DNA from: a virus
Lineage: Duplodnaviria; Caudoviricetes
IMG/VR virus record: IMGVR_UViG_3300020576_002947
Coordinates: 96,001 to 160,000 of that record
Length of the DNA stretch: 64,000 nt
Reading direction: 5' to 3' (one strand)
Both the position numbers and the translations under genes were made by a program. Shown in pieces: positions 1 through 64,000 of this stretch. Positions within the stretch are counted from its first letter, which is position 1; every line of letters begins with the position of its first letter. Below the pieces are notes generated by a model. The model searched no databases. It was not told where the DNA came from and saw only the letters and a program-made list of their open reading frames with translations.

Positions 1-179
1 AGAGCTTCTACATTTCTAATTGCTGAATTAAGACCCTTTCCTGTTATAGAAGCAGGATTTAGATTTGGAAATATTAGATTTTCTGCGTTAAATCTGGCAC
101 TTAGCATAGTAGAGATAAGGGCCTTCCCACTTTTAGGAAGGCCCGATATTTCTATTAATATAGGAGTACTAATAGGCAC
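1..179 (-). CDS. Nucleoside-monophosphate (thymidylate-kinase-like) P-loop kinase, 3'-truncated by the window edge
   Basis: Not in the ORF track. Manual translation from GTG at 179 gives MPISTPILIEISGLPKSGKALISTMLSARFNAENLIFPNLNPASITGKGLNSAIRNVEA: hydrophobic strand, P-loop-like GLPKSGK, then FP...TGK as in dTMP kinases. Open to the edge. Confidence 0.55.
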   Translation of the reverse strand, partial: MPISTPILIEISGLPKSGKALISTMLSARFNAENLIFPNLNPASITGKGLNSAIRNVEA

Positions 180-180
180 T

Positions 181-477
181 TTATTCGTCAGTAGTACCTG
201 CATCTAGTTCCTCTGAAAAAGCATCAGGATTTCCATATAGACGCTTTATCCTATTATAAATTACCCAAGATCTTGTAGGGATAACAATTATTACTCCATT
301 ATCCATAAGAATAACAGAACCAAATTTAGTTCTAGTTGTTGTAAAATCAATAACTAGATTTGGATCAAGCTCTCTTTTTTCTTTAATCAATCTTTTAGTT
401 TGACGTATTGGATGATTAAAAATTGCTGTTATTCGTCCAATAGGAATAAGGTGTTTTGATGGTAGTACTAGAAACAC
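181..477 (-). CDS. DUF370 / RemA-family small protein
   Basis: 98 aa. The pattern IPIGRITAIF...KRLIKEKRE...LVIDFT...SVILMDNGVIIV follows RemA (ISANRMISIV...KRMIQDARD..MLIDAT...AVVVMDSDHIIL, recalled) in spacing and length. Confidence 0.7.
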   Translation of the reverse strand: MFLVLPSKHLIPIGRITAIFNHPIRQTKRLIKEKRELDPNLVIDFTTTRTKFGSVILMDNGVIIVIPTRSWVIYNRIKRLYGNPDAFSEELDAGTTDE

Positions 478-863
478 TAAGCATCCTCAACTTCTATTTT
501 AACATCATTTTGTACCATAAAGTCTTGAAGTTCTCTTACAGATTCTCTGTACTGCCTATCCCTTTCCTCTTCTAATATAGGATCATACGTTTGAACATTG
601 TCCTCATTATTGAAGTAAGAAGCATTCATATGATCTTCTAAAACTCTCATATGGTACTGGTAGTCTTCACCAACTGAAGGCTCGGGAACATATCCACCCA
701 AATCCCTCTTATCAGAAGGTCTTGACTCACACCTATTACAGATAGAATTATTCCTATCATAGTTCTGACATTTCTTAGTTAGTTTACAACTATGAAACAT
801 GCAGCACCGACTCTGCTGGTCAGTGTTATAGTAAAACCCTCTGATAATTGTTGATGTATTCAT
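477..863 (-). CDS. Hypothetical Cys-rich protein
   Basis: 128-aa ORF coupled to its neighbours; CCxxHxC...C...CxxC cluster, possibly metal-binding. Confidence 0.6.
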   Translation of the reverse strand: MNTSTIIRGFYYNTDQQSRCCMFHSCKLTKKCQNYDRNNSICNRCESRPSDKRDLGGYVPEPSVGEDYQYHMRVLEDHMNASYFNNEDNVQTYDPILEEERDRQYRESVRELQDFMVQNDVKIEVEDA

Positions 864-1291
864 TATAGGTCGTTAAGATCGGTTCTAGGTAAAGCCTTAT
901 TCCTGATCCTAGTATCACAATGACCGAACATAAGACTTAGCTCTCTAATAGGTTTATTAGTCCAAGCAAGCTCTTTCTGCAGATCTTCGTCTGTCATCAT
1001 CTCACTTTGCTCCAAACTCATCCTAAATATCTGTAGCGATTGAAGTACCTGACTAGCTAAAATCCTTTTAACTATGTAGTACATCAGAGAATCATTCTCA
1101 GTCTCAGCCTCACACATATTCTTAACTAACTGGACAGCTCTGGGCGCGAGCTTATCAATTAGTCCTAAGATTACCCGTAAGTTTTCATCCCTATTCTCTT
1201 CACTAGCCTGCTCAATAGGTATCACACTTTCCCAGTCAGAGATAAACTCTTTTGAGAACATTTCTTCTAAAATTTGATCTAACGTTAACAT
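863..1291 (-). CDS. Hypothetical helical protein
   Basis: 142-aa ORF, overlapping start/stop with neighbours; no motif recognised. Confidence 0.6.
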   Translation of the reverse strand: MLTLDQILEEMFSKEFISDWESVIPIEQASEENRDENLRVILGLIDKLAPRAVQLVKNMCEAETENDSLMYYIVKRILASQVLQSLQIFRMSLEQSEMMTDEDLQKELAWTNKPIRELSLMFGHCDTRIRNKALPRTDLNDL

Positions 1292-1902
1292 TCTGCCATT
1301 CCCAGCTTAATCATTTTACTTGCAATACTAGCCTTAAACTTTTCATATCTTTTAATAGATAAACCTACTAGTTCCCTGATCTCATTTGCTTTGTATCCTT
1401 GAATATGCCTAGTTATAATGTCTACTTCAGTAGGACAAAAACCTAACCCTGGAAGCTCTGCTAAAAACATTGTATCAGTCGATGTATTATCAATATCCCC
1501 CTTTTCATGGGAATGAACTAACATCCTCTTACCTACTTCCAACTCCTTCTTCGTCTTCTCTATCGCCTTATACACCTTTGTCTTTGAACCGTATCCATAC
1601 TTGAACTTCAAACTAACCCGGATAAAATTGTTAATTAACTTCGATTTTTCAGCACTTGTAGCTTCAGCAGGAAACTTAACTCTAGGTAAAATGTCCTTAA
1701 AGACTGTAACTTTCATATTCTGAACAACATCTTCATAATCTTCCAATCTCTTATCACACAGTACTCTAATCTGTCCTTTTTGAATCATTGACTTAATGAT
1801 CTTGGTGATTAGTACATACATAGTTTCTCCATGAACTGTGGGATTCTCCAGCCATAAGGAGTAAACGTCAAAAGGCTCTGTATTGTCTTTTCCTCTTTTC
1901 AT
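1285..1902 (-). CDS. Sigma70/ECF-like RNA polymerase sigma factor
   Basis: 205 aa; region-2-like EDYEDVVQNMKVTVF and C-terminal region-4-like HTH (PTEVDIITRHIQGYKANEIRELVGLSIKRYEKFKASIASKM). Confidence 0.6.
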   Translation of the reverse strand: MKRGKDNTEPFDVYSLWLENPTVHGETMYVLITKIIKSMIQKGQIRVLCDKRLEDYEDVVQNMKVTVFKDILPRVKFPAEATSAEKSKLINNFIRVSLKFKYGYGSKTKVYKAIEKTKKELEVGKRMLVHSHEKGDIDNTSTDTMFLAELPGLGFCPTEVDIITRHIQGYKANEIRELVGLSIKRYEKFKASIASKMIKLGMAEC

Positions 1903-1913
1903 ATTAAATTTGT

Positions 1914-1943
1914 AGTAGCCTGGATGTCCAGGCTGTTGTTTTT
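1914..1943 (+). terminator. Intergenic hairpin with T-tract on the + strand
   Basis: AGCCTGGA-TG-TCCAGGCT inverted repeat, extendable by G-U pairs on the + strand and followed by GTTTTT. Confidence 0.5.
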
Positions 1944-1945
1944 GC

Positions 1946-3046
1946 TTAACTTTGTTCTTGTATAAGCACTCCTGTGATTACAGGAGTAACGCCAGTAGAC
2001 TGTCTACTAAGTGTTATAGTAGCGTCTGTATTATTTATGATGACTGGAAGCTCTGATAATGTTAGCAGGTCTTTGCCTTTTAGGGCTAAAGTACTAATAT
2101 CAAGACCCCAAGGATTGGTTACCTTTAGTACTCCAGTATTGTCAAAGGTCTGACTTAAAAGTCTAACCTTACCAAGACCCATTACTATATTCTCATCAGC
2201 ACTTAGTTTAATTCTAATAGCTGACACTACAGTACCAGGCATGAAAACTCTTAGAGGGCCAGCATTGTTTACCCAAGCATTTGAGTAAAGATCTTGATTA
2301 TACCCAGGAAGGTATGACAAGTCTAGTGTGGTCCAAGTAGATAGATTGCTTGCTTCTGCAGTAAGATAACCTATCTCCTCAATATTACAAGCAAATGCAG
2401 GAAGAGGGTATATCTCTAGACATGTAGGAGCTTTATATTGAGACCCATAAGGAATATCAATTCTAACCCATAAGTATCTTTTAGTACCAGAAATAGTTTC
2501 TAGTTCCTCAACTAAAGGCTGCTTGCATTCTATAAATAGTTCACTATTAGGAGCTTCCCTATAGTCATTCAATGAGTGAGCACTTCCACTTGATTGTGCT
2601 GTCCAAACTCGTATATCTGAGGAAGCTCTTGTAAGTCCATAAAGATCTGTATAGTTTAACAGATCAGTCTCTTCTAGTACGGGAAGAGTAGCTTGCCCAA
2701 AGACTGTTGAGATAGAGCATGTCGTATCGCCCGTCACAACCTGTGAAGAGGAGTGCATGCTTATTAGTGCCATTCCAGAGCTAGAGAGGCTAGAAGCCCT
2801 GCTAGAGAGCGAAGAAACCATGTTCTGTATTCCTAGTGCTGACGCACTGGTAGCTTCTGATAGATCTAGATACGCATTCTGAGCTAAGGTAGCAAAAGCT
2901 TTAAGCTCAGCCGTATCATTAAAGATACCATTAATAAATGATTGTAGCTGCTGACTATTTGAAGTGGCACCACTGCTTACTGTAAGAGGCAGATAAGCCC
3001 CGAATTTTAATGATAAAAATGATCGTTCTAATCTATTCATAGCCAC
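1946..3046 (-). CDS. Virion structural protein (baseplate/fibre-associated; paralogue family member)
   Basis: 366 aa; N-terminal helical segment, beta-rich body, C-terminal TPVITGV motif shared with three upstream genes. Confidence 0.55.
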   Translation of the reverse strand: MAMNRLERSFLSLKFGAYLPLTVSSGATSNSQQLQSFINGIFNDTAELKAFATLAQNAYLDLSEATSASALGIQNMVSSLSSRASSLSSSGMALISMHSSSQVVTGDTTCSISTVFGQATLPVLEETDLLNYTDLYGLTRASSDIRVWTAQSSGSAHSLNDYREAPNSELFIECKQPLVEELETISGTKRYLWVRIDIPYGSQYKAPTCLEIYPLPAFACNIEEIGYLTAEASNLSTWTTLDLSYLPGYNQDLYSNAWVNNAGPLRVFMPGTVVSAIRIKLSADENIVMGLGKVRLLSQTFDNTGVLKVTNPWGLDISTLALKGKDLLTLSELPVIINNTDATITLSRQSTGVTPVITGVLIQEQS

Positions 3047-3390
3047 TTTCTCTTAGTAGTTTTTAGTTGCAGATATTCTTGAAATTCTATCTGAGCTCTT
3101 AAATGAGCTAGCTCTGCTAAAACTGCCGTACTATAAGACAGTCTTGAATTAATTGTTTCGGAGTATGTCACAATACTATCAGCTAAGGTTAAAAAGTTAA
3201 GAACAAAAGCCTGTAGATTCTTTTGGATTAGTGAGAACTTAAATGATTCTCTAGGTCCGTTAAATCTAAATGCAGAGATTGGTATAAACGGAGAGTTTTT
3301 TGCCTCTGCTATATACCAATTATCAACAACGATGTTTTCGTTTCTGACTTGGTAGGCCCCTAAGGTTTCTTTTACTTCGGTTTCGAACAT
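3037..3390 (-). CDS. Small virion-associated protein
   Basis: 117 aa; FRFNGPRES motif followed by an amphipathic helix; lies in the structural operon. Confidence 0.45.
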   Translation of the reverse strand: MFETEVKETLGAYQVRNENIVVDNWYIAEAKNSPFIPISAFRFNGPRESFKFSLIQKNLQAFVLNFLTLADSIVTYSETINSRLSYSTAVLAELAHLRAQIEFQEYLQLKTTKRKWL

Positions 3391-3391
3391 T

Positions 3392-5575
3392 TTACTTTGT
3401 TAGTATCTTCACAGATCTGAGTTTTGGTGTAAGTGTGTTTGATTGGTTTGTTCTTAACTCAAACTTATAATCAATAGTAGTTGTATTAACTAAGTCTGTA
3501 ATGCTAGAATTGAATCCTGAGTACTTCACACTTAAATTAGGTTGATTACTTAATTTAGAGCCAATAAAACCGTCAATAATATCAGACGAATTTTTATTTA
3601 AAGCGATTTTGTTAGGATAGCCTGTGTCTTTCCAAGCCCAGTACTTAAAGGACTTTGGTAAATTAAAACCAAGGTCGAATTCTGATACTGGATCAAAGGT
3701 GCCTGTCCCAACAATATCTGTTACTTCATAAAGTCTTTTAAACTCTGTGTCTAAGATGTTTGGATAAAGAGTAAGCTGTAAATACTTTTCAGTTGTAGAG
3801 TTAGCATCATTAGCAATAGCTGGTAGCTCAGGGCAGTAGAAGTACAACTCGAAAGTATTCCAGCCCTTGTTTATCATAAAGGACCAATTGGTGCCTACAC
3901 TTGCGCCAGATTGTGAGCTTCCGTCTGTATAAAGGGTAAATGGACTTTGTGAAGAACAGACCCTAATATCATTAATATATACAGAGAAAATTCCATAGGA
4001 CAGTCCTAGCTGCTGAAATGTTCTTGTACTAGGAGTTCGATGTCCCTGTAAAAACCAATACTTACCAAAATCAATAACAGAATCTTTATTAGCAAAAAAT
4101 TTATATTGGATTTTATATATGTAATTCTCTCTTGCAGCAGATGATTGCCCGTTGTGAAGAGGAAGGATTGATAAGCTTGTGTATTGAAATTCAGAGTCTT
4201 GCTCACCAATAAACAACTGGTTGTCTTTTGTTAGTGAGGTATGCTCATCACCATAAGGCACTAACTGAACTTCGACACTCTCTGAAGAAGTAGACAACTG
4301 ATCAACACTAGATATCGTTTCCCAGCAGACTAAACTCCCTGCATCTTTAAATAGGCCAGGGTGTAAATCAGGGTAGAAGCTTCCTTCATCTGTGGGGATC
4401 TTTTTGATCGTTGAGATTTCGACTTGATCTCTTCCTATTGTAAGAGTACCTTCTCGGGAGTTTGAGATATTGTCAAAGGTGTTTGTGTAATAGTAAAGTC
4501 CATTAGGTTCTAATGACGCCACTGTGATCGGATACTCTGTGGTCTCCGGTGTTGTATTAACTGTCCAGGCATCAGGTTTAACCTTTACCCACGCACCTGA
4601 GTCTATCTTTACATATGGAATCACATATGTTCCTTGTGGTACATCAGCTTCATAAGATACTTTATAAGAACTGAATTTACTTGAGGGTGTAAAAGAAGTG
4701 CTTACAACTAAGGATTCATCATTATATCTAAGTGCAACAAGTTCAATACTTTCTGTTCCAAAAACGCTATTTAAGGTATCTTCGACAGGAGATAACTCTA
4801 CAAGCATCTTTGTAGCTTGCTGAATAAGAACAGGGTAAGATCCCTTTATCTTTGTAACTGCATTTACTACAGAGTGCCAGTTTCCTTCTCTTAGGAGCTG
4901 GATCTTTATATGAGTATTTCCAACAGGATTAATAACTATCTCGGTAACATTAGTTTCTTTGATATCTATCGTAGCTTTGATCTTTGAATCTTTGCCACTA
5001 GCAAGGAATTTAGCTCCTGTGAAAACATTATTCCTTACCCCAAAAACAGTACAATTTTCAAGATTAATATAATAATTATTAAAATCAAGGGCTTCTGTAT
5101 GAACTAAAGAATAGGGAATATACGCAGCCTGCAGCTCAGAATCTATGATAGAGTTTGTCTCTTCAAGATCAAGCCAGTTTGTATTATAGAATGTTTGAAG
5201 ATGGGCCCATGAGGCATATCCTTGAGAGATAGATGTTAGAAACTCACTTGTCTTTCTATACTGCTCAACTCTCTTCATACTAAGAGACATCTTATTAAGA
5301 ATTAGCTGGTAGCTCTGATTAGTATTCTTAGTTAGATTATTATAAGCTGTAATAGCAATATTTGTATCCAACTCTATGGAAGTAACATAATCTTTTAACT
5401 TTTTATTATCTATGTTCTCATAAGGGACTGCTTTATATAAACTAGCACTAGGCTTACCTAAGATGATCTTAGCATCTAGTGTCGTATTGAAAGTAACAAA
5501 GTCCCCTGAAAGAAAAGATCTTTGAGCTCTCTTATCAAGTATGTATTCTTTTTGAGCTGCCGTAATTAATGACAT
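3392..5575 (-). CDS. Virion structural protein (paralogue family member)
   Basis: 727 aa; N-terminal coiled coil, beta-rich body, ends LTPKLRSVKI. Confidence 0.6.
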   Translation of the reverse strand: MSLITAAQKEYILDKRAQRSFLSGDFVTFNTTLDAKIILGKPSASLYKAVPYENIDNKKLKDYVTSIELDTNIAITAYNNLTKNTNQSYQLILNKMSLSMKRVEQYRKTSEFLTSISQGYASWAHLQTFYNTNWLDLEETNSIIDSELQAAYIPYSLVHTEALDFNNYYINLENCTVFGVRNNVFTGAKFLASGKDSKIKATIDIKETNVTEIVINPVGNTHIKIQLLREGNWHSVVNAVTKIKGSYPVLIQQATKMLVELSPVEDTLNSVFGTESIELVALRYNDESLVVSTSFTPSSKFSSYKVSYEADVPQGTYVIPYVKIDSGAWVKVKPDAWTVNTTPETTEYPITVASLEPNGLYYYTNTFDNISNSREGTLTIGRDQVEISTIKKIPTDEGSFYPDLHPGLFKDAGSLVCWETISSVDQLSTSSESVEVQLVPYGDEHTSLTKDNQLFIGEQDSEFQYTSLSILPLHNGQSSAARENYIYKIQYKFFANKDSVIDFGKYWFLQGHRTPSTRTFQQLGLSYGIFSVYINDIRVCSSQSPFTLYTDGSSQSGASVGTNWSFMINKGWNTFELYFYCPELPAIANDANSTTEKYLQLTLYPNILDTEFKRLYEVTDIVGTGTFDPVSEFDLGFNLPKSFKYWAWKDTGYPNKIALNKNSSDIIDGFIGSKLSNQPNLSVKYSGFNSSITDLVNTTTIDYKFELRTNQSNTLTPKLRSVKILTK

Positions 5576-7464
5576 TATTCTTTAAATCCTTTCAATGCAT
5601 AATAAGCTACTGATGGAGTTTGATGGAGATCGCTAGCGTTCCCTTTGATCTCAATCTTCATCATAATAGAGTTAATCTGCTTATCTAACTTAACTGAGTT
5701 ATCGAAGTCCCCACCCTTAGATGGTTCAATAGATTGCCATGTAGCGCCATTGTCTATAGAGAAGGAATAAGTAACCCAACCTTGTGTACCCCAGTCTGTA
5801 GGAACATGGAACTCAGATACAAGTGCAACTCTATTTACAGCCTTACCAAACTTTAAGACTTTAGAGACATATACGCCTGCACTAGAGTACTGAACTTTCT
5901 CTAAAGCAATAGTTTTAATTGCTACTGTAGATCTATATCCATTAAATAAATCATAGCCTTGTCTTTGATCAGTGACTGTAAACGTTCTGTTGAAAGATCC
6001 AATACTTATTAAGTTCTCTACTAAACCTGAACCAACTCCAAGATTAATTAGGAACTGCATATAAGGATTAGCTACACTAATCTGAGAAGCTGCTTGGGTA
6101 GCAATTGGTGCTAACCCTGAAAGAATAGTTCCTTTATTCTCAGAGCCTATTACAGCACCCTCAGCAGGATAACTTCCTTTCTCTGGGTCGAAGGTAGGCG
6201 TAATATTCTCAGTCTTTTGAGTAGCTACAGTAGGTCTTGTCTTTGCAAACAGTTCTACTCTTTTCGGAATGTCTTCATGATCTACACTCTTGAATAGACC
6301 ATAGTTTCTTTCTGATCTTCGATGGACGTTAACCCATACGAAAGGATGACCAAAGAGAACATCCTCTGAAGCACTGCCTTCAAAATGTAGAAAGACTGAC
6401 TCTACTCTTCGACTGCTGTTAATTGGTATGAACTTACCTGATGAGCTTATCTTTGTCTCAAACAAGTTAAACTTAGTCGCTGTTGTCTCACCAGGATTTA
6501 ATACAAAGTCCTTGGCTATGGTAACAGGCTTCTCTAAACCTTCTAACTTAACAGTAGCTAGCTTTACTTTAGAAACATTCTTTTTATGCCTAATAAAAGG
6601 ATCGAGTCTCACACCTGAAAGAGTCATAGGCTCATTCATAGTTAAAGTAACTGCAAACTCTGCTGAACTACTAAGGTTAACTCTAACCTCTGAACTAGCA
6701 ATTGGCTGGATGAACTCTGCGATAGAGTATCCCTTCTTATCAGCACCTTCATCTAACTGAAGAGCTTCAGGCCAGTAAAGATTCACATTCCAGTCAAAGT
6801 TATTAGTAACATTTAGGACATCAATCTCTGAACCTGAGATGTCTGAAACATAGGCTTTACCTGACTGCTTAGCTTTTTGTTTAGAATAAATAAAGTTTCT
6901 TTCTACTTCAAAATGAGTTGTCTCTTTGTTATCGAATAGATGCAGAAGATTGGAGGAGTCATTAGTGTCAAACTCAGCCTTAGGCTCAGTGTTCTCCCCT
7001 CCAGGTGTCACTCTTAAAGCGAGAAGATTACAACCTGGGAATGTCTTTGTCTTCTTCATTACCTCTTCGTTTAACGTAGGAGTAAAACTGGTGACAGATA
7101 GATAGCTAGTAGGTGTTAAAGTTAGAAGACCTCTGTCAGTATTAACTAAAGCTGTTGTGGCTTTGTCTGTGTTATCTCTGGTGGCAAACGTATCAGAAAC
7201 CCAGACAAAGTCTGTAATCTCATTAGCTTGATTGTATATTACGTTGCTGACTTTTGAGGATAACTCCTTTACACCAAACTCTAAAATATTAAGAGCAGCG
7301 TCTAAATTATTATATTTATTAACAATACTAGATTTTACAGTGTTAATATTATCGCCTAGGCTTGTTATCGCAAAAGTGACCGTATCAATATGGTCACCAG
7401 CATAGTCAACAAGGTTAGATGTAACAGCAAAATCTGATATCTGAGGTAAAGAAATTTTATCCAT
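5575..7464 (-). CDS. Virion structural protein (paralogue family member)
   Basis: 629 aa; N-terminal coiled coil, Asp-box-like SIDNGATW, ends QTPSVAYYAL. Confidence 0.6.
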   Translation of the reverse strand: MDKISLPQISDFAVTSNLVDYAGDHIDTVTFAITSLGDNINTVKSSIVNKYNNLDAALNILEFGVKELSSKVSNVIYNQANEITDFVWVSDTFATRDNTDKATTALVNTDRGLLTLTPTSYLSVTSFTPTLNEEVMKKTKTFPGCNLLALRVTPGGENTEPKAEFDTNDSSNLLHLFDNKETTHFEVERNFIYSKQKAKQSGKAYVSDISGSEIDVLNVTNNFDWNVNLYWPEALQLDEGADKKGYSIAEFIQPIASSEVRVNLSSSAEFAVTLTMNEPMTLSGVRLDPFIRHKKNVSKVKLATVKLEGLEKPVTIAKDFVLNPGETTATKFNLFETKISSSGKFIPINSSRRVESVFLHFEGSASEDVLFGHPFVWVNVHRRSERNYGLFKSVDHEDIPKRVELFAKTRPTVATQKTENITPTFDPEKGSYPAEGAVIGSENKGTILSGLAPIATQAASQISVANPYMQFLINLGVGSGLVENLISIGSFNRTFTVTDQRQGYDLFNGYRSTVAIKTIALEKVQYSSAGVYVSKVLKFGKAVNRVALVSEFHVPTDWGTQGWVTYSFSIDNGATWQSIEPSKGGDFDNSVKLDKQINSIMMKIEIKGNASDLHQTPSVAYYALKGFKE

Positions 7465-10448
7465 TATGCTGACCTTTCAAAACTTGCTGAAGCCGCCCTA
7501 TATCCGAATGATAGACTTTGCAGTCTAGTAGATCTTGTTGGATTAGTCCTAACAAGATAACATGCGAACCTTGGTGATATATCTAGAGTCTCGTACTCGA
7601 CCCTTATTTTAGCAGGAATGTCTCCATACATCAAAAATGACTTATTAAAGACTAACTCTGAGTCTGGTGTTACATAGTATTCAATTACAGGATAGAAAGA
7701 GTCACTTAGAACATCAGGCTCAAACTCTCTTAGAGTAGGCTGTCTTCCAAACTGATAATCAGTAACATTTCTTGTAATAAATTTATTGGATGAGAAAAAG
7801 TCATTGATATCTGACTGACTAGCAGCACTTTGGTCCTTTTGATACAGCTTATTGTAGTACAGGTAATCAGCTGTTACTGTAGCTCCTTCACCAGTTAACC
7901 CAATCAAAGTTATCAAGCCTAAATCAGAGTCAATACTAAACTCAGTCTGTCTTAGTTTCCTTCTAGTTACCGTAGACGTTGAGTAGTACACATTTACTAG
8001 ACTTAGATCCTTTGCAGTTAGAATAGGCTTGTTAGCCATCTGGAAGATGTTCTTTACCTGAGAAGCAATGATCGTTGTTGAGGTGATAGGAGAATTAATA
8101 CTAGTACCACCACTAGCCGCAATCTTCTTAAATACTGTTTCAAACTTATCTCTGTCAGCACCATTTTGAATGAGGTTCTTTATAGTTGTTGATAAGTTAT
8201 TAACTTGCCAAGCAAATCCACCTGTTGAAAGAGGTAGATGATAGAACTCAGCTGTATAAAGACCATCTGCAGTTTCTTGATAGTAACCAAGAGTCTTTAA
8301 CGCACTAAGAGAAGTCGTTCTAGTCCACTCTTCAAACCCCGATACATTTTCTTGTAGAAGTCTTGTTTGCTCTTCTGCAGTAACTAGTTTAAGAGTTTCT
8401 CCTGTAACTGACCTAATTAACATATTATTAGGTGCTCCTAGATTATCAGGATAAGCAACAAAGCTATCAGCCTCAATAGTTACGGATATAGGAACGTATC
8501 CTTCAAACGTTAGAATATTCCCTGATGTAATGGAAGCATTAATACTTTGGAAACTGTAGTCAGACTGCCTTATAGAAGATACAACATCAGTAGTTAATCC
8601 ATAGACTGTCTTTGCGTTAGAATCCCAGAAGTAGTCATTGGCACCATAAGTAGTTAAGAACTCGTTTGTATCTGCGATCTTTTTCCTTCTTAGATGGATA
8701 GGTCTTGACAGAACGACTGACTGATTTGAGTTTGTGCCATTGAATAGCTCCACTCTAGTTCTAGGAGTTACCACATACTTAATTGTGTTGGGATCTTGGT
8801 TATAAAGATTATTTGTATACTCCTCATCAGTAACAAACTCCACCAACTCCCCATCAGTATAATCCTCTGTAGTAGTATTGAATGTCGAAGGAGCTAAAAG
8901 AACTCTACTATCAAAGTCATCCTCATAAGGATAAACCACAAACTTTGTTGACGCTGCATTGTAAGAATCTAGTGCAGCACGAAGCCAAATCTTCCTAATC
9001 TCTTTTCTAGTTTTAACGGGTTTACTAAGAAGTAGGCCTCTTGGCATAAACTCCTTGTATCTGATATCCAGTTCTTGGATGGCCCATTTATATGCGAGTT
9101 GATTATTAACTGTTAGCGTGTTTGTCTGGTTTAGAACCAATGATACTCTAGAAGTAGTAGTTAAGAAAGGTAGCTGAATATAAGTAGGGCGGTCTATATA
9201 CTTATTAACAGAATATTGATACTCCCCATAATATCCGACTATATCATCAATCTGTAGACTTCCTTCCTCTCTAAACAGTCCAATCTGTATCATTGCTGAT
9301 ACTGCATTGTTTGGGAAATAGAATGATTTTTGATGCTGCGCTGCCCATGATTGAGCATTAAAATTAACTGACTCGTTAGATACAGTGTAGCCTGATGAAT
9401 CTAATGACAGTACCCTAATTTGAGCTGCTACAGCTTGTCCTAGGCTTCTCCAACGTAAGTCTAGTCTATTATCAACTAAGTAACTACTACTGCTTAATGA
9501 TAAGGCATTAACCATTGAGCTGGTATAAGCAGAAGCTAAGTCAATTACCTTTGTTACGTAAGAGTTGTAGCTACCATCTGATTCGATTAAAGCGTAAGCA
9601 CCATCCTCAAAACCACCACTAGCTACTACGGAAGCACTCGCCAAACTCCAGCTTCCAGTAAGAATATTTTGCTGATCCTTAGGAGACCAGCGTATATCTT
9701 GCACATAGAAACCGAGATCAGATGCAGGCTGGATGAACACTTCACTAGCTTTTATTGATCTCTCGCACCAAAAAGTAAGATAATCAAAAGTACCTAAGTT
9801 ACCAGAGTTAATCCAATGGAACTGGTTGTTACTATTTAGTACAAGAGGTTTATTAGAATAACAGGCTTTCTCTACGAAAGTATCAGGACTTGAATCAATA
9901 GCATTTGTAAGATTTCCAATAGATCCTTCGTAACTAGTAAACTCATGCTCTAGTACTGCCAGCTCCTTAGTAAAAGATCTAATACTAGAGAACTCACCAT
10001 GGACTGGTAGAGTAAAGTCATTCTGGTCGTTATCGAAATGAAGAGGTTTAAAGACCTGGTAGTAGTCATCATTCGACTCAATAAAGGATTGGGTTCCTGA
10101 GTCTAAAGTAATGGATAAGTAATCTGTATTAGATAGAAGCTTACTACTCTTAAGTTTATTTTCTACCGTATTAATAGACTCTGTTAAATCTCTTAACTTA
10201 GCGGATAGCTTTGTTGTAAGATTTAAACTCTGGTTATTAACATAATCAATCTCAGAGAAAATACCAGTAAGGTTTGATAGCTGGTAATCAGTTACAGTAT
10301 TCCAGTTGTTTGAGGAGTTTAAGGGTAGGAAAGGTATGTTAGTAAAAACAAAGTCTCCGCCAGTACTCTGAGTGGTAGGTCTTTGGCTATAATTATAGAC
10401 ATTCTTAGCCCAATCAAAGACAGAACCTAGTGTTAAGATATAGCTCAT
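7464..10448 (-). CDS. Large virion structural protein (paralogue family member)
   Basis: 994 aa; N-terminal coiled coil, carbohydrate-binding-like beta segment (…LQIDDI…), related C-terminus. Confidence 0.6.
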   Translation of the reverse strand: MSYILTLGSVFDWAKNVYNYSQRPTTQSTGGDFVFTNIPFLPLNSSNNWNTVTDYQLSNLTGIFSEIDYVNNQSLNLTTKLSAKLRDLTESINTVENKLKSSKLLSNTDYLSITLDSGTQSFIESNDDYYQVFKPLHFDNDQNDFTLPVHGEFSSIRSFTKELAVLEHEFTSYEGSIGNLTNAIDSSPDTFVEKACYSNKPLVLNSNNQFHWINSGNLGTFDYLTFWCERSIKASEVFIQPASDLGFYVQDIRWSPKDQQNILTGSWSLASASVVASGGFEDGAYALIESDGSYNSYVTKVIDLASAYTSSMVNALSLSSSSYLVDNRLDLRWRSLGQAVAAQIRVLSLDSSGYTVSNESVNFNAQSWAAQHQKSFYFPNNAVSAMIQIGLFREEGSLQIDDIVGYYGEYQYSVNKYIDRPTYIQLPFLTTTSRVSLVLNQTNTLTVNNQLAYKWAIQELDIRYKEFMPRGLLLSKPVKTRKEIRKIWLRAALDSYNAASTKFVVYPYEDDFDSRVLLAPSTFNTTTEDYTDGELVEFVTDEEYTNNLYNQDPNTIKYVVTPRTRVELFNGTNSNQSVVLSRPIHLRRKKIADTNEFLTTYGANDYFWDSNAKTVYGLTTDVVSSIRQSDYSFQSINASITSGNILTFEGYVPISVTIEADSFVAYPDNLGAPNNMLIRSVTGETLKLVTAEEQTRLLQENVSGFEEWTRTTSLSALKTLGYYQETADGLYTAEFYHLPLSTGGFAWQVNNLSTTIKNLIQNGADRDKFETVFKKIAASGGTSINSPITSTTIIASQVKNIFQMANKPILTAKDLSLVNVYYSTSTVTRRKLRQTEFSIDSDLGLITLIGLTGEGATVTADYLYYNKLYQKDQSAASQSDINDFFSSNKFITRNVTDYQFGRQPTLREFEPDVLSDSFYPVIEYYVTPDSELVFNKSFLMYGDIPAKIRVEYETLDISPRFACYLVRTNPTRSTRLQSLSFGYRAASASFERSA

Positions 10449-12325
10449 ATGTTAGTTACTGGTAAATTCGCATTTGATGTATTAGCCATACTAATCAAAA
10501 ACTTAACCTTTAAATCTAAAGTAGAGTCCTCAGGTTCCGTTGAATCTGGCTCTGTAACTGCGTAAGACTTAATATTAGAGAAAACCATCTCAGATTCTGA
10601 CATCTGTGAACCTGTGTAAGACTTGTTGTAAAAAGCTGATGGTATTTTTACTCCGCTACTATAAGTAAAGGGGTCAGAATCTACATAGGTCAAGACTGTT
10701 GTCCAGCTAGAACCATCTGTAGACCTTGATAAAGTCAAAGTATCCCCAACCATTTCAAATCTCCAGTAATGAAGACCTGCAAAGTACCAAGAAGTGTTTG
10801 CTGGGTTTAGTTGGAGGATTGGATCATACGAGCCAGTGCCTGAAACATACTCTGTTACAGTACTAGCAAGAACTTTATACTCTGCAGGTATGGTGTCTGA
10901 TTTGTAGTAGCCATCACTATTAGTTCCAGTAACGTAAGTACCCCACCACCCACCATTTCCTAGTAAGTTGGCATTTGATAAACCATTAATATAAACTAAC
11001 GAATAAAGATTATCATCGTAGCCAAAGTCATCGTAACGAAACTTGACAATAGCAACAGACCCAGCAAAAACAATATCTTTATTATAAGATCCTGGTGCGT
11101 TGTTGAAATCATTAATTTTAAGGGTCCTATTATTTGGATAAGCGAAGAACTTGACTGCGTAACCGTAATACTGAGTTCCACTAGTATAGCCACTTACAGT
11201 TTTCGGAGTAGTATGAGATGATACTCTTAAAGCAGGTCCTGCAATATGAAAGTGAGGGTAGTTTTGAACCCACAGAGTTGGAAGGTTCCATGAGTGCCAG
11301 CTAAATTCAATCCCAGTGTCTTCATAAGACTGGTTGTATACATCCTCATGATAGATTAATCCGCCTGCTGTACTATAAGGAGGATATGAACCAGACCATA
11401 TAGCACTACCTTTACACTCTAAGCGATTTAAAGACCCTGGCACTGCTGTGATATTATCTAGTCCGCCATTAGGATACGCCGTCCCTGTGCTGCTCGCACT
11501 AGCTGTATACCAAAAAGAATAACTACTTGTATAACTGCTCTTTACCAAAGTTCTAAGAACACTTGTTGAGTCAGTGTTAAACTCATTACCAGCCAGATTT
11601 TTAGTAATAGTCCAAGGATACTCGACCTCAATGCTTGAAGAAGATGCTGGGGTCATAGAAGTCATTTTACTGAGTACTATATGATAATTAAACTGTGTTA
11701 GGCTTGACCCTGGTGCAGTCCCTACCCAACCAGTATATGAACCTCTTGCCTTCTCAAGAGCCTGTGCATCGGTAGAAGCTTCAAACCAACCTTTATCAGA
11801 ACTTCCTTGTACTTCGATAGAACCGACTACATTAAAGGATCGATTAGCATACGGATCAGAGCCAAAAACAGCTGGAATACTGACTGTACCTGAGATAGAC
11901 ACAGCACTAGTTAAAGAAGATGTTACTGTAGCACCTGTGTGAGTTACCTGAGTAAACGATACTAAAGTATCGTCTTCTGCTAGTACTGATGCTGGGGTCG
12001 TGTAAGTAAGTGTATTGCTATCTAGTGTTGGAGATACACAAAGAGATACTTCCCCTGATGAAGTGAGCAAGTAAATATTACCATGCTTCTCTTTTAGATA
12101 ATGCTGTAGAGAGACGATTGAATCAGCATAAGAGTTTAAATCACTCGCTCTGATAATCCTTCCAATAAAAGGAACAAGAGGTTTCTCGTCTTCTCTTAGC
12201 CAGTTAGTATCGTTTACACGCTCTGCATTATGAGGCCACTTGATAGTTAAACTATCATAATCAGTAAAGTCTGATGTTGCAAAAGTGTTTACTAGTTTTG
12301 CTTTATCATTTGGTCGATACTTCAT
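10445..12325 (-). CDS. Putative tail fibre / receptor-binding protein
   Basis: 626 aa, S/T/Y/G-rich; C-terminal lectin-like beta-sandwich segment HYWRFEMVGDTLTLSRSTDGSSWTTV. Confidence 0.5.
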   Translation of the reverse strand: MKYRPNDKAKLVNTFATSDFTDYDSLTIKWPHNAERVNDTNWLREDEKPLVPFIGRIIRASDLNSYADSIVSLQHYLKEKHGNIYLLTSSGEVSLCVSPTLDSNTLTYTTPASVLAEDDTLVSFTQVTHTGATVTSSLTSAVSISGTVSIPAVFGSDPYANRSFNVVGSIEVQGSSDKGWFEASTDAQALEKARGSYTGWVGTAPGSSLTQFNYHIVLSKMTSMTPASSSSIEVEYPWTITKNLAGNEFNTDSTSVLRTLVKSSYTSSYSFWYTASASSTGTAYPNGGLDNITAVPGSLNRLECKGSAIWSGSYPPYSTAGGLIYHEDVYNQSYEDTGIEFSWHSWNLPTLWVQNYPHFHIAGPALRVSSHTTPKTVSGYTSGTQYYGYAVKFFAYPNNRTLKINDFNNAPGSYNKDIVFAGSVAIVKFRYDDFGYDDNLYSLVYINGLSNANLLGNGGWWGTYVTGTNSDGYYKSDTIPAEYKVLASTVTEYVSGTGSYDPILQLNPANTSWYFAGLHYWRFEMVGDTLTLSRSTDGSSWTTVLTYVDSDPFTYSSGVKIPSAFYNKSYTGSQMSESEMVFSNIKSYAVTEPDSTEPEDSTLDLKVKFLISMANTSNANLPVTNI

Positions 12326-13593
12326 TAAATTATTGCCTCAGGAGGAGTCTGCTCTCTTAGTATTGCTGTAATACGTACTTCAAAGTTCTCTGACCCACTA
12401 GAATATAGTGCGCCCCTAGATAAGGTTAGGTTTGGAAGTGCTGGGGCTGCTCCAGTTGTAATTGTAGATGTAAATCCAGTACCAGGAACCAACGGCATAA
12501 AACGGAAGCCCATACAATGTCCAATAATTTTGTTCTTATAGTAGCTGGTACTATTATCCCAGTCAAGGAAAAACATACCATAACCAGTAGCATGTACTGG
12601 AATTTTTGTGCTTCCTGAAACAACCCATCCTGTCGTACTAACAAAGTCTGCTATTAAAGTCTTAAACGTAACCCCATCTTCTGCAGTAAGAGCACTTGGA
12701 TTTAATACTGTTGAGTAAAAACCAGAGCTGAACCTACTTGACTCTGCAAACACATCATTAACAAAGTAAGTATTTCCAGATGTCTGCTGTCTTTCAAAAT
12801 AAGCACTATAGAAGTTTTCAGGTATTGAGACACCACTTACTACACAGGTAAGTAAGTACATATCCTGCCTTAGTCCGCTAGAAACATCTCCTTGAAAACC
12901 AACTTTTAGAAGACCAGGACCTAAGTCGTTTAGAACTTCTGCATCTAATGTAGCTAATCTTTGTACTTTAATGATAGCGTCACCTAGATTATTCATCAGT
13001 TCAGATCTAATAACGTAGCTGTCGTCATCTACAAGAGGTTCTGAAGAGTCTGTAACTGTTACAAGTGTATCTCTAGTTGTAGGAAATGATGATGTTTCAC
13101 CAAGTAGAATATTCTGTTGATCATAATTGATTTCTACTTTAACATTTCTAAGCTTTATCTCATTATTCAGATCAGTATGAGGACGTACTAAAACACTAAA
13201 GTTCTCAGTACGTAGATCATATCTATTAATTAAGAAGCCTGTAATATCACAAGTAAAAGTAAGAACAACATCTGTAGTACTTTGATAGCCTGCAGGTATG
13301 AACTTTTCTTCGGTGACTAAAGTCGTTCCATCATAGCTTAATCCTGCTTTAAGTAGGGTAGTAGAATCGGCTGTTGTACTAGATTCAAGACTAAAGGTTA
13401 CATCTATTGACGTAATAGTAGATTTTGGGTTTCTGAACTGATCTACTAATCCATCAAAATCCCACAATCGTAAACTACCCGTTGACCAAGACGCAGGTAA
13501 AGTAGTATAGGTAGTAGAAGTATCACCTATAATATTAGCTGTATCAGTCCAGTCTATTCCAGAAGCTTGCTGGCAGTAAGTGGTAAAAATCAT
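12325..13593 (-). CDS. Virion structural protein
   Basis: 422 aa, beta-rich, coupled within the structural operon. Confidence 0.5.
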   Translation of the reverse strand: MIFTTYCQQASGIDWTDTANIIGDTSTTYTTLPASWSTGSLRLWDFDGLVDQFRNPKSTITSIDVTFSLESSTTADSTTLLKAGLSYDGTTLVTEEKFIPAGYQSTTDVVLTFTCDITGFLINRYDLRTENFSVLVRPHTDLNNEIKLRNVKVEINYDQQNILLGETSSFPTTRDTLVTVTDSSEPLVDDDSYVIRSELMNNLGDAIIKVQRLATLDAEVLNDLGPGLLKVGFQGDVSSGLRQDMYLLTCVVSGVSIPENFYSAYFERQQTSGNTYFVNDVFAESSRFSSGFYSTVLNPSALTAEDGVTFKTLIADFVSTTGWVVSGSTKIPVHATGYGMFFLDWDNSTSYYKNKIIGHCMGFRFMPLVPGTGFTSTITTGAAPALPNLTLSRGALYSSGSENFEVRITAILREQTPPEAII

Positions 13594-14321
13594 GTTGTTA
13601 TTGACGTTAACGAAACGTTAAGTATGACCCCTTGCATTGCAGTTGTGCCGAAGATTTCTCCTCCACCAGCACTCTCAATAGCATGAACAAAACCTCTTAT
13701 TAGAAAGTGAGTTGTAGTTCTAATTGCAAAACAACTTACTAAAAGATCAGTCATAGTAGAAAAGTACTGTGGGCTTGTAAATGAAGGTGTGAGCCAAGCA
13801 CTTATAAGAACTTCCTTGCCGTCGATATATGTGTCCCAGAAACTTGAGTCTTGTGTTAAGAAAGCTGAAGGGTGGTTAGTGTAGTCTCTAAACTCCTCAC
13901 TAGTAATTACAACTTCAAAAGGAAGACAGTTTCCGCTTACTCCTGTAGTAATTCCTGATAGAAAATCATTACGTATATCAGCTAAGTTTCTTTGGTACAC
14001 GTAAGGTTTTAAAAGAGCACTAACACTAGCATCTCCACTAGTACCTAAGGTTGTACTTGCTACTGGGCATGAAGGAGCATAAATAGGTTCACCATAAGTA
14101 CCACTGGATGATGGTGATGCAGCAACGAAGGTAAACCACTTTTGTAGCTCTGTCGTTGCTAAGGATAGTTTGTTGTAGTACGCAGCAAAAGCGATCTGTG
14201 ATTCTAATACCGAAGTAACTCGAAAGCTATCAGTTAGGTCTGCAAATCGATCTACAGCACTCTGACTTAAGTCTGTAGTACTAGGGAATGTTAGGGTTTC
14301 GTAATTTGCAAGCTCTGACAT
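13590..14321 (-). CDS. Virion structural protein
   Basis: 243 aa, ATGA-overlapped with the downstream gene. Confidence 0.45.
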   Translation of the reverse strand: MSELANYETLTFPSTTDLSQSAVDRFADLTDSFRVTSVLESQIAFAAYYNKLSLATTELQKWFTFVAASPSSSGTYGEPIYAPSCPVASTTLGTSGDASVSALLKPYVYQRNLADIRNDFLSGITTGVSGNCLPFEVVITSEEFRDYTNHPSAFLTQDSSFWDTYIDGKEVLISAWLTPSFTSPQYFSTMTDLLVSCFAIRTTTHFLIRGFVHAIESAGGGEIFGTTAMQGVILNVSLTSITT

Positions 14322-14323
14322 TT

Positions 14324-15856
14324 CTACTCCGTATACTGAATAAAGTAATCCATACCGACAGGTATATGGAACTTAACGATATTATCAACCTCTTCCTGGG
14401 AGAACTGGTCTAGAACTGTTTTAGCTATTTCGATCTTTACAATACCACCTTGGTGTAAAGAAACACCACCCCAAGTTCCTAAGTCAAAGAACTGTTGAAG
14501 CTGCCTAAACAGAGTATCAGAGTACTTAGAACCTTTTAAGCTTTCTATAGAGTTAATACCACCGCCTCTGTTTCTTAGATCAATAATACTGATCTGGTCA
14601 TTCTTACCACCACGAGCCAATGTTATCTTACCGATTGGAGCCATGCTAGGTAGATATGTTGAAAACACATCATTTGTGTTTGGACCAGCACCTAAATCAT
14701 CATACTCAGCCTGACCTAAGACTGTAGTACCCCAGTAGTTAAAGAACTCTCTTACAGTTAAACTATAATCTTCATTAAAGTCTTCATCCAATGGACCCAC
14801 ATAGTGTCTCACAAAATGAGTCTCTCCATAGTTGAAAGCAGACTTAAACTCAATACTACCAGTAAAGACTCCTTTACTTGTTTCAGTAAAGTTAAGTTTA
14901 GCAGCAGCTACAGGAACTAAGTAGATCTGGACTTCGTCATACAAAGCTTTTAGACTAGAGACATAAGCAGATGATACATCTGAATAAGATCTCCTACCAT
15001 ACTCAGGATTTAAGTCTAACCCTTTATAGACAGTATTTGTGCCATCATAAAATTTAAAACCTTTATAATTATAAGTTTGTGGCTGAGTAAGGTAGGTTAC
15101 TGTAACTTTAGTATCTGGATCAAGACTACATACTAGATTAACAACTCCGTTTGCAGTGAAGTCTCTAATCTCTGCCGAAGTCTCTCCTACTTGTAACTTA
15201 CCAGAGTAAAGAGTGCTACCTTCTGCTACAACACTAATCAAGTACTCAGGAACATGTTTAAGATTAATAGTAGTTGGAGTAGCTGGATAAGTATCTTCTA
15301 TTACTTGAGATAGACAAGCAGTGTTTGGGAAAAGAGTGTCTGTAGAGCTCGGAGCAGTAAAGGTTTGGTAGCTTACCTCAGGAACACCGTAGACAAGCAA
15401 AAGTTTATCACCTTCAGCAAAACCAGCTCTAGGTAACCAGCTCCAGGCTGGCTCACTTTGCATTGTATAAGTTCTTAGGAAGTTACCTACTCCAACACTA
15501 GGAGTAAAAGACTTATCAGGGTTTACAAAAACACCATTTATCAGGATAGGAGATGATAAGTGCTTAAATGTAATAGCATTGTTTTCTACAGATAGATCAC
15601 CAAGACTAAGACTTGATGCTGAAATCCCTAAACTAGAAATTGCCTCAAAGCTTACTGAGGCTGTTGCTGATATAACAGACATCCCAGACGGATTAAAAGA
15701 TAATGATCTAACTCTAGGAATGTTATCAACAACATACTGCTGTTCTGAAAAGATTGCAAGTGATTCGGGATTAAAACCAGCAGACGAAATAAAAGCTATT
15801 GGTAGACAATTTTCTACTAGCTGAGGTCCTATCTGTAACTGTAGATTATTGTCCAT
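14324..15856 (-). CDS. Baseplate wedge-like protein
   Basis: 510 aa; C-terminal DLRNRGGG…FFDLG…GGIVKIEI…KFHIPVG resembles C-termini I recall from large-myovirus baseplate proteins. Confidence 0.5.
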   Translation of the reverse strand: MDNNLQLQIGPQLVENCLPIAFISSAGFNPESLAIFSEQQYVVDNIPRVRSLSFNPSGMSVISATASVSFEAISSLGISASSLSLGDLSVENNAITFKHLSSPILINGVFVNPDKSFTPSVGVGNFLRTYTMQSEPAWSWLPRAGFAEGDKLLLVYGVPEVSYQTFTAPSSTDTLFPNTACLSQVIEDTYPATPTTINLKHVPEYLISVVAEGSTLYSGKLQVGETSAEIRDFTANGVVNLVCSLDPDTKVTVTYLTQPQTYNYKGFKFYDGTNTVYKGLDLNPEYGRRSYSDVSSAYVSSLKALYDEVQIYLVPVAAAKLNFTETSKGVFTGSIEFKSAFNYGETHFVRHYVGPLDEDFNEDYSLTVREFFNYWGTTVLGQAEYDDLGAGPNTNDVFSTYLPSMAPIGKITLARGGKNDQISIIDLRNRGGGINSIESLKGSKYSDTLFRQLQQFFDLGTWGGVSLHQGGIVKIEIAKTVLDQFSQEEVDNIVKFHIPVGMDYFIQYTE

Positions 15857-17462
15857 ACTTAATTAAAACCTCTTTTGAGAGTGAAGTGGAGCTATTAGCT
15901 ATTACCTTAGAGTCTGTCGTTGATGAGACACTTATCTTATCTGATAAAGCAAATATGTTAGATACCTCTCTAGTCGTAGTTACAGAAATAGAGTTATTAT
16001 ACTCAATTCTACTTACATCAGGGATTATAAACTTAGAATCTGAATCACACTTTAATTGGATAGTCTGAGATTTAGGATAACCATAGCCCGCTATTCCACT
16101 AGTATAAAGTACAGGAGCATTTTCTGCACCTAAATCCTTTACACCAAGCAAGAGCACACTCCCTGAATGTACTTTAGCATTATCCACAGGATTGCTTACA
16201 TCTATCAGAACAGAAGCTGATACTGAATCACTAATTGCCCAAACCCTAGTAGTCTGTGTTGGTGCTAAGCTAATTAGCATCTCACCCTTTAAGTCTGTTA
16301 AAGTAGATGACGGATAAGCATATGTAATGAGTGAGGAGCTAAAACTACTAGTACCTGCAGAATTCGTTAGAAGTATCGTTACATCTTTCTGTGGTATAGG
16401 TAACAGGTTCTTATAAAGTACCTGAACTCTAACACTAACTTCCTCTTCCCATCCAGAGCAGATAGAAGTCTTTGAACTAGTAATGTTTATAGTGTTAGTT
16501 GTTCTACTATCAGCCAAGCTACCAGATGTAGAATGGTGGAATAGATAGCCTGTTCTAAAACTGTTTGGCAGGAGTGGATTAAAGTTTGCTCGACCAGCGG
16601 CTATGCTAACTTCTGGCATAGCTAAACTAAGAGAGTTAGCACTCTCCCATTCGACCCTAACAGTATCGCTAGCAGCAGAAGTAAAGACTAGAATTTGATT
16701 TGACTGAGTACCTAATGTCCATGAGAAAGGTACGTAGTATTCAGCTCTAACCCATTGACCATCTTCTCCTGAGAACGGAGATGTAATAGTACCAGAGGAT
16801 AGTCCTGAGTAGCTTTGTGAGCTTGAGCCTCTTACCAGAGTAGTGTTGTATCTATGATAGTAAGTAGGGTAGACATAGCCCTCAGTGATTCTCAGAAGCT
16901 CGCTAATAAGAAGAGTGGAGCTTGTCTGAGATATATCGAAGAATAGAGAGGATGCTGGTGTTGTTTCTGACTTAACCTGAACAGTTAGGCCTGAAACATA
17001 ATAGCTGTAACTATCTAGATCTTGTACTCTCGGTACTGGGTAAAGATCCCAATACAATCCTCTAGCACCTAGAATTGAAGTACCAGAGCTTAGTGTAGAT
17101 TCCCATATGCCTGAAGATACTTCAGTCCATGATAGATTTTGAGCCGCTCTTAGATAATTAAGTACAGGAACATACTGGTAAGCTGACCCAAACACCTCTA
17201 GATCGGAGTTGTATCCATTTAAAGATTCCGTTAAGGTTACTGTGTTTGATCCTGATACAAGTGCTGAGGTTAGGGTAGACGCTGAGATAAAGAGCCTTTT
17301 CTCAATACCATCTAAGTCATAGTAATGGCCGGGCTTTAAAGTTAGATTCCACTCACAGTTAGGACCTAGAATAACTCTTGGCTCGAGTGAGGACTCTTGT
17401 GAAATGCCAATACTAGGGTATCCTAAACTAGTTAAATCACTTGTTGTACGATTTCTATTCAT
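15846..17462 (-). CDS. Structural protein with Ig-like (Big_1-type) domain
   Basis: 538 aa; VSVRVQVLYKNLLPIPQKDVTI…TLTDLKGEM is an Ig-like Big_1 pattern. Confidence 0.5.
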   Translation of the reverse strand: MNRNRTTSDLTSLGYPSIGISQESSLEPRVILGPNCEWNLTLKPGHYYDLDGIEKRLFISASTLTSALVSGSNTVTLTESLNGYNSDLEVFGSAYQYVPVLNYLRAAQNLSWTEVSSGIWESTLSSGTSILGARGLYWDLYPVPRVQDLDSYSYYVSGLTVQVKSETTPASSLFFDISQTSSTLLISELLRITEGYVYPTYYHRYNTTLVRGSSSQSYSGLSSGTITSPFSGEDGQWVRAEYYVPFSWTLGTQSNQILVFTSAASDTVRVEWESANSLSLAMPEVSIAAGRANFNPLLPNSFRTGYLFHHSTSGSLADSRTTNTINITSSKTSICSGWEEEVSVRVQVLYKNLLPIPQKDVTILLTNSAGTSSFSSSLITYAYPSSTLTDLKGEMLISLAPTQTTRVWAISDSVSASVLIDVSNPVDNAKVHSGSVLLLGVKDLGAENAPVLYTSGIAGYGYPKSQTIQLKCDSDSKFIIPDVSRIEYNNSISVTTTREVSNIFALSDKISVSSTTDSKVIANSSTSLSKEVLIKYGQ

Positions 17463-18955
17463 TAGAAGTATGCAAATTCGGGATTATTAGCTTCGTTATT
17501 ATCCCATTGTTCGTGTAGAACAGGCCTATTTATAGTAGAGCCTACTACAGTTGATTGGTGAAGAAATCTATTATAGAGGATTGGATTATTAAAAGCTGGG
17601 ACGTTAGTAGTCGTAAACATTTGACTTAGAGTTGTTATTGAACCGTACTCTCCCTTTGCATCTAGCGTAGTATAAATATCTTCTTCAGTATCAACTCTAA
17701 TCCAAGACGATGTTCCAAACGTGTTTGCAAAGTAAGAACCGTCTCTATAGTTTAAACCTGTATATGACCTAGTAAACTTAGGTAAACTCAGAACCTCATC
17801 AGTGCTACTAAGAGTCGTACTAGATGCTACCGAACTTGCTGAGTACGTTGCTGTAGTGAAAAGCAAACTCATTTTAGAGCCTAGTCTAGTTGATTCTGGG
17901 TAAAGCTGAAGAATCCTCTCCCAATCTTCTAAGCTATACTTACTCAAATTTAACTCAGGAGTAATGACTTTTAAGAACCACAAAGGATTTTCGTCTAGTG
18001 AGTAATAGTGTTCTGTAGATACTTTATTATCTATTTTTAAGGTTTTATTAAGTAAACAACTTTTTAGATAGTCAGACTGATAGTAGATTGCATAAGTACC
18101 TTCTTGCATAGTAAGAGTTGAGTTCTGACTACTATAAATCAGGTCTGTTGTTCTTATGACCTTTCCCTCTCCTACTGAGTCTACTACATAAAAATAAGAG
18201 TAGTCTGTAATAGGATTGGATGCCATCTCACTACTCAAATCAATTACACCACTAACAGTTCTCTTTACAGTACTAAACAAGTCTGCATTTTTCATTACTA
18301 CTCTATTATCGTAGATAGTAACGTAGGGCTTTAATGGGTATGTTGAGGAGCCTTCCCAATCCACTCTGCTTGGAAGCCAGTGTTCTGTATTCATCACTTC
18401 AACCTCTGAAATAACATCATTAATAGATAGTGGAATATTTAAGTTTTCACATGTTAGTTTAAAAGGCTTAAACCAGTCAGTGAGATATAAAGTGCCCCAT
18501 GACAACCAAGAGTTAACTGACTTCACCAGAGCATGTTCAAGCTTAACTAAATTATTGTTTTGTACCCACTGAGGGATGATGTACGGGCTCAGTGTATTTA
18601 AGTTATAGGGTATTACAGTAGGTTTAGTAGGCAATACTTTAGTCTGCCATCTAATACGAACCCCCATAGCTGGAACAGGTATAGGATACTCAACATCGCA
18701 AAGATAAATTATTTCATTAGAGTCATCTGAAACTACTAACCATCTAACCACACCCTCAACATAGCTAAAATTAGTAGCTTCTACAGAACCTGTAACAGTA
18801 AAAGTAAGGGGAGCTTCAGAAAGGATGAAACCAGATACATCTGCATATGTATGAGTTGATATTGGTTGATACCCCGGATTGATAAGGAAAGCTTTAAACC
18901 CTTGCTCCCAATCAGTGATAGGCCCTCCACTGTAGCTAGTATAGGTAAGGTGCAT
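17462..18955 (-). CDS. Baseplate/tail structural protein
   Basis: 497 aa; its C-terminus WDNNEANNPEFAYF matches that of 22386..23630. Confidence 0.5.
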   Translation of the reverse strand: MHLTYTSYSGGPITDWEQGFKAFLINPGYQPISTHTYADVSGFILSEAPLTFTVTGSVEATNFSYVEGVVRWLVVSDDSNEIIYLCDVEYPIPVPAMGVRIRWQTKVLPTKPTVIPYNLNTLSPYIIPQWVQNNNLVKLEHALVKSVNSWLSWGTLYLTDWFKPFKLTCENLNIPLSINDVISEVEVMNTEHWLPSRVDWEGSSTYPLKPYVTIYDNRVVMKNADLFSTVKRTVSGVIDLSSEMASNPITDYSYFYVVDSVGEGKVIRTTDLIYSSQNSTLTMQEGTYAIYYQSDYLKSCLLNKTLKIDNKVSTEHYYSLDENPLWFLKVITPELNLSKYSLEDWERILQLYPESTRLGSKMSLLFTTATYSASSVASSTTLSSTDEVLSLPKFTRSYTGLNYRDGSYFANTFGTSSWIRVDTEEDIYTTLDAKGEYGSITTLSQMFTTTNVPAFNNPILYNRFLHQSTVVGSTINRPVLHEQWDNNEANNPEFAYF

Positions 18956-18967
18956 CGTTATAAATAA

Positions 18968-18996
18968 AAATAGAGCCCTAGAATAGGGCCCTATTT
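18968..18996 (-). terminator. Intrinsic terminator-like hairpin after groEL
   Basis: Minus strand AAATAGGGCCCT-ATTCT-AGGGCTCTATTT (one G-U pair) followed by TTATTT. Confidence 0.65.
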
Positions 18997-19015
18997 GACT
19001 GGTTGTTATTTAGAG

Positions 19016-21589
19016 TTATTTTGCAGCACGCATTAGCTCTAAAAGTTGTTCTCGATTATTAGTAATCAGACCTTCAGTAGTTGTGATCTGACCGGCGATA
19101 CTTGAAGCAGTACGAACAGCAGATCTAACTACTACTAGTGGATCAATAACCATGATTTGGTCGTAAGGCACTACTTCTAGTGTCTCAATATTATACGTCA
19201 TCTTAGGATCTACGGCACCTAGGAGGCTGATTAAAAGATTTTGAATCTCATCAGTACTCCACCCGTAGTTGGTAAGGATTTTATACACAGGTGTGCAAAG
19301 GGCTTCATACAAGCTCTTCCTCATCTCGTGTGGAATATCCTCAAGAGTTGGGTCACTATAAGCTGTGATACCAGCAAGAGCCAGCATTATACCACCACCA
19401 GGAAGAATTCCATGCTGTAGAGCAGCTCTGGTAGCATTTACAGCATCTTCGTAGCGATATCGCTTTTCAACTAACTCAACAAAGTTATTTGAGCCAATCT
19501 TAATTTCTGCTGCTTTACCAGTAAGTCTTGATATTCTCTTCCTATAATAGTCAGGGCTAGTGTCTAGTTTACTAGTCAGATAGTCAATTCTTGCTTGGTA
19601 GCCTTCTCCACCATTGCCAGAAATAAAAGTAGTCTTATTCTCTAGAATGATAACCTTTTTGGCTTGACCGCACATAGCTGGCTTAATCTGAGACACATCT
19701 GTCATTAGGTCAGGTGTAATACTTACACCACCCAAGAAAGCAGCCATATCTTTCATAGACTCTCTTCGCTCATCGCTATAGTCAGGAGCCCTAACAGTAG
19801 CAATCTTTAATCTGTTGTTGAGCTTGTTCTTAGTTAAGAACTCCAAAGCCTCTCCAAACACTCCAGCAGTAACAAGAATGATTGGTCTTTCAGTACCGAA
19901 ATGGCTTCTAATAGTCTCAAGCATTTTAATTAGGTGCTGAGACTTCTCTAGTGATTGATCCATCGTAACAACAATTGGATCATCATACTCTACAGACATC
20001 TTATTGATATCAGTAATGAAGAAGGGACTCTCATAACCATTATCAAATGAAAATCCGTGAGTGTACTCTATTGTAGTATTTGCAATGTCACTCTGCCCTA
20101 AGGTAATAGCTGCATCAGGACCGACTTCTCTAAAAGCCTCTCCTACAATCTGACCTACAGTCTCATCATTACCAGCAATTTTTGCAACAGCTTCTACCAT
20201 TGGCGAAGCTAGATCAACAGGAATAGCATTGCTTTCTAGATAGTTAATGACCATTTCTGTAAATCTTTGAAGATCTACTTGTCTCTTATACCTATCCTTG
20301 TTGATAAAAGGAAGCATTGACTTGATTAACTCATAAGTCAAAAGAGTAGTGGTTGTCGTATTGTGTGTAAATACAAAATTATCTGTTACGTAAAGATTAT
20401 CAGGATTGCTTACAGAGATACACTGCATTTCTGTAAATCGACCAGTAGGGACAATTCTCAAAATAGAGTTTCCATACTTATCTCCCTTTAACTCTGTAAC
20501 ACGATAAATTGTTGTTTCAGAGTAAGAAGCTCCAGGTTTCCTTACATATTCGTAGCAAGAAACAGTCTTTCCTAGGCTTCTCATTAGCTCAACAACATCT
20601 TGTGCTAGTTGGTAACTAACTGTACCGTACTCTAACCGTCCTCTTGAATTTATATGCCCATCTGTATCAGCTAATCCTCTTAAGAGTTCTTCCCGATCTT
20701 CTATGCTCGCATAGAGATACTGTGTAGGAATAAACTTAGTTTCACTTTTTGTACCAAGTAAACCTATTTCATCAACAAGACGATGCATCGTCTTACCATC
20801 TGGAGTAATACCTCTTAACTTTACTCTGTGATAATGTTTATTCTCATTATAAACAGAGTAAGCCTCAATCCCATCAGGAAGCGGCAAGCTATCAATAATA
20901 TGTTCCTGGTCTTCGGCTAGTGATAATTCTATACTACCTGTACCACTTAAACTACCATCTCCTATTAATAGACCTACTAGGTAAGGGTGTAAAGTTTGGT
21001 TACTAGTGTGAAAGTCTACCCACGATTGAGGAGTAAAAAAGCGTGTGCCATCCCTATGCTCATTAGAGTGCATTTCATCTAATATTCGTTTTGTAGTTAA
21101 AGTTTTGACTTTACCCCAACTAGTAGTTACTGTCCATAGATGATCTTCACAGCACTCTACTACACGGTCACCTCCTAGGTACACCTCGTAAATTTCTTTT
21201 TTACCTTTAGGGTAGATTCCCTCAACTTCCTGAATCGTACCATTGGCCCCACATACCACATCACCTACTTTTAAAGATCCCATCGTTACCCATCCTTGCG
21301 GGGTAAGAATTTTACTATAGAGAGGCTGTGGTCCATCGCCAGCAAGCTCATTAGCTTTAATAGCCGCTTGCTTAACTAGCTGAGCACCCATGTTCTCCGC
21401 TTCATCTAGCAGAACAATATTCCGTGCTACTGTTACTCCGTCTTTTGTGGTAAGGGGGAATTGGTCCCCATAAAGTACTGAACCTCCACCAGGCCCCATA
21501 GTGCATGAAACGATGTCAGATAACTTCTTAGCGCCTTCAATAAGTGGATTGCGTGCAAGCTCACCATGCCGAATATCTTTTCCAGTCAT
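19016..21589 (-). CDS. groEL: Phage group I chaperonin GroEL-like protein, intein-containing (533 aa after splicing)
   Basis: TMGPGG, TKDGVTVA, AGDG|TTTT, EDAVNATRAA, ILPGGG and VIDP motifs of Cpn60. 857 aa minus a 324-aa insert gives 533 aa. Confidence 0.95.
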   Translation of the reverse strand: MTGKDIRHGELARNPLIEGAKKLSDIVSCTMGPGGGSVLYGDQFPLTTKDGVTVARNIVLLDEAENMGAQLVKQAAIKANELAGDGPQPLYSKILTPQGWVTMGSLKVGDVVCGANGTIQEVEGIYPKGKKEIYEVYLGGDRVVECCEDHLWTVTTSWGKVKTLTTKRILDEMHSNEHRDGTRFFTPQSWVDFHTSNQTLHPYLVGLLIGDGSLSGTGSIELSLAEDQEHIIDSLPLPDGIEAYSVYNENKHYHRVKLRGITPDGKTMHRLVDEIGLLGTKSETKFIPTQYLYASIEDREELLRGLADTDGHINSRGRLEYGTVSYQLAQDVVELMRSLGKTVSCYEYVRKPGASYSETTIYRVTELKGDKYGNSILRIVPTGRFTEMQCISVSNPDNLYVTDNFVFTHNTTTTTLLTYELIKSMLPFINKDRYKRQVDLQRFTEMVINYLESNAIPVDLASPMVEAVAKIAGNDETVGQIVGEAFREVGPDAAITLGQSDIANTTIEYTHGFSFDNGYESPFFITDINKMSVEYDDPIVVTMDQSLEKSQHLIKMLETIRSHFGTERPIILVTAGVFGEALEFLTKNKLNNRLKIATVRAPDYSDERRESMKDMAAFLGGVSITPDLMTDVSQIKPAMCGQAKKVIILENKTTFISGNGGEGYQARIDYLTSKLDTSPDYYRKRISRLTGKAAEIKIGSNNFVELVEKRYRYEDAVNATRAALQHGILPGGGIMLALAGITAYSDPTLEDIPHEMRKSLYEALCTPVYKILTNYGWSTDEIQNLLISLLGAVDPKMTYNIETLEVVPYDQIMVIDPLVVVRSAVRTASSIAGQITTTEGLITNNREQLLELMRAAK
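20360..21331 (-). mobile_element. Intein with LAGLIDADG homing endonuclease (class 3 type, Pro1)
   Basis: Residues 87-410. Block A PQPLYSKILTPQG, block B ECCEDHLW, endonuclease blocks YLVGLLIGDG and LLRGLADTDG, block F MQCISV, block G FVFTHN followed by Thr+1. Confidence 0.93.
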
Positions 21590-21614
21590 ACTTATAATGT
21601 ACGTAAAAGATTAA

Positions 21615-21637
21615 AGGGGTCTCACTAGGAGACCCCT
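21615..21637. terminator. Bidirectional terminator-like hairpin upstream of groEL
   Basis: AGGGGTCTC-ACTAG-GAGACCCCT perfect stem with T-rich flanks on both strands. Confidence 0.65.
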
Positions 21638-21674
21638 CTTTTTGCCCAGGAGATCAAGGAAGGAAAAACTGAAG

Positions 21675-21926
21675 CTACTCTTCTGGCTCAGGCTTGGAAA
21701 GTTTACTAATATGCTTCTTAAAGGTATTGAAACTCATGTAGTTTCCAATAACTGCGAGCACGACGGCAATGATTAGATACTTCAGATACTCTAAAATGGT
21801 ATCTGAACTCTCAGGAAACAGGTTCTTCGTTAAGAATAAAGCCGAGACGGTAACGATGAACACACCTACCATCTTCAACAGCTTATCGACCTTAAATTCA
21901 ATTTTTTGTTCGCTCATAATAATCAC
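21675..21926 (-). CDS. Small two-TM membrane protein (holin-like)
   Basis: 83 aa; two hydrophobic helices and a charged C-terminal tail. The holin function is inference only. Confidence 0.4.
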   Translation of the reverse strand: MIIMSEQKIEFKVDKLLKMVGVFIVTVSALFLTKNLFPESSDTILEYLKYLIIAVVLAVIGNYMSFNTFKKHISKLSKPEPEE

Positions 21927-22465
21927 CTACTGGCGGTATATAAAACTAAGCAGTCACACACAGTCTCTCTCAAGTACTTAGGACAACTCTCTATCTGTTT
22001 ATAACTAGAGGGTAGGATCATTAGCACACTTGTCATTATTTGAGTTTTATCTAAGTTTCCATTACCAAAAACTTCTTTCTTAGCTGTTTTAGGTTGTATT
22101 GGAATAAATAAGGTAATCTTTTTATTAAGCAAAAGACTGTAGACTAGTCCTTGGCAGAAGCTTAATGCTTTCACAGCAGAGAAACTTTGAGACCCTACAG
22201 GAGTCTCTGTGATGATAGTAGTTATATCGTGCTTATTGATTACTTCATCAATTGTTTGAAGGAAATTAACAGCAGTGGTTTCGAGATTCTTGCTATCTCC
22301 TTTCATTGACCCCCAGTCAACGAGATTATAGTCGTTAACTACAGCCCACCCAAAACACGATATGCTTGGGTCTAGAACGAGTATATTAGAAGAATGCAAA
22401 CTCTGAGGGATCTTGGATATCTGCGTCCCAGAGGGTTGCGGTTTTCGCACGGTTTTGGTTTTCAA
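21923..22465 (-). CDS. ruvC: RuvC-like Holliday junction resolvase (start uncertain)
   Basis: ILVLDPSISCFGWAVV, IITETP, PKTAKKEVFGNGNLDK and C-terminal ETVCDC motifs of the RuvC family. Confidence 0.85.
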   Translation of the reverse strand: MKTKTVRKPQPSGTQISKIPQSLHSSNILVLDPSISCFGWAVVNDYNLVDWGSMKGDSKNLETTAVNFLQTIDEVINKHDITTIITETPVGSQSFSAVKALSFCQGLVYSLLLNKKITLFIPIQPKTAKKEVFGNGNLDKTQIMTSVLMILPSSYKQIESCPKYLRETVCDCLVLYTASR

Positions 22466-23630
22466 TATTTACTCCTGAGTACTGCACAGCACTAGGCATT
22501 TCTTGCTCAGAAAGCTGCCAAACACCTGTATCAGAAAACACCTCACATAGAGCAGACTTTCCTTGGAAAGAGCCCCTATCCCAACCGAACTCTCCAATAG
22601 TAGCTTCTTTGATTGTGTTATCTATTGTAATGTCATCAGTTGAAAAGTAGGTTAGAGATAAATACTTTGGATGATTGATACAAAAGTTTTGTGCTGAGAC
22701 TGACGGGGTATAAGAAGACGCTAAATTAAAAGCACCGGCTAGAATAGCTTCGTAGTATTGGGAACTTGGTTGAAACTCTAGCTTTAGTATAGGGTCTAGT
22801 CGTAAGCTAAGCTGATAAGAAGTTTCAGGTTCAAGCCTATGAAGATTGTAAATCAATCCAAGACTGTCTACGCTTGTCCACATTTTTTGCCTTTCAGCAG
22901 TTACAGTAACACTATTGTTAACTAGTATATCAATATATCTTTGCTGATAACCTGAGCGTTTATACATAAACTCAAATATACCTGACACACCTAAGCTTCC
23001 AGCTCTCATAACATTTGAGGATATAGTTACAAAGTTATTAGTATGTCCAGGGTGCCTAGCAAAAACAAAACTTTCTCCACTCCATAATCCGTCAGGCAAG
23101 GTTGGGATAGTGGAGTCATCTATAATAGCAGATGCATAACCAACTGAGAAAAGAAAGATTCTATCATTATCCCAAACCCAAGCAGTCTCAGGAGTTACTA
23201 AAGACTCATAGTAGTTCTTATTTCTACAAGTTAGAAACGTGTTGTTTACAGATAGTTTTACAGTGGTAGGGTAGTCTTGGTAGTTAACGACCCATCCAAA
23301 ACTTTCCTCATCAAGATTATATCCTAACCCAATATTAAAATATTCTCCTAGTATAAAAGACTTCATGTTCTGAGTCTGATTTGCTAGATTAACTAATAAA
23401 GAGTTTAATAAATCAGGACCTAAAAAGCTTGTACCAGCATTAGTTATTACTGTGCTAGGTAATGTTGTTAGGGATGACACCGACCCTTGATCTAGCGTAA
23501 TAGGCGTTGTAGGATCATAAAAAACAGCATCCTCAAAAGCACCTTCTACTCGATTGATTGAAAACCATCGAGGTAAGTAACCGAAACTAGGCACCCAGTT
23601 AGGTGCGAGTATGTTGCCAAAATCTAACAA
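22386..23630 (-). CDS. Baseplate wedge protein (P2 gpI-like motif)
   Basis: 414 aa; follows the gpJ-like gene; VDSLGLIYNLHRLEPETSYQLSLRL resembles the LDxxG…R..GE.D..YR motif. Confidence 0.6.
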   Translation of the reverse strand: MLDFGNILAPNWVPSFGYLPRWFSINRVEGAFEDAVFYDPTTPITLDQGSVSSLTTLPSTVITNAGTSFLGPDLLNSLLVNLANQTQNMKSFILGEYFNIGLGYNLDEESFGWVVNYQDYPTTVKLSVNNTFLTCRNKNYYESLVTPETAWVWDNDRIFLFSVGYASAIIDDSTIPTLPDGLWSGESFVFARHPGHTNNFVTISSNVMRAGSLGVSGIFEFMYKRSGYQQRYIDILVNNSVTVTAERQKMWTSVDSLGLIYNLHRLEPETSYQLSLRLDPILKLEFQPSSQYYEAILAGAFNLASSYTPSVSAQNFCINHPKYLSLTYFSTDDITIDNTIKEATIGEFGWDRGSFQGKSALCEVFSDTGVWQLSEQEMPSAVQYSGVNIENQNRAKTATLWDADIQDPSEFAFF

Positions 23631-23631
23631 A

Positions 23632-24741
23632 TTATTGAACTGTTATTGTGGAAGGGAAGACTTTATCTCCAATATTAAGTTGAACAGAGTCCTGATTCCC
23701 TACTCTGACTCCGTCAAGGTAACAATCAAGCCTTGTTGACAGAACGCTAGGACTTACAGCATATATTCTACTAGTAGCTTCTGCGAAGTTAATTGTAGCT
23801 GTTCCAGTGCCGTCTTCGATTGGCAACTGCTCGATAAAGCTTGTAAGTATCTGCTTAATTTGATTCCTTATACCTTCTCTCTGATTTTCAGTATTAGGTT
23901 TAAACTGTAAGGAGACATCAAATTTAACGTATCTAATTACTGGTGAAATAGCTTTAGCAGAAAGTCCAATAAAACTGTAAGTATCTAGCATCTCTTGTGC
24001 AATAGATCTTAAATTCTCTGAGTCAGCAACTGAGTGAGGTACTATAATACAATCGAAAGTACCATAACCTCTTCTCATCGGAAGTACAATAGTATCCTGA
24101 ATGCCAGGAATCTGGCGAAGTAAAGCAACTACAACATCCTTGTTAAATACAGCTCTGTGTCTCAAAGCTTGAATAATACGCTCTCTTAAAGAATCATCAG
24201 ACTCTAAATAAGAACCTGAGCCTAGTGGAAGTAAGTTGGTTACTGTAATAACGTTTGGTGCGTAGTTTGTAGAATCGATATAGCCTGCAGGAATGTTATA
24301 AGAGTCGCCTACTTCGTCGGCAAGTACATGTGCCGTTTCATACTCACCTGCTGCAAGTGTTAGTGCTTCTGTAGTATAGTAAGCAAGTTGAGGATTACTC
24401 TTACTCCAAACTCTAGTCTGAGCTGGGATAATAACCTGAGATCCACCAAGGTTTGTAAATCTTACTGATCTCGCTGATCCAATAGTGGTTGATCTAATTG
24501 CAGGCTTACGACGAATACCTAGATTCCTAGCCCATAGGTCTAAACCTTGACCAGAAGCTGTATGAACATCCATTTGAAGGGACAACTCTTCAAGTTGAAG
24601 TGCAAGTTTATGAGTCTCAGAGGCGAATATTTTTACTAGAGTACCAAGAACTGTGTCGTCAATTGATCCAGTTATATCAGTAGCCTCTACAACCTTCTGC
24701 CAAAAACTGTTCTCAATATCTTTATATGAGGGAGCTACCAT
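23632..24741 (-). CDS. Baseplate J/gp47-like wedge protein
   Basis: TASGQGLDLWARNLGIRRKPA, IPAQT, NIPAG and ESDDSLRERI are hallmark Baseplate_J motifs. Confidence 0.92.
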   Translation of the reverse strand: MVAPSYKDIENSFWQKVVEATDITGSIDDTVLGTLVKIFASETHKLALQLEELSLQMDVHTASGQGLDLWARNLGIRRKPAIRSTTIGSARSVRFTNLGGSQVIIPAQTRVWSKSNPQLAYYTTEALTLAAGEYETAHVLADEVGDSYNIPAGYIDSTNYAPNVITVTNLLPLGSGSYLESDDSLRERIIQALRHRAVFNKDVVVALLRQIPGIQDTIVLPMRRGYGTFDCIIVPHSVADSENLRSIAQEMLDTYSFIGLSAKAISPVIRYVKFDVSLQFKPNTENQREGIRNQIKQILTSFIEQLPIEDGTGTATINFAEATSRIYAVSPSVLSTRLDCYLDGVRVGNQDSVQLNIGDKVFPSTITVQ

Positions 24742-25145
24742 TATATTACTTTAGAGGGTTCAAAAGAAGTTGTTTCTAAGGTTGTATAGTCTAGAAGATA
24801 GACCACCAATTCCCCATAAGTTTCAACTAAGTCAAGCACCCGACTATCAGAGTTGAGCACTTTAGTCATTTTTGTTAGCACTATTCTAGAACTAAACAGT
24901 TTTGCGTTGCCATTAAAAGCAACGATTTCAAACTTATCAAACCTATAAGGAATCCCAAGAAGTCTCTTTTCCTTGTGCCAGACAAGGCACTGCGTATCAC
25001 TAAAGGATACGCAGTTTAATCCAATGCCACAGGGGACTCTCTTATCCTCTGACAAACCATAAATTGATACTGAAGTTATATCTAAAACATCAGGCTTCTT
25101 TTCTGACTTTTTAAATATTCCTTTAATCTTTTCTAGTAAATTCAT
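24741..25145 (-). CDS. Hypothetical protein
   Basis: 134-aa coupled ORF; no motif recognised. Confidence 0.55.
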   Translation of the reverse strand: MNLLEKIKGIFKKSEKKPDVLDITSVSIYGLSEDKRVPCGIGLNCVSFSDTQCLVWHKEKRLLGIPYRFDKFEIVAFNGNAKLFSSRIVLTKMTKVLNSDSRVLDLVETYGELVVYLLDYTTLETTSFEPSKVI

Positions 25146-25149
25146 TATT

Positions 25150-26502
25150 TTATCCCCATGCCTTGTAGTATGAATTCTTATACTTTACAGGATTCTCTGG
25201 ATCTGCTTGGATAGGACAAGGCTGGTTTCTACCATACTTACCATACTCCTGATACTCACTTTTAGGTAAACTAACCAAAGGAGGTCCGACATGACCTGAT
25301 CTAACTCTAGTCTCAACCTGCATCCAAGAATTAACCCAGTCTTGAATATGACCCTCCATAGATCTATTTTTGAATACCCATTCTCTAGACTCAGACGCAA
25401 GAGACTTTCTTTTCTCTGGATTCTCAATAAGATAACTTAAAGCTGAGGTCCAAGAAGGAAAACATTCCTTTGACTGCCCAACTAAAAGTAGCTTACCGCC
25501 CGTTTCAAAATGTGTACGAGCATAAGGAGCACAAGAAGTTCCTACAAATGCAGCTCCTGACGCGGAAGCTTCTAAGTACTTTAAGTCTGACTTTGCCATA
25601 TTAAACTGGTTAACTACTAGCGGACCTATTTGGATATCCATACCCTTGAGTCCTACAGGATGGTCTAAGAAGTGCCTTCCTGGAATATAGATGATTCTAT
25701 CAGGAGTCAATAAGTTATCCTTATCAAACTTTTTAATAAACTTTGTAAATAAGTCTTGTATGGTTGGGGATGAGTAGATAGCAAATACAGTGTTAGGGTA
25801 CTTTAAAAGAACTCTAGTGATCTCTCCAGCCATCGAGTCAAAGTCTTCAATGTGTGTATTCCCACAAGAATATCCAATGACTATCTTATCTCCATACTCA
25901 GCCGGACGTTCAATCGGTAGCAATGTTGCGTGAATATTATTACCATCCCACTTAATATCAGCACTCCAATCACGCTGAGAGAAATCTATATGATTGAGAA
26001 GCTTAAATACATTTTGATTATTCTTCTTATACCACTTACCAAGCTCAAGAGTTGAAACAGTAACACCTGAGCACAGCCTCATGGTCTTGTCTATGTATTC
26101 AAGCTCTTCTGTTCCTTGATGGTATACAGAGTACGATGGATTCTTAGGGGAGACATGGTGCAGATCGTCGTCAATCTCATAAACTACTGTCTTTCTTAGC
26201 CACATTGCCTCTGTTAGTAGACCATTAATATCTTTTCTATGCTGTCGAGGAGCTAGTATAGTAGGGTACTCCATCATATCAAGATAATTAAGAGTTGATG
26301 CTACCTTTACGTTAGCCCCAAGCTGTTTCAAGATATTTAATGGTAGGATGATTCGGTAGTACCCACAGGCACTCCAGTCACCCACAAGACCTAAAACTTT
26401 TAACCCATTATATTTATTACCATGAACTTCACTTGGTAGTGTGTGTTCAGGATTAAGTATCCTCTTGGAGATACTATCTGAGTACTCTTTATCAAACAAC
26501 AT
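25150..26502 (-). CDS. GT-B fold glycosyltransferase (GT4-like)
   Basis: SACGYYRIILP, VVYEIDDDL, VTVST, and FNMAKSDLKYLEASASG donor-binding motif. Confidence 0.85.
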   Translation of the reverse strand: MLFDKEYSDSISKRILNPEHTLPSEVHGNKYNGLKVLGLVGDWSACGYYRIILPLNILKQLGANVKVASTLNYLDMMEYPTILAPRQHRKDINGLLTEAMWLRKTVVYEIDDDLHHVSPKNPSYSVYHQGTEELEYIDKTMRLCSGVTVSTLELGKWYKKNNQNVFKLLNHIDFSQRDWSADIKWDGNNIHATLLPIERPAEYGDKIVIGYSCGNTHIEDFDSMAGEITRVLLKYPNTVFAIYSSPTIQDLFTKFIKKFDKDNLLTPDRIIYIPGRHFLDHPVGLKGMDIQIGPLVVNQFNMAKSDLKYLEASASGAAFVGTSCAPYARTHFETGGKLLLVGQSKECFPSWTSALSYLIENPEKRKSLASESREWVFKNRSMEGHIQDWVNSWMQVETRVRSGHVGPPLVSLPKSEYQEYGKYGRNQPCPIQADPENPVKYKNSYYKAWG

Positions 26503-26515
26503 TACTTATTAATGT

Positions 26516-26914
26516 CTATCTTTGAGCAACTTCGCCAGTAACTAAATCAAGATCAAACTCGAGAAACGTTTTAGTAAGTATATCCTCTACTGAATAAAAC
26601 TCAATACCAATAAAAATATGGCCTTCTGTGATTTCTGCCACAATAACATCACTAATAGCGGCCCCAGAAATACTGCTAACCTCTGTTATGACCATTGACC
26701 TAATATTATCTAAGACATCATCATCTGCGGGCTGTCCAATAAAATCTTCTAGCCTAGTTCCTAAGCCAGGAGTAACTAAACAATCCCCTTTGTATGTTTT
26801 AAGACGAAATAGCATTGCCTGTGCAATATAATCATCCCCAGAAACTAAGGTTTCTCTGCCTGTAGTAGCATCAAGAACTAGTTCTCCTGTTGAAGTAATT
26901 TTTAAATCTCTCAT
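26516..26914 (-). CDS. Baseplate gp25/gpW-like protein
   Basis: 132 aa; DLKITSTGEL…IAQAMLFRLKTYKGD…PGLGTRLEDFIG. Confidence 0.85.
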   Translation of the reverse strand: MRDLKITSTGELVLDATTGRETLVSGDDYIAQAMLFRLKTYKGDCLVTPGLGTRLEDFIGQPADDDVLDNIRSMVITEVSSISGAAISDVIVAEITEGHIFIGIEFYSVEDILTKTFLEFDLDLVTGEVAQR

Positions 26915-27498
26915 TTCTTTTTGTTCTCCACTTTAGGTTTGCTTGAAAGTCTTTTTACTACCTTTGGAATATCATGACCAATTGCGTTTGCTAGTCTACT
27001 AACACGGTCAGCAGACTCGGTCATTACTTGATTAGCTATTGTTAAAGGACGACTCTCAAAAATTGACGCTAGTGAAGAAGTACCATGAATTTTCCCAGCG
27101 TTATCAACCTGTGTTAATGAAGTTATAAGCTTATAGTTTGAAAGATCTTCTTTACTATTGCTTACTGTAAGCACTTCTTTCACACCATAAAATAGTTCAG
27201 AGTCAAAGTAGCGACCTAGTAGAACCAAATCCTTTATTGACTGAGTAGATATCTCAATATCCCCGCACTTAAGAATACAGGTTTTAGACTCAAGTCCAAT
27301 ACCATTGTTAATATTATCTACAACTAGATAACTACTACCTGCATATAACTGAACATTGCCATCATTTTGAACTAGAACTCCTGACGGGGTTCTAGGATGG
27401 CGTAATCCTTGGTCTTCATCTAAGTAGTTAAGACCGAAACGTCGTGCTACTGTAGACGTAAAGCCTGTAATAAACGTATCTAAAAAGTTTTTTATCAT
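26911..27498 (-). CDS. Putative baseplate spike-related protein
   Basis: 195 aa; short beta-repeat segment (GVLVQNDGNVQLYAGSSYLVVD) and position directly upstream of the gp25-like gene. Confidence 0.4.
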   Translation of the reverse strand: MIKNFLDTFITGFTSTVARRFGLNYLDEDQGLRHPRTPSGVLVQNDGNVQLYAGSSYLVVDNINNGIGLESKTCILKCGDIEISTQSIKDLVLLGRYFDSELFYGVKEVLTVSNSKEDLSNYKLITSLTQVDNAGKIHGTSSLASIFESRPLTIANQVMTESADRVSRLANAIGHDIPKVVKRLSSKPKVENKKK

Positions 27499-28613
27499 GG
27501 AAGTCTCGTTGGGATCGTCTTGTTATAAGTGCTCTTTCTAGCCCACTCACCAATAACATTCAGTCTTTCATCAACACCATTTACAACACGTGAGCTATCT
27601 CTTTTTTGGACTCCCTTGTCTTGATTAGTCATCTCTGGTCCGATAGGGCCTGTTAAACTAGGAGGGTTACCCTGAGAGACACTAGCAGGGGTATTGGAGG
27701 AAACACCAGGATAGTATATTTTTCTAGGACCTAAGATTTTTACATCATGTACAGAAATGTAGTCGATATAGTCTACATCAGTTAGAGATGTTATAACATA
27801 AACAGACACATCTCGATTTACTATAGAATATAGGTTATCAAAGTTGGGATCATTGAGCTCTCGTTTATATAGGGTTAGATTTCTTAATACTCTTTGCACA
27901 TAAACTGAAGTATTTTTCTTAACTGTAATTGGTGTTGTTTGTAAAGATTCATCACCCGTAGTCTCATTAAACCAAAGTTGAAACGAAGGTGTATCTCTTA
28001 CAACAGTCGCTTCGTAAGCTAATGTATGATCAGCCCCACTCTTATACTGAGCAAAACCTTCCTCAGGTACTGCACTATAAGTTTTAGATTCGATAACTAC
28101 AGGCTTCGTACTAGCTGCTTGTTTTTCTTTTGCATCCGGGACAGCATTCAAAGTATTAATCTGATCTGAACTATAAACTTGAGAGTCAACGGCCTGGGTA
28201 AAGGATGTTTGACCTGAGATTAATGGAAGGAATGTGTTTCCTCCTATCAAAGTTAAGTCTACTAATGCTTGACTACCTGCGGAAGGACTTACACCTACTT
28301 TACCACTTGCGTCTGAGGTTGAGAATGGTTTTGAGCTTCTAGGTGCAATTGATCCAATAGCATCCTTCCCTCCTCTAGGGTCCTTAAACCTAATTACGCA
28401 GCCAGAATTATTAGTATCAGGCCCAGCGGTTAAAGCTAAAAACTGCCCTTTAGATGAAGCACCTTTGACAAATATCTCAGAAGTCTCCTCACTACGCATC
28501 TGAGTAACGTACTTCTCAAAGGAGTCGAGATACCCAGTTACATTACCAGGACTCTGGTTTACTGTAAGTTCGCTAACTTCTTGCGAAGATCTTTTTAAAT
28601 ATCCTGGAATCAT
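27495..28613 (-). CDS. Hypothetical baseplate-region protein
   Basis: 372-aa ORF, ATGA-coupled on both sides. Confidence 0.5.
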   Translation of the reverse strand: MIPGYLKRSSQEVSELTVNQSPGNVTGYLDSFEKYVTQMRSEETSEIFVKGASSKGQFLALTAGPDTNNSGCVIRFKDPRGGKDAIGSIAPRSSKPFSTSDASGKVGVSPSAGSQALVDLTLIGGNTFLPLISGQTSFTQAVDSQVYSSDQINTLNAVPDAKEKQAASTKPVVIESKTYSAVPEEGFAQYKSGADHTLAYEATVVRDTPSFQLWFNETTGDESLQTTPITVKKNTSVYVQRVLRNLTLYKRELNDPNFDNLYSIVNRDVSVYVITSLTDVDYIDYISVHDVKILGPRKIYYPGVSSNTPASVSQGNPPSLTGPIGPEMTNQDKGVQKRDSSRVVNGVDERLNVIGEWARKSTYNKTIPTRLP

Positions 28614-29287
28614 TTACCGTGGTACTCCCAATGCCAAGCTTCTTCAATCTTTCGGCCATCTCTAGCCCAAGCTGGGTGAATAAAACCAAAAGAAGGCGCA
28701 TTTGCTGCTAGCCATAAGTAGAGCTTAGATCCACGCATTCTAGCATTAGAAGCTACTCCAAACGGGTCTTTTCTCGGCCACAAACCACCAATATCAATCG
28801 CTCTAGCCCATCCATGTACAGAAGTTCCTGGTCTAGCTACTCCTTTTCCACCCCTTGCTCTATGTAGATCTGCTTGATGCTCGTAAGTACGATAAGCCGA
28901 GGATATTCTAAGGTTTATACCCTCAGTCTTAGCTTTTGCTACCATAGCTAGCCAAGCATCCGCTGCAGCAGGCATCATCCACGATTGGTTCTGATAACCA
29001 TATCGTTTACCATTGCCGCCACCAATCGGCTTTAAAGATGAAATAGGAATCCTACCATTTGCATGGCCTCCCCAAGCTAGTTGACCTGATGTCAAAGCTG
29101 GTTGGCTAGGAGTAGGCATTGTTTGTGGTACTGTAGTTATTGAGACACTTCCATCAAGGTATGCCTCATCAGTTCCTATCATACTATCAGGATCAAATAG
29201 AAAATTTGTTTTTTCGCTAATCAGACCAATTCTATAAAAATCCTGTTCTGCTCTACTCCTCATTACATCGATAAGATCTTCAAACAT
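28610..29287 (-). CDS. M15B/VanY-like Zn peptidase (peptidoglycan hydrolase)
   Basis: SAYRTYEHQ, SVHGWARAID (SxH…D) and EAWHW (ExxH) motifs. Confidence 0.9.
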   Translation of the reverse strand: MFEDLIDVMRSRAEQDFYRIGLISEKTNFLFDPDSMIGTDEAYLDGSVSITTVPQTMPTPSQPALTSGQLAWGGHANGRIPISSLKPIGGGNGKRYGYQNQSWMMPAAADAWLAMVAKAKTEGINLRISSAYRTYEHQADLHRARGGKGVARPGTSVHGWARAIDIGGLWPRKDPFGVASNARMRGSKLYLWLAANAPSFGFIHPAWARDGRKIEEAWHWEYHGK

Positions 29288-29290
29288 ATT

Positions 29291-29893
29291 CTATAGCTTA
29301 TACCCCACAATGCCACCTAGTGATTTAATACGTCCAACTATTACTTTTACGTAGTGCCGTGTTTCATCGAATGGAGGAATACCTCCATGCTTTCTAACGT
29401 TCCCAGGCCCAGCATTATAAGCTGCTAGAGCCAATGGAATATTATTTTTATGTAGATTCAACATCATCTTAATATATTCCGCACTACCCATTAGATTTTC
29501 TCTAGGGTCCATAGGATTTTTTACTTTAAGCCATGCAGCTGTTTTTGGCATTAACTGCCCTAGACCCATAGCACCAGATTTTTTATTAACATCATTAGGG
29601 TTAAATCTGCTTTCTTGCCAGATAATAGATTCTAGAAGTAGATAAGGCACACCATGTTTTTGAGCAGCTTCATCAATTAACTTGGCTATTGCAGGAGGTG
29701 CATTTTCACTAGGACCTGCTATATAACCTGCTGATGAACCGTCAGCAGGTTTAACTACAGGTGCATTAATACCTGCTGCAATCTCAAAATTAGTTCTGGG
29801 AGATCTATCCGCACCTCCTCCGATTAAACCAATTCTGTAAAAGTCTTCAGTTGCTCTTATATGTAGAAGATTTCTTAATTGATCAATATCCAT
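29291..29893 (-). CDS. Lytic transglycosylase (SLT/GH23)
   Basis: QESRFNP (catalytic Glu), GAMGLGQLMP, ALAAYNAGPG and ETRHYV motifs. Confidence 0.95.
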   Translation of the reverse strand: MDIDQLRNLLHIRATEDFYRIGLIGGGADRSPRTNFEIAAGINAPVVKPADGSSAGYIAGPSENAPPAIAKLIDEAAQKHGVPYLLLESIIWQESRFNPNDVNKKSGAMGLGQLMPKTAAWLKVKNPMDPRENLMGSAEYIKMMLNLHKNNIPLALAAYNAGPGNVRKHGGIPPFDETRHYVKVIVGRIKSLGGIVGYKL

Positions 29894-29895
29894 TT

Positions 29896-32800
29896 TTATT
29901 GTACCGGTAAATCAGTATTGGAGACGTTCTCCGCCTCTTCACGTAATTTCTTCTCTTCTACACTTGGTTTTGTATCAGGGATCTCAACACCCATGAAAGC
30001 ACAAGAAAGTGAAAGCAATTGCCCCCAGCCGTCCTTTTCAATCCACTGATCAATCCAACCAGGTTCATCCCCTACAACAGCGCCAGCGTGTCCTAGAATA
30101 CCTGCAGTATAAGGAACACCTCCTGAGAACAATGGGTAGATTGTTACGACCTGTCTAGCCTTAAGACGGTAGTTTATTGTACTTACAACAGACTCTCCGA
30201 GACACATCCAGATTATCTCTTTAGCTGCTGCTAGTAGGAATTGTGGTCCTACTAATGAGCCTATTCGAAGAGCCGTAGAGGCTTTCTTAGCATCATGACC
30301 AAGGGCACCTAGCAAGTCTACTTGCTTTACAGCATTCTTGGCTGCCTCAATAGCCCCAACTCCTGCTTCTCCTGCTTCCTTAGCAGCGTCCAGAATTTCA
30401 GCAGGATTTTGCTGTGGCTTAAAAGGAAGCAGATTGTAAGGATTTAAAACTGCCTTTCTAAGACCTCTTGACCAACCCCAGATAGCTCCAGCACCTGCCT
30501 TAGCAGTAGCTAGTGTTTTAAAACCACCTGTCGTTCTTCTTATTTTCTTAGCATCCCTATAATTTTTAATAACACCCCAAATACCACTATTTAAAAGGTT
30601 ATCACCCAAATATTTTCCCCACAACTTCCAGCCACTCCATTTAAACCCATATTTATTAAGATCTCCAACGTCAGTTCCAATCTTGTTCATGTCTATAGTT
30701 GCCATTCTAAGGAGATCTTCAATCTCTTCTATAGTTATGTTATTCAATTCGTTGATTAGTTTAGTCCTTGCAGCTGCATTTTTTATAGGATCTACATCAA
30801 TTCCACGAGCTTTAGCAATAGCATCTATCTCAGGATCTTCAAAGATATTCTTTTTGGTATCTCCTATTATTGTTGTTACCCAATCAGTTAGCTCAGGATC
30901 AGCCATTGTATTCTCAAAAGCATTCTCCCATATTCTTGCTAGCTGGATAGTTACTTTTTTCTTAATATCCTTAATAAGAGATTTTGAAACAGAGCCAACT
31001 TTGTGGGGGTCTACATCTTCTTTAAATACCCACCACCCACTTGTTCTTTTGATTGACTTTCTAGTACCATTATAATGACCAATCAGTATATCGGTAATGT
31101 CTTTTTCTAGGGCCTGGAATTTTTCTAGGGTATCTGCTTCATCAATCGTATCTAACAGATTAGCAAGTTCTCTCTTACCCTCGTTTCCAACACCACCTTC
31201 AGCAAATTGTATAATCTCCTCAAGATGCAGAATTATAGAGTCTTTAAGTGCCTTCTTCATCCTAGCATTATAAAGCTTAAGTTGTTCTTTACCTGCACCG
31301 TCTTTTGCAAGGGTCTGTAGTAGTTTTTTTGCTTTTTCGGTACTAAGTAGCTCCTTTAGCTTGACTAACTCAGCTGCTTCTTCAGCCGTAGCCTTACCTG
31401 TGTCCCTCAACTCAATTAATCTACGATATCTAATTACTTCAGGCTCTAATGAACTGCCTTCTAAAAGACTAAATCTATTCTGGATAATATTTAGTCTATC
31501 CCTAGTCCCAGCCTGCATAGCAATTACTAATTTATCTAGAAAGTCTAATTTCTCTCCAGGTGTCTTTAACTCACCAAATTTCTCAGCCAGGTCAGTCTGT
31601 GTGTTAAGAAACCCAATGATTTTTCGGTATGGTACAAGAGATGCATCATCAACAGGTCCTTGAGCTAACCTAGCCAATTTAGCATCCATTTTTTCTCGAA
31701 GAGTGGCTTTTCTAGCTTCTCGAGCAGCTAAATCTCTTGCCTTTTTATCAGCGTCTGCTTGTTGTGCTGGAGTTAGAGTAGGTGGTATAGCTCCCCGTTT
31801 GGCAGCTAAGGGAGGTTCCTTAGGTGCAGGAGCTAAAACTGCTAGTCTTTTCACATAATCTTTAGCAATCTCTGCAGACTTGTTAACATTTGTCTGTGCA
31901 ATACTCTCAGAGATTTCCTTAGCGACCTTATCAGTATCTTCAAGAAGCTTTGCTGCTTGAGCCTCTTGCTCACATAATTCAGCAACTGTGTTAATCGATC
32001 TAGTTTCTGGGTGATCATCCCAGCTAAACCATTTAACTTCAGTTAGTATATCTTGATCAAGAGTTTTTAGTTCAGAAGCATTAAAATCTAAGCCAAACTT
32101 TGTCTTATCTACTAAGTCGAGAAAAGACTTTTTCTGTCTGTCTGAAAGTAATACTCTAGCCGCCTCTCTTAATGCAGACGCTTTCATACCTCTTTTAAAT
32201 AACATGAACATTACAGTTGGCATCACAAGTCTACGCAAGACATAATACGTACTTAGTTTAGTAAGCATTACTAGTGTACTATTAATGATTCTTAGACTTT
32301 GTGTTGACCCAGTAGGCATAGCAAGAGCCATCGGAGATACAAAAGTTACCAGTCCATTTTCTAGATCAAATCTATGAATTACTGTTTTGGCTCTAACAGG
32401 GCCATACAATCCTGACCTATCATCCTGAATAACAATAATATCTCTTGGCTTAATAGTAGGTTGTCCTGTTAAGGTGATCCAACCAGAGTACATATTAGCT
32501 ACTGAGTCCGCTAAAGTAGTTACAAGAGAGTTATGAACTGCAGGGGTTGTAGGTGTATGTGCAATTGTAGAAGCAAATCCAGGAACCCAACTAAATAAGT
32601 TAGTAATTCTTTGTTGGATATTACCAAACCCACCACCAATAGCTGTAAGATAGATACCACTATCTACAGTAAGTGTTCTTCTAGAAGATGGTATAATATC
32701 ATCGTCTACGCAAACACTGAGAGATCTTTCAATTGAATCTCCTCCAAACCATTGACTATAGGTCTGTATACCAACTGCGTCAGTAAATACTTTACTAGCG

Positions 32801-35800
32801 TCAGGTTTAATTGAGTTTTGAATCAAGTTTATCCCTGTTTTGGCAATATAGAACTGAGTAAAAGGTTTCCAAGCTAGTGTAGAAGTTAAATACTCAACAT
32901 CCTTAAAACGTTCACCTGCAAGAGGTCTACCATCATACTCATAGCCTAATTTCTTAGCCCTGTATTCAGCCTTGTCCTGAGCAGACCAAGTAGGAAGTAT
33001 AAAGTTCTCAAAAAGATGTTTCTGACCAGCTTGATTCATCTGATTAAAAAAGCTTCCTTCATATTTCTTCTCAGCAACTCCTTTCGGATTCCAGATCATC
33101 TCAGCCCACTTTGCAAGATTATGTAACCCTCCAGGAATAGAGAGATCCCAGAAAACCTCTCCTAGTTTTAAAGGCCATAGCGTTTCGCTATCTCTCTCAG
33201 ACTGCTTCTCTAAAGCTTTGGAAACAGCGGAAGCATTCTGTCTTATGTATTTACCATCTTGCCTAGCTAGATCTGGGTCAACAGGGGATATACCTAAATT
33301 CTCATCTGACCATAATCCTACTCGGTTTGCCTTAGCAATATTTTGTGTTGCTATTAGCTCAGCAGGAGTTTTGTCAGTATTCGATCCAGGCCTTGGTTTA
33401 ATGTCAGCGTCTTTCTCTACGTAAGCCCAAGCCATTCCAAGACGAATCATCTCTTCGTTAACATCTAGGTAGGTATTAGAATCAGCATCAAAAGCTTTAA
33501 TTTGTACAAGGAAACGGCCATATGCAGCTTCAAAGCCTACGATATCAACGACTACGTTCTTTCCTTCAATAAGTTTCTTAAGAGTTTTTGTTGACTCGAT
33601 TCCAAAACGCTGACGCTTTTCTGGTGCGTCTACATAGCGAAGTCTTGCACCGTTCATTCCGGTGATACCGAAGTTAATTGTATCACCATCTTTTACAAAG
33701 ATTTTAAGCTGGTCTTTGTTACTTCTCAGAAGTTCAAGTGACTTGGCTACTTTTGCATAACTCTTTGTGCTTTCTTTTGTTAAGAAGTCTTTATCAATAG
33801 CTGCTGCACTAGTACTAAGAAGTTCTGAAGTTTCTTCAGAGACTTCCAAGTTGTCATTAGCTTCATTAACCAGTAACGACTTAATATCTAGTGACTGATT
33901 ACCAACAGCCTTAAGCTCTTCTATTGTAGGAGAAAAGTTTTCAAGTGTTTTAGCTGTATAAGCATAGTGGCAAGGCCACCACCACTTTCCGTAGAACACC
34001 CTACTCTCAGTTCCAAACGATGTAGGACAGCCTACAAAATCGAAAACAGCCCTTCGGCAGACATCAATTACTTTGTGAGATGTAGCTTCATTAACAGATA
34101 CACTAAAATAAGTTTTCTTAGCGTTCCAATCATAAAAAGCGTAGTTATTGAAGAAGTTGTTATCAGGAGTTTGATCTAATGTAGGTGAGGCATCATAAAT
34201 ATTTACTGCAGCTTCAGCAGCATAGTGTCTAGCACCTTCAATATATACATCGCCAAAGTGAGCAATACCGTGGGACATATCCCTAAACTTACCAAAAGGA
34301 TTTAATTTTTCAAGAAAGAGTGACTTAGCACCATCAACCTGGATAATTGATTCAAGTACGATATTAGCAGGAGACTTAGAAATCCCCACCATACCGGTAT
34401 TTCTCCACACCCACCCATTGTTTGTTTGAGTATTTCCAACAGTAATTTGTTTGTTTAGTTCATCTCCATCAGATAGTGCTACAATAGTTACTAAGTCATC
34501 AGACGCTGGAAGCTCAGTAATTGCACCATTAAATACAACTGGCATTGTAGCTGCGTTACTACCATAACCCATTCGAAGATGGATTCTAGCACCAGGTTTA
34601 AGAACAAAGGTGTTGAGATAATTTCTAGCCCAGATCATCTTCATCTCATCATCAAAGTTCTTCATGATGTGACGAGCCCAGACATCACCTAATAGGCCAT
34701 CCCCAAATCCCCATTTCTTAGGATTACTTAGAACGGCTAAGAACTCATTTCTTTGGTCAACAGCCATTTCTTCTAAGAAGATTTGCTCGGCTCTGTAGTT
34801 AGTTAATGATCTGAAGACATTAGACAGGCCAATTGTTAGTACGGATGCAGGAGTCTCAACTGAAGAAACAAGCTCTATAGAGCTTACTGCTGTTCTAGTA
34901 AAGTATTGATCCCAGAGCTTCTCAGTGCCGCCTTTCCAGTAAAAACCTTCGTTGATGATTGCTAAGAAGTAAGCAGGCCATGCACCCTTTAATCTTCCAA
35001 AAGGAGAATGGTTTCTTAAGTCTACTGTTAATCCATAGATTGCATCCTCTGATTCAGGGAACAGAGCAAGTCTCTGCTTTCCAATCAAGACTGCCTGCTC
35101 TTCTAGACTTAGATCTTTATCTTGAAGATCGCTAAAAACGCTTAGCATGTCTAAACTAGCAAATCTTCGATCTAAACTAATATCCCTAGGCTTACCACTA
35201 GGAAGGTAATCAGTCATTACAGACCTGCTACCAGATTTTGTAGTATGGATTGTATGGTTAGCCATATTACCGCAATCCATAGCAATATATGGATTATACC
35301 CAGAGAAGAAAGGATCTAGTTTTGATGTTTCATAGAAATCAGCTTCGATACCAATAGATCTTACCCACCCTAACCAATGGACATAATAAGTATCAATGGC
35401 GTGTAGAGAATTACCTGCTGACGCAGCTTCTCGAAGATACTTTGTAAAATCATCAAAACTTTTTGCTTCATCTGCTAAAGATAGAAGTTTATCAATCTGG
35501 TCTTTATTAGTAATATAGTCGGCATTAGCTCTAGTTACTCTAAAATGAGTTTCTAGTAGTTTTACTGCTGTTCTTTTATGCTTACTAGAGTTGTATGTAT
35601 GACCAAACACTCGGTATGCATATCTAGGGCCTTTGATATTCAGTTGGTCAGGTTTAACTTCTTTAACAACCCTCTCCAAATCAAGATCACCCCAGCCAGT
35701 ATGATCTAATGCAGGTCCGTGGGCACCTAAATGTGACCTTGAATTAAAGAAGGCAAATCCTACTGAGGGTGGTATGTTGTTTTTCTGTGCATTTGCAATT

Positions 35801-38800
35801 AGCTCTCGAAGAGTCTCATCACCATTGGTACGAATCTGGGCAGACCCTCCTTTCCAAGTGTCAGAAACACTCTCTAATTCTTTCGACTCTAGAACCTTTC
35901 TATAAAGAAGATTCTTATCATAAACAGTAAAAGGATACAACTTATCAGCCTTCTCCATCATTCTCCAAGGTGTTACAAATGTACCTGCATCAGCAGGAGG
36001 AGAATGAGGAGTTTTAACGGTCAGAAGTGGCTTAAATTTAGAAATTTTTTCTAAGTGTTCGTAAGGAGAGTGTACTTCATAATTAGAATCAGCCCCTTGA
36101 AATGTCATCGGCTTTCTAAAGGCTGCGTTTTCTCTGTCACCACCAACCTCATCCCACCTACCAAGAATGTTTTCTCCAATATTATCAAGAAAACTTGATT
36201 GTTTCCATTGAAGTAAGAAATTGTACGTTGGGTCTGTTAGATCATGCCATTTATGGTCGCTACTAAGTCGATCTGCAATTCCTTGTGTAACAGCGGTCTT
36301 AATAGCCTTCAATCTAAAAGCGTAACTAAAGAAAATTCTTTCCTCTTCAGTACCTTTACCAAGAGCCTCTAAATCTCCCGGGTCCTCAAAAGGAATTAAC
36401 CTTTTTTCGAATTCTTTAGGAATCTCTCCTTTAAAAATATTACTCTTTTTGAAGATATCATTAATTGGTCGAGTATCAGTCCCTATGCGGTTGAAATCTT
36501 TTAGATCAACCATTTCCCCACTACTAGCCCACCATCCAAGTTCAGCACCCTTCTGATCAATCTCGGTAGCCCCCTGAGAAAGTGCTTCTACTACTTCGGT
36601 AGCTTTTTCGCCAGTAGACGCCATATACAGATTATCACCATATATGTTAGGAAGGTACTGCCCAATATTAGTAATTGAAGCTCCTCTTTGGTCTGCAGGT
36701 ACTAAACTAACTACTTTGTTATCTCCAGAAACAGGTAATTTTTCTGAGATTCTGATTGTAGATATGACTCCTGTCTTTGTGGGGCCATCTTCGTTCTTAA
36801 CTTCCTTAGGAGAGAAAACGTCTCGAGCTCCGTACTGATCAGTAGTAACTTCATCTAAAGTTGACTTAAAGTAATTCTTTTCATAGTAAACATAGAAATC
36901 TGGGTCTACATACCTACCTTGAGTCATTGTACCGTCTAAAGGCCAAGCTGCTATATTTTGTCTAGTAGCAGGAACTTCAAAGTACCTACCGCAGTGATTA
37001 AGAATCTCCTCATCCAGTGTAGACAGAGAGATATCATTTTCATCGGATTGCTCTTGCTCGCCAAACTGGGCTAGTCGGTTAAAAGAAAGAACCCACTGAT
37101 TTAACTGTGTTTTAGTAGGTAAATAAAGGTCAGGATAAACCTCTTCATGCAGTAGTGAATTCTGCAATGACATATAATCAATAGCTTTGAGGTAGGTGGG
37201 AAAAGCGTCTTCTACGCCTCTTGTTTCATCGTTATACTTTAAAGTAGTGTTTGTCTGATTATTGTACGTGTTAAGTGTCTTTAGCCTCTCTGCTTCCTTA
37301 ACCCTTGGATCAAAATCTAAGAAAGTTATTACAAAATCCCAGCTTCCAGGAGCACCGGGAGCATTACTTACTTCAATACCCGCGGGCATAACAAAATTAA
37401 TACCCATTAAGCTAAAAATGGTACCTTTTGCGTGGATATAGGCAGATCCTGGTTTTGACTTATCAAACTCGTGACGATCATCAGGAAGGTCTGTAACCGA
37501 TGAGTCTTTACTCTTTCTACTTATAGCTCTTTCAGCGAATAGATCGTAAAATCTCTGGACTTTTAGCATGGCATCATTACTCATGCAACGCCCTTCAAGG
37601 GTAATTATTTTTGACTTTGTGCCTAAGATCTGATGCTTCGGTAATTGTAAAGCTTCATGAGTAGTCACACTTAGGTTATAGCCGCCTTGGACATTTATCT
37701 TAGTAACAATTACATCTTGATCGCCTGTACTAGATAAATGCAGCCTTACATCATCCACACTAGGTACAAAAAATACATCATCAACTGCTCTAGAAAATGA
37801 AGCTGCTCTGCTATCAAAATAAGCGTTCTCATCTACTGCAACATTATAATGTAGCTTTGTAATACCAGGATCTATTTCAGCAGGAATGATCCTAATAACT
37901 GCCCCAAAGAAGTCTTGTGGGTTGACTATTGCAGCCTCAATAGTCGTTTTCATATTCCTAATTGCTTGTGCTCTAACCTCCTCTTCAGGGTTCTGAAAAT
38001 TAACAGTCCTTTGTAGCCTCGCATATTCCTTATCTTCAAAGTATTTTGTGATAGCATTTCTATAAGCTGCAGCATCTTGTTTGTTTTGTGTATCTGATTT
38101 TGAAATATCAACGAGAGTATCAAGACTGCTTATCTTTTGATAATATTCATTAGGAACAAGGATGTTAGCGATATCTACACCAACCCCGACCCTATTTCCA
38201 AGATGGTCTGCTAGTGCATAGTCAAAGCCTTCTTTCCAGTAGGTCCAACCCATAACCATACCAGCTAAAGATCCCTTTACTATACTGTCCCAATTAGCTT
38301 TTGAGTTGAATTTTAAAACATAGTATTCGCCTTCAGTATCGAAGCCAGCAGTATCTGATCCTTTCTCATAAGCTGGTAGCCTTTTGATATTGTCACTTGT
38401 AACCTCTCCTTTTCGAGTGACTAAGTTTTGAAGACTTCGAATAGTTTGAGCATCTGATCCTGCTGTAGTGCTTTGTGTATAGTTTATCTCAGAACCTATT
38501 TTAGATACTTGTTCTGGGCCTGGAATAGTTAAAACTATTTCATCTGAGTAGCTATAAGAAGATTTCTTCGTTGTTGCAGCCCAGAATTGATAAATGGGCC
38601 AACAGTACGCATCACTTAGGCACCTTATTTCAGGATTTTTCTTAGCCTTTTCTTCATCACTCTCAAGCAAGCTCTCAGCCCCAGCTAAGGATGCATAAGC
38701 AGACCAGAGAAATGGGTCTACTTGAATATCAAGCTGCATTGCTTCAGGACTACCAGGGACAGTCGATAGTGAATACCCTTTTACAATTACCTCATTATAT

Positions 38801-39669
38801 GGAATTGGGTGGGAACTACTATCATCATCCTTGTCAAGCATAGGGAATAAGCCCCCTTCTGTAATTAAGATAGGTGTTAAATTAATTTGCTCAAGTACAG
38901 GCTGAAGAGAGTTTGCTACTTCATGTTTTGAAGGTGCTAGAATAGATATAGTGTATGTTCGGTACGTAGTTCCAGCATGGTTCTTAAAGCCCCCTTCTGT
39001 TCTAATAGAAGGAACTTCCTTAATATAGGATGTTGAAGAACTAGATACTGAAGTAATATTACAGTTTCCTAGAATAGGAGCGTACCCTAACTGAGTTGTA
39101 TTGTGTGGGTATTGATAGGGTTTTGGTGTGTTTAGAAATCCAAAACTATCATCAGGAAGAAAGAGATGGTCGGCCATCTTCTGCCTTTCACGCTTCTTTA
39201 AAAACTCTTCGTCCTTTAGCGGGTCAATAACTTCTTTCTTAGTTTTTGGCTCCGAGTTAGGCTGTGTATTTTCATCAGCTGTAGAAGTGTTAGAAAATTC
39301 TAGGGACTTCTCCATCGGTTTCTTTTTGTTTGAGGTATTTATATTTAGTTTAGAACTAACAATTTTATATGTAGAAAAACTATTAGAAAGAATTGTTGTT
39401 CCTAAGAAACCTAGACCTGGTATCGTAAGCTGAAGCGTTATCGTACCTTCAAAGTTGTGCCTATAGTCTGAGTTTATAAGAACAGTTAGTAAGGAAAGGC
39501 CGTACTCACTCCTGATATGCTCAGCAAACTCTGACCAGAGAACGTAAAAAGATTTTTGTTTTCCTGGATTAGGGCCTCGGTAGTTTACTTTGTCTAGTAT
39601 AAGTGCATACTCTTGACCACCCTTTGTTTCCTTTCTTATAGAGTTTGGGCTTACTACAATATTATCCAT
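29896..39669 (-). CDS. Giant baseplate hub-like virion protein with internal SNase domain
   Basis: 3257 aa; hub-type LKPGARIHLRMGYG…VFNGAITE and GQPTIKPRDIIVI…VIHRFDLENG motifs; thermonuclease domain at about 33300-33720; C-terminal helical/hydrophobic region. Confidence 0.75.
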   Translation of the reverse strand: MDNIVVSPNSIRKETKGGQEYALILDKVNYRGPNPGKQKSFYVLWSEFAEHIRSEYGLSLLTVLINSDYRHNFEGTITLQLTIPGLGFLGTTILSNSFSTYKIVSSKLNINTSNKKKPMEKSLEFSNTSTADENTQPNSEPKTKKEVIDPLKDEEFLKKRERQKMADHLFLPDDSFGFLNTPKPYQYPHNTTQLGYAPILGNCNITSVSSSSTSYIKEVPSIRTEGGFKNHAGTTYRTYTISILAPSKHEVANSLQPVLEQINLTPILITEGGLFPMLDKDDDSSSHPIPYNEVIVKGYSLSTVPGSPEAMQLDIQVDPFLWSAYASLAGAESLLESDEEKAKKNPEIRCLSDAYCWPIYQFWAATTKKSSYSYSDEIVLTIPGPEQVSKIGSEINYTQSTTAGSDAQTIRSLQNLVTRKGEVTSDNIKRLPAYEKGSDTAGFDTEGEYYVLKFNSKANWDSIVKGSLAGMVMGWTYWKEGFDYALADHLGNRVGVGVDIANILVPNEYYQKISSLDTLVDISKSDTQNKQDAAAYRNAITKYFEDKEYARLQRTVNFQNPEEEVRAQAIRNMKTTIEAAIVNPQDFFGAVIRIIPAEIDPGITKLHYNVAVDENAYFDSRAASFSRAVDDVFFVPSVDDVRLHLSSTGDQDVIVTKINVQGGYNLSVTTHEALQLPKHQILGTKSKIITLEGRCMSNDAMLKVQRFYDLFAERAISRKSKDSSVTDLPDDRHEFDKSKPGSAYIHAKGTIFSLMGINFVMPAGIEVSNAPGAPGSWDFVITFLDFDPRVKEAERLKTLNTYNNQTNTTLKYNDETRGVEDAFPTYLKAIDYMSLQNSLLHEEVYPDLYLPTKTQLNQWVLSFNRLAQFGEQEQSDENDISLSTLDEEILNHCGRYFEVPATRQNIAAWPLDGTMTQGRYVDPDFYVYYEKNYFKSTLDEVTTDQYGARDVFSPKEVKNEDGPTKTGVISTIRISEKLPVSGDNKVVSLVPADQRGASITNIGQYLPNIYGDNLYMASTGEKATEVVEALSQGATEIDQKGAELGWWASSGEMVDLKDFNRIGTDTRPINDIFKKSNIFKGEIPKEFEKRLIPFEDPGDLEALGKGTEEERIFFSYAFRLKAIKTAVTQGIADRLSSDHKWHDLTDPTYNFLLQWKQSSFLDNIGENILGRWDEVGGDRENAAFRKPMTFQGADSNYEVHSPYEHLEKISKFKPLLTVKTPHSPPADAGTFVTPWRMMEKADKLYPFTVYDKNLLYRKVLESKELESVSDTWKGGSAQIRTNGDETLRELIANAQKNNIPPSVGFAFFNSRSHLGAHGPALDHTGWGDLDLERVVKEVKPDQLNIKGPRYAYRVFGHTYNSSKHKRTAVKLLETHFRVTRANADYITNKDQIDKLLSLADEAKSFDDFTKYLREAASAGNSLHAIDTYYVHWLGWVRSIGIEADFYETSKLDPFFSGYNPYIAMDCGNMANHTIHTTKSGSRSVMTDYLPSGKPRDISLDRRFASLDMLSVFSDLQDKDLSLEEQAVLIGKQRLALFPESEDAIYGLTVDLRNHSPFGRLKGAWPAYFLAIINEGFYWKGGTEKLWDQYFTRTAVSSIELVSSVETPASVLTIGLSNVFRSLTNYRAEQIFLEEMAVDQRNEFLAVLSNPKKWGFGDGLLGDVWARHIMKNFDDEMKMIWARNYLNTFVLKPGARIHLRMGYGSNAATMPVVFNGAITELPASDDLVTIVALSDGDELNKQITVGNTQTNNGWVWRNTGMVGISKSPANIVLESIIQVDGAKSLFLEKLNPFGKFRDMSHGIAHFGDVYIEGARHYAAEAAVNIYDASPTLDQTPDNNFFNNYAFYDWNAKKTYFSVSVNEATSHKVIDVCRRAVFDFVGCPTSFGTESRVFYGKWWWPCHYAYTAKTLENFSPTIEELKAVGNQSLDIKSLLVNEANDNLEVSEETSELLSTSAAAIDKDFLTKESTKSYAKVAKSLELLRSNKDQLKIFVKDGDTINFGITGMNGARLRYVDAPEKRQRFGIESTKTLKKLIEGKNVVVDIVGFEAAYGRFLVQIKAFDADSNTYLDVNEEMIRLGMAWAYVEKDADIKPRPGSNTDKTPAELIATQNIAKANRVGLWSDENLGISPVDPDLARQDGKYIRQNASAVSKALEKQSERDSETLWPLKLGEVFWDLSIPGGLHNLAKWAEMIWNPKGVAEKKYEGSFFNQMNQAGQKHLFENFILPTWSAQDKAEYRAKKLGYEYDGRPLAGERFKDVEYLTSTLAWKPFTQFYIAKTGINLIQNSIKPDASKVFTDAVGIQTYSQWFGGDSIERSLSVCVDDDIIPSSRRTLTVDSGIYLTAIGGGFGNIQQRITNLFSWVPGFASTIAHTPTTPAVHNSLVTTLADSVANMYSGWITLTGQPTIKPRDIIVIQDDRSGLYGPVRAKTVIHRFDLENGLVTFVSPMALAMPTGSTQSLRIINSTLVMLTKLSTYYVLRRLVMPTVMFMLFKRGMKASALREAARVLLSDRQKKSFLDLVDKTKFGLDFNASELKTLDQDILTEVKWFSWDDHPETRSINTVAELCEQEAQAAKLLEDTDKVAKEISESIAQTNVNKSAEIAKDYVKRLAVLAPAPKEPPLAAKRGAIPPTLTPAQQADADKKARDLAAREARKATLREKMDAKLARLAQGPVDDASLVPYRKIIGFLNTQTDLAEKFGELKTPGEKLDFLDKLVIAMQAGTRDRLNIIQNRFSLLEGSSLEPEVIRYRRLIELRDTGKATAEEAAELVKLKELLSTEKAKKLLQTLAKDGAGKEQLKLYNARMKKALKDSIILHLEEIIQFAEGGVGNEGKRELANLLDTIDEADTLEKFQALEKDITDILIGHYNGTRKSIKRTSGWWVFKEDVDPHKVGSVSKSLIKDIKKKVTIQLARIWENAFENTMADPELTDWVTTIIGDTKKNIFEDPEIDAIAKARGIDVDPIKNAAARTKLINELNNITIEEIEDLLRMATIDMNKIGTDVGDLNKYGFKWSGWKLWGKYLGDNLLNSGIWGVIKNYRDAKKIRRTTGGFKTLATAKAGAGAIWGWSRGLRKAVLNPYNLLPFKPQQNPAEILDAAKEAGEAGVGAIEAAKNAVKQVDLLGALGHDAKKASTALRIGSLVGPQFLLAAAKEIIWMCLGESVVSTINYRLKARQVVTIYPLFSGGVPYTAGILGHAGAVVGDEPGWIDQWIEKDGWGQLLSLSCAFMGVEIPDTKPSVEEKKLREEAENVSNTDLPVQ

Positions 39670-39671
39670 AT

Positions 39672-40400
39672 TTATCTAAAGGCCTCGGCAAGTCGATTCC
39701 TATCAATCGTAGGTTCGGTTATACCTTTGACTCTTATTAGAGGCCGAGTATCGTTTTTATTATCTTCATTGATTATATGATTTGAGTATTCTTCTGGTGT
39801 CATTGTAGCACCTGCAGCAGAACCCATAAACGTTTGAATATTTCTCGCGTTTCTAATTGACCTTACCTCAACTGCCCTTGCTGCGCCAACTACGGCAAGA
39901 CCTGTCATGATTCTTATGAAAGAGCTTCTAGACAGTCTAAGACCGTCTAATGCAGGAGCAAGAGTTTTCAAAGGACTATTATCAAGAGCTGCTATTAAAT
40001 TTCCTTTCATGTTCTTAATAAAATCTGGGTATGTATTAAGAAACTTATTAGTACTTACTGATATTGCACTTCCGAGTACAAGAGTTGAGATACCTAGAGA
40101 AGCACTAGCAGCTATGGCAACCTCAGGAGGCATACCACCATGCATAGCCTCGCCAACATTAAAGCCTCCTATAGCACCAATAACTCCTCCAACGATAGCA
40201 CTTCTTCCGCCAAAGATACCACCAGCTAACATACCTACTGATGCACCCAAACCAGCCATCTCAGGACCCTTAGTTCTAGAATTAAGCTGATCATTTACTA
40301 CTCTGCTATCCTTAACAGCATAGTAAGTAAGCAGAGAGCCTACAACTAAACCTATACCTAACTCAGGGGAGGGCCTAACTCTTAAAAGTCCTTTTATCAT
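39672..40400 (-). CDS. Glycine-zipper membrane protein
   Basis: 242 aa; several hydrophobic helices with GxxxG repeats (GASVGMLAGGIFGG…GGVIGAIGG). Confidence 0.6.
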   Translation of the reverse strand: MIKGLLRVRPSPELGIGLVVGSLLTYYAVKDSRVVNDQLNSRTKGPEMAGLGASVGMLAGGIFGGRSAIVGGVIGAIGGFNVGEAMHGGMPPEVAIAASASLGISTLVLGSAISVSTNKFLNTYPDFIKNMKGNLIAALDNSPLKTLAPALDGLRLSRSSFIRIMTGLAVVGAARAVEVRSIRNARNIQTFMGSAAGATMTPEEYSNHIINEDNKNDTRPLIRVKGITEPTIDRNRLAEAFR

Positions 40401-40402
40401 TT

Positions 40403-43400
40403 TTAGGTAGCACTCTCCAGATAGTTATAGGCATCTATAGAATTAATTCTATTTTTGCGATTAAGGGATGAACTAACTACAACACCCATACTACCTAGTT
40501 CTTTAGATAGAGCGTGGTAACCTATATCAGATTGACGTGCAGAGTCTGAAGATCCATTAATAGCAATCGACATGTTGCTGTATGATTCGGCAGAGAACGA
40601 AGGACTACCATAGCTATCTTGATTAATACCTTCCGAGTCTATTTCCCCATTAGGTGTCATTGTAGTCTCACTTAAAACATCTTCCTTTAGTTTAGGAGCT
40701 GAAGCTAGCGCAGCTAATCCCATTGCACCTAACATTAGCCCAGAACCCCAGTTTTCCATCATCTCTCTATGGGCTTTTTCAGTAAGAGTCACTCCATTTT
40801 TACTAGTAGCTTTTAGCTTTAGCATATTTCTATGCTGAAGCTCAGACTGACCTAGAGGATTTGATTCAGTAAATCTATTTTGTATTGGTGGTGAAACTTC
40901 TGGACCTACACCTAGATTAGCATCGGCCTGTAGTCTATCCATAGGTTTATAAGGTTGAACCCCACCATCTAGGAAAGAGTCAACTCTAGCTCCCATCTCT
41001 TCAGGAGAGAGTTGTGAAAATCCAGGTTCATTCATTAGGTTCTGAAGAAAGTTAGCACCATCTTTATGCTGCAGAATTTGTGTGGCCTTGTCTTTTACCT
41101 TAGCAAGTCTGGGATCTGTTGAAAGTAAGGTAAACTCATTATTTTCTACGCCTGAGAGGGCTGTTAGAATACCCTCAGTCTCGTACTTGGAGACCAGAAG
41201 TTTTTCATAATCCTGACCTTTAAATTCCTTAGCTCTATCTAGCACAAAACCAGCAGTCTCAATACCAGCTTCTCTAAACATATCAGCGATTCCTGTATTG
41301 TTTTCAACCCCCTCAGCAACATTTCGAGCCATTGATTGAAGAAGCTTTGCTGTAATTCTTTCCTTTTCTGACATTGCTATATCAGCATCTATTGTTCCTA
41401 ATGCGGTTTCGGCTATCAGTTTTGCCCTCTCATCTGTTGCACCAAAACCCTTAGCCACTACTTCTAATCTAGACTGTAATCCTTTATCAGGAGCAAACAG
41501 TTTCTTAACTGACTTACTGATGACATCACTCTCGTCTGAGTAAGCACCTGCCTTTTGTGTTGAATTAACATAGTCACTATAAGACTCGACTTCATCTAGA
41601 CCTAACTCTTTAAAAGCGCCAAGCTCATCTTCTAACCCTAGTTCTTTGATTGCAGAGAAAGCTGCACCTGCTTTTCCTGTAGATTTATCATCTCCAGCAT
41701 ATTTTAAAAGCTGGTAAAGTCCCTGACCAATAGTGTTTTGGGCAACGTTCTGGCCTCTGCCTGAGGCGAGTGGGTCTGTATTTAGAAAAGCCCTGGCACT
41801 TAAGTTGGAGATCCCTTTACCATCAACATTTCTAAAACCAAAACTAAGGCTAGGGGCACTCTCTTGCAAAGTTACTGTTTCTCTCATAGCTAAAGCAGCG
41901 ACCATAAAAGCTCTGAACGCATTAGAGTCAGAAGACATTATTGCCTGTCTCATATCAGGACTAGCCATTACCCACGAAGAAAATGTTTCCAAAGCACTTT
42001 TATCTACCGCGTTTGGTGTAAGTGCTTTAAATACTTCGCCAGCTACAGCTTCAGTAAATGCTTTTTTATTAGTACCTGAGAATTGAGTTGAAAACCGTCT
42101 AAGCTCAGGGTCCTTTTCTAAGAACTGATCTAAGAATGTAACCCCTTGTGCCTCTTCTCCTAGTAATCTCTTTATGTCGTCTAGTGTACTATCATTAACC
42201 CTATACTCTCTGCCATTAGTTAACTTTTGGATTACAGTATCAACAAGATTGTCACCATTTCCTTCTATATAAGTCCCTGCCGCGACACGAGCTTTAGCTA
42301 GTACATGAGCGGTATCAAAATTATTTACTACAGCTTCAGTTGATAATGAAGTAAACTTAGGGAATGGGTTTAATTCATTAATCATCCTTTTTGTTGACGA
42401 AGCTACGTTTCTAGCTCTTTCTTCTGCTACTAACTTAGCGGACTGTTTGGCAGCTGGACTTGTATCGTTAGCATCAATAACCCGTCCAGAAAGAAGGGTA
42501 TTAACTTCACCCTCAGTCATTACTCTCTCCCAAACTAACTTACTTCCTGCATTAGTACTACTTGCTATCGCTTCACCAGTGTTAACACCTGAGATTGATA
42601 CTCTAAAAAATTGTTCTCCATCTACAACCTCAGCCCTTATACTTTCAGGAGTAATTTTAATGATTGACCCAGTAATATCTCTAATTCTAGTTCCTTCAAG
42701 AGCAATAGCACCATCTACTTTGTTGATTGTAGCACCCTTGAGAATATCAGAAGCATCCCTATCAAGAAGATAAGCCCAGACGTTATCTGCCACATCATCA
42801 TGGGCTTCTTTCATTCCAAACATCCAAGCTCTTTTACTGCCTGTTTTAGCTGCTTTTAACATCTGATCTTGCTGGTTAAAGTTTCCTGTAGTAGCAGCAC
42901 CAGTTGCCATGGCAAGAAGCTCTTTTGAGACGCCTTTTTTGATGTCTAGTATTTGTACTCGCCTAATAAGATCGTCTACCTTACTAGCACTAACTCCACT
43001 AGTACCTTTTAAGAATCTAAGTTCTCTAGCAAGGATACCAAAGTCAGCTCGGCCTTGAGTAGGAATAAAAAGAATCTCATCCTTTTCCATCTCTAAAACT
43101 AAGGTTTCTATTTGATCAATCCTAACTAGTCCATTGGTTGCAGATAAAGGATTACTCTTACTAGCTTTTTGAGGAGTAATTTGAAAAGCAAATCTATTAC
43201 CATTAGGTCCAGACAGATTTTGATCATCCATAAGCTTCTTCATAAAAGCTTGGGTAGCTGCTTTAAGCTCATCTTTGTCAGTAATTAGCTTTAATCTTTT
43301 AAATTCTTCTTGGTAGGCAGTATGGCTTCCAGAACTTTTTATTTTCTCTAGTGCTGTTTCTATTGCGTCAAGCTGAGTCCCAGTCATTAGAGAAGCACTA

Positions 43401-45763
43401 CTAACTCGCCAACCTGGAACTGCAGTACCATCAACATCGAAAGGAAGGCTTTCTATATCAAGGTAAGCAAAAGATTGTCCATGTTTTTTAGGGTCTTGGA
43501 GAGCGGTTAGTAAACGCTTAGCTTTTCCAAGTTCTAAGTCCAATCTTTTCTCAGCAGTTGATTGTACTATCTTCCCATCTTCAATAGCAAAAGGCTCAAA
43601 AGACTTTGATGTTAAGACTCTTGTTGTAGTATTTCCCTTAGAAGTAACGCTTACAGCTAAAGCCTTGCCTTCATCAATACCAGTTTGGGCAGCTTCAGCC
43701 ACATCATTATAGCGACCAGGAGTAAGAATACTCATAGTAGGCCTAGTTTCAGGTCTAAATGGATAAAGTTTAACTTTATTATTAACTTCCATTTTGCCAA
43801 TCGTTTCTTCAGGACCAGAAATTCCACTAGGCATTCTTTCAGATACCATAGTAGTACTTAATTGACTATAGTCAGCCCCCTCAGGTATAGTGTCAGTATA
43901 CATAATCTGTCTTACTGAATTGTGGTCAGTATATCTTCTTCTATACATTGGCTTAGTACCATCTACATGGAATCTAGGTGCTGCTAGCTCATGTTGAACA
44001 TATCTTTGAGTTTCAGTTAAAATAGATGAGTCTCTAGTAGCAGAACTATGCTTCTCAGCACCTCCAATAAGAGCTGAATGGTACTCAAGCTCAGTTTCAA
44101 ACATAAATGACGTGGCTTGCTCAGTAGACATTCCAACATCAAGACTCTTATCTAAAGCTATTGTCCTCATTTGTAAGACTGAACCAACAGTCATACTACC
44201 ATCAGGACCAATAGAAGAAGGCATTAAATCTTTAAGATCTTCTGCTCCGCCAACAAGAGTCTCTAGTTCAATACCTGATAGATAGATATGGCCTAGTCCG
44301 ATAGCCTTCGTAAGATCTTGTACACCTTGAGTTGTCTTTATGTTATACTGCTGACCATTAAAAGAAAGAGTTTTTTGGGAAAGACCTTGTATTAACTGCT
44401 CTGTTTTAAATCTATATACTTTAAAACTAGGATCGTTTTCCCCTACTTGAGATGTAAGTCTAATAACTTCCTGTAAATCTAGTTTTCCTGAGGCAAGTTT
44501 TTCAGCATAGCCTGCTTTTGAGGCTCTGGCTGTTTGTCTCCTACTCTGAAACTCTCTGTTGTTTGCAGCAAACTCGTCTAGGTACTGACGAAGGGAGATA
44601 GGTACGTTATCACCATCAATAGGCCGAAAAGCATCTTCACCAGTAAATAATCCTTTACTTCTTAGCATATCAGCCATTACTTTAAGGATTTTACCCTCAG
44701 TTTTTCCAGAAGGCATACCATCTTTTGATGCTATAGTGCTTGTAATATTCTCAATAGCTTCCTCACTACCATTGAAATTAGTACGACCAATCTGATACTC
44801 CCAGAACTTAGTCATCTCATCTCTATTGGCAAACTCTCTCCCCATTAAAGATTCTGTGTATCCTACCAGCATTTGGGCCAGCTTTCTTTTCCCGTCAGGA
44901 CCTACTTCGCCTGTATATGGCTTTATCCTAAAATCTGTTATTGGGTTTGTAAAAGGATGGCTTGCTCCAAATGGAAGATCTTGTTCTATTAAGGAAGTTC
45001 TAACGAACTCTGCGGCTTCTCTAATAGTATTAGAATCTGATCCCAATTGATTAACAGCAACAGTTGGGTCTACTGCACCTACTGAGGTAGAAGCAGCCAA
45101 TCCAAAATCAGCTAATCTGCCTAGCATACTAGTTTTGAGAGTGCCTCCTTCGTCAGGCACAATCATGTTATAAAGCATCTCGGCAGAGCCAGCGTTGTAA
45201 ACTCCTGCTACTTTTTGGCCTGATTTGTTTATGCTTTGGTCTAGGAAGACTGAGAACTCTTCGATTATATCATCAGAGTATTCTTCTGGAAGTGCGCTTC
45301 TAAACGCGTCGTAAATCTGTGGTTGGGTAAATCTAAATCCAGCGCCTTTCCCGATTGATGATACTATTTGTTCTATACTACCATCAATGGTTAGATCAGG
45401 AGCCATAATCAAGAATGTTCTTAATGACGCGTAGTCAGAATCAGTATTAAGCTTATGTAAAAAATTACCCTGTCCAATCGCGTTTCCTAGCCCATCGGCA
45501 AGTTTTACACCTTTTTTAATTCTTGCTACAATTTCATCAGGTGTTTCTAGATTAAGATTACTTCTAATTATATTTATAGGTATATCTTGGACAACTTTAG
45601 CAGACCATGATTTAGATTCCTCACTAAAAATACCTGCGGCAAAAACAGTTATACCTGCTGTTCCAAAAGCAACTACGTTCTCTATTACAAAATCAAGACC
45701 ATCTTCTTGATCTCTTGCAATATCACCAGGCTCCAAATTAATATTAGTAGTGTAGAAATCCAC
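40403..45763 (-). CDS. Tape-measure-like giant protein with DEDDh exonuclease-like domain
   Basis: 1786 aa, A/G/helix-rich, with a C-terminal hydrophobic segment; YLDIES…RADFGIL…AHDDVAD motifs. Confidence 0.6.
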   Translation of the reverse strand: MDFYTTNINLEPGDIARDQEDGLDFVIENVVAFGTAGITVFAAGIFSEESKSWSAKVVQDIPINIIRSNLNLETPDEIVARIKKGVKLADGLGNAIGQGNFLHKLNTDSDYASLRTFLIMAPDLTIDGSIEQIVSSIGKGAGFRFTQPQIYDAFRSALPEEYSDDIIEEFSVFLDQSINKSGQKVAGVYNAGSAEMLYNMIVPDEGGTLKTSMLGRLADFGLAASTSVGAVDPTVAVNQLGSDSNTIREAAEFVRTSLIEQDLPFGASHPFTNPITDFRIKPYTGEVGPDGKRKLAQMLVGYTESLMGREFANRDEMTKFWEYQIGRTNFNGSEEAIENITSTIASKDGMPSGKTEGKILKVMADMLRSKGLFTGEDAFRPIDGDNVPISLRQYLDEFAANNREFQSRRQTARASKAGYAEKLASGKLDLQEVIRLTSQVGENDPSFKVYRFKTEQLIQGLSQKTLSFNGQQYNIKTTQGVQDLTKAIGLGHIYLSGIELETLVGGAEDLKDLMPSSIGPDGSMTVGSVLQMRTIALDKSLDVGMSTEQATSFMFETELEYHSALIGGAEKHSSATRDSSILTETQRYVQHELAAPRFHVDGTKPMYRRRYTDHNSVRQIMYTDTIPEGADYSQLSTTMVSERMPSGISGPEETIGKMEVNNKVKLYPFRPETRPTMSILTPGRYNDVAEAAQTGIDEGKALAVSVTSKGNTTTRVLTSKSFEPFAIEDGKIVQSTAEKRLDLELGKAKRLLTALQDPKKHGQSFAYLDIESLPFDVDGTAVPGWRVSSASLMTGTQLDAIETALEKIKSSGSHTAYQEEFKRLKLITDKDELKAATQAFMKKLMDDQNLSGPNGNRFAFQITPQKASKSNPLSATNGLVRIDQIETLVLEMEKDEILFIPTQGRADFGILARELRFLKGTSGVSASKVDDLIRRVQILDIKKGVSKELLAMATGAATTGNFNQQDQMLKAAKTGSKRAWMFGMKEAHDDVADNVWAYLLDRDASDILKGATINKVDGAIALEGTRIRDITGSIIKITPESIRAEVVDGEQFFRVSISGVNTGEAIASSTNAGSKLVWERVMTEGEVNTLLSGRVIDANDTSPAAKQSAKLVAEERARNVASSTKRMINELNPFPKFTSLSTEAVVNNFDTAHVLAKARVAAGTYIEGNGDNLVDTVIQKLTNGREYRVNDSTLDDIKRLLGEEAQGVTFLDQFLEKDPELRRFSTQFSGTNKKAFTEAVAGEVFKALTPNAVDKSALETFSSWVMASPDMRQAIMSSDSNAFRAFMVAALAMRETVTLQESAPSLSFGFRNVDGKGISNLSARAFLNTDPLASGRGQNVAQNTIGQGLYQLLKYAGDDKSTGKAGAAFSAIKELGLEDELGAFKELGLDEVESYSDYVNSTQKAGAYSDESDVISKSVKKLFAPDKGLQSRLEVVAKGFGATDERAKLIAETALGTIDADIAMSEKERITAKLLQSMARNVAEGVENNTGIADMFREAGIETAGFVLDRAKEFKGQDYEKLLVSKYETEGILTALSGVENNEFTLLSTDPRLAKVKDKATQILQHKDGANFLQNLMNEPGFSQLSPEEMGARVDSFLDGGVQPYKPMDRLQADANLGVGPEVSPPIQNRFTESNPLGQSELQHRNMLKLKATSKNGVTLTEKAHREMMENWGSGLMLGAMGLAALASAPKLKEDVLSETTMTPNGEIDSEGINQDSYGSPSFSAESYSNMSIAINGSSDSARQSDIGYHALSKELGSMGVVVSSSLNRKNRINSIDAYNYLESAT

Positions 45764-45785
45764 TATAGCTATAACCTAAAATAAA

Positions 45786-45811
45786 TTAGAGCCTATTTTA
45801 TTAGGCTCTAA
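45786..45811. terminator. Terminator-like hairpin
   Basis: TTAGAGCCTA-TTTTAT-TAGGCTCTAA perfect 10-bp stem, T-rich on both sides. Confidence 0.6.
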
Positions 45812-45854
45812 CTGTTTTTTATCATGAAATAATCACCACTACTTAAACATCTAG

Positions 45855-46202
45855 TCACTCACTTTCTGTTTCTTCACTTACCTCAACTTCGTTATCCGCT
45901 TGATGCTCGGCAATTCGAGCTTCTAAATCTGCTGTGATTTCATCAACCTTTTCTTTTACGATAGCTTTTAATAGCATCTTTGACTCTGCATTAGGTCTAT
46001 TTGACTTAGCCCTTGTAAGCAAGTTAATATAGTCATAATGCAAAGCATCTAAAGTTGGGTAGTCACACTCTTCCCCTGCAATTAAAGCATTCTTTCTCTT
46101 TAAAAACCAGTCATGTACTTCCTTGGGGGAGTCTAGTATAAAACGAGAAAATTGATTGTCTTGAGCTTTCATTAGCTTGGTCTTTTGAGTCTTAGTAGCC
46201 AT
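45855..46202 (-). CDS. Hypothetical protein
   Basis: 115 aa with an acidic C-terminus, coupled to the phosphoesterase gene. Confidence 0.55.
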   Translation of the reverse strand: MATKTQKTKLMKAQDNQFSRFILDSPKEVHDWFLKRKNALIAGEECDYPTLDALHYDYINLLTRAKSNRPNAESKMLLKAIVKEKVDEITADLEARIAEHQADNEVEVSEETESE

Positions 46203-46203
46203 T

Positions 46204-47307
46204 TTAGTTACCTATGAATCGAATTCTAACTGAATCAATATTAATGTTAAACTGATCGTCAGTATTGAATAGGACGTACCCACAGGTAGGTGCTGGGTAC
46301 TTTCCTGCATTTTCAAAGATATATGGCATTGGTTTACACATACAACCTGTGTTAACAATCAACCTTCCTTCAGGAGTATAAGCCAAGTTCATTCGATGAG
46401 AGTGACCATGGAAAAGAGCTTTTGGACTCTCAGGGATGTCTAGAAGAGGCAAGAATGTGTCTACCCATCTGAGGGCCATTTCAGCTGCATCTTTGCCACA
46501 GAAGCCGTCTAGGTGGGCTAAAACCATGTTTCCTACAGAACCTAGATTAGTTACCTCAAGATCACTGCCTAGCCTTGTATTAGGTGCTGTAGAAAAGGCT
46601 GTTACTGTTAGTAGTTCTACATTCTTAAATCTGTTTGAGATTAATTCTAGTGGATCAACGATCAGAGGAAGGATCTCAGGCATGAAGTTCTGAATCTTTC
46701 TAGAAACCCTAACGTCATGATTTCCAGAGATTAGATAAACCTTAGAAAACTTCTCAGACAACATTTTCAAGATTGCTATAGCTCTTGACAGTTCCTCTCT
46801 AACCAGTAGATGATCAATGGTCTTTCGGTGTGAAGACACCGCATACATATCAAAGAAGTCACCTGCGATAAACAATACATCAGCAGTTTCATTCATCAAG
46901 TGAGCAAGAGCCTCAGTATTCTCAAAAGGAATATGAAAGTCAGATGCAACAATACACTTAATAGTAGGACCGTCTAGTTTGCCTAGCTTTTTGATTTTAG
47001 GTATCTCACCTATAACTTCTTCTAGATTAGCTAAGGCCTCCTCTAACAACTTTCCTTTGTTAACTGGGTTAAGAGGGCCAGGTTCGTTTGAAAGAGATTC
47101 CTTCCAAAAGCGTCGGTATGCATTTACCTTTTGCCTTGCTTTCTCAGGGGAGAGCTTAAGCTTTCTAGCTAACCCTAGAACGAGATCTTCGACACCCTTC
47201 TTTTGGACAAACCTTGTGTAAAAGTCAATAGCGAAGTTGCTAGGAAGTCCAAGAGCTTCTGCATGAGTGAGCAGAATTTGGGGAGTGTATGTAGTTGGTT
47301 TAAACAT
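46204..47307 (-). CDS. Calcineurin-like metallophosphoesterase
   Basis: All five motifs are present: SDFH, GDFFD, GNHD, AH, GHSH. Confidence 0.92.
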   Translation of the reverse strand: MFKPTTYTPQILLTHAEALGLPSNFAIDFYTRFVQKKGVEDLVLGLARKLKLSPEKARQKVNAYRRFWKESLSNEPGPLNPVNKGKLLEEALANLEEVIGEIPKIKKLGKLDGPTIKCIVASDFHIPFENTEALAHLMNETADVLFIAGDFFDMYAVSSHRKTIDHLLVREELSRAIAILKMLSEKFSKVYLISGNHDVRVSRKIQNFMPEILPLIVDPLELISNRFKNVELLTVTAFSTAPNTRLGSDLEVTNLGSVGNMVLAHLDGFCGKDAAEMALRWVDTFLPLLDIPESPKALFHGHSHRMNLAYTPEGRLIVNTGCMCKPMPYIFENAGKYPAPTCGYVLFNTDDQFNINIDSVRIRFIGN

Positions 47308-47336
47308 GATATATTTTTAACTCTCAATTAGTAATG

Positions 47337-50300
47337 TCAATAGGCACGATCCTTCATATAGGACTCAAGCCCTGAGGTGTCATCCTGTTTCATATTTACA
47401 CTCACATCTATATTCGATGTTGGAGCTGTTTTGTTGTCGATCATTACCTGAATATCTTTTGTCGTGATGCCAGTACCTGCTAAAATCCTATCAATTTTAG
47501 GTTTTGTGGATAAAGGCATTCTATTAACTCGGTCTAAATTAGGTAGAGGTACTCCTTGAGAAGCACTCCTAGCTTGTCTAATTTCACGTTTTCCTATTGG
47601 TCGCCCTTGTATTCCTTCTGCAAGTCGAGACCTAGTCTTTAGGTCATTAATATCAACATCAGGACTCCACCCGCCCCACTTCTCATCAGGAAGGTAAGCT
47701 TTACTGAAAATCTCATCTAATCCAATATTAGGAGTACTCTTCCCAAAGTACCTAGCAGTAACTCTCTTTTCAGTTGGCGATAAAAGTTCAAATACTTTTT
47801 GCTTTTCGTTATCATTCCCATAGAGTAAAGCCTCTTTAACTGCTTGCCGACGTGGTTGGGAAATACTGGCGATCATCTGATCAACAGTACCGTTTATAAC
47901 ATTAAACCCCATCCTAGTACGCTTAGCTTTGTTTTCAGCGTCAATAGCCAGCATACTCCACTTACCAGCCTTCTTCTTTAGTCTATAAGGGCTTTTAGAT
48001 AGTAGGTCTACGTTAGTTCCTTCGTATCTCCAAGCCTGGTCCTTATAGAACTCTGCTAGTCTTGAGAATTTTAAGTACTGCAGGGCGTCCCAATAGTCTT
48101 CAAACTTGTCACGTCTTCTAGTAGCCCCAGGCTTCCACTTTTTACCTGTAGCCAATTCGTAGGTTCCCCTGATCGACGCTGCTGTGGCCGCTAAAGACGC
48201 AAACAGAAGGGCTGAGGTTCCCTTACCTTTCTTTGATACACCGAAGGCAATATAACCCACCACACCAGCACTAACAGCCGCTTGTAGTGGAGCTTTACTT
48301 GCCCAGTTGCTAATAGTAGGTGCTACTAAGGTATTAGGAAGGTCAGACCAGCTCATATAGTCTGAACCATAAACATCACCTCGAGATAATTGTTCTGAGG
48401 GGGAGCGGTTTCTCATGAACTTATTACTGATCATGTTATCGCTATGAATACCCCACTCCCACAGTTTGGCGAGAGGGCTTAGAGATCTGTCGAAGGCAAC
48501 TCTGTCTGTAGGATCGCCAGATTGGTACTCTCTAGCATACCCTTTCTCCACAAGTCGATTAGATAACCGACCTATCTGTTGTAATGGTGTATTAATGACA
48601 CCAAAGTCAGCTGAGAAAACTTGTTGGCCCATTAGTTCTGGGTCTAATGCATTAGCGTTAGTTCTAAAGGTAGCAACCTTTCCTGCTTTAATGCCGTAAT
48701 GTGCTAAGACTTCTTGGATAGTCCCAGACTCAACAAGCTCACTTTCCCACTCAATACCAGCTACTTTATAAGTACCTGCCTTCGTAACAATATGACCTTC
48801 ACCTGTAACATACTGCACTACAGCATGAACATTTCTAATATTAGTACTACTAAGCGGAGTATGTAGAGTATAGTCTCTACGCATTAAGTCTAAATCTCTT
48901 TTTATCTGCTGAAAAATTATTCTCTCATGACCACCAAGAGTTGTCTTAGTCTCAAAATAACTTTCTAGCTCTCGTGTCTCTCTTGAATTAGGCTTAACTC
49001 GTGAAAGTACTTGTAATCTTGACAGAGGGTCGTATGTCTCATAAGGTGATAATGCACCAATCTCTCTTAACTGTTCTAGTGTTTCCCTAGCTTGGTAAAT
49101 TCTAGACATTGCTGAGCGTATTTTACCTTGCTCTAATCCAACCATTCTAGTACGAATTTGACTGGGATCGTCTTGATTGATATAAGCAATAACACCTCTT
49201 TGGACTCCCAGAGCTTTCATTTCTAGCTGGATAGCTTCTTCGACAGAGTACCCAGCATTTTGGTTTGCAAAGTTTTCACTATCAAGAGGAACAATCTTCA
49301 CTACCGATTTAGTAGCTCCTCCCATAACAGCATCTACTGTACCACTATAATTCATTTCTTCATTATAAACTGGTACATTTGTGCCTGCCAAAGCTCCTTG
49401 TCTTTGTAAGATAGAAAGAGCTTCCATTTGAGCCATCTTGGCTTTCTCACCTTCAAAGATCTTTGAGTCATAATAACCAATAGGGTTTATCATTGACTCA
49501 ATTACTTCAGCTTCATTCCTACCAAGCATACTAATATCAACTTTATTAGGCCGGGTATACTGATTAAGCCTTTCAAAAGCATCACCGGGAAGAAGCTGCT
49601 CGTAGTTCTCTCCTCTCGTATAAGGGTCACCCCATCCTAATGCTTCATCAGCAGCTACTAACCATGAAGGCATACTATTTTTGTATGGGCTAAATGCGTC
49701 ATAGTTTTTATCTGGGAAGCCTAGTACCCTTCTAAAGAATTCACCACCTTCACCTGAAAGTTCTCCAAGCTTGTTTGCGTAAATATATCGTCTGATATCT
49801 CTAGCATCTGAGGATGATTGGTTAGGTATGTCATAGTAGTTAGGAGACATCCCGCCAGTTAAGGCTTTTAGCAAACCTCCATAAAGACCGCTCTGGTCTC
49901 GGTATTTATCAATAATATCAAAAACTAAAGAGTCACTAGACCTTAAAGCACTAGGCCTAATAGGTTTGTTAAGGTACACCTCAACCTTCCCTGTTTCAGA
50001 ACCTAGAAGACCACCATTGCCTCTGCCATAACCTGCCTCAGCACCATAAGCAATCTCAAGACCTGCTGCTGACAAGGCTTGGTTTTCTATATCACCATAT
50101 ACTGAGCTATTCCTACCTCCACCATAGTAGGCCTTAAGGTTTGAATAGTTTGCTGCTGTTGTTCTAACTACGTTCTCAGCACCTACTAAAGCCTGTGATT
50201 TTGCATCTTTAGGATTGTTTGAGAAGTCAGGTCTATATGGACGATCTTTCTTAACCCTTTCCTCCCAAGAAGGACCAAGAAGTCTTGCAATTGGAGCTAG

Positions 50301-53300
50301 TGGATTTGTAAGTGTAGGAAGAAATGAAGTTTCTGCTGAAGCATGTTGAACGTTGTCGGCACTAGTCCAGTTTGAATGTGCTCTGCGATAATAGTTAGCT
50401 CTCCAGTACTCAACATCAGAGCCTGCAGCGTCTCCTTTATTACCTAGAACTAAGAATCTCCCACGCTTAATAGCATCGTAACCAGTCATTAGGTACTCTT
50501 GGTACTCTTCTGCTGTTCTCGCTGTAATATATTTCTCTAGGCCAGGAAAAGCTCTTACTAGGTCTTTCGTTCCTTCGTTTGCACCAACTAGATCACCTAA
50601 CTTTTTAATTCCAATAGTTAGCTTTGCCCTAATATTAGCTGACAGGTCATCTAGGCCTGGAACTCCGTAGGTCTCTGCATCATCATTAATATTATTGTAC
50701 AGCTCATATCCGATATAAGCAGGAAGAAGTCTTTTTAGAGTCAAGGCTGCAGCATACCTAGGTACAGTTAATAGGTCTTGTGACCCTAAAGCAAGACCTA
50801 GGGGTTCTGCAAGTTTGTTTGAGGTGGTGACTAGTGACATAGCCGCATGGCCTAAATCAGTCTGTGATGCGTTGGGATCAACAAGGGCCTGTAAAGAAGC
50901 TCCTAGCCAATTATGGATTTGACTGGAGTCCTTTAATGTCTGTACAGCATAGTAGTCTAAGTCACTGGTTACACTAGAATAATCTCTAATTGCAGGAGTT
51001 CTTGATTTACCAAGAAAGCCAAACCTTTTATCAACTACCTTACGTGCGCTACCTAATTGTAGTGCGTCGCTAGCCCTCTCAACAAGCAAGTTTTCAAAGT
51101 TTGAGGTTGCACTAGCTGTACTTCCTCTTAACCCTTTGAGAGACTTAATAAAGTTGCTAGCTATCTTAGCTCTAGTCTCATCAGTAATATCTAAGCTCCT
51201 GTCGTTCAATAAATCCCAACCACCTAGCATAGATAAAAGTTCTTTAGCTGCTGCTCTATCTACTTTCTTATCATCTGCGACACCTATTGTCATGTTCTGG
51301 TAGATCTTTTCAAGGAACTTTGTCTGAGTGCCTAGCTCACCATCAGTAATACCTGCCATCTGAAGTAAAAGACTATCTATCTCAGTAACTCCAGTTTTAG
51401 TCGAATCTTTAATAAACGTTTCAAACGCTTCACCTCCACCAACTAGAGACTCTCCTCTCATTGTTAGTAGCTGATCTAGCTCAGCATCTTGTGCGTCTCG
51501 ATAAAGTTTACTTCCTGTCTTACTTCCAAAAAAGCCTTCGTGCGTAGAGTGTTTAAACCCTTCTGTTGATGATCCTGGTGCTCCAAACCCTAATCTATCT
51601 TTTTTAGTGTATTCTAGCGTTCTATGGAGCCCCGAATCAAGTTTAATGATACCTTCAAGACTTTCACTTGGATTTAGCCACCCCATCCTATCCATAGCAA
51701 CCCAAGTAGCATCAGCATCATTAGCTGATATTACTTCTAAGAGTCCTGGCATATAGTAGTTACTATCACTATTATTTATTACACCTACTTTAGAAGCTAT
51801 TTTAGCTAAGTCATCTGAATAATTAAAAGGGACTGAACCAGCAAGATTGGATGCGTGCTCAAGGGCTTGAAATCTAGTCGAAGCATGTACTTTACTACTA
51901 GAAGCTAAATTAAAAGTTAGCTCAGTTAAGTCATCCATCGAAACTTCCCCATTATTGGAAAATTTCTTCAATAAAGCTGCAGCAAGACCCTCAGTAACAC
52001 CTTTCTTAGGTATTAGTATAGCTGATGTACTAGATGTTGAGGATTCTGAGACATCATAAAGTTCATGCTGCATGGAGTAGAAAAGATCCCTTGCTTTAGT
52101 AGCTTGGTCTTCATCAGATAAGAAGAATTTTCTAACAGCTTTTACAACATTAGAACCACCACCCTTCCCTACTTCAGCAATTTCATCTAAATCAAGAAAG
52201 TTTATTACACTAGGGTCTGCTTTTGAACGGTACTTATTTCTAGCAGACAGTGCATCTCTGGTAGCCTTAGATTCACTTGTTGCTAAAAATCTGTAAGATT
52301 TATCTGTGTTTACTGCTTTAAAAGTAGCGTTCTTTCCATCAGTCTGCAAGCTAAAAAGCTTCCGTCCAATGCCAATACCCATTCCTTTAGCCCCTTTTCC
52401 AAGGTCAGGTTGTAGGGAAAGCTCCCCGAGTTTTTTTACTCGAATAGGATCTGATTTCAAGAAATTAAACAGTTTTGATACGTTTACGTTAAAGACCCCA
52501 GGAAGCAGAGGTATGGTCATTTCTTGACCACCTTTTGCAGCTTGGAATCTAATAGCATTAGCTATTTGTGCTTGTGAAACGATCTCCCTATTTGCACGAT
52601 TAGATCGACTATAACCAGAGTCTAAAGTCTTTTTTGTATCTTCAAGTATTTTACCAATAAAGCCTGTTTGCTGCTTTCCACCAGTATTAACTAATCCAGT
52701 TTTAGTCTCTAGAAAGATACTAAGATTTTTCTGCATCCTTACCAGGTCACCATCAGCAGCTTCAGCTCCTGATTCTGACAAGGCCATAGTAAGATTCTTA
52801 TGATATTCTTTTAAGGTATCTGTTAGAAAGCCATTGTTACGGCCTTTAGTTTCAGAGGCAATAGACTGTTGGACTTTTCTTCCTTCTTCAGTAAGGAAAT
52901 CATCGAAGTCCTCACCTTTACTAGACAGGAATTTTGTCTCATTTTCCCCACCTATATTAAATAAATCTTTAAATCGGTACTCTCTTCCATCAACAGCAGT
53001 AAAAGTTTTAATTACAGCATCATCACGAGCAGCAGCTTTGACCATCTCCCTATGAGCTTCTATAATTGAACCAGCACTATCACCAGTTTTTATTAACGTA
53101 GCGTAATCGTTCCTACCTGCGCCTGGGGATTTAAAAGCAGCATCCAGAGCAACTCTGATATCATTCTCTGCATCAAAAGATTGACCTACTATTTTTTGAA
53201 CTCCAGTAAGATTACTAGCACTAGTGGCCCTTTCAAAAGCCTGAGTAGAGTTAGTATCTTGGAGAATGGAGGTCATGTTATGACTAATTCTTTCGGCCCA

Positions 53301-53747
53301 GTCTTCAGCAGCCTTGGCGCTAGCTCCTTTACCATTAGAATCTACGACACTTTGCTGTAGTCTTTCTGCTAAGGTTCTAGTAAAGACCTGTCTCTGTTTG
53401 TTTTGGTTAAATTGAGAGAAGACAGCAGTCTGAATATTTCCTAGACCTTCAATAGCCGCATTAGCAGCGTCTGAAAGTTTTATTTGTCTAAGAGAGGCTG
53501 ATTCTACACTTCCTTCTTGTAGATATCTTGATGAGGCAATAAGTTCTTCAGCATCAGCACCAATAGCACTGAGTATAGCCTTTCCTGCTCTACCTCCTAA
53601 TACCTCACTACCATACTTTATTATGGAAGGTGCAGCAGCAGTAAGGCCGATTACTGCTGCTGCGGTGTATGCTAGATTCCTTAGACTGTTCTTTCTAGGT
53701 TCTTCGCTCTGCCATTCGGCGGAGCTGCTCTGGTGATGGCGGAACAA
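47337..53747 (-). CDS. Tape-measure protein (start uncertain)
   Basis: 2136 aa directly downstream of the tail-assembly chaperones; A/G-rich helices and hydrophobic segments; contains degenerate nuclease-like folds. Confidence 0.7.
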   Translation of the reverse strand: MFRHHQSSSAEWQSEEPRKNSLRNLAYTAAAVIGLTAAAPSIIKYGSEVLGGRAGKAILSAIGADAEELIASSRYLQEGSVESASLRQIKLSDAANAAIEGLGNIQTAVFSQFNQNKQRQVFTRTLAERLQQSVVDSNGKGASAKAAEDWAERISHNMTSILQDTNSTQAFERATSASNLTGVQKIVGQSFDAENDIRVALDAAFKSPGAGRNDYATLIKTGDSAGSIIEAHREMVKAAARDDAVIKTFTAVDGREYRFKDLFNIGGENETKFLSSKGEDFDDFLTEEGRKVQQSIASETKGRNNGFLTDTLKEYHKNLTMALSESGAEAADGDLVRMQKNLSIFLETKTGLVNTGGKQQTGFIGKILEDTKKTLDSGYSRSNRANREIVSQAQIANAIRFQAAKGGQEMTIPLLPGVFNVNVSKLFNFLKSDPIRVKKLGELSLQPDLGKGAKGMGIGIGRKLFSLQTDGKNATFKAVNTDKSYRFLATSESKATRDALSARNKYRSKADPSVINFLDLDEIAEVGKGGGSNVVKAVRKFFLSDEDQATKARDLFYSMQHELYDVSESSTSSTSAILIPKKGVTEGLAAALLKKFSNNGEVSMDDLTELTFNLASSSKVHASTRFQALEHASNLAGSVPFNYSDDLAKIASKVGVINNSDSNYYMPGLLEVISANDADATWVAMDRMGWLNPSESLEGIIKLDSGLHRTLEYTKKDRLGFGAPGSSTEGFKHSTHEGFFGSKTGSKLYRDAQDAELDQLLTMRGESLVGGGEAFETFIKDSTKTGVTEIDSLLLQMAGITDGELGTQTKFLEKIYQNMTIGVADDKKVDRAAAKELLSMLGGWDLLNDRSLDITDETRAKIASNFIKSLKGLRGSTASATSNFENLLVERASDALQLGSARKVVDKRFGFLGKSRTPAIRDYSSVTSDLDYYAVQTLKDSSQIHNWLGASLQALVDPNASQTDLGHAAMSLVTTSNKLAEPLGLALGSQDLLTVPRYAAALTLKRLLPAYIGYELYNNINDDAETYGVPGLDDLSANIRAKLTIGIKKLGDLVGANEGTKDLVRAFPGLEKYITARTAEEYQEYLMTGYDAIKRGRFLVLGNKGDAAGSDVEYWRANYYRRAHSNWTSADNVQHASAETSFLPTLTNPLAPIARLLGPSWEERVKKDRPYRPDFSNNPKDAKSQALVGAENVVRTTAANYSNLKAYYGGGRNSSVYGDIENQALSAAGLEIAYGAEAGYGRGNGGLLGSETGKVEVYLNKPIRPSALRSSDSLVFDIIDKYRDQSGLYGGLLKALTGGMSPNYYDIPNQSSSDARDIRRYIYANKLGELSGEGGEFFRRVLGFPDKNYDAFSPYKNSMPSWLVAADEALGWGDPYTRGENYEQLLPGDAFERLNQYTRPNKVDISMLGRNEAEVIESMINPIGYYDSKIFEGEKAKMAQMEALSILQRQGALAGTNVPVYNEEMNYSGTVDAVMGGATKSVVKIVPLDSENFANQNAGYSVEEAIQLEMKALGVQRGVIAYINQDDPSQIRTRMVGLEQGKIRSAMSRIYQARETLEQLREIGALSPYETYDPLSRLQVLSRVKPNSRETRELESYFETKTTLGGHERIIFQQIKRDLDLMRRDYTLHTPLSSTNIRNVHAVVQYVTGEGHIVTKAGTYKVAGIEWESELVESGTIQEVLAHYGIKAGKVATFRTNANALDPELMGQQVFSADFGVINTPLQQIGRLSNRLVEKGYAREYQSGDPTDRVAFDRSLSPLAKLWEWGIHSDNMISNKFMRNRSPSEQLSRGDVYGSDYMSWSDLPNTLVAPTISNWASKAPLQAAVSAGVVGYIAFGVSKKGKGTSALLFASLAATAASIRGTYELATGKKWKPGATRRRDKFEDYWDALQYLKFSRLAEFYKDQAWRYEGTNVDLLSKSPYRLKKKAGKWSMLAIDAENKAKRTRMGFNVINGTVDQMIASISQPRRQAVKEALLYGNDNEKQKVFELLSPTEKRVTARYFGKSTPNIGLDEIFSKAYLPDEKWGGWSPDVDINDLKTRSRLAEGIQGRPIGKREIRQARSASQGVPLPNLDRVNRMPLSTKPKIDRILAGTGITTKDIQVMIDNKTAPTSNIDVSVNMKQDDTSGLESYMKDRAY

Positions 53748-54438
53748 TTACGTTACCCTTTTCTACTTCTTCTTGAAGTTCCTTAATAGTTTTTGTCGGT
53801 TTCGATCTAGACGTAAGAGTCATATGTTTAGACTCTACACCCTTAGAATTAAGAGACGGTTCGACAAAATCCATTTTCTCTGCTACTGCTACTCCTGGCG
53901 ATTGAGAAGCTCCTGAGAGTTCATTACAAAGACCATAGTAGGCCTCCTCACCAAAGATTGCCCTAAATCTTTCCTTTGTTGCTTGTATAGTCTTGAACTT
54001 TTGTATGTCATCCATAGTATCGAAACTATCAAAAGAAACATTATTAAGCAAAGCAACAGCTAGCGTTTTAATCTTAGAGTCATCAGAAGAAAGCCATTTA
54101 CCAGCAATATCAGCATGAGAGTAGTTATTATTCAGCTTGTAGTAAGTCGGAATAGAGTAACTACTAAAGTCAAGTACTAGGACAAATAGTGTAAATAGCG
54201 TGCCTGCAAGCATCTTATCCACTTCGAGCTTTGGTAAGATACAGTTATAGACAGCAAACTTTGAACAATCGTAAACTGATTTTTTATCTAATAATACTTT
54301 CCTAAAATAATTATCTTCCTGCTCAGTGAAAGACCTAATAAAGACATCAAAACTATCTTTATGATCATAAGGGCCAGCGATTCTAGCCCTTTTCCATGAG
54401 AAGCCAGGAACTAGCTCTATTCCTGTTTCAGTAACCAA
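53695..54438 (-). CDS. Tail assembly chaperone 2
   Basis: VFIRSFT…AVYNCILP repeat unit, shared with the upstream gene; lies directly before the tape measure. Confidence 0.6.
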   Translation of the reverse strand: MVTETGIELVPGFSWKRARIAGPYDHKDSFDVFIRSFTEQEDNYFRKVLLDKKSVYDCSKFAVYNCILPKLEVDKMLAGTLFTLFVLVLDFSSYSIPTYYKLNNNYSHADIAGKWLSSDDSKIKTLAVALLNNVSFDSFDTMDDIQKFKTIQATKERFRAIFGEEAYYGLCNELSGASQSPGVAVAEKMDFVEPSLNSKGVESKHMTLTSRSKPTKTIKELQEEVEKGNVIVPPSPEQLRRMAERRT

Positions 54439-55128
54439 TTACAGCTCCGTTATTTCAATCTCGTATGTTTCGCCAGAGAGTCTTCTAATTATCTGAGCAG
54501 TTGTTAGCAAGATACCTCTTGGGATAATAGCTATCTCAAACTCATCGGGCCAAACTACACACCTATCAACAACATGAATATCGTTTTGGTAGATAAAGGC
54601 TACATCACTCATATCGTTTCCTACGACAGGCCTGATAATGAAGTGGTAGTCACCTACTCTGACTTTACTAAGACTATACTGTGAATTAGTAGCTAGGACC
54701 TCATTAGCCTCATCCTCTGTAGGAGCACCCCACGGTTTGACATGGTAAATAGGGACTAAGTTTTTAGGCGGTCCTACTACATCTCCATTTATAGCTACTG
54801 ATATATAACCTGATAAATAAGTTACAGCATTTACAATCTCAGGTTTGATACCGATTGGCATCATTTTCTCTTCTTCTGGGGAGAGGGAAGGCCATAGTAC
54901 ACAAGCCTTGTAGACGTAGGACTCAAGAATCTTATTAGTCTCAAAATCGTTAGCCTCAAGCCCACTTGTATACAACGTCTGGATCTTCTCTAGATCCTCA
55001 GGGTACAAAGCTCTTAAAACAAAAGGAAACTTAGTCTTAGGATGACTAAACTTACTGATCGAAATTCCTTCTGGTAGACTCTGCTTAATCTCATTAATGA
55101 TTTCTTCTGTGAGTTCTCTTGGGTTCAT
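54439..55128 (-). CDS. Tail assembly chaperone 1 (internally duplicated)
   Basis: Two copies of FxxRxx…CVxWP…xPxGI (FVLRAL…ACVLWP; FIIRPV…RCVVWP). Confidence 0.65.
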   Translation of the reverse strand: MNPRELTEEIINEIKQSLPEGISISKFSHPKTKFPFVLRALYPEDLEKIQTLYTSGLEANDFETNKILESYVYKACVLWPSLSPEEEKMMPIGIKPEIVNAVTYLSGYISVAINGDVVGPPKNLVPIYHVKPWGAPTEDEANEVLATNSQYSLSKVRVGDYHFIIRPVVGNDMSDVAFIYQNDIHVVDRCVVWPDEFEIAIIPRGILLTTAQIIRRLSGETYEIEITEL

Positions 55129-55129
55129 A

Positions 55130-55933
55130 TTAAATCTCTAATATTTTTGTTACCGATGCTGCTGTAGTTTTGGAGTCGAATTTTTCGATCTGTCTAAGAC
55201 TATTTATTGGCTGTAGATCGGCAGCTACAAAACTATACACTTCAAGGTTAGGTACTCCTTGGTCAGAAACCCTCAGAGATCTTGAAGTTAGCCTACAATT
55301 TATTAATGTACAGCCGGTGCCTATATTGTAAAGAGGGTTTTCAGATGAATGATAAGCTTCTGTATACCTACCATCATTAGACATTCTGAGAAGTACACCT
55401 TCTCCTGCTCTGTAACCTGCCTGGATAGTCATAGTTAGATTAGCATATAAAGCTGGTTTATAAGAGTTAGCTACATACGAGTAGCTATTCTCCTCTTCCA
55501 TTATTGTTGAGAGATGGTTTGATTTATAGTACCTCTTTTCTTGCATTATCTTTGCTTGCTTTAGGCGAGCACTCTGCTTTTCCTTAGGATCGGTGATTAA
55601 ATCAAGTTCTGGTAAAAGCAATTCTGTTTCAACAGCAGCTTTAGGTCCACTACTATTACCAGTTTTAAATCCTCTTATTTTTTCAAGTAGTGCAAAGATA
55701 AACATATCTTGTTTATAGTTAATTGCAAACTCTCCTTGAATCATCCTCACACCCTTACTAAAAGAGGGGGTAAACTTATCCCAAGAATATACAGGGCTTG
55801 TATTTTCTATTAGTTGGTAGTTAAACTGAGTAATATCGTCGATAAAAAACCCGTTAATAAATAAACTACTACTTTTACCATTCCAGTAGCTGTTATTAAA
55901 TTCATCAACAATCTTATATTTATCTAGGTACAT
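55130..55933 (-). CDS. Tail tube-fold protein (tube initiator-like)
   Basis: LFINGFFIDDI…PVYSW…SKGVRMIQGEFAIN parallels the major tube protein. Confidence 0.65.
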   Translation of the reverse strand: MYLDKYKIVDEFNNSYWNGKSSSLFINGFFIDDITQFNYQLIENTSPVYSWDKFTPSFSKGVRMIQGEFAINYKQDMFIFALLEKIRGFKTGNSSGPKAAVETELLLPELDLITDPKEKQSARLKQAKIMQEKRYYKSNHLSTIMEEENSYSYVANSYKPALYANLTMTIQAGYRAGEGVLLRMSNDGRYTEAYHSSENPLYNIGTGCTLINCRLTSRSLRVSDQGVPNLEVYSFVAADLQPINSLRQIEKFDSKTTAASVTKILEI

Positions 55934-55935
55934 AT

Positions 55936-56811
55936 TTAAAAGCCTCCTACAGGTAGGGTACTAATATCAGGTTCAGTTGTAGCAGTTTCTGTAGTAGGTT
56001 CTGTAGTAGTAGTTGTAGTACTGCTAGTGGTCGTGCTACTAGTGGTTGTACTACTACTAGAGGTCGTAGTTGTAGACGAGGTTGTTGTAGTAGATAGTGT
56101 AGTTACAGTATCAGTAGTAGTTCCTGTAGTAGTTGTAACTGAGATCTCTATTATATCCTCGCACGGAAGGTAAATATCTAGTATTAAATCAATTGATCCA
56201 GACGTACAAGCACCATTATGATTTAAACAGTACCATATTTTTGTATACTCATTTGTCCCGTCTATAGGAACTTTGATTACTTTATCTCTTGCTGGGTAAA
56301 ATGCAGGTGTAGATGGGTTAGGAGTTTCCCTAGAAAAAGCTATTATTACACTGTACGGCTTTGTTTGTAAGGTTGGGAAATCTGGTGAGGGAAATTCGTC
56401 TTGGCATAGCCACGGTTGAGCTATGGGATGAGGTAGACTATCGGTTGTACCTGTAATAGTATTCCCATAGTAACCTTCTGGGTAGATAGTTCCAAACTCA
56501 CTAACTAGACTCCCGCTAGCTCTCGCGTGTACCCAACATCTTGATATTGGGATAGTAAACCCACCCATCCAATCATAAGAAGCACTGGAAGTAATAGTGT
56601 AAGTAGTATTAGCACGAGGACCTCCACCACAAAAATAGTTTATACTCCACTCATTTGTTGTGGTAGCCTCTGTGGTAGTAGGAAACGTAGTTTCTGTAAC
56701 TGTACTAGTAGTTGAGGTTGTTGTAGAAGACTGGGTAGGGGATGTTTCAGCATCTATTAAAAGACTTCCAGCTACAAGACTGGTTAGTTTATCCCAAAAG
56801 ACCCTAATCAA
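55936..56811 (-). CDS. Thr/Ser-rich (mucin-like) protein
   Basis: 291 aa; two poly-T/S tracts flank a Cys-containing globular core. Confidence 0.6.
   Translation of the reverse strand: MIRVFWDKLTSLVAGSLLIDAETSPTQSSTTTSTTSTVTETTFPTTTEATTTNEWSINYFCGGGPRANTTYTITSSASYDWMGGFTIPISRCWVHARASGSLVSEFGTIYPEGYYGNTITGTTDSLPHPIAQPWLCQDEFPSPDFPTLQTKPYSVIIAFSRETPNPSTPAFYPARDKVIKVPIDGTNEYTKIWYCLNHNGACTSGSIDLILDIYLPCEDIIEISVTTTTGTTTDTVTTLSTTTTSSTTTTSSSSTTTSSTTTSSTTTTTTEPTTETATTEPDISTLPVGGF
55970..56140. repeat. Low-complexity GTA/GTT triplet-rich tract encoding poly-Thr/Ser
   Basis: Imperfect gtagtagtagttgta… runs visible directly in the sequence. Confidence 0.8.
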
Positions 56812-57418
56812 GTATTGCTACACCTTGACAAATAAAGCTTAACGATTGCATTGACTGAGGATTGTTAACATTGAATAAAACTAGATTTGAATCAACAAAG
56901 TTCAGTCTTTTTATCACAAAAGAATAGTATTCTTCTGAGTTTGAGTAAGGTACCACTACAGTAACATTCATTGGAGGTAAATCAGTTACTGAAAGCTGGT
57001 AATGACTGCCTGACTGGTATACTGCTGAACTAAATGATTTGACAAGCTGATTTGTAAAAGGAATTGATGGATTTGTAAAAACCATTGAACCAGCAACTGT
57101 TTTAATTCCTGTAGTAAATCCTTTTATAGCTCCTTGATCCCAGCCAGCTACAGGATGCTTGCCTTGATACTCCCCTATAGTAAGATGGTTTAGACCATAA
57201 GCTACGGCGTATTCTGCTTGAAATCCTCTTGCCTCAGTTCTGGCCCAAGGCAGGGAGAAAATCATCTCAGCCTCAATCCAATTGAGATGGTTTACTGGGT
57301 CTAAAACATTATAATCAGTAATGTTTATCTCATCAGTTGCTATCCGATCAGAATAATAGGATACAGGACGAATACCCGTCAAGCTATTTGAGAATCTATA
57401 TGAAGACGGAACAGCCAT
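56804..57418 (-). CDS. Tail tube-fold paralogue
   Basis: GFTTGIKTVAGSMVF…TDLPPMNVTV matches KGKRAIVGSMTL…DELPPFNITV of the major tube. Confidence 0.7.
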   Translation of the reverse strand: MAVPSSYRFSNSLTGIRPVSYYSDRIATDEINITDYNVLDPVNHLNWIEAEMIFSLPWARTEARGFQAEYAVAYGLNHLTIGEYQGKHPVAGWDQGAIKGFTTGIKTVAGSMVFTNPSIPFTNQLVKSFSSAVYQSGSHYQLSVTDLPPMNVTVVVPYSNSEEYYSFVIKRLNFVDSNLVLFNVNNPQSMQSLSFICQGVAILD

Positions 57419-57428
57419 ACTTAAAATA

Positions 57429-57456
57429 AAATAGAGGGCTGTTAGGCCCTCTATTT
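57429..57456 (-). terminator. Intrinsic terminator-like hairpin after the sheath-tube genes
   Basis: Perfect 11-bp stem AAATAGAGGGC/GCCCTCTATTT followed on the minus strand by TATTTT. Confidence 0.7.
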
Positions 57457-57481
57457 GGATTTCTTACCTACCTAATTAGTA

Positions 57482-58243
57482 CTACTCAAACAACGGGGTC
57501 CAAGGAGTCATTAGAAGCGAAGTAAAGGAGTAGGTTACGGGAGCAGTCATATCGTTCATAGACCAACCTGTGGTCATCTGAGCAATGCTTACGCCAAACA
57601 AGGCACAAGCAGACATAACACCTGCGTCATTAGCACCAACAACAGTAATGTTGAAGGGAGGTAGTTCGTCAGCGTAGAGAATTCTGCGCTTTCGAAGATA
57701 CTTAGCCGACTCTCTAACTCTTTCGTTAAAGATGTTGTTACCAGCACTCTGACCAATTAGACCTTTAAGGTTATTATCAGCCTGAATACTCTTATTAACG
57801 ACTAGCTGTTCAGAGCTTACTGAGAAGCCCCTTCCTAGAACACCAGTCTTATCAATTGTAGTCTCTTCGATGCGAGAGTAGTCACTACCAGCCATCATGA
57901 AGTCAGTTTGCTGAGCAATACCTTCCTTCTCATGAAGTCTAAAAACTTCGTAAAGAATAGCATCACGATCAAACTGGTTAAGCGTCATAGATCCAACAAT
58001 AGCTCTCTTACCCTTAACCATAGTTAGTGGATCTGCATTACCCATGCCGTAGAGACCAATGATCTCTCGGTTGATAGTTGCAGTTAGGGTATTAATGTGG
58101 GCTACCGGAACATCGTTAAACCACATTTGCAGGTCGGACCCAGAGAACGAAGATGGCAACTTGCTCTGAAGCGCAGTGAAATCTGTGCTATTCAGATCAA
58201 CCAAGTTGAACATATCAACTCTTGAATATCTAGTTCTGTTCAT
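57482..58243 (-). CDS. Major tail tube protein
   Basis: Follows the sheath gene and is followed by a terminator; FSGSD…LYGMG…KGKRAIVGS…YADELPPFNITV tube-family pattern. Confidence 0.75.
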   Translation of the reverse strand: MNRTRYSRVDMFNLVDLNSTDFTALQSKLPSSFSGSDLQMWFNDVPVAHINTLTATINREIIGLYGMGNADPLTMVKGKRAIVGSMTLNQFDRDAILYEVFRLHEKEGIAQQTDFMMAGSDYSRIEETTIDKTGVLGRGFSVSSEQLVVNKSIQADNNLKGLIGQSAGNNIFNERVRESAKYLRKRRILYADELPPFNITVVGANDAGVMSACALFGVSIAQMTTGWSMNDMTAPVTYSFTSLLMTPWTPLFE

Positions 58244-58283
58244 TTTCTTTTATTATTTCCTCTGTGTTACGATATTCTTATGA

Positions 58284-59993
58284 TTAGCTCTTCCTAGCAA
58301 CAGTTAGGTTAATCTGAATCTCGTTGATAGTTCTAGCAATGAGCAGACTTAGATCAACCATAACCTGTCCAATCTGATCACCTTCGACTGTCTGGTAGAC
58401 TGAGTATTTATAGCCAACACCCTCTCCACCCTGCAGACTACCTTCCGCACTGTAAGAGTCTAGAACGTCTTTAACAGCCGTCTTCATATTAGCAAGAACA
58501 GCAGGACTAGCAGCAATGCCGCAGTACCTAACCAACCTATCTCTCAGAGAGCCTAGAATTGAGTTGCATGTTCGAATAGTACTTGCCTGCCTAAAGTCGT
58601 TATTCCTATCAGCAGCAGTTGGGTCTGATAGAATTACAAGAGATTCGTTAGTTACCTGACCGTTCTTAGCAAGAACGATATAAGCACCCTTACCTAGAAG
58701 TGGATTAATGCTACCATCATGACCGACACCAAATGTCAGTTTTTGAGCAAGGTAACCAGGATAAGTATTGTCGTATGAAAGAACTCCACGAAGTCTCTTA
58801 AAGGTGAGAGTCTCACCAGTGCTTAGAGTACTATGAAGAGCAGCAATCGAGCAAGTTGGGGTATCGTAATAAACACCAAGCTGTGGATGGGTATACTGGG
58901 CGTCTGGACCAGCAACAACCAAAACTCTTCGACCTAGGTCTAAAGTCTCTCCATTAGAAGTCTGTTTAATACCATTGTACAGAAGCGGGCCTGCCTTAAG
59001 CCATTTACCTGCTGAGCTGAAGTAGCCATACTCAGTAGCAAGAAGACTGTTATTTACATAGTCCAAGATCGCTGACCGATCCCGCAGTCTTGTGGGACGG
59101 CAACCTAGATAAGCTAGACAAGGAGATGCTTCGTGAGATAGATACTCAGCAAACAAAGCCATATCAGCATAAATTGAGGTGGATGTAGAACCAGCATCTA
59201 CGATCTCATCATCAAAATAGATACAACCTAGATGGATAATGGAGGCTCTTACTTTATCACCAATCAAAGTGTTAAATGTAGAATCTTCACCAACAGCAAT
59301 CATATCAGCAAGACCCTGCTTACTTGTAGCATAGTCTTCACCAGGAGCTGTAGTACCATTAGTACCACCTGACAGGGTAACTGTACCAGAACCAAGAGCT
59401 GTTACTAGAGAAGTAAGAGCAGTGGGCCATGAGTTTCTATTGATAGAAATTGTTCTATTTCTATTAGAAGAGTTGATAAAGTCGATCAGCTCACCAATGG
59501 TCTGAGTATTAGCAAACTCAAAAGTTCTAATACCTTCCTTATTAGTTGGCTGTGTAAGTTTAAAGTAAGTAAAGCCTGACGAGGCTCCTGTACCTGCGTA
59601 AACCTGAACAGAAACACTGTTGTAGATTCGTCCAGGGTAAACTGCGCGTATATCCAGCTTATTTGAAAATGCAGACGGGGACGAAGCATACGATCCAGAG
59701 CATCTAACAAGGACAATATCCTTAGCAAGCTCATTTAGTGCCTCAACAAAGTTCTTAGCTAGAGAAGAATGAGCATCCTTCCCTGTCTCTGTTGAAGTAT
59801 TAGGATCGTTGTACCCGCTTGTATAAATAGCCGGACCAAACACCTTCTCGAACTCAGAGTAATTTCTTACTCGAATTGGTGTATTGAGAGGGCCGTCTAA
59901 GGCTGTGCCAATGATTAGCAGAGGCTCACCAGTAATGGTCTGCCCCTGATCTCCAATGACTCCACCTATTAGATTAGTTGTAATTCCGTTCAT
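58284..59993 (-). CDS. Contractile tail sheath protein
   Basis: 569 aa; IIGTALDGPLNTP…FEKVFG, AVYPGRIYN, TLSGGTNG and sheath-type C-terminus; GAGG ribosome-binding site upstream. Confidence 0.9.
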   Translation of the reverse strand: MNGITTNLIGGVIGDQGQTITGEPLLIIGTALDGPLNTPIRVRNYSEFEKVFGPAIYTSGYNDPNTSTETGKDAHSSLAKNFVEALNELAKDIVLVRCSGSYASSPSAFSNKLDIRAVYPGRIYNSVSVQVYAGTGASSGFTYFKLTQPTNKEGIRTFEFANTQTIGELIDFINSSNRNRTISINRNSWPTALTSLVTALGSGTVTLSGGTNGTTAPGEDYATSKQGLADMIAVGEDSTFNTLIGDKVRASIIHLGCIYFDDEIVDAGSTSTSIYADMALFAEYLSHEASPCLAYLGCRPTRLRDRSAILDYVNNSLLATEYGYFSSAGKWLKAGPLLYNGIKQTSNGETLDLGRRVLVVAGPDAQYTHPQLGVYYDTPTCSIAALHSTLSTGETLTFKRLRGVLSYDNTYPGYLAQKLTFGVGHDGSINPLLGKGAYIVLAKNGQVTNESLVILSDPTAADRNNDFRQASTIRTCNSILGSLRDRLVRYCGIAASPAVLANMKTAVKDVLDSYSAEGSLQGGEGVGYKYSVYQTVEGDQIGQVMVDLSLLIARTINEIQINLTVARKS

Positions 59994-60022
59994 TTATTCC
60001 TCAGTAACTCCGTTTTTTTGGG

Positions 60023-60856
60023 TTAAGAATTAAAGGTTAGACGAGAGGATGTTAGGTAAGAAATCCAAAACTCTTCATCTAAATTAGGGTAGAGCCCTGT
60101 TTTAAGGGCCCACTTTATATAGTAAGAAGAATTTTGTCTATTATCTACCTTCTCAAGAGTATAATCAGTACCCCTGGTTAAAATTACATATCTCCCGTTC
60201 CGGTATAGTTTGATTTCAAGCACACTTGTTACAACCAAGCCATTATCTGTCGAGATTGTATAGGTCTCATCTTCGGAACTCCTAACCAATTTTATATTAT
60301 CATAGTAGAGGCCATCCCCTATTACACTAAACTGTATATTTGAGATGACTTTAGAGGGTCTAACTGTATATACAGCCAGCTTTACCTCAAAGCGAAGAGT
60401 AACTTTTCCTATCTCCCCTTTGGAATTAGGATCAGTCTCAATTATAGTCTCCCTCCAGGTTATTTCTGAAGTAGGGTATCTTGTCTGAAAAATACCTCTA
60501 GAGTCCTGAATAGACTGCTCAATATCCCAAGCCATCTCTGAAATATCAAGAGATATTGGATAATAAAGAACAAAATCTACTAGAAGATTATAGTTCTGCT
60601 GGTATCTTTGGTTTACAGTACCACCTTCAGCACTGCCATGAAAACCTGAGAATGTTCTTCCTTGCCCCTTTACGAGATCCCTGACTCTTTTAGAAACCTT
60701 ACCAATAATTATTGGGCTTGTTAAAGTGTCATTAGGTGGCCTATCTGCAAAGCGTATTTTATGGTAAGATAAAACATCTGCAATTAACTCAAGTAAGTAT
60801 TTTGGAGTTAAGTTAGGATTTGTTGCAATTAAAGTTTGAATTGATGGTGAAATCAT
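60023..60856 (-). CDS. Tail completion/terminator-like protein
   Basis: 277 aa upstream of the sheath gene; call rests mainly on position. Confidence 0.45.
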   Translation of the reverse strand: MISPSIQTLIATNPNLTPKYLLELIADVLSYHKIRFADRPPNDTLTSPIIIGKVSKRVRDLVKGQGRTFSGFHGSAEGGTVNQRYQQNYNLLVDFVLYYPISLDISEMAWDIEQSIQDSRGIFQTRYPTSEITWRETIIETDPNSKGEIGKVTLRFEVKLAVYTVRPSKVISNIQFSVIGDGLYYDNIKLVRSSEDETYTISTDNGLVVTSVLEIKLYRNGRYVILTRGTDYTLEKVDNRQNSSYYIKWALKTGLYPNLDEEFWISYLTSSRLTFNS

Positions 60857-62289
60857 TTTGTCTCGACTCCGATACTTATCTCAAGGATCTCTCTTCCAAC
60901 TTGTAATTGAATATCTGCGTGTAAAAGCATGAAAGCTGGAGCAAACTCTATACCATTTCTAGTGATAGGATTACCTGTCACATTATCAAAAAGATTAATT
61001 TCTACTGCTATTACATTTAGCCTTAGATCTTTTAAGATAGACTCCAATAGACTTGACCATTCTTTCTTTACTCCAGGAACAGCTCTTTTGCCTTTGTATG
61101 AAGCTAGGAATGTATTGGCAGCGTCCATACCGACAGCAATAGCGTATGCTTCTCTTAGTAAGCTGGACCCTGATGACATTACGCCTCTGTAGATAGAAAT
61201 ACCAGCACCTGTCATTCTAACAGGTGCCATAATACCAACAGCAGCAAGGCTATCAAGTTCGGCTGCTGTTAGTGTAGGAACTAATGTTGTAATATCTAAG
61301 GATTTATTAGTAAAACCATTTAAAGGATTAATCCCCGCTAAAGACTCAACATTAAATCTTTCAAGACGTAAACCATTACGTAAAGAGTAATTACCTGATC
61401 CAAGAACAAGCCCAACCCAATCTGATCTAGAAGGTAGTATTGTAGGTAGATCTGTAAGATACTCTTCGATTGTGCCATCCACATTAGGAGCAGCAAAGAT
61501 GATTGGCTTAGGGGTTTGGTAATACTCTTCTAGATAAGATACTGCTTCATTCACTAGTGAGCTTGTAGCTTCTGTTAGCACAATAACAGATGTAATATTA
61601 TCTGTAGCTGATTCAAGACAAGTACGCAGATTTTCTGCGCTGAAATCATAGTCTAATCCACCTGACAAATAACTAGTGCCTGTTGTAAAAGTACTCCCAT
61701 GCTGATCCAAATAAACAGGTATAATTCCTAACTGATAGTATCTCTCAAGAAGGTGAGCAAGCTCATCGTAGTTTCCTGTAGTGCTGCAGGTTATTGTTGA
61801 GTATTCAGGTGTTAGACCACTAATAGTTAAAGTTGTAGATGTTTTGCTTATATAAACAGAGTTGTATTTCTCTCCTTCATACTTAGCTTTAAATACCCAA
61901 TCACCTAAGGTTAGTGATGCTCTAACTCCTGGGATTCTACATACAGTTGGGCTGCTACCAATAAATCTTTCAGCACATGTAACTAGATCGTACTTTCCTA
62001 GATACGGCCTATACCTAAATTCAGCTGATCCCGCGTACCCTAAACTACCAAAAAAAACACTGGCACCACTAACAACAGGCCTAAAAAGTACGTTGCTAAT
62101 ATCATTTATCTTTACGCCTGGCATAGCCAAGCACTCATAATCAAGCTCGAAAGAAGTTGCAGAACTACCTAGTGTAGTAAATTGGTTATAAAATGCAAAA
62201 GTTTTCTCAAAACTGGTAAAGTCTACTACTTGAAATGCCTCTGCACTTGGGCCATCTATTGCAGCACCTATAATAAGTGTTTCTGCCAT
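60853..62289 (-). CDS. Second tail-sheath-like protein
   Basis: LIIGAAIDGP…FEKTF, FKAKYEGEKYNSV and YLSGG align with the main sheath. Confidence 0.75.
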   Translation of the reverse strand: MAETLIIGAAIDGPSAEAFQVVDFTSFEKTFAFYNQFTTLGSSATSFELDYECLAMPGVKINDISNVLFRPVVSGASVFFGSLGYAGSAEFRYRPYLGKYDLVTCAERFIGSSPTVCRIPGVRASLTLGDWVFKAKYEGEKYNSVYISKTSTTLTISGLTPEYSTITCSTTGNYDELAHLLERYYQLGIIPVYLDQHGSTFTTGTSYLSGGLDYDFSAENLRTCLESATDNITSVIVLTEATSSLVNEAVSYLEEYYQTPKPIIFAAPNVDGTIEEYLTDLPTILPSRSDWVGLVLGSGNYSLRNGLRLERFNVESLAGINPLNGFTNKSLDITTLVPTLTAAELDSLAAVGIMAPVRMTGAGISIYRGVMSSGSSLLREAYAIAVGMDAANTFLASYKGKRAVPGVKKEWSSLLESILKDLRLNVIAVEINLFDNVTGNPITRNGIEFAPAFMLLHADIQLQVGREILEISIGVETK

Positions 62290-62807
62290 TGCTTATTCTC
62301 AACTATAGTAAAGGTACGCGTTTTTAAAATCTTTTCGTTTTCCTTACTATTTTGATTTAGAGGTTGAGTATTGGAGTGCCACCAAGCCATTTCTCCATTA
62401 TGTCTCTTAATAACATCAATAACTTTATAGCCCTCTCGCAAACAGATTAGGTTAATAGGCTTTTCTTGATTAATTATCCATTCTCCAGTATAAACAATAT
62501 CACCTATATTAGGTCTTATTACTGCTGGGAAGTGTATTGTAGGAGTCTCTCTTTGAACAAGGGCGAAATCTTCTTTTGAGCCTGGAACTTCAACATCGTA
62601 GCTAATTCTTGCACGGACAGCAAAAAGACCTGTCTTTTTACCAGTTCCTAGACATGAGGGACAAACCCCAGATGGGTCTCTAGCGCACTGAAGACAGGGA
62701 AACCTATCATCTTTATGAAGAACTACTAACCACTCTCCAATCTTGTCAATGAAATTAGAAACATTCTGTTCTAAATTCGGGCCTTTTTTAAAATCCCATT
62801 GCATCAT
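62268..62807 (-). CDS. Head closure/neck protein with Zn-finger
   Basis: CLQC…CPSCLGTG followed by RPNIGDIVY…YKV beta-barrel-like pattern; position between neck and sheath genes. Confidence 0.6.
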   Translation of the reverse strand: MMQWDFKKGPNLEQNVSNFIDKIGEWLVVLHKDDRFPCLQCARDPSGVCPSCLGTGKKTGLFAVRARISYDVEVPGSKEDFALVQRETPTIHFPAVIRPNIGDIVYTGEWIINQEKPINLICLREGYKVIDVIKRHNGEMAWWHSNTQPLNQNSKENEKILKTRTFTIVENKQWQKHLL

Positions 62808-62809
62808 TT

Positions 62810-64000
62810 TTAAAATCCCTGCCAGTCCCTACCGACGTATAAACTGCCGTTATTAAACGACTCGTGCCAATTAACGTTAAGCCAAGACTTTCTTGGCCCA
62901 GAATCGTTAAATTCTAGTAATTCAGACCATGACTGCAGGTCCTCTTGTGCGGTCTTTTTAGCTTCTACAATAGCCTGAATAAAATCTCTTGTAGTTGATT
63001 CTGAATAGTCCCCTAACTTCGTTGTTGTGCCAACGTATCTTAGTCTCTCATTTAAAATTGTGCAGATTAAGTTATATCTTGCTGCAGCCTCTACCCATCG
63101 AACTACAGCATGCCCTTCTCTAGACTCAGAGCGGAGAAGCTCTTCACTAAGGTTATTGAAGGAAATTCCAACCATAGTCAAGTATCGGGCATTAGCCTCA
63201 AGACTAGCTACGTGAAGGTGGTAATATAAAAAGTCTTCAGGATAATTCCCACTCTCAAATCCAAGTTTTGATTGGAGTAGTCTGATTCCACAATATAGTG
63301 GAGTGTACGTCCCTGTAAAGTACATGTAATAGTCTGATAGTACAGGCACACCTGTAATTGATGTTAGACCTTCTTTTACTTTAATTAAATATTTGGTATT
63401 TTCAGCTATTGATTCACTGGGCGTAAAAGTTAGTATCCTACCATTTAAGGCCCAACTACCAGAAACAGCGGTTTTATCGTACTCTCCGCTAACATCGTTT
63501 CTAGGGAGAACTTTCTCTTTAGTAAATTCTAAGTAGCTTGAATAACCTGCTGATGGGACCATAGACAGAGTTATTGTAAGATTAGGCCATGAACCTAAAT
63601 TACCTTGACCTGTTTCAGCACCAAAACTGACTAGCAAGGCAGATTGATTAATTGGGTCTAGGGTTGAAACATAAACAGGATCTCCATAATAAAAAGCTCT
63701 TACGTCTGACCATGCACCTGTAGCAGAGACAGAATAAGCTCTCACTCTCCAATAATAAGTGGTATCATCTACATAGGAGTAATTTGGGGTATAGGAAGTG
63801 CTGAGAGAGGCTTGTGTAAGTAAAGGAGCCTCCATAGTATAATTATCATCTAGCTGGAACTCATAAAGTGCTGATGAACTTACACTCGCCCATGTAAAGG
63901 TTGGGGCTGTTGAGTATGATTCATAATTAGCAGGTAAGATATTATCTTCTACTAAGTCAAGGTCAGTTCCTTCGACTGAGAATGTCCAGGTAGTTGGAAA
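62810..64000 (-). CDS. Ig/FN3-domain neck (head-tail connector-like) protein, 5'-truncated
   Basis: The frame stays open from 63835 to the edge (FPTTWTFSVEG…PTFTW…YEFQLDD), so the listed Met is internal. FN3-like YYWRVRA, Big_5-like LTFTP…NTKYLIKV, C-terminal KLGDYSES connector-like motif. Confidence 0.65.
   Translation of the reverse strand, partial: FPTTWTFSVEGTDLDLVEDNILPANYESYSTAPTFTWASVSSSALYEFQLDDNYTMEAPLLTQASLSTSYTPNYSYVDDTTYYWRVRAYSVSATGAWSDVRAFYYGDPVYVSTLDPINQSALLVSFGAETGQGNLGSWPNLTITLSMVPSAGYSSYLEFTKEKVLPRNDVSGEYDKTAVSGSWALNGRILTFTPSESIAENTKYLIKVKEGLTSITGVPVLSDYYMYFTGTYTPLYCGIRLLQSKLGFESGNYPEDFLYYHLHVASLEANARYLTMVGISFNNLSEELLRSESREGHAVVRWVEAAARYNLICTILNERLRYVGTTTKLGDYSESTTRDFIQAIVEAKKTAQEDLQSWSELLEFNDSGPRKSWLNVNWHESFNNGSLYVGRDWQGF

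Follow-up and report, generated by a model that had tools for sequence, protein, structure and literature searches.

An insert in the phosphate loop of a phage GroEL

In an uncultured phage from water, with a genome of 240 kb, the groEL gene is interrupted within its phosphate loop by several hundred additional residues, which raises the question of what this insert is and how a phage chaperonin accommodates it. The gene lies on the minus strand of the stretch of DNA that we analyzed (the window, 64,000 nt), whose numbering is used for all positions (Table 1), and its 857-residue reading frame is uninterrupted. Two stretches of the precursor matched the Pfam model Cpn60_TCP1 (101.7 bits, relative to a cut-off of 34.3), the match to the NCBIfam GroEL profile restarted at profile positions 86-88 (residues 409-411), and by BlastP residues 4-86 and 411-847 aligned to residues 3-87 and 88-523 of bacterial-type GroEL, respectively. 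The NCBIfam GroEL models scored 330-342 bits, under their strict cut-offs (352-582), because the phage protein is both split and divergent. What separates the two GroEL segments is exactly the 324-residue translation of 20360-21331, running from Pro1 to Asn324, and the junctions read NELAGDG/PQPLYSKILT and FVFTHN/TTTTTLLT (here and below a slash marks the insert boundary). The original prediction of a 324-residue insert between the GDG and TTT of GroEL was therefore borne out, both by the exact coordinates and by the continuity of the Pfam, NCBIfam, and BlastP matches; its "G86" is in phage protein numbering, and the site presumably corresponds to the position between G88 and T89 of E. coli GroEL.

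Table 1. Features of the groEL precursor gene (window numbering)
Feature	Position	Strand	Details and basis
groEL precursor ORF	19016-21589	-	857 aa (N-extein 86, intein 324, C-extein 447) plus stop; ORF, Pfam, NCBIfam, BlastP
N-extein, residues 1-86, ending AGDG	21332-21589	-	GroEL equatorial domain; 44% identity to bacterial-type GroEL
Class-3-type intein (putative), 324 aa, Pro1 to Asn324	20360-21331	-	Sequence, alignments, fold model
N-terminal splicing (HINT) part, residues ~1-100	21032-21331	-	Contains blocks A and B
Block A, P-Q-P-L	21320-21331	-	Within N-terminal HINT part
Block B, Cys60, Cys61, His64, Trp66	21140-21142 (His64); 21134-21136 (Trp66)	-	Within N-terminal HINT part
LAGLIDADG homing endonuclease domain, residues ~101-284	20480-21031	-	Pfam, alignment, model, Foldseek
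Endonuclease motif 1, LVGLLIGDGSL	20957-20959 (Asp125)	-	
Endonuclease motif 2, LLRGLADTDGHI	20660-20662 (Asp224)	-	
C-terminal splicing part, residues ~285-324	20360-20479	-	Contains blocks F and G
Block F, Cys304	20420-20422	-	
Block G, Thr322-His323-Asn324	20360-20368	-	
C-extein, 447 aa	19016-20359	-	First residue Thr+1 (20357-20359), of the TTT phosphate loop
groEL stop codon	19016-19018	-	

The nucleotide-site motifs TMGPGG, TKDGVT, GDG/TTT, EDAVNATRAA, PGGG, and IDP all aligned to bacterial-type GroEL, and the ATP-site motifs are intact. Relative to a strain ~1.5% diverged, the exteins had 25 synonymous and no non-synonymous changes among the differences listed, which indicates purifying selection on the GroEL protein, so that a functional form of it must be produced. 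The genome carries a single Cpn60 gene copy together with a Cpn10 gene, and with the insert lying within the phosphate loop of the only Cpn60 it is plausible that GroEL activity depends on splicing. A role of the phage GroEL in virion assembly is not supported, its sole basis being that groEL adjoins baseplate genes.

Residues and predicted fold of the insert

The insert begins with Pro and so has no Cys, Ser, or Thr nucleophile at residue 1, this boundary being set by natural intein-free alleles. The WCT triplet of class 3 inteins consists of Trp, Cys, and Thr at position 12 of block B, position 4 of block F, and position 5 of block G, respectively (PMC2807308). The blocks of the insert read DHLW (His64, Trp66), MQCISV (Cys304), and FTHN (Thr322, His323, Asn324), followed by Thr+1, and the triplet is made up of Trp66, two residues past His64, Cys304, and Thr322, which precedes His323-Asn324. 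The HxW and C...THN residues align with those of the class 3 MchDnaB1 intein (6rix), and the C-terminal His-Asn is followed by Thr (THN/T), class 3 inteins having Ser or Thr at +1.

Among GroEL inteins at the same site, Pro1 was found in 119/119, Cys304 in 120/120, Thr322 in 119/120, and both His323-Asn324 and Thr+1 in 120/120. Inserts with these residues conserved occupy exactly this site in 119 other proteins, so the signature did not arise by chance, and the class 3 Pro1/WCT assignment that had been made from DHLW, MQCISV, and FTHN holds, with residues that are near-invariant across the 120 GroEL inteins. An alignment of 40 relatives from GroEL, PhoH, and SNF2 hosts, which does not extend to the +1 residue and in which the Walker A relatives have Ala at residue 1, showed His64, Trp66, Cys304, Thr322, His323, and Asn324 to be invariant. 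In the GroEL inteins, block B also contains an invariant Cys60 and a nearly invariant Cys61, both close to the active site, where Cys304 also lies. The phage copy has Ser306 two residues past the nucleophile, where 112/120 relatives have Lys.

Pfam placed LAGLIDADG_3 (3.4e-10) and Hom_end (8e-7) inside the insert, and both LAGLIDADG motifs are intact, their acidic residues Asp125 and Asp224 being kept in 117/120 and 118/120 GroEL inteins. The Pfam intein splicing models did not match the insert, as might be expected if it were an in-frame endonuclease gene, an intron ORF, or an accessory domain retained in the mature chaperonin. However, an AF2 model of the insert (pLDDT 93.9, pTM 0.91) predicted, with high confidence, a HINT fold with a nested endonuclease that matched solved inteins by Foldseek, including PI-SceI (2.6e-16) and the class 3 mini-inteins 6rix and 6bs8 (target-normalised TM 0.72-0.81), and sequence matches to gp41-1 and MchDnaB1 spanned both splicing halves. 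In addition, His-Asn at the C-terminus and the Thr after it are invariant, natural alleles lack precisely the insert residues, and we consider a non-intein identity to be extremely improbable. The residues and the fold model instead support the identification of the insert as a class-3-type intein, with Pro1, a WCT triplet, and Thr+1, that splits the GDG/TTT nucleotide-binding motif of the phage GroEL.

Relationship to known inteins

The prototype class 3 intein is that of the mycobacteriophage Bethlehem DnaB protein (MP-Be DnaB; PMC2807308), and the GroEL intein resembles it in having Pro1 and Thr+1, a block B His two residues before the Trp, the WCT residues in the same block positions (Trp67/Cys320/Thr339/Asn341 in MP-Be, Trp66/Cys304/Thr322/Asn324 here), full length (341 residues in MP-Be), a phage host, and an NTP-binding host protein. 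It differs in that the host is a chaperonin rather than a helicase, in its site, which is the GDG/TTT phosphate loop, and in the Cys60-Cys61 pair of block B. By sequence and fold it belongs to the same family as the class 3 inteins in the Walker A motifs of phage and bacterial PhoH, SNF2, and DnaB proteins (e.g., M. smegmatis DnaBi1 and M. chimaera DnaB1; 6bs8, 6rix; PMC6195587, PMC7664689). These share with the GroEL inteins an [A/P]-Q-P-L start, a C...L-Y...T-H-N end, and a site in a glycine-rich phosphate-binding loop directly preceding Thr or Ser; however, they are 29-37% identical to the GroEL inteins, and the GroEL loop is not a Walker A motif. In our tree the GroEL inteins formed one group on a long branch (support 100/100), with the PIN-PhoH "LPG/" inteins as the nearest group.

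The best PDB sequence match to the N-terminal splicing part was gp41-1 (6qaz, E-value 1.8e-7), with the WCT-grafted variant 6riz at 4.8e-9. It has a Cys at the Cys60 position and the THN end, but gp41-1 belongs to class 1, with Cys1 as its nucleophile (PMC7664689), and its solved chain, at 128 residues, has no endonuclease domain. PI-SceI, TliVMA, and PI-PfuI (1vde, 7qsu, 1dq3) do combine HINT with a nested LAGLIDADG endonuclease, and were matched by Foldseek with E-values of 2.6e-16 to 4.8e-10, although their sequence identity to the GroEL intein is 12-18%. All three belong to class 1, carry an N-terminal Cys, and exceed the GroEL intein in size, having a further region for DNA recognition.

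Distribution and mobility

Most known inteins lie in proteins of replication, repair, and nucleotide metabolism. We found no chaperonin named as an intein host in the searchable literature, where the papers examined that link inteins with GroEL, chaperonins, or phage deal with expression tags or other genes, and to this extent the view of GroEL as an unusual host stands. The site itself is not rare, as the search for Cpn60 proteins with inserts at this position, proposed in the original prediction, found at least 119 other metagenomic GroEL clusters in which it is filled. The mechanism is that of an ordinary, known kind of element.

No near-identical gene was found among 50,697 phage records by megablast. 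TBlastN searches with the intein, C-extein, and N-junction found both GroEL genes and intein relatives in cultured phages, never combined among the matches listed, and the GroEL matches examined there were contiguous. One match, over residues 1-116, was to "Enterococcus phage Efs 1-1-1"; this proved to be a groES-groEL pair of bacterial type that lacks an intein, and the record is labeled UNVERIFIED_ORG. Among the long matches of the search against representative proteins, those of 831-1166 residues that we inspected as possible intein-bearing relatives at this site were also set aside, as wherever GDG was present TTT or a close variant directly followed it. Some of the inspected proteins have two GroEL-like segments within a single chain.

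Clusters at 90% identity mixed intein-bearing and intein-free forms with precise AGDG/TTT junctions. P0119 (885 residues, with intein) and P0131 (560 residues, intein-free), for example, differ at 1 of 560 residues, and further such pairs were P0003 and P0147, and P0037 and P0139. The same site also holds mini-inteins of 139-263 residues and frameshifted intein copies. An empty allele of the source phage's own GroEL was not found, its C-extein being a singleton among the representative proteins, and mobility is thus established for the relatives and not for this copy. Contigs from four sequencing runs, in which rare variants are dropped, contained no joint skipping the intein, and no RNA dataset is among the sequencing runs listed for the phage.

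The phage intein averaged 52.6% identity to other GroEL inteins and the exteins 31.0%, in matches chosen partly by intein similarity, and the C-extein showed at most 36% identity to any of the best 150 matches from 1.84 billion representatives. Within lineages, in contrast, the intein evolves faster than the extein. An intein that is more alike than its GroEL host between phages, yet changes faster within lineages, must move horizontally. Base composition gave no clear signature of foreign origin (GC3 of 0.26 for the intein versus 0.32 for the exteins, p = 0.08). The flanks of the homing site (GGN GAY GGN/ACN ACN ACN) are conserved at the codon level, with no additional DNA-level signal beyond first and second codon positions.

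In the strain comparison the endonuclease domain showed relaxed constraint, and the five non-synonymous differences listed for it would fit a decaying endonuclease in the source phage. These five changes, together with Ser306 in place of the consensus Lys near the nucleophile and the broken copies in other phages, could be taken to mean that splicing has been lost and that GroEL is effectively dead, leaving a degenerate remnant of an old invasion. We regard this as very improbable, as the frame is open over 857 codons with every catalytic residue present, the GroEL ATP-site motifs are intact, and the listed extein differences from the diverged strain are without exception synonymous.

Proposed splicing and homing of the GroEL intein

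We conclude with good confidence that the phosphate loop of the phage's only GroEL holds a mobile class 3 intein bearing a LAGLIDADG endonuclease, most likely a selfish element that is tolerated because it splices rather than a regulator. Intein-free alleles, mini-inteins, broken copies, and relaxed endonuclease constraint together form the pattern expected when a homing element is selfish. The probable splicing pathway is the one demonstrated for the Bethlehem DnaB intein (PMC2807308). In this scheme the 857-residue precursor would be translated whole, and Cys304 of block F, aided by His64 and Trp66, would attack the Gly86-Pro1 peptide bond. The N-extein would then be transferred onto the side chain of Thr+1, the intein released through cyclization of Asn324, and an acyl shift would give a normal 533-residue GroEL with its GDGTTT loop intact. 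Judging from the population data, the freed endonuclease may cut the GDGTTT-coding sequence of intein-free groEL in co-infecting phages, and repair of the cut allele would copy the intein in.

The intein could alternatively be a conditional switch, with redox, metal ions, or temperature gating splicing and thereby timing GroEL activity during infection. In M. smegmatis, oxidation reversibly blocks the class 3 intein of the DnaB P-loop by way of a disulfide that involves the block F cysteine (PMC6195587), and the GroEL inteins have Cys60 and Cys61 beside the active site in addition to Cys304, with splicing residues that are very strongly conserved across hosts. However, Cys60 is common to the relatives in PhoH and SNF2 hosts and to the class 1 gp41-1 intein, so that it characterizes the family rather than reflecting adaptation to GroEL; phages that are nearly identical lack the intein; and the mini and broken copies and the relaxed endonuclease constraint fit a selfish element. 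We therefore think it unlikely that intein timing of this kind operates, and equally doubtful that the Cys60/Cys61/Cys304 cluster makes splicing redox- or metal-sensitive, such that the chaperonin is switched on post-translationally under permissive conditions. If true, a cysteine-gated GroEL intein would provide the first example of protein splicing controlling a chaperone.

The GroEL intein adds chaperonins as a new class of intein host while keeping to the rule that nucleotide-binding loops are targeted. It has been proposed that resemblance between nucleotide-binding sites allows inteins to move from one gene to another, unrelated one, and the nearest relatives of the GroEL inteins, in the phosphate loops of PhoH and SNF2 proteins, fit this extein-switching idea (bioRxiv 10.1101/2025.01.02.630785). 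In annotation, a phage groEL gene of ~850-920 codons ought to be interpreted as containing an intein, not as encoding a fusion. The family offers protein engineering a possible tool, in the form of numerous natural class 3 inteins whose junction is Gly(-1)/Thr(+1), and, being large and including full-length, mini, broken, and empty alleles, it also provides a data set for the homing cycle.

The GroEL precursor and its insert

The 857 codons of groEL (window 19016-21589, minus strand) formed one uninterrupted open frame, and a Pfam search of the 857-residue protein found two Cpn60_TCP1 stretches with LAGLIDADG_3 and Hom_end in between. NCBIfam GroEL models scored 330–342 bits, the match restarting at residue 409-411 (profile position 86-88). 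By BlastP, residues 4-86 aligned to 3-87 of bacterial-type GroEL (44% identity) and residues 411-847 to 88-523 (29% identity), with the GroEL motifs TMGPGG, TKDGVT, EDAVNATRAA, PGGG, and IDP retained. Translation of the window showed the insert coordinates and residues named in the original prediction to be exact.

Class 3 inteins lack an N-terminal nucleophile, carry a Trp/Cys/Thr (WCT) triplet in blocks B, F, and G, mostly have Ser or Thr at +1, and splice via the block F cysteine (PMC2807308). The GroEL insert has Pro1, His64, Trp66, Cys304, Thr322, His323, Asn324, and Thr+1; the class 3 prototype, the DnaB intein of mycobacteriophage Bethlehem, likewise combines Pro1 with Thr+1 (PMC2807308). 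In phmmer searches against solved structures, the N-terminal splicing part matched gp41-1 (1.8e-7), a WCT-grafted gp41-1 variant (4.8e-9), and the class 3 MchDnaB1 intein 6rix (1.2e-5), with the His-x-Trp and Cys...Thr-His-Asn segments aligned in register, while the middle of the insert matched the PI-SceI endonuclease. An AlphaFold2 model made from an alignment of 40 relatives (pLDDT 93.9, pTM 0.91) was matched by Foldseek to PI-SceI (2.6e-16), TliVMA, and PI-PfuI, as well as to the class 3 mini-inteins 6rix and 6bs8 (target-normalised TM 0.72–0.81). The acidic residues Asp125 and Asp224, one in each of two LAGLIDADG motifs, are retained. From its residues and from matches and a predicted fold that agree with 6rix, we assign the insert to the class 3 type, as had been proposed from Pro1 and the WCT triplet.

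The source genome (a 239,691-bp IMG/VR record, ~94% complete) has one Cpn60 gene, whose strand-mates include a baseplate wedge gene and a RuvC-like resolvase. The Cpn10 gene lies 63 kb from groEL, and its frame may encode a duplicated-domain co-chaperonin. The phage carries at least three inteins in all; the other two are of the standard kind, and a ribonucleotide reductase (Ribonuc_red_lgC match) is host to one of these. The large unknown-family proteins flanking groEL have alike C-termini, and neither matched a PHROG family. A bacterial-type groES-groEL pair with a GGM tail in the record 'UNVERIFIED_ORG: Enterococcus phage Efs 1-1-1' is probably host DNA within the assembly.

Features of the groEL region, the source genome, and related loci (L numbers are loci from genome searches)
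Feature	Location	Strand	Remarks
324-residue insert, Pro1 to Asn324	20360-21331	-	flanks ...AGDG and TTTT...
Flanking protein	17462-18955	-	C-terminus ...NNPEFAYF or ...DPSEFAFF
Flanking protein	22386-23630	-	C-terminus as for the other flanking protein
Cpn10/GroES (L086, L087)	G000:C1:52180-52713	+	outside window; one 203-aa frame, two tandem matches (2.2e-20; weaker 1.1e-4)
Further inteins (L083, L085)	G000:C1:33123-36026; G000:C1:168223-170508	+; -	outside window; Pfam Intein_splicing and LAGLIDADG_3
groES-groEL pair (L089)	OR846590.1 4808-10143
Mini-inteins without endonuclease, GroEL site	L077-L080 (3001-3417); L072; L033		IMG/VR loci; 139 aa; 247 aa; 263 aa
Frame-broken intein copies, GroEL site	L027-L029		IMG/VR loci
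PIN-PhoH proteins			intein PQPL...THN after ...LPG, before T/S
PhoH and SNF2 Walker A loops			intein AQPL...THN after GxGK, before T
Portal protein			further host of related intein

An intein family at one GroEL site

Besides the query, the best 120 matches in a search of 5.8 billion proteins comprised 119 GroEL clusters, almost all 800–920 aa long (two or three were shorter, seemingly truncated). All had the insert between GDG and TTT, so that at least 119 other clusters are occupied at the site singled out in the original prediction. In the alignment of 120 GroEL inteins, Cys304, His323, Asn324, and Thr+1 were each present in 120/120, Pro1 and His64 in 119/119, Thr322 in 119/120, Trp66 in 116 (Phe in 4), Asp224 in 118/120, and Asp125 in 117/120; residue 306 is Ser in the window's intein versus Lys in 112/120 relatives. 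GroEL inteins made up 37 of the 80 related loci among those listed from IMG/VR. The mini-inteins and frame-broken copies would represent separate homing-cycle stages at the one site.

In a literature search that covered a minority of subscription journals, no paper turned up in which GroEL or another chaperonin is given as an intein host. The earlier view of a chaperonin as an unusual host stands for the literature searched but not for metagenomes, where the site is common; the mechanism and architecture are already known.

The next relatives (29–37% identity) occur in other host proteins. The WCT residues, His64, and Cys60 were invariant in all 40 aligned inteins, whose hosts were GroEL, PhoH, SNF2, and unidentified Walker A proteins. 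In a maximum-likelihood tree, 20 GroEL inteins formed one group on a long branch (support 100/100), adjoined by the PhoH 'LPG' inteins (94/74). This topology is compatible with one entry into GroEL by an intein from a phosphate loop, a pattern agreeing with the extein switching proposed elsewhere (bioRxiv 10.1101/2025.01.02.630785).

Mobility and selection

Intein-bearing and intein-free GroEL proteins were both present inside 90%-identity clusters. Among these metagenomic proteins, P0119 (885 aa) and P0122 (560 aa) have exteins 99.6% identical with a precise junction between AGDG and TTTS, and P0119 differs from P0131 at 1 of 560 residues; exteins of P0003 versus P0147, and of P0037 versus P0139 and P0141, were 94–96% identical. 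In intein-bearing members of the P0119 cluster, 10–20 of 15–24 differences fell inside the intein. Against the other 119, the window's intein averaged 52.6% identity (range 43–60%) and its exteins 31.0% (26–34%); across 7,140 pairs the intein was the more similar in 96.6% and the two identities were uncorrelated, with the caveat of ascertainment that the matches were retrieved partly through the intein. Within lineages the intein is the faster-changing part and between lineages the more similar one, and this combination indicates that the family must move horizontally.

For the window's own groEL no intein-free allele was found, as none of the 150 best matches to its C-extein in 1.84 billion representatives exceeded 36% identity. 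Sequencing runs of several studies on water, runoff, and freshwater contain the phage or close strains. In one strain ~1.5% diverged (run X3) the intein is retained, both of its junctions being spanned by contigs. Among the differences listed for this strain, which exclude a further 20, the exteins had 25 synonymous and 0 non-synonymous changes versus 8 and 5 in the intein (Fisher p = 0.0026), all 5 being at endonuclease residues 153-241. Judged by these substitutions, purifying selection on GroEL is strong, arguing that the protein must be spliced into working form; the endonuclease appears under looser constraint, as expected for a fixed intein. No differences were listed over 416 bases (window 20916-21331, intein residues 1-138), with many in the stretches on both sides; at a uniform rate the chance of this is ~0.001, an uncertain figure drawn from the differences listed, and the tract could reflect recent conversion or strong constraint. 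Base composition gave no sign that the intein is foreign relative to the exteins.

For the redox or temperature switch on GroEL splicing suggested at the outset, M. smegmatis DnaBi1 offers a precedent (PMC6195587), and a conserved Cys60/Cys61 pair lies near Cys304; however, Cys60 is a family trait also seen in related inteins of other host proteins, and the intein is missing from near-identical phages, so we consider such a switch improbable. The insert is very probably, from sequence and model, a selfish class 3 homing intein whose splicing the phage chaperonin would need in order to work, in a host protein and at an insertion site new to the literature searched.
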